Origin: a virus
IMG/VR virus record: IMGVR_UViG_3300045988_004286
Span: 1-6,260 of that record
Strand: one strand, 5' to 3'
Length of the DNA stretch: 6,260 nucleotides
Part shown: positions 1-6,260 of the stretch, piece after piece
Numbering within the stretch: position 1 is the first letter of the stretch
Layout of the letters: the number at the start of each line of letters is the position of its first letter
Made by a program: the position numbers and the translations under genes
Notes under the pieces: generated by a model
What the model was told of the DNA's origin: nothing
Seen by the model: the letters and a program-made list of their open reading frames with translations, nothing else
Databases searched by the model: none

Positions 1-99
1 CAGAACGGAAGAATCCAAAAGAATTCAACAATGAAGAAGTAGTATTACCAGGGTTTGAAGAAGCTCCATTCAAAGAAGTCAAAACGCCAGAAAAAAAAG
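1..99. repeat. Terminal redundancy, copy 1 (identical to 6162..6260); overlap of a circular contig
   Basis: Base-by-base comparison shows 1..99 (cagaacggaagaatcc...cgccagaaaaaaaag) equals 6162..6260 exactly. The capsid reading frame runs through the junction without interruption. Confidence 0.97.
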
Positions 100-460
100 A
101 CAAAGGCAAAGACGGCAAATAAGTACCAAGAGACAAATTCTGAGTCAAAGACAAAGATTGAACCTGGTTGATGTCCTGCATTTGAGTCAACACGGAAGGC
201 GCAGACTTCCAAAGAAGACGCAACGGCACAGCATAGAAATCAAAATATTCACGCAAACGGGTATAAGCAGAAGTCTCAACGGGCTGAGTACGGGTAAAAT
301 ACTCAACATTGAACTTATACTTATCACCAGGCATAGAAATATCCCAGTAAACGGGAAGAAGCTCACCAACTTTCGCAGTAAACGCATTTTTACGTCCAAT
401 ATCAAATCCAGAACGGTGAGGACGATTCTGAAGATTGGACATTCCGGTGTAAGAAGCCAT
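1..460 (-). CDS. VP1: Major capsid protein (VP1 / phiX F-like), 5' part. ATG at 460..458; the frame continues across the circular junction into 6161..4774. Full gene is join(460..1, 6161..4774), 1848 nt, 615 aa.
   Basis: Hand translation of the minus strand from 460 has no stop down to position 1: MASYTGMSNLQNRPHRSGFDIGRKNAFTAKVGELLPVYWDISMPGDKYKFNVEYFTRTQPVETSAYTRLREYFDFYAVPLRLLWKSAPSVLTQMQDINQVQSLSLTQNLSLGTYLPSLPLSFFSGVLTSLNGA... This overlaps in frame with the track ORF 4774..6243, since (460-82) is divisible by 3. The pattern RSGFD..TAKVGELLP..PGD..R..P......R...FFxVP.R..W is the N-terminal signature I recognise from microvirus F/VP1 capsids. The ORF is missing from the track because it runs off the window edge. 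Confidence 0.93.
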   Translation of the reverse strand, partial: MASYTGMSNLQNRPHRSGFDIGRKNAFTAKVGELLPVYWDISMPGDKYKFNVEYFTRTQPVETSAYTRLREYFDFYAVPLRLLWKSAPSVLTQMQDINQVQSLSLTQNLSLGTYLPSLPLSFFSGVLTSLNGASSNPGNTTSSLLNSFGFFRS

Positions 461-492
461 AAAAAAATATTTAAAAATTAAACATCAGACTC

Positions 493-2184
493 TCAATAAG
501 AAAAAACGCCAGCTAAATCGTTAGCCCTCTTGTGTTTGACCTTATCTCGACATTTCATCAATGACGCAGCAGCCAAGCGACGAACAAGAGGGAGTTTTTC
601 ATAGGGTCTTTCCTTATCAAGAACAGTCCTATTATAACGAAAAGAATAGTTACGAAGCTCATATTCGACCAAGTCCTTATCATTAGAATCTTCCAGGGTT
701 TGGTAGAAATCTACAAGACGGTTATAGTCATAACGACTCCAAAAATCAACTATTTTCTTAGAGATGATGCGCAGGAACCTATCTCGTCCATAGAGTTCTC
801 CTCCAGGAGTGCCGCTGGACCAGAAGAGCTCCGAGCATCCGTCTGTTGAATATGTTCGAATAAATTTCGAAATTCCGAGGAAAAAGCGATAGACGCGGGA
901 GAGACGATGATTAATTTCCAAATCAACACCATCATACAAACGACATTCAGTAAGAATGAGAACATCGCTATGCGGTAAATCCTCCTTAGGAGAAAGTATA
1001 TTCCAATGTTCGTTTGATTTTCCATAATTATCTACATAATCTAAATACTGTTTACAAAAAGACAATATACTCTGTTTAGAGTCTACATTAAAAGGGTCGC
1101 AGTTCAAATCGGCACATCCGCTACGAATGACTCGTGCGGGCGCTGTGAACGCAGCAAAAAGTAGCTGGTAAACGTCCGATGAAGATTTACGAATAACGTC
1201 CGAAAATCGGGGGAATAATCGAAGGATATACGGCCAAGAAGGTTTAATTGTGCGAAACTTGCCATTGCGTTCAACGACGACTCCATCAAGGCACTTATTG
1301 GCAGCTTCATCAACTTCGGCAAGTCGTACCGTTCGAGGAAAGAGATTTGATTCTGTAAATCCAATGGAATGGAAGGACTTAGGTCGTACCACTTTTGGCA
1401 TCTGAGTATAAAAGTCGGGTAAAGCGACAAAACTGTTAAGATACGACGCAACATACAGTGCTGCGTATCCTCGCGAGAGTGACGTATCACAACGACCGTA
1501 AGACCAAGCCTTAGGTACATTTTCACAAATAGTTTCCGAGAATCGTTCGGAATTGGACAACAGTAACAAGTGCCAATGCGGGCGGAAACTGGTAGGGCCG
1601 TATTCTGATACAGCGTAGTAACGTAATTTTTCATCCGGGTAGTAACTTCTTAAACGTTTTAAAAATAAATCGAGGTCCCTATTACAAATATAAGGAATCC
1701 TATTCGGGACATTATGCTTAATCTTCTCAAGAAGAGAAAGCATATCCTTAGATTTCATAGGATAAGTAAACTTAACTTCGGGGTCCTTGAAGGTTCGCTC
1801 AACCGTAGAAGTTTTCAACTTAACAGAAGCAGTACGAGGAACGCTGCGAAAACCAAAAAGATAAGTATTAGGGTCATCAGCATCCAAGTCATTGATATCG
1901 GGTATACAGGATACATCAGCAATATCATCCGTACAAGTTTCAATAACCGAAACTTCCAAAGTAGGAAGGTAACAAGGAGCATAAGTAAGAGTAACAAAAT
2001 ATGCATAACGGAATTGAGCAGAATAAGTAGTAAGAAGGTTTGTCTGAATAGCAGAACGACGGAGAAGACAAGAGGGGCAAGAACCGCAAGGGACAACAAC
2101 GGATTCACCTGTATACTTGTTAACAACCGTACGAGGGTGCTGACAACGAGTCAACAACTTATTCTGCAATTCCTTAGTAATCAT
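493..2184 (-). CDS. VP4: Rolling-circle replication initiation protein (HUH endonuclease; VP4 / phiX A-like), 563 aa
   Basis: Motif I YFVTLTY, motif II HWHLLL (HUH) and motif III with paired tyrosines YVASY (compare phiX174 gpA YVAKY). N-terminal Cys cluster CGSCPSC as in gokusho/alpavirus VP4. ATG 2184..2182 overlaps the upstream stop (ATGA). A 32-nt AT-rich spacer separates it from the capsid ATG. Confidence 0.93.
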   Translation of the reverse strand: MITKELQNKLLTRCQHPRTVVNKYTGESVVVPCGSCPSCLLRRSAIQTNLLTTYSAQFRYAYFVTLTYAPCYLPTLEVSVIETCTDDIADVSCIPDINDLDADDPNTYLFGFRSVPRTASVKLKTSTVERTFKDPEVKFTYPMKSKDMLSLLEKIKHNVPNRIPYICNRDLDLFLKRLRSYYPDEKLRYYAVSEYGPTSFRPHWHLLLLSNSERFSETICENVPKAWSYGRCDTSLSRGYAALYVASYLNSFVALPDFYTQMPKVVRPKSFHSIGFTESNLFPRTVRLAEVDEAANKCLDGVVVERNGKFRTIKPSWPYILRLFPRFSDVIRKSSSDVYQLLFAAFTAPARVIRSGCADLNCDPFNVDSKQSILSFCKQYLDYVDNYGKSNEHWNILSPKEDLPHSDVLILTECRLYDGVDLEINHRLSRVYRFFLGISKFIRTYSTDGCSELFWSSGTPGGELYGRDRFLRIISKKIVDFWSRYDYNRLVDFYQTLEDSNDKDLVEYELRNYSFRYNRTVLDKERPYEKLPLVRRLAAASLMKCRDKVKHKRANDLAGVFSY

Positions 2185-2489
2185 TTTCTATCAGTAAAAT
2201 TAAGTTCCATCTGGCGAGGCTTACGACCACGAGCAAAAGAAACGTGAACAAATGTGCGATATTTTATGAGCTGGTCAAATTTAAAGGAAGAACCTTTAAT
2301 CCTAGAGATGAAGCCATCAACCGAAAGGTCGACAGGCTTTAAATCAATGGCATCACCGGTCAGATGCTGGGAAGTCCTAGAACCATTACATGCAATATTC
2401 TGTTCTTCAGTGCGAAAGGCAGAAGTAACAGTAAAATGAATGTTCTGACGGAGAAGCCATTCAACAAACTTCATTAAATCTGGATTCAT
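2181..2489 (-). CDS. Peptidase M15-type (LAS family, VanY/Peptidase_M15_3-like) zinc peptidoglycan peptidase, 102 aa; putative endolysin
   Basis: Translation contains SAFRTEEQN (SxxR..N block), H-x6-D (SQHLTGDAID) and a distal His (FVHVS). These are the three Zn ligands in the spacing typical of M15 D-Ala-D-Ala / L-Ala-D-Glu peptidases. No signal peptide is visible. T-ending codon bias matches the other genes. Confidence 0.8.
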   Translation of the reverse strand: MNPDLMKFVEWLLRQNIHFTVTSAFRTEEQNIACNGSRTSQHLTGDAIDLKPVDLSVDGFISRIKGSSFKFDQLIKYRTFVHVSFARGRKPRQMELNFTDRK

Positions 2490-2502
2490 AACTTACGATG
2501 AC

Positions 2503-2592
2503 TTACGAAAATATCTGAGCAATAGACGTAAGAAGACTAACAGCAGCTGCAATAACAGCAGCCCAAATCTTGGATTTAGTTTCATTTTTCAT
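2503..2592 (-). CDS. Small membrane peptide, 29 aa (MKNETKSKIWAAVIAAAVSLLTSIAQIFS); candidate holin-like or lysis-accessory protein
   Basis: Hand-translated ORF below the track length cutoff. ATG 2592..2590, TAA 2505..2503. It has a basic N-terminus followed by a 20-residue hydrophobic stretch. Codon choice (gct, gtt, att, ctt, tct) matches the phage genes. It ends 13 nt upstream of the M15 peptidase ATG and its start overlaps the preceding ORF by 11 nt. Confidence 0.5.
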   Translation of the reverse strand: MKNETKSKIWAAVIAAAVSLLTSIAQIFS

Positions 2593-2755
2593 CGGGAATA
2601 GCTTTAAAAGTTGAACAATTAGAAATGATGAGAACACAGTCCGGAGCTACGTAAGAAGTAACAAACGCGGAAATGTCCTCAACAGGGACAAGAATGGTCT
2701 CATTCTGGTTAGGGTTAGTCTTTGACTGAACAGAACACAAATAATACTTTTCCAT
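2582..2755 (-). CDS. Hypothetical protein, 57 aa (MEKYYLCSVQSKTNPNQNETILVPVEDISAFVTSYVAPDCVLIISNCSTFKAIPDEK)
   Basis: Hand-translated ORF below the track cutoff. ATG 2755..2753 is the first ATG after an in-frame TAA at 2770..2768; stop TGA at 2584..2582. Strong T-ending codon bias is like the other genes. It is the first ORF downstream of the promoter-like element. I recognise no motif in it. Confidence 0.6.
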   Translation of the reverse strand: MEKYYLCSVQSKTNPNQNETILVPVEDISAFVTSYVAPDCVLIISNCSTFKAIPDEK

Positions 2756-2797
2756 AAACTCAAAAATTTAAATTATACATTGATTTTAAAAACAACA

Positions 2798-2834
2798 CAA
2801 AGGTATAAATAAAATTTTGAGAGAACCAAACAAA
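2798..2834 (-). promoter_or_regulatory. Bacteroidetes-type promoter candidate: -33 TTTG (2830..2827; a second TTTG at 2834..2831), 21-nt spacer, -7 TACCTTTG (2805..2798)
   Basis: Minus-strand reading is caccgcTTTGTTTGgttctctcaaaattttatttaTACCTTTGtgttg. This matches the Bacteroides consensus TTTG-N19-21-TAnnTTTG. It sits in an AT-rich stretch about 43 nt upstream of the first ORF's ATG (2755). Confidence 0.45.
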
Positions 2835-3158
2835 GCGGTGTATTATTAACATAAATAAACGATAAGCTATGCGGGTGGCAGGCTGGTCTGTGAGTTTGCG
2901 CTATTTAGACAAGAGGAGACTGAAAGCTATGAGGTAAATAGCTTTCCCTTCGGGCAAACTCATGTAGGCTTCGCCAAAATATTTTTAGGGGTATAGCAGC
3001 GACGGGAGAAAGAGGCTCTCCGGGAGATTGCATACGCGTTGCAAGCATCAAGCTTCAAGGAAGGCAGTACTATAGCCTGGCGGCTCTGATTTCAGTCCTA
3101 ACGTCCCGAAATTCAGTAGGTGTATAACCACGCTACGCGCGGTGCCGGAAGTTACTCC
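2835..3158 (-). other. Non-coding, GC-enriched, hairpin-dense intergenic region; candidate complementary-strand origin (ssDNA initiation site) or structured RNA
   Basis: Stops occur in all three minus frames. GC is about 50% by hand count over 2881..3180, versus 37% in the one comparison line counted (1..60); most of the remaining sequence looks comparably AT-rich by eye. Perfect stems: 2891-2899/2954-2962 (9 bp) enclosing 2922-2930/2938-2946 (9 bp, 7-nt loop) and a mini-hairpin 2947-2953. Further stems: GGCGAAGCC mini-hairpin (viral strand, 2975..2967), palindrome AAAATATTTT 2976-2985, 3005-3009/3017-3021, 3028-3032/3040-3044, and 3086-3093/3108-3116 (8 bp plus a bulge) with a possible pseudoknot 3097-3100/3117-3120. 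Confidence 0.6.
2891..2962. repeat. Nested inverted repeats forming a three-way-junction-like fold
   Basis: tgagtttgc (2891-2899) is the exact reverse complement of gcaaactca (2954-2962). gaaagctat (2922-2930) is the exact reverse complement of atagctttc (2938-2946). Confidence 0.8.
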
Positions 3159-3197
3159 AAACAGCAAAACCCGACGCGTATCACTACGAGCCGGGTA
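3159..3197 (-). terminator. Intrinsic-terminator-like hairpin plus T-tract, about 22 nt downstream of the VP2 stop
   Basis: Minus-strand reading is ACCCGgCtCGTA-GTGA-TACGcGtCGGGT followed by TTTGCTGTTTGG. Outer stem is 3169-3173/3192-3196 (5 bp). Inner stem is 3177-3180/3185-3188 (4 bp) plus pair 3175/3190. The loop is a GNRA-type GUGA on the coding-sense strand, and a T-rich tail follows. Confidence 0.4.
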
Positions 3198-3218
3198 AAC
3201 ACACAACAAACAAAAGTA

Positions 3219-4280
3219 CTACCAGGGCAGAAAGTTTCCTATAGTATTACCGATAGAAGTACCATAATGAACAGCCTTATCAGCGTCATAATACTTGTAT
3301 TTCTTGCCTTCATTACGAGAACGATACCAGTCCTCAATGCTACGAGAACGGGCACGCTCGCGATTGAATTTAGCAGCTTCAAGCTCAAATTCAGCATTTG
3401 AATGATTAGCGGCATTAGAAGCACGAATCAAAGAATCAGCAGTAGATTCAGCGACCTTATTGCTAATTTTCTGACCTTTGGCACGGGCATAAGTCAATAC
3501 CTCATCAGCAAGAACTTTTTTGGCCTGGTTATAGTTCAAATGACCATGAGACATCTGATTATAATATTCAGAAGCCTTGACATTCAAATCAGCCTGCTGT
3601 TGCTGGTCAAGATACTTGTTAAGAACAGTCTTGGATTCAGCATCAAGCAACTGGGAGGTACCTTGTGCCTGGAGAAGACGTCCGGCAAAAGCCATATTAT
3701 CAAGTTCCTGCATTTCCTTGGAATAACCAAGCTGAGCACGAGCCAAACCGGTAGCCTTCAAGTAATCACGAGTTTCCTTAGTCATCTTGGACCAATCGAC
3801 ATTGGAGAGAGCCTGCATAGCCTGGGCATCCGCAAGGTTTTTCTGTCCTTGCAACTGTGAAACCTGGGCTTGCTGAACCTGGGACTGGAATACGGAACCG
3901 ATAGCTTGCTGAATGCCCGAAAAATCTGCCTGGAAAGGCTGCATGACAGCAGAACCGGCAGAAGAGGCAGAAGCACCGGGACCGACAGACTGGGCAACAC
4001 CGGCAGAACCACCGTTCATCATCAGATAAGGATTTAAACCGGCTTCTTCGAGACGTTGACGTTGCGCGGAGGCAGTATTATATGCATTTTCCTTATTCCA
4101 CATATTTTCCTGGAAATCGCGCTGCTGCATTGCCATACGCTCGTTAAACTGGTTGTTCATCTGATTTATCTTATAATTCATCTGGTTAGTCTCCTGGACA
4201 TTCTGTCTGTTCTGCGAGTTCTGAATAGCAGAAGAGCCAATGCCAAGAAGACCACCAGCGATAGAACCAAGAAGACCCAT
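3219..4280 (-). CDS. VP2: Minor capsid / DNA pilot protein (VP2 / phiX H-like), 353 aa
   Basis: Gly-rich hydrophobic N-terminus MGLLGSIAGGLLGIGSS. Long Gln/Asn/Ala-rich, coiled-coil-like body. The block FQENMW..NAYNTASAQRQRLEEAGLNPYLMM resembles the conserved FQE.M..TA.QR...AGLNP region I recall from microvirus VP2 proteins. ATG 4280..4278 overlaps the upstream TAA by 1 nt (TAATG). Confidence 0.82.
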   Translation of the reverse strand: MGLLGSIAGGLLGIGSSAIQNSQNRQNVQETNQMNYKINQMNNQFNERMAMQQRDFQENMWNKENAYNTASAQRQRLEEAGLNPYLMMNGGSAGVAQSVGPGASASSAGSAVMQPFQADFSGIQQAIGSVFQSQVQQAQVSQLQGQKNLADAQAMQALSNVDWSKMTKETRDYLKATGLARAQLGYSKEMQELDNMAFAGRLLQAQGTSQLLDAESKTVLNKYLDQQQQADLNVKASEYYNQMSHGHLNYNQAKKVLADEVLTYARAKGQKISNKVAESTADSLIRASNAANHSNAEFELEAAKFNRERARSRSIEDWYRSRNEGKKYKYYDADKAVHYGTSIGNTIGNFLPW

Positions 4281-4759
4281 TATTCAGAAGGAGCAGCTTC
4301 GGCGGAAGCAGCAGCCGCCTCTTCTTCTTGTTTAGAGATTTCAGCATCAATCAATTCCTGTGCCTGGGACTCAAGATTTTCAGCATAAGCCGACAATTCC
4401 TTAGACCAAGCGATAATCTCAGAAGGGGCCTGGACATGCCGAGAACGAACTACTGACAAAAGGTCATCATCAGACATCCTGTCCATAATCTGTTGAACCT
4501 GGGAAACAGACTGCTTACTTTGTCCAAACTTGGAGGCAACAGCAAAACCGGCACGGGAAGCCAAATCCTTGGTATGAAGAATCAGACGAACGTCAGAAGT
4601 GTAACGCACCGGACAATCTTCTTCATTATCATAAATTTCAACACGAAGCTGTTCGGTAGAATCAAATTCGGGAGCAACTGCAAAAGCATCCGGAACAACA
4701 TTAGGAGTAAGTCCGGAACCTTGTTCCAAACTATTCAAACTATTAAATTTTCCAATCAT
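4280..4759 (-). CDS. Acidic 159-aa protein; putative internal scaffolding protein (VP3-like), function uncertain
   Basis: ORF lies between the capsid and pilot genes, 14 nt after the capsid stop. It is Asp/Glu-rich with a C-terminal EEEAAAASAEAAPSE tail and has phage-typical codon bias. The function is assigned from position and acidity only, not from a recognised motif. Confidence 0.75.
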   Translation of the reverse strand: MIGKFNSLNSLEQGSGLTPNVVPDAFAVAPEFDSTEQLRVEIYDNEEDCPVRYTSDVRLILHTKDLASRAGFAVASKFGQSKQSVSQVQQIMDRMSDDDLLSVVRSRHVQAPSEIIAWSKELSAYAENLESQAQELIDAEISKQEEEAAAASAEAAPSE

Positions 4760-4773
4760 AACTAAAACGAAAT

Positions 4774-6260
4774 TTAGTAAGGTACACCATCACGAGACAA
4801 ATTACGGGCAACATAGCAACCGATATAAGAGTTAACCAACAATTGGTCAGTATCCCAAGCAGAAGTAGCCTTAACGCCAAAAATAGAATCAAGAACAGAA
4901 GGATTAACCTTGAAGAACTTGTAATTCAAGACAACTCTAGTGTCCTGGTCAACATTACCATCTTGATAACCAAAACCAAACCATCCGGAAAGGAGAGATT
5001 CAGTAACAGGAGAAACCCAAGATTTGAGAGTGGTAGTAAAGGCACCATTAACAACATCAAGCTTAGTTTTCCAATTGAAATAACGGGGATTATAACCTGC
5101 GTTAAACAGATTAACAATAGAAGCTTTCGGAGAATTGAAAATCTGCGTCATAGGAAGAACTTCCATGCCAATGTTATCAAATTCCGGAATAGGAAGGGAC
5201 TCAGCATCGGTAACAAGCAGCTGACCATCCTGTCCAGTAATTGTGTAATCAAGCAAAGGAACGGCATGATAGATGCACATAACGACACAATGTTCGTCAG
5301 TCGTATAAGTAAATGAACCGTTTCCTGTACCGACACCTTTACCGGCAATAACGGCAGTATCGTTTTCAGTAGAAAGGTTATTATTCACAACTTCACTAAT
5401 GTCGAGGTTACGGGAAATACCACCGATATAGGTACACATATTAGAAAGAGCTTGAGGCAAGTTCACACCAAAATGTTTACGAATCTGTTCGCGATAATCA
5501 GAATCACCGGACTGGCTGATTTCTTTCCAACGTTGAAGAGCCTCGGCTTGACGAAGGGCAAGAACAGTCATTTGAGAAGATATATCCTTAAGACTGACAT
5601 AAAGACTGGAATCTTTAGCAACAGTCTCACCAGTAGGAAGATGAACAGAAATAGGAGAACTATTTGCAGCAGAAGACAACGCAGTAGCAACGTCAACAGA
5701 GCGAGAATTGCCAGAAGCATCAGAAACAAAAACACCAGGAGTAGAATTACCCAAATCAATAACAGCAACATCACCAAACTGGGAGTTCGGAAGAACACCC
5801 ATCAACATGTCCTTGTTCCAATTACAATATCTGAGGTCAAACATTGTATCGGATTTCCAATAATCGGAACCGGAAGAAGGAAGAGAAGAAATCAGAGAAG
5901 GAGAAATACCAGAAAAATAGTCAACATTGTAAGAAGAAGGATTAGCATTCTCCCACTGAGACCATCGGAAAAAATCCTGGTAAATTTTCTGATACGCTAA
6001 AATAGGGAAAAGATTCACAACGGTATTTTGAATGTATTGCTGAGTATAGTTCGACGATGGATTACTAAGAACTACAGTTGACCACCAACGAGAACCTTTA
6101 TCAGGAGCTTCCTTTACAAAATTACCATAACCAAGATAACTCAACAACTTAAAAGACAAATCAGAACGGAAGAATCCAAAAGAATTCAACAATGAAGAAG
6201 TAGTATTACCAGGGTTTGAAGAAGCTCCATTCAAAGAAGTCAAAACGCCAGAAAAAAAAG
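4774..6260 (-). CDS. VP1: Major capsid protein (VP1/F-like), 3' part. 6162..6260 duplicates 1..99. Stop TAA at 4776..4774.
   Basis: Track ORF 4774..6243. Its listed 'M' is an internal TTG (Leu) codon, and the frame stays open to the window end. Capsid-like blocks include LRQAEALQRWKE, YREQIRKHFGV and YIGG. Strong T-ending codon bias is shared with the other minus-strand genes. Confidence 0.93.
   Translation of the reverse strand, partial: FFSGVLTSLNGASSNPGNTTSSLLNSFGFFRSDLSFKLLSYLGYGNFVKEAPDKGSRWWSTVVLSNPSSNYTQQYIQNTVVNLFPILAYQKIYQDFFRWSQWENANPSSYNVDYFSGISPSLISSLPSSGSDYWKSDTMFDLRYCNWNKDMLMGVLPNSQFGDVAVIDLGNSTPGVFVSDASGNSRSVDVATALSSAANSSPISVHLPTGETVAKDSSLYVSLKDISSQMTVLALRQAEALQRWKEISQSGDSDYREQIRKHFGVNLPQALSNMCTYIGGISRNLDISEVVNNNLSTENDTAVIAGKGVGTGNGSFTYTTDEHCVVMCIYHAVPLLDYTITGQDGQLLVTDAESLPIPEFDNIGMEVLPMTQIFNSPKASIVNLFNAGYNPRYFNWKTKLDVVNGAFTTTLKSWVSPVTESLLSGWFGFGYQDGNVDQDTRVVLNYKFFKVNPSVLDSIFGVKATSAWDTDQLLVNSYIGCYVARNLSRDGVPY
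6162..6260. repeat. Terminal redundancy, copy 2 (identical to 1..99)
   Basis: Same comparison as copy 1. Non-redundant genome is 1..6161. Confidence 0.97.

Follow-up and report, generated by a model that had tools for sequence, protein, structure and literature searches.

A strongly conserved 29-residue predicted membrane peptide encoded beside Rep and an M15 peptidase in gut microviruses: a candidate lysis effector

The window analysed here, the whole 6,260-nt stretch of virus DNA, is a complete circular microvirus genome of 6161 nt followed by a 99-nt terminal repeat. A first-pass annotation, made from the letters of the window, had drawn attention to a 29-aa ORF with a basic N-terminus and one hydrophobic helix that ends 13 nt before the gene of a 102-aa M15-type zinc peptidase lacking a signal sequence, which in turn overlaps Rep by ATGA. 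Reinspection of the sequence and profile searches confirm every element of this arrangement (Table 1), and the interpretation then offered, taken up below, is partly supported. The ORFs form a coupled chain in the order 57-aa ORF, peptide, peptidase and Rep. The acidic 57-aa ORF, with which the chain begins, overlaps the start of the peptide gene by its final 11 nt (GATGAAAAATGA). Pfam and PHROG searches with its product gave zero matches; every relative examined, mar62/63, phiHBP1 and Dulem 245/263 among them, has a homologue of it 5′ of the peptide and/or peptidase gene. An Rfam scan of the window returned a single spurious, sub-threshold match (mir-86), and the DNA fold of the GC-richer non-coding core is not significant (z = -0.9).

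Table 1. Genes and sequence features of the peptide-peptidase-Rep region, with positions in the window
Feature	Position (nt)	Strand	Basis
Acidic ORF, 57 aa, pI 4.4	2582..2755	-	ORF call
Predicted membrane-peptide gene, 29 aa	2592..2503 (ATG 2592..2590, stop 2505..2503)	-	ORF call, conservation and pN/pS
Peptide, basic N-terminus, residues 1-8		-	Hydrophobicity
Peptide, predicted TM helix, residues 9-29	2568..2506	-	Hydrophobicity
Spacer, peptide stop to peptidase ATG, 13 nt	2490..2502	-	Junction comparison
Peptidase_M15_3 (LAS-type Zn peptidase), 102 aa	2489..2181	-	Pfam and PHROG matches, invariant columns
Peptidase, conserved R26	2414..2412	-	Invariant column
Peptidase, candidate Zn ligand H42	2366..2364	-	Invariant column
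Peptidase, candidate Zn ligand D49	2345..2343	-	Invariant column
Peptidase, candidate Zn ligand H82	2246..2244	-	Invariant column
ATGA overlap, peptidase stop and Rep start	2184..2181	-	Sequence
Rep/VP4 replication initiator, 563 aa	493..2184	-	Pfam REP_ORF2-G2P and phrog_942

The peptide, MKNETKSKIWAAVIAAAVSLLTSIAQIFS, starts at an internal ATG of a 44-aa ORF that itself begins with GTG. Relatives were sought with this 44-aa form, with back-translated DNA patterns and with tblastn. The peptide is present in ~180 related IMG/VR contigs that fall into two sequence clades, ~60 contigs in clade 1 and at least 119 in clade 2. The pN/pS values of the peptide frame (Nei-Gojobori) are 0.096 (54 unique sequences) and 0.135 (106 unique sequences), as against 1.2-5.2 for the other two frames of the same DNA and 0.28 and 0.33 for the peptidase. 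Nucleotide diversities at codon positions 1, 2 and 3 are 0.043, 0.013 and 0.166 in one set and 0.097, 0.038 and 0.290 in the other, with the third position 4-13 times as diverse as positions 1 and 2. Within each clade the peptide is the most conserved protein, with identities of 95% and 90% compared with 60-82% for Rep, pilot, scaffold and peptidase; between the clades identity is 35% for the peptide, 28% for Rep, 31% for the pilot and 48% for the peptidase. The 29-aa ORF is a genuine gene under strong purifying selection. It could be dismissed as a chance ORF, an artefact of an overlapping ORF in a second frame (frame B) or a conserved DNA or RNA element, given that it has just 29 codons, is skipped by gene callers in most records and shares its DNA with a second frame that is also open in relatives. 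This reading is refuted by the codon-level selection tests and is scarcely credible; homologous peptides are, in addition, encoded by different DNA at the same position in several clades. The frame-B ORF itself (2585..2493, MKLNPRFGLLLLQ...), although open in relatives, mostly has a GTG rather than an ATG start, accumulates radical substitutions and has a pN/pS >1; it is evidently an off-frame shadow of the real peptide gene. One clade-1 contig, L017, has a frameshifted peptide ORF. The gene is almost never annotated, being represented in 21 database clusters compared with 1601 for the neighbouring peptidase.

Residues 1 to 8 of the peptide have a net charge of +2 and are followed by one hydrophobic helix (residues 9/10-28/29), so that the peptide has a predicted transmembrane domain, as holins do. 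The best 19-residue segment, residues 10-28, has a mean Kyte-Doolittle value of 1.92 and a Wimley-White octanol dG of -5.6 kcal/mol; this hydrophobicity is moderate, resembling that of TisB and far lower than that of the phiX174 E transmembrane domain. A stripe of small and polar residues runs along the helix at equivalent positions in both clades (S11/A15/V18/T22/Q26/S29 in one and K8/G12/S15/G19/N23/G26 in the other). Holin families have a hydrophilic, highly charged C-terminal domain, whereas the C-terminus of the peptide (...SIAQIFS) has, as in all variants, zero charged residues past K8. Searches against described holin families gave no Pfam match and a non-significant E-value of 0.083 for phrog_443, and there is zero significant similarity in Pfam or PHROG to Sgl families, including E. 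In size and type the peptide nevertheless conforms to an Sgl, being small, non-enzymatic, equipped with a transmembrane domain and encoded by a phage of the small ssDNA/ssRNA kind. J-type peptides are very basic, with many Arg and Lys residues, and neutralise packaged DNA; a phiX174 J-like, DNA-binding role was rejected on charge, as the net value is only +2 and ~20 of the 29 residues are hydrophobic.

As judged from profiles and conserved residues, the 102-aa protein is a genuine member of the M15_3 family and a putative muralytic enzyme. It matches Pfam Peptidase_M15_3 (PF08291; E = 3.7e-11, 43.5 bits with a cut-off of 23.2) and PHROG 894 (phrog_894, 'endolysin'; E = 9.5e-16). R26, H42, D49 and H82 are invariant across both clades, supplying the H-x6-D pair, the C-terminal His and the Arg of S-x-x-R, and PDB profile matches to the T5 endolysin and the 1lbu Zn DD-peptidase extend over the S-x-H...D motif, with S-Q-H...G-D-A-I-D of the peptidase aligned to S-K-H...G-D-A-I-D and S-R-H...A-A-D, respectively. 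The N-terminus is not hydrophobic (maximum KD(15) of 0.39 in the first 30 residues) and has neither a signal nor a SAR segment. The Pfam match covers positions 42-108 of 108, with ~40 N-terminal positions absent; cellular and phiHBP1 homologues have 134-178 aa and match profile positions 2-96. Conservation of the short form in >1600 protein clusters argues for a functional peptidase. An AF2 model has modest confidence (pLDDT 74, pTM 0.68), and with this model a Foldseek search of the PDB returned no match at E <= 0.001, 1lbu ranking fourth (TM 0.51, E = 0.13).

Microviral M15_3 peptidases are already known (Roux et al. 2012, PMC3394797; Kirchberger et al. 2022, PMC9239249), as the first-pass annotation had noted, and GenBank relatives with ~84% nucleotide identity already carry a 'peptidase' annotation for this gene. 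The gut Microviridae genes of those two studies share with the gene in the window the PF08291 match, a proposed horizontal acquisition as endolysin, the link to Bacteroidetes and the gut, and a position adjacent to VP4/Rep; the peptidase in the window differs in being a minimal form and otherwise adds nothing new. The small membrane ORF is in neither paper. By the authors' own statement, the analysis in PMC9239249 leaves out overprinted genes. A membrane partner is likewise unreported in the microvirus literature found.

The peptide gene adjoins the peptidase gene in the window and in ~170 contigs. The usual junction is TCG-TAA-GTY-ATG, with a 3-nt spacer (53 of 60 clade-1 contigs), to which the 13 nt in the window add a 10-nt tandem duplication of TCGTAAGTYA; in 105 clade-2 contigs the two genes overlap by ATGA. 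A signal-anchored peptidase, arising through readthrough of the stop codon or through a fusion, was considered and rejected as a general mechanism because many junctions are out of frame: the usual 3-nt spacer is in frame, whereas the ATGA of clade 2, the 13 nt in the window and spacers of 16 and 32 nt in other contigs are not. The expectation that relatives would have a small transmembrane ORF directly 5′ of the peptidase is borne out, with a conserved frame, by ~170 contigs, but mar63 and phiHBP1 have no such ORF and in pig-gut microviruses a similar 29-aa peptide is encoded just 3′ of the peptidase. In a pair of pig-gut genomes cited in PMC9239249, otherwise very divergent, raised nucleotide identity covers both the peptide and the peptidase gene, a pattern that identifies them as a single recombined module, apparently transferred jointly. 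A related organization is present in Bacteroidales prophage-like loci, where a homologous, full-length peptidase gene has a weakly holin-like gene for a protein with four TM segments directly 5′ and genes for TM proteins or lipoproteins 3′; in tailed phages, homologues of the peptidase are annotated as endolysins. A small transmembrane ORF 3′ of the peptidase in Dulem 264/248 was given no weight because it is conserved only among near-identical records.

The peptide and peptidase genes are separable. Nine near-isogenic contigs retain the peptide and, by six-frame HMM search and gene inventory, have neither the peptidase nor any other muralytic gene. Two of the nine are complete circles that encode only MCP, scaffold, pilot, a ~64-aa ORF, the peptide and Rep. 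Comparison with a peptidase-bearing neighbour shows a clean ~306-nt indel, with flanks >90% identical, and the peptidase-less genomes are nested within clade 2 in a Rep tree. In a rat microvirus and the rodent microviruses examined, a related peptide is encoded directly 5′ of Rep with no peptidase, and Rep lies directly 3′ of the peptide in relatives without the enzyme. Conversely, mar63 and the isolated, plaque-forming phiHBP1 have the peptidase and no peptide; a search for relatives of mar63 that would form a peptide-less clade returned clade-1 contigs only. A pattern search of IMG/VR for the 32-aa variant gave zero matches. By these comparisons, the usual place of the peptide gene is normally between a ~60-aa acidic ORF and Rep, and the peptide appears to be a core, ancestral gene of a large gut microvirus lineage.

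This distribution bears directly on the proposal, made with the first-pass annotation, that the peptide is a dedicated export partner of the peptidase. Were it a dedicated holin, existing only to export the M15 endolysin, the two genes would constitute a cassette acquired or evolved together. Its upstream position, the translational coupling, the absence of a signal sequence from the peptidase and the weakly holin-like gene in the same position in the Bacteroidales prophage cassettes are all in keeping with such a role. Nevertheless, at least nine IMG/VR contigs, together with the rat and rodent records examined, have the peptide and lack the peptidase, mar63 and phiHBP1 show the converse, and the peptide lacks both a charged tail at its C-terminus and a match to any holin family. 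From one clade to the other the peptide has diverged much as the core genes have, whereas the peptidase is more conserved, which suggests separate histories. A dedicated partnership is therefore contradicted, above all because peptidase-less genomes, complete ones included, retain the peptide, and we regard it as highly improbable. The alternative offered with the first-pass annotation, a peptide that is lytic by itself, agrees better with the distribution.

Lysis outside the phiX174 group is an acknowledged gap: microviruses that do not belong to it carry no lysis gene of the E type (PMC7062461), and those without a peptidase 'may rely on ... unidentified lysis genes' (PMC11499846). In the complete genomes without a peptidase, the peptide is the only predicted membrane protein. 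In the reading that we consider best, and hold with about even confidence, an ancestral single-pass membrane peptide is the primary lysis effector and the peptidase a facultative endolysin inserted beside it. The sequences show that the gene is real, how strongly it is selected, its synteny, its separability from the peptidase gene, and the family and metal-binding motif of the peptidase; how the peptide sits in the membrane, the lesion, the lytic role and the passage of the peptidase through that lesion are inferred, as follows. The peptide would span the inner membrane once through a helix of ~20 residues with one small/polar face, its short basic N-terminus cytoplasmic by the positive-inside rule and no domain in the periplasm. 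It would oligomerise in the cytoplasmic membrane to form a lesion, either holin-like or similar to that of the C-terminal part of MS2 L, a 25-residue peptide of which is reported to dissipate the pmf. In genomes with no muralytic enzyme, this lesion alone would suffice to trigger lysis. Where present, the M15_3 peptidase, presumably of Bacteroidales-phage origin, would have been inserted directly 3′ of the peptide and coupled to it translationally, by the 3-nt spacer or by ATGA, and, being signal-less, would gain access to the murein by way of the lesion that the peptide makes. More broadly, and a little less confidently than even, we propose that the family of 27-32-aa peptides may act as the primary lysis protein so far missing for a major group of microviruses of the gut, a new class of effector acting alone or with an M15 peptidase in a minimal, two-gene 'holin-endolysin' system.

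Several observations count against a role in lysis. The peptide has zero significant similarity to holin or Sgl families. Lysis proteins tend to evolve fast, so that very strong conservation is unusual for them and could point rather to a specific protein target or to a function other than lysis. The frameshift in L017, the ~40 N-terminal positions missing from the peptidase and the fold search without a significant match weigh on the same side. With mar63 and phiHBP1 lacking the peptide, a microviral M15 peptidase apparently works without it or with another factor, and the adjacency of the two genes may reflect the pilot-to-Rep interval being the sole site that tolerates accessory genes. The genome that carries the module has no spanin equivalent for the outer membrane, and we know of no precedent for a single 20-residue helix without a soluble domain serving as a large-hole holin that releases a 12-kDa enzyme.

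In one alternative, the peptide would be a 'protein antibiotic' of the Sgl type, its helix blocking a membrane enzyme of the host lipid II pathway so that lysis follows from failed septal wall synthesis, with the peptidase a secondary helper once the envelope fails. Sgl systems by definition have no muralytic enzyme, and retention of the peptide in genomes devoid of one is the defining Sgl situation; the peptide is the sole candidate lysis gene in the nine peptidase-less relatives but not in the window, where the M15 peptidase is also encoded. Near-invariance within clades and a small-residue face of the packing type accord with a helix-helix interface specific to a conserved target, the size is close to that of the 37-aa Sgl-M, and Sgl candidates are recognised by a transmembrane domain in a small phage genome. 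We still consider this mechanism unlikely: it leaves unexplained why a signal-less cytoplasmic peptidase is repeatedly placed beside, and coupled to, the peptide, as an enzyme freed only after lysis gains little, the peptide has zero homology to E or other Sgls and, unlike most Sgl genes, its gene is not overprinted.

Alternatively, the peptide could be a membrane peptide with no part in lysis, functioning in superinfection exclusion, as a modulator of burst size like phiX174 K, or as a Rep-linked tether in replication or assembly, with lysis being brought about by the peptidase where present and otherwise by another or a moonlighting protein, as with Qbeta A2. The invariant neighbour of the peptide is Rep, not the peptidase, its conservation is much above that usual for lysis genes, and the plaques formed by phiHBP1 and the genome of mar63, both without the peptide, indicate that it is dispensable in some backgrounds. 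On the other hand, in the complete peptidase-less genomes the peptide is the only obvious candidate for lysis; independent insertions of the peptidase gene immediately flank the peptide on either side, the pig-gut genes move as a module, and a lytic genome of 6 kb can accommodate few accessory genes. Such a role is, on balance, rather unlikely.

As the preferred reading would have it, the peptide is a lysis effector with partial likenesses to several known systems. The phiX174 E protein is a 91-aa inhibitor of MraY, and Sgl-M/LysM, with 37 aa, inhibits MurJ. Like E and Sgl-M, the peptide is small, essentially one transmembrane helix and the product of a tiny ssDNA phage, and in several relatives it is the sole plausible lysis gene; unlike them, it has only 27-32 aa, no soluble domain, a position of its own and no sequence similarity, and the window also encodes a putative muralytic enzyme. 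The order membrane protein, then signal-less M15 endolysin, in close coupling is shared with the cassettes of tailed phages and Bacteroidales prophage-like loci. The prophage-like protein, however, has four TM segments, 157-170 aa and a weak match to Phage_holin_4_1, compared with one TM segment and 29 aa for the microviral peptide, which in contrast to the tailed-phage cassettes has no accompanying spanin genes and no charged tail and also occurs without an endolysin. In size class, moderately hydrophobic helix and polar/small face, the peptide resembles TisB (29 aa), a pore-forming type I toxin that dissipates the pmf, and the 25 residues at the C-terminus of MS2 L. It is homologous to neither and is not encoded in a toxin-antitoxin locus, and the TisB helix has internal charges whereas that of the peptide has none.

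The host of the lineage is probably a member of the Bacteroidales, mainly because the cellular homologues of the peptidase are in Bacteroidales and there is a distant kinship to the B. fragilis phage phiHBP1. A record designated 'Bacteroides congonensis' is a 6.26-kb microvirus contig within a GCA assembly and, for that reason, is weak evidence of a host.

Microviruses outside the phiX174 group are among the most abundant phages of mammalian guts, and the peptidase alone is not the whole answer to their lysis because it carries no signal for export and close relatives do without it. The peptide is a concrete and cheap candidate, a 90-nt gene with a fixed position beside Rep and the peptidase. 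Should it prove lytic, it would represent a minimal lysis effector of a new type and among the smallest known, below the size of Sgl-M, could point to a target in the Bacteroidales envelope or serve as a tool for controlled lysis of these bacteria, and would exemplify a single-gene lysis system upgraded to two components via horizontal transfer. Whatever its function, the gene that these genomes conserve most strongly is one that standard annotation mostly overlooks. Near-isogenic phages, some with the M15 enzyme and some lacking it, already occur in nature.

The window, which has a 99-nt terminal repeat, represents a complete microvirus genome, a circle of 6161 nt whose genes are all encoded on the minus strand. 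The capsid ORF, cut by linearisation, is listed as a 489-aa ORF with a TTG start; 615-618 aa are annotated in relatives. The first-pass annotation had described a 29-aa membrane-peptide ORF and a 102-aa M15 peptidase ahead of Rep, and all its statements on the sequence were correct. The 29-mer, MKNETKSKIWAAVIAAAVSLLTSIAQIFS, has an N-terminus of net +2 and a single hydrophobic helix; 13 nt lie between its stop and the 102-aa ORF, which shows no hydrophobic N-terminus, in keeping with the claimed lack of a signal sequence, and is joined to Rep by an ATGA overlap. The stop of the 57-aa ORF sits 11 nt inside the start of the 29-mer and, because of these junctions, the 57-aa ORF, peptide, peptidase and Rep form a single coupled chain.

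Features of the window, and homologues of its 57-aa ORF in other loci
Locus	Feature	Coordinates	Strand	Remark
Window	major capsid protein gene	4774-6243 and 1-99	-	spans window ends
Window	scaffold	4759..4280	-	
Window	pilot	4280..3219	-	
Window	non-coding stretch	2756-3218		463 nt; after pilot, before 57-aa ORF
Window	57-aa ORF	2755..2582	-	
Window	29-aa ORF (peptide)	2592..2503	-	
Window	102-aa ORF (peptidase)	2489..2181	-	
Window	Rep	2184..493	-	
L326	57-aa ORF homologue	4577-4753		
L350	57-aa ORF homologue	490-654	-	phiHBP1
L351	57-aa ORF homologue	4384-4566		
L352	57-aa ORF homologue	4501-4665		

It is nearly certain that the small ORF genuinely encodes a membrane peptide. In GenBank relatives it is intact within an unannotated 82-nt gap, and IMG/VR loci, first collected via the peptidase, fall into two clades. 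In clade 1, which includes the window (peptidase 70-92% identical), the peptide reads MK[SN]ETKSKIW[SA]A[IV]IAAAVSLLTSIAQIFS and its stop is usually 3 nt 5′ of the peptidase ATG; in clade 2 (peptidase ~50% identical) it reads MKSNNIWKI[VI]IGAVSAALGY[IV]LNAIGL, with an ATGA overlap at the peptidase start. Nucleotide diversity of the peptide at codon positions 1, 2 and 3 is 0.043, 0.013 and 0.166 in one clade and 0.097, 0.038 and 0.290 in the other. The peptide frame has pN/pS values of 0.096 and 0.135 and the peptidase 0.28 and 0.33; the values of 1.2-5.2 in the other two frames mark frame B, a competing ORF on the same DNA, as an off-frame shadow of the 29-mer. Within clades the peptide is the most conserved protein (mean identity 95% and 90%; 60-82% for Rep, pilot, scaffold and peptidase), and between clades it diverges as core genes do (35%, vs 28% for Rep and 31% for pilot). 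Such unusually strong conservation would suit a peptide that inhibits a lipid II enzyme in the manner of E or Sgl-M, a main rival reading that we consider unlikely. Databases barely contain the peptide, with 21 clusters that all bear the name 'hypothetical protein [Microvirus sp.]', and gene callers left it uncalled in four contigs encoding a closely related peptidase (P0069, 88% identical).

In one clade 1 contig (L017, IMGVR_UViG_3300045988_021117) a small duplication (…cttcttatcttctta…) shifts the peptide ORF into the off-frame; if this is not an error of sequencing or assembly, it is a natural knockout. The spacer from peptide stop to peptidase ATG (2490-2502) grows by tandem CGTAA-containing units, as also at the L020, L025 and L028 junctions; in the window TCGTAAGTYA is duplicated (10 nt), and 2-4 units are present in other contigs. 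The spacer looks like a slippage hot-spot, adding stop codons and altering the frame relation.

The 102-aa ORF is a real M15 peptidase, matching Peptidase_M15_3 (E 3.7e-11, over the curated cut-off) and PHROG endolysin family 894 (E 9.5e-16), with R26 and the candidate Zn ligands H42, D49 and H82 invariant in relatives down to 47% identity. Its S-x-H...D motif aligns with the phage T5 L-alanyl-D-glutamate endolysin and a Streptomyces Zn DD-peptidase. The window enzyme is a minimal form, covering profile positions 42-108 only, and cellular homologues (134-178 aa) span 2-96; its AlphaFold model is moderate (pLDDT 74) and a fold search gave no clear assignment. Microviral peptidases are already known: those of gut alpa- and gokushoviruses were proposed to be horizontally acquired endolysins (Roux et al. 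2012, PMC3394797), and M15_3 peptidases are listed among lysis-associated accessory genes (Kirchberger et al. 2022, PMC9239249). GenBank relatives with ~84% nucleotide identity to the window have a 'peptidase' annotated, and the family comprises 1601 protein clusters in metagenomes. Its nearest cellular homologues (35-42% identity) are nearly all from Bacteroidales MAGs. The 37.7-kb contig L349 (IMGVR_UViG_2061766007_000374), of tailed-phage-genome size, encodes at 1501-1743 a peptidase sharing 44% identity with that of mar63 and may represent a closer donor lineage for the microviral enzyme. In bajarodmic viruses 550 and 388 (L148 1198-1740, L149 1204-1740) the peptidase frame, its start codon uncertain, runs upstream through a hydrophobic segment that could be a fused N-terminal signal-anchor or SAR-like domain, an alternative export solution.

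When back-translated cores of the peptide, rather than the peptidase, served as queries against IMG/VR, a peptidase lay directly 3′ of the peptide in 60/60 clade 1 contigs and was present in 110 of 120 clade 2 hits, one other hit being spurious. Nine contigs of 5.4-6.2 kb encode the peptide but no peptidase in any frame, two of them complete circles with only MCP, scaffold, pilot, a ~64-aa ORF, peptide and Rep. Relative to a neighbour with flanks >90% identical, the ~306-nt peptidase gene is cleanly replaced by ~52 nt, and these genomes nest inside clade 2 in a Rep tree; the simplest history is that the peptidase was lost or exchanged and the peptide kept. More distant records agree: a rat microvirus has MATAEKKNKIWSAIISAIVSLLTSLGTILVGQ one nucleotide upstream of Rep, and eight rodent records have a peptide, MSEKSS[KR]NWS..LKVIIAVASAIAGALGYS[QC]F, that in the two records examined ends 8-25 nt before Rep with no intervening peptidase. 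Conversely, the mar63 peptidase abuts a 58-aa ORF and the peptide gene, present in the sister mar62, is missing; in phiHBP1, an isolated, plaque-forming Bacteroides fragilis phage, the peptidase is full-length (134 aa) and comes after a 54-aa ORF, with no small TM ORF. We regard it as near certain that the peptide is a core, probably ancestral gene and not an accessory of the peptidase. As each occurs without the other, the dedicated holin of the proposed cassette is excluded; the part that stands is that the peptide may well act as a membrane component when the peptidase is present. That phiHBP1 manages without the peptide, and the invariant neighbourhood of the peptide with Rep, would favour a membrane role outside lysis, such as exclusion or a replication tether, which we hold to be improbable.

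Several observations, among them the Bacteroidales origin of the nearest cellular homologues, nonetheless argue that peptide and peptidase are functionally linked. Peptidases adjoin either side of the peptide gene, depending on lineage, and can travel with it, because in 13 pig-gut microvirus records a similar 29-aa peptide (MTKE[QK][LF][NT][KR]I[SV]N..CALISA...) lies directly 3′ of a full-length peptidase and directly 5′ of Rep, and because the 70-80% nucleotide identity of MG945328/MG945336, cited as recombinant for a ~700-nt peptidase region (Kirchberger et al., PMC9239249), spans both peptidase and small ORF, vs 32-47% upstream. Adjacency must be read with caution, since these genomes may tolerate extra genes nowhere but in the pilot-to-Rep interval. 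Tailed-phage homologues of the peptidase carry endolysin annotation. In three Bacteroidales prophage-like loci the peptidase lies between a 5′ gene for a protein with four TM segments, weakly matching Phage_holin_4_1 and phrog_199, and 3′ genes for TM proteins or lipoproteins, as in a classic lysis cassette.

On one face of its helix the peptide carries, in both clades alike, a stripe of small or polar residues at matching positions; the opposite face is bulky (Ile/Leu/Trp/Phe), no charged residue occurs beyond the N-terminal segment, and hydrophobicity is moderate, similar to TisB and far under the phiX174 E TMD. This pattern suggests that the peptide crosses the membrane once, with its N-terminus inside, and packs against helices of its own copies or of a target. 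The mechanism we prefer, at about even confidence, is a lysis peptide forming a membrane lesion that would alone be enough for lysis and through which the signal-less peptidase would also reach the murein; such a lesion would explain why acquiring and coupling a cytoplasmic peptidase was worthwhile. The lysis gene of non-phiX microviruses is stated to be missing or unidentified (PMC7062461; PMC11499846), and in the literature found neither a membrane partner nor a small TM candidate for lysis is described for them. As an annotated entity the peptide family is new; should it prove lytic, it would count as a new variant, very small in size, of the Sgl or holin type.

The 57-aa ORF of the window (MEKYYLCSVQSK...CVLIISNC...) is acidic (pI 4.4) and has no match in Pfam or PHROG. 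All relatives examined carry a member of its family (54-70 aa), whether or not they have the peptide or the peptidase. In close relatives it lies directly 5′ of the peptide and/or peptidase; in Dulem virus 245 it comes after a TM ORF and in phiHBP1 after Rep. The non-coding stretch, the sole long one in the window, presumably holds promoter or origin functions; its core (2860-3190) is richer in G+C (0.505) than the genome as a whole (0.416), Rfam gave no match for the stretch, and its predicted DNA structure is not significant (z = -0.9). Its clade 2 equivalent holds a recurring 41-48-aa ORF starting MERSDFL (L053 2893-3018; L258). An Rfam mir-86 match at 3600-3674, inside the pilot gene and far below the family threshold, is spurious. 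Two more distant relatives, Dulem viruses 263 (L352 4658-4849) and 245 (L351 4175-4372), encode in the pilot-to-Rep interval, between a ~54-aa ORF and Rep and before a ~60-aa ORF, respectively, proteins of 63-65 aa in which a basic N-terminus and a TM segment lead to a lipobox-like ...VQ[AS]C and a Ser/Thr/Asn-rich tail. They have no family match and may be lipoproteins; they may also be related to the peptide as longer homologues, or be analogous to it in function. The distant relative bajarodmic virus 1133 (L353) has, directly after pilot, a 56-aa ORF (3802-3972) with two predicted TM segments, recalling class II holins in size and TM count, and a 104-aa ORF after Rep.

Follow-up and report, generated by a model that had tools for sequence, protein, structure and literature searches.

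Every ssDNA phage needs its host to copy the incoming strand. We know of essentially no signals for this copying outside the E. coli phages, and this extends to the microviruses that dominate the gut viromes of humans and animals. The window analysed here (the whole stretch of 6,260 nucleotides, positions 1 to 6,260 of IMG/VR record IMGVR_UViG_3300045988_004286) holds a circular genome of ~6,160 nt in which every gene lies on the minus strand, and in which 2756-3218 is the sole large non-coding stretch. The question raised by this locus is what a genome otherwise packed with genes keeps it for.

Coding content, limits and flanks of the block

A large non-coding block in a gene-packed genome had been reported in the initial annotation, and this was borne out, as 2756-3218 stands alone in its size. 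A conserved ORF was ruled out because the length differences relative to the window were not multiples of three in 35 of 53 relatives. When the Rfam/Infernal scan proposed in the annotation was run on 2756-3218 at E <= 10, the block matched no family; the two weak matches obtained in the whole window were both within genes. Neither a tRNA nor a tmRNA was detected in the block by ARAGORN.

The two ACGCGT palindromes noticed earlier were located at 3034-3039 and 3174-3179. The GC enrichment was also recovered (0.48-0.54 at 2901-3200, vs ~0.41 overall), but it is not unique, the pilot gene having 0.51-0.55. The limits first given to the block, 2835-3158, contain a conserved cassette at 2882-3158, whereas 2835-2881 is a variable linker. 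The features that surround this cassette are the following.

3169-3196, minus strand: terminator-like hairpin, just past the stop of the pilot gene (3219)
2835-2881, minus strand: variable linker (alignment A1), which in some relatives gives way to unrelated sequence or to additional small ORFs
2846-2856, minus strand: weak XerD-arm-like TTATGTTAATA, within the linker and not conserved
2798-2830, minus strand: Bacteroidota-type promoter TTTG-N21-TAccTTTG, the motif being in place in 44 of 48 window-type genomes

The hairpin at 3169-3196 has a GTGA loop on a stem of 11 bp that includes one mismatch, and the tail TTTTGCTGTTTGG (3168-3157) comes after it. A generic terminator scan overlooked the hairpin on account of this internal mismatch, and it was assessed by alignment instead. 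It is kept in 49 window-type genomes, with a U-rich tail in all of them, and its G.U pairs are confined to the minus strand (GU 23 / GC 24; UG 15 / CG 34). It is absent beside module B (see below) in genomes with an A-rich sense strand. This hairpin probably terminates the capsid-scaffold-pilot operon; it lies outside the portable cassette. On the other side, the promoter at 2798-2830 reads into a 57-aa ORF (ATG at 2755), the M15 peptidase gene and Rep, and it forms the downstream edge of the untranscribed gap that contains the element. A scan of the 100 nt that precede the element on the folding strand found a Bacteroidota-type promoter in 0 of 52 genomes. The element is therefore placed between a terminator-like hairpin upstream and the next promoter downstream, and the terminator does not follow it.

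A conserved element of two folded modules

Alignment of the cassette with its relatives resolved it into two modules. Module B is the portable core of the element.

2985-3158, minus strand: module B (alignment A3, 54 sequences)
3158-3147, minus strand: helix Ha
3146-3144 with 3065-3063, minus strand: helix Hb
3143-3127, minus strand: helix Hc, a GCGTAGC mini-hairpin
3116-3086, minus strand: helix Hd, a bulged stem with tandem G.A pairs and an inner c-GTTA-g
3085-3074, minus strand: helix He, c-GCCA-g
3049-3046 with 3004-3001, minus strand: helix Hh
3044-3028, minus strand: helix Hg, weak
3021-3005, minus strand: helix Hi, weak and missing from some genomes
3119-3158, minus strand: GGAGTAACTTCCGGCACCGCGCGTAGCGTGGTTATACACC, the most conserved core of module B, made of Ha, Hc and the unpaired GGTTATACACC
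3033-3041, minus strand: unpaired CAACGCGTA, invariant in 54/54 sequences, which includes the first ACGCGT, in the Hg loop
3063-3074, minus strand: near-invariant TATAGTACTGCC, single-stranded except for the GCC that closes helix Hb

In the 54 sequences of alignment A3, 90.8% of the cells of module B were paired, vs 37-44% when the partners were slid, and 17 pairs were changed on both sides (0/500 shuffles). The weak helices were paired in 73% (Hg) and only 67% (Hi) of cells. The columns of the 3119-3158 core were invariant across all alignments, and in Dulem virus 262, which is otherwise unalignable, 46 nt of the core are 96% identical. The core is a candidate protein-recognition or primer-start site. 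Near-repeats, GGTGTATAGC and GGTGTATAACC, are found on either side of the module.

Module A was observed in the window-type lineage only, and is absent from the A-rich-sense genomes.

2882-2975, minus strand: module A (alignment A4)
2975-2967, minus strand: helix A1, the GGCGAAGCC mini-hairpin
2962-2955 with 2898-2891, minus strand: helix A2, the long closing stem
2954-2946, minus strand: helix A3, the CCCGAAGGG mini-hairpin
2945-2923, minus strand: helix A4, an 8-bp stem with a conserved TTACCTC loop
remainder of the module, minus strand: an unpaired pyrimidine-rich stretch, then the invariant tail CACAGACC

Here (alignment A4, 54 sequences, mean identity 89%), 98.6% of cells were paired vs 27-43% after sliding; 9 pairs were changed on both sides, again with 0/500 shuffles. 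An alternative pairing in module A, GCTATTTA/TAAATAGC, can be formed in the window and is lost in the relatives (alignment by eye).

Thus, the check for covarying stems in relatives, which the initial annotation had called for, came out in favour of both modules. The nested stems it had described at 2891-2962 correspond to helices A2 and A4, and its bulged stem at 3086-3116 to helix Hd, all supported by covariation. The pseudoknot 3097-3100/3117-3120 was not retained: three of its four pairs exist in only 25-32 of the 54 sequences, with no compensation.

Single-sequence folding energies gave a different picture. The hairpins had been thought denser than chance; with DNA parameters the shuffled-sequence control showed 2835-3158 to fold no better than shuffles (z = -0.65, both strands), and with RNA parameters 2756-3218 reached z values of only -2.9 and -2.4. 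Being not significant in the first case and modest in the second, these scores are not useful evidence. The original reason for choosing the block was wrong; judged on the comparative evidence from its relatives, the block is real and functional.

Folding strand and DNA mini-hairpins

The strand that folds is the minus strand of the window, i.e. the gene-sense, T-rich strand. The asymmetry between G-U and C-A, proposed earlier as a check for the active strand, favoured it clearly: in helices Ha-He and Hh of module B, G.T outnumbered A.C by 222:8 (alignment A3, 54 sequences). Pairs 29-42 and 67-87 of this module are G.U in 54/54 sequences, and its consensus fold has -33.4 kcal/mol on the minus strand vs -17.4 on the plus strand.

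On the minus strand, the block contains four c-GNA-g / c-GNNA-g mini-hairpins and the remaining 5.8 kb contain none; shuffles contain 0.12 on average and 0/2000 reach four. Besides those of A1 and A3 and the inner c-GTTA-g of helix Hd, the instances of this motif class on the minus strand are the following.

3139-3131, minus strand: mini-hairpin CGCGTAGCG
3085-3074, minus strand: mini-hairpin AGCCGCCAGGCT

The class of loop is held across ~54 sequences while N varies. In module A, the loop of A1 is GAA in 53/54 sequences and that of A3 is GAA, GGA or GTA in 48/54; the loop of helix Hc is GTA in 38, GAA in 10, GCA in 4 and GGA in 1. These loops, with C-G as the closing pair, are triloops (GNA) or tetraloops (GNNA), and position 3 is mostly a pyrimidine, so that they differ from the GNRA loops of RNA. 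As sequence motifs, the minus-strand loops fit the GCGNAGC / GCGNNAGC class of DNA mini-hairpins, in which a short G/C stem ends in a closing C-G pair and carries a G-N-A or G-N-N-A loop whose G and A form a sheared pair (PMC13037366). GCGNAGC, GCGNNAGC, CCGAAGG and GTTA loops are far stabler as DNA than as RNA and bind SSB poorly, and such mini-hairpins are present at the G4, St-1, alpha3 and ssiA priming sites (PMC13037366). In themselves, such G.T pairs and G...A loops would also be compatible with RNA.

Distribution and transfer between microvirus clades

The element was found in ~130 related microvirus contigs. It occupies the same position in all ~110 window-type genomes and, in close relatives, is more conserved than the coding sequence (identity of 86-89% vs 82-83% for genes), so that the annotation's question about conservation was answered positively. 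Its place is always the single major intergenic region, and no genome has more than one true copy of it, the double copies being concatemers or chimeras. The copies on a few contigs of 27-88 kb belong to concatemers or to contigs with inserts known from free viral genomes. With blastn against 50,697 phage records, all matches were to related gut microviruses and none to a characterised origin, and a search with the covariance model for divergent copies added nothing to the nhmmer results. In 185,579 representative bacterial genomes the element was not detected: all 18 pattern matches failed the profile test. A host or prophage origin was rejected, these 18 matches being due to chance.

On at least three to four occasions module B has entered a different microvirus clade, in which its copies have up to 89-91% identity to those of the window type. 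The genomes that share it have Reps of 563 aa and of 372-388 aa, alike only at the HUH motif. In the recipient genomes module B is inverted relative to the genes, yet it is still on the T-rich strand: in at least six genomes it runs antisense to all genes, directly beside the 3' end of Rep. Placement on the T-rich strand holds for 117/117 informative cases (109 window-type genomes and 8 recipient contigs from at least 6 genomes). Module C, an unrelated cassette, is likewise on the T-rich strand. Independent transfers are few, ~4 for module B and ~2 for module C. Within the same intergenic region, module C, a variant module B and an extra insert are exchanged.

In the recipient, A-rich clade, module B is distributed patchily; its boundaries are discrete, and unrelated genomes carry near-identical copies. 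Most of this clade (60 genomes) and phiHBP1 are without the element, though each has a Rep; the element is therefore one solution among several. Since the cultured B. fragilis microvirus phiHBP1 has neither module, it offers no ready test system.

A candidate complementary-strand origin

The reading that best fits every comparative test run is that the block is a complementary-strand origin recognised by the host, like a plasmid single-strand origin; we give it a probability of roughly 0.6. This was also the conservative proposal of the initial annotation. Being the sole large non-coding region, the block leaves few other places for an obligatory complementary-strand origin. The strict strand polarity and the independence from Rep are the behaviour of plasmid single-strand origins; for the element this one-polarity, Rep-independent behaviour is indicated indirectly, and recognition by the host is predicted. 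By analogy with cultured microviruses, the gene-sense T-rich strand is taken to be the packaged strand. We infer that the folding strand is the virion strand and that a host enzyme primes there, and the candidates named below for this enzyme are put forward in the same way.

The following scheme is proposed. The circular ssDNA would enter a Bacteroidota cell and become coated with SSB, under which modules B and A would remain folded, because their stable c-GNA-g / c-GNNA-g caps bind SSB poorly. A host priming enzyme would recognise the folded shape together with the invariant unpaired GGTTATACACC, TATAGTACTGCC and CAACGCGTA, and would lay the primer for synthesis of the complementary strand, which would make the element a single-strand (minus-strand) origin. 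This enzyme might be a primase (as for G4, St-1 and alpha3), RNA polymerase (as for Ff and plasmid sso) or the PriA primosome (as for phiX174). Module B would act as the self-sufficient, host-recognised core, swapped as a cassette among unrelated microviruses, and module A as an accessory of the window-type lineage. The polarity kept on transfer could also result from copy-choice recombination on strands of the same polarity instead of functional selection.

Alternative explanations

The same structure might act as RNA, either in a 3'-UTR or read-through portion of the structural-gene mRNA, where it would affect stability, processing or the control of the operon downstream, or else as a non-coding RNA in its own right. 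As the folding strand is sense in the window lineage, read-through transcripts would include the element; moreover G.U pairs and G...A loops are found in RNA too, folding with RNA parameters slightly beats shuffles (z = -2.9), and covariation alone cannot separate RNA from ssDNA. However, the element has a conserved terminator-like hairpin upstream and no Bacteroidota-type promoter before it in either genome type; an independent non-coding RNA gene would have its own promoter upstream and a terminator downstream, whereas here such a promoter was seen in none of 52 genomes and the terminator-like hairpin is upstream. The mRNA version fails in the genomes, at least six, where all genes run opposite to the element and the 3' end of Rep adjoins it, and an RNA gene would have no reason to follow the T-rich strand. 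Neither GNRA nor UNCG is seen among the loops of the element, which are triloops and tetraloops of the GNYA type, and such motifs are much less stable as RNA (PMC13037366). With no match in Rfam (E <= 10) or among tRNAs and tmRNAs, no promoter of its own and loops of this kind, the phage-encoded structured RNA evoked in the initial annotation is disfavoured and appears improbable. A role that depends on Rep, as plus-strand origin (binding, nick, end of the round) or as replication-packaging signal, especially at 3119-3158, is unlikely as well, even if an origin that fixes the displaced strand would alone explain why orientation tracks strand composition, its inversion switching which strand gets displaced and packaged. 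The core is extremely conserved, even in Dulem virus 262, and this can be likened to the invariant 30-nt origin of phiX-like phages; near-repeats flank module B, and HUH nick motifs are shareable by very different Reps. On the other hand, copies 89-91% identical sit with Reps alike only at the HUH motif, and most of the A-rich clade and phiHBP1 have a Rep without the element. In phiX174 the origin is inside the Rep gene (annotation) and packaging needs no separate signal, and a covarying multi-helix structure of ~170 nt exceeds the needs of a nick site. The earlier suggestion of a Rep nick or packaging signal is weakened because the cassette is common to genomes with unrelated Reps.

Module B could also be conceived as a selfish, non-autonomous cassette, HUH-mobilised via ssDNA like IS200/IS605 without benefit to the phage; insertion into an exposed single strand would then set its polarity. 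ssDNA transposons typically have strand-specific hairpins and insert with a bias in polarity, and the patchy distribution in the A-rich clade, the near-identical copies in unrelated genomes, the discrete boundaries and the swapping of module C, variant module B and the extra insert in the same intergenic region would all be expected of such a cassette. This explanation is nevertheless quite improbable for an element that has the same position in all ~110 window-type genomes, is conserved above the coding sequence, never exceeds one true copy per genome and always lies in the one major intergenic region; furthermore no transposase, target duplication or copy in bacterial genomes was found. An integration site, attP or a dif-like site for the host XerC/D, of the kind put forward for microvirus prophages of Bacteroidales, is largely refuted and highly improbable. 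Microvirus prophages of Bacteroidota bounded by dif-like sites are known (PMC3091885), the XerD-arm-like TTATGTTAATA is present at 2846-2856 on the minus strand and a few copies are on contigs of 27-88 kb. However, this half-site is without a XerC arm and not conserved, the long contigs are concatemers or carry inserts known from free viral genomes and are not prophages, and the 185,579 representative bacterial genomes contain no genuine copy; nor would a duplex site of 28 bp yield strand-specific covariation over ~270 nt.

Strand packaged by the A-rich clade

The strand that folds in the window, sense and T-rich, corresponds in these two respects to the virion strand of phiX174, Chp2 and SpV4. 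In the cultured phiMH2K the sense strand is A-rich, so that equating the T-rich strand with the packaged strand is not universal. In the recipient clade (mar40 or 'A-rich sense', >60 genomes sampled), the T-rich strand is antisense to every gene. A tentative possibility, suggested by the orientation of the transferred modules, is that this clade packages the strand opposite to its genes (negative-sense) and that sso cassettes would be exchanged according to the packaged strand, not to gene orientation. The microvirus family is defined as positive-sense. In the rest of the A-rich clade, the genome-wide count of mini-hairpins by strand (34 vs 31) is uninformative on polarity, as is the main non-coding region of its human-gut members, ~155 nt with an ordinary sense-strand terminator. 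A search of the literature on microvirus polarity or strand composition returned nothing relevant.

The element is a concrete, alignable candidate for a copying signal of Bacteroidota microviruses: ~130 copies are available, both modules are supported by covariance, and its portable core is directly testable. If the proposal is true, the element would be a sequence-only marker of the strand packaged by metagenomic microviruses; applied here, this marker suggests reversed polarity for an entire clade. This would bear on how textbooks describe the family, on mutation-spectrum models and on strand-aware methods for virome libraries. If the element is only an ordinary origin, the finding is still useful, and unsurprising.

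Comparison with known systems

Intergenic DNA hairpins with compensatory substitutions are described for roodoodoo- and reekeekeeviruses in the available passages of PMC9865509, which propose that they start negative-strand synthesis and add that this 'cannot be certified'. According to the same passages, these hairpins number one or two and are short (13-64 nt), vs two modules here; strand asymmetry, loop type and inter-lineage transfer, analysed here, do not appear in those passages (PMC9865509). The PriA (n') site in the F-G intergenic region of phiX174 is also a microvirus hairpin that starts the complementary strand, as cited in PMC9865509. It is one hairpin of ~55 nt which needs the PriA primosome, in contrast to the multi-helix element described here. 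Between the element and phiX174 no similarity was detected by blastn, and the covariance model scored at chance (8 bits, E = 0.9).

The Ff phages (M13/f1) have one non-coding region between terminator and promoter, with packaged-strand hairpins and a terminator hairpin upstream; in this position and in its hairpins it resembles the present block. In Ff, the region additionally contains the plus origin along with the packaging signal, and a promoter-like pair of hairpins in it is recognised by RNA polymerase. In the stems of the element, inspection by eye revealed no mimic of a Bacteroidota promoter.

The primase origins of the Bullavirinae G4, St-1, phiK and alpha3 are likewise a cluster of viral-strand hairpins in an intergenic region of a microvirus. 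They have SSB-resistant mini-hairpins of the GCGNNAGC type, GCGAAAGC in G4 and GCGTTAGC in St-1/alpha3 (PMC13037366). In the element GCGAAGC, GCGTAGC, CCGAAGG and two c-GTTA-g loops are on one strand, and this motif class is the sole overlap with the G4 type: no sequence homology to hairpins I-III of G4, St-1 and alpha3 was found by blastn against the 50,697 phage records. The element has ~270 nt and two multi-helix modules vs three simple hairpins in origins of the G4 type. Unlike for those origins, the host is a member of the Bacteroidota, and priming is predicted here whereas it is primase-dependent there. To our knowledge, the priming enzymes of Bacteroidota are uncharacterised.

Finally, the plasmid elements ssoA, ssoT, ssoU and ssoW and the sso of ICEBs1 are structured non-coding elements of ~150-300 nt. 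They are active in one orientation, on the displaced strand, are read by host enzymes and not by Rep, and are swapped as cassettes among replicons with different Reps. In origins of the ssoA type, the RSB and CS-6 (TAGCGT) motifs are found in a long hairpin; TAGCGT is present at helix Hc of the window, its first base being the variable N of the GNA loop. In its single polarity, its independence from Rep and its transfer as a cassette, module B combines the same traits as the sso elements, in a phage here as opposed to a plasmid.

Organization of the genome and of the non-coding region

The window corresponds to a microvirus genome that is circular and measures about 6,160 nt, nucleotides 1-100 being repeated at 6161-6260. 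All its genes are carried by the minus strand:

wrapping the ends, down to 4774, minus: capsid gene
4759-4280, minus: scaffold gene
4280-3219, minus: pilot gene
3218-2756: gap of 463 nt between the pilot gene and the small ORFs
between the gap and the M15 peptidase gene, minus: small ORFs
2489-2181, minus: M15 peptidase gene
2184-493, minus: Rep gene

Since every spacer outside the 3218-2756 gap measures at most 32 nt, the block is the sole sizeable non-coding region of the genome. The 102-aa ORF upstream of Rep (2181-2489, minus) encodes a Peptidase_M15_3 domain protein (E = 4e-11), probably a lysis enzyme; an M15A peptidase is also encoded by phiHBP1, a cultured Bacteroides fragilis microvirus.

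The block is modular, and its parts succeed one another on the minus strand as follows:

minus: stop codon of the pilot gene
3169-3196, minus: terminator-like conserved hairpin with a U-rich tail, G.U pairs occurring on the minus strand only
3158-2985, minus: module B
between modules B and A, minus: short A/T spacer
2975-2882, minus: module A
between module A and the promoter, minus: variable linker
2830-2798, minus: Bacteroidota-type promoter TTTG-N21-TAccTTTG, a motif being found at the equivalent position in 44 of 48 genomes
after the promoter, minus: small ORFs

No promoter was found upstream of the element on the folding strand. Some genomes (L003, L024, L027, L030, L041, L049 and L208) carry a module B variant with a different central domain (GGGGAGCAGTTACC...), together with an additional insert of about 130 nt ending with a GGGGTCGCAAGCGAC hairpin, lying either between the two modules or upstream of module B. 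The intergenic region behaves as a place where structured cassettes are shuffled.

Distribution of the element

When phage records were searched by blastn, the closest relatives were Dulem viruses 236 and 257 and bajarodmic viruses, in which the block is 86-89% identical for genomes 82-83% identical overall. Fragments of the block were also found in more distant microviruses. Scanning with the core motif yielded 49 microvirus-sized contigs in IMG/VR; in metagenomes, a profile confirmed 69 copies, most of them of human-gut origin. In 185,579 bacterial genomes the pattern matched 18 times, in every case by chance. Altogether, the element was present in 131 sequences (110 distinct), a count that includes some overlapping stretches of one record.

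Structure and folding strand

The initial annotation had described the block as non-coding and GC-enriched, with many stems. No conserved ORF was detected, and neither an Rfam family (E <= 10) nor a tRNA matched it. In GenBank records of Dulem virus 257, a CDS (XCD03224.1, "hypothetical protein"; 1463-1666) is annotated across the element; in view of indel lengths not divisible by three and of compensatory substitutions, it is probably spurious. Elsewhere, antisense within the pilot gene (3600-3674, plus), the mir-86 precursor family of Rfam matched weakly (23.5 bits, gathering score 64; E = 0.06), which was taken as chance. The G+C content of the block (0.48-0.54) does exceed that of the whole (about 0.41), but the pilot gene is just as rich. 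The listed stems are present in the sequence; the proposed pseudoknot is not conserved. With DNA parameters, folding was not better than that of shuffled sequences (z = -0.65 on each strand); RNA parameters gave a modest advantage only (z = -2.9 and -2.4). Judged by the shuffle comparison that the initial annotation had itself named as a point of refutation, energy taken alone would have failed.

Covariation among relatives, by contrast with this, supported both modules. The curated structure of module B is 90.8% paired over 54 distinct sequences, versus 37-44% when partners are slid, with 17 pairs changed on both sides; for module A, the values are 98.6% versus 27-43%, with nine such pairs. 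In each case, 0 of 500 shuffles reached the observed values. Furthermore, the consensus fold is twofold more stable on the minus strand (-33.4 versus -17.4 kcal/mol on the plus strand). On the minus strand, the non-Watson-Crick pairs of well-supported helices comprise 222 G.T and 8 A.C, the asymmetry suggested as an indicator of the active strand, and two G.T pairs are invariant (54/54 sequences). The element is therefore built for folding on the minus strand, here the gene-sense, T-rich strand.

On this strand, the hairpin loops are C-G-closed GNA triloops or GNNA tetraloops (GGCGAAGCC, CCCGAAGGG, GCGTAGC, c-GCCA-g, c-GTTA-g), in which G and A are kept while N varies. The third base of the tetraloops is mostly a pyrimidine, so that these loops are not of the RNA GNRA kind. 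The block holds four such mini-hairpins, and the other 5.8 kb of the minus strand has none; shuffling gave a mean of 0.12, and 0 of 2000 shuffles reached four. Kimoto and Hirao describe exactly these motifs and report them to be extraordinarily stable as DNA, far less so as RNA, and poorly bound by SSB (PMC13037366).

Orientation and transfer between clades

In all window-type genomes (48 from IMG/VR, 61 metagenomic), the element folds on the sense strand, which is T-rich (four-fold sites about 63% T, 12% A). The sole apparent exception to the T-rich-strand rule came from two short metagenome contigs, L191 (1,634 nt) and L197 (2,731 nt). Both are inverted-duplication chimeras with junctions at about window 2784-2842, adjoining the hairpin cassette, and probably arose as artefacts of amplification or assembly that the hairpins seeded.

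In microviruses mar40, mar45 and mar49, and in L041/L172, L195/L212 and L218, only module B is present, directly after Rep and inverted relative to the genes. As these genomes belong to a clade with an A-rich sense strand (four-fold sites 41-64% A, 9-12% T; 60/60 relatives sampled), module B again lies on the T-rich strand. The copies fall into no fewer than four lineages, and in two of these their identity to window-type copies is 89-91%. Since the Reps of the two clades share only the HUH motif, the cassette has moved repeatedly between clades. Two independent tests of polarity in the A-rich clade, a strand count of mini-hairpins and the content of the main non-coding region in its human-gut members, did not favour either strand.

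Besides modules A and B there is a third cassette with structure, named module C (GGGCTATCCGGCTC...GCCGCAAGCGGC...), located at:

L062 (mar49), 4590-4698, antisense
L007 (mar63), 1650-1720, sense
L079, 1505-1580, antisense
L064, 825-881, antisense

It always occupies the T-rich strand, as module B does, and the mar63 and mar49 copies are 96% identical despite different genome types. Independent transfers are few, and polarity could be preserved by the recombination mechanism, not by selection.

In the large mar40-related gut clade (L060-L122), the sense strand contains 31-48% A and 15-28% T, with four-fold sites usually 45-87% A, roughly mirroring the window clade (L011-L059 compared), where T makes up about 35% overall and about 63% of four-fold sites. 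Since Bacteroidota-type promoters are found in the two clades and cassettes pass between them, shared-host codon selection cannot explain their opposite biases. That the T-rich strand is the packaged one fits phiX174, Chp2 and SpV4 and fails for phiMH2K, at least on its assumed polarity. In this cultured gokushovirus of Bdellovibrio (AF306496), the sense strand has A 0.35 and T 0.19 (four-fold sites 0.47 and 0.24), and the antisense strand is T-rich and C-poor, as a typical virion strand. If the element is a valid polarity marker, the A-rich clade may be negative-sense.

Discussion

Intergenic hairpins as proposed minus-strand origins are standard for microviruses (PMC9865509). No earlier description of this element family, of cassette exchange between clades or of the element as a polarity marker that would make the A-rich clade possibly negative-sense was found in the literature. 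We favour, with a probability of about 0.6, a single-strand (complementary-strand) origin, because the structure is built for one strand, the loops are SSB-resistant and of DNA type, the gap is untranscribed, the element is indifferent to Rep and its polarity is strict. The priming enzyme could be primase, RNA polymerase or the PriA primosome.

A plus origin that depends on Rep, or else an element linking replication to packaging, would account for so close a tie to strand, and is considered unlikely given the unrelated Reps that the element accompanies. A structured RNA, which the covarying pairs would also suit, seems slightly less probable still, with loops of DNA type and an untranscribed gap. 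A selfish cassette mobilised as ssDNA would explain the movement between clades, and we give it rather little weight. An attP or dif-like site is very improbable: TTATGTTAATA (2846-2856, minus) looks like a XerD arm as found in bacterial dif sites; no XerC arm adjoins it, and it is not kept in relatives.

Neither module A nor module B was found in phiHBP1, the only cultured Bacteroides microvirus (PMC13064476). This phage has its own 208-nt non-coding region (L232 6195-6319 plus 1-83, minus strand), with a T-rich sense strand and the hairpins CCCGTCTA...TAGACGGG and GTAACGTTTCTGTTAC, possibly a non-homologous counterpart of the element in a cultured system. For the single-strand origin that we favour, the feature set of the block is likened to those of the complementary-strand origins of G4-type phages and of the sso cassettes of rolling-circle plasmids.
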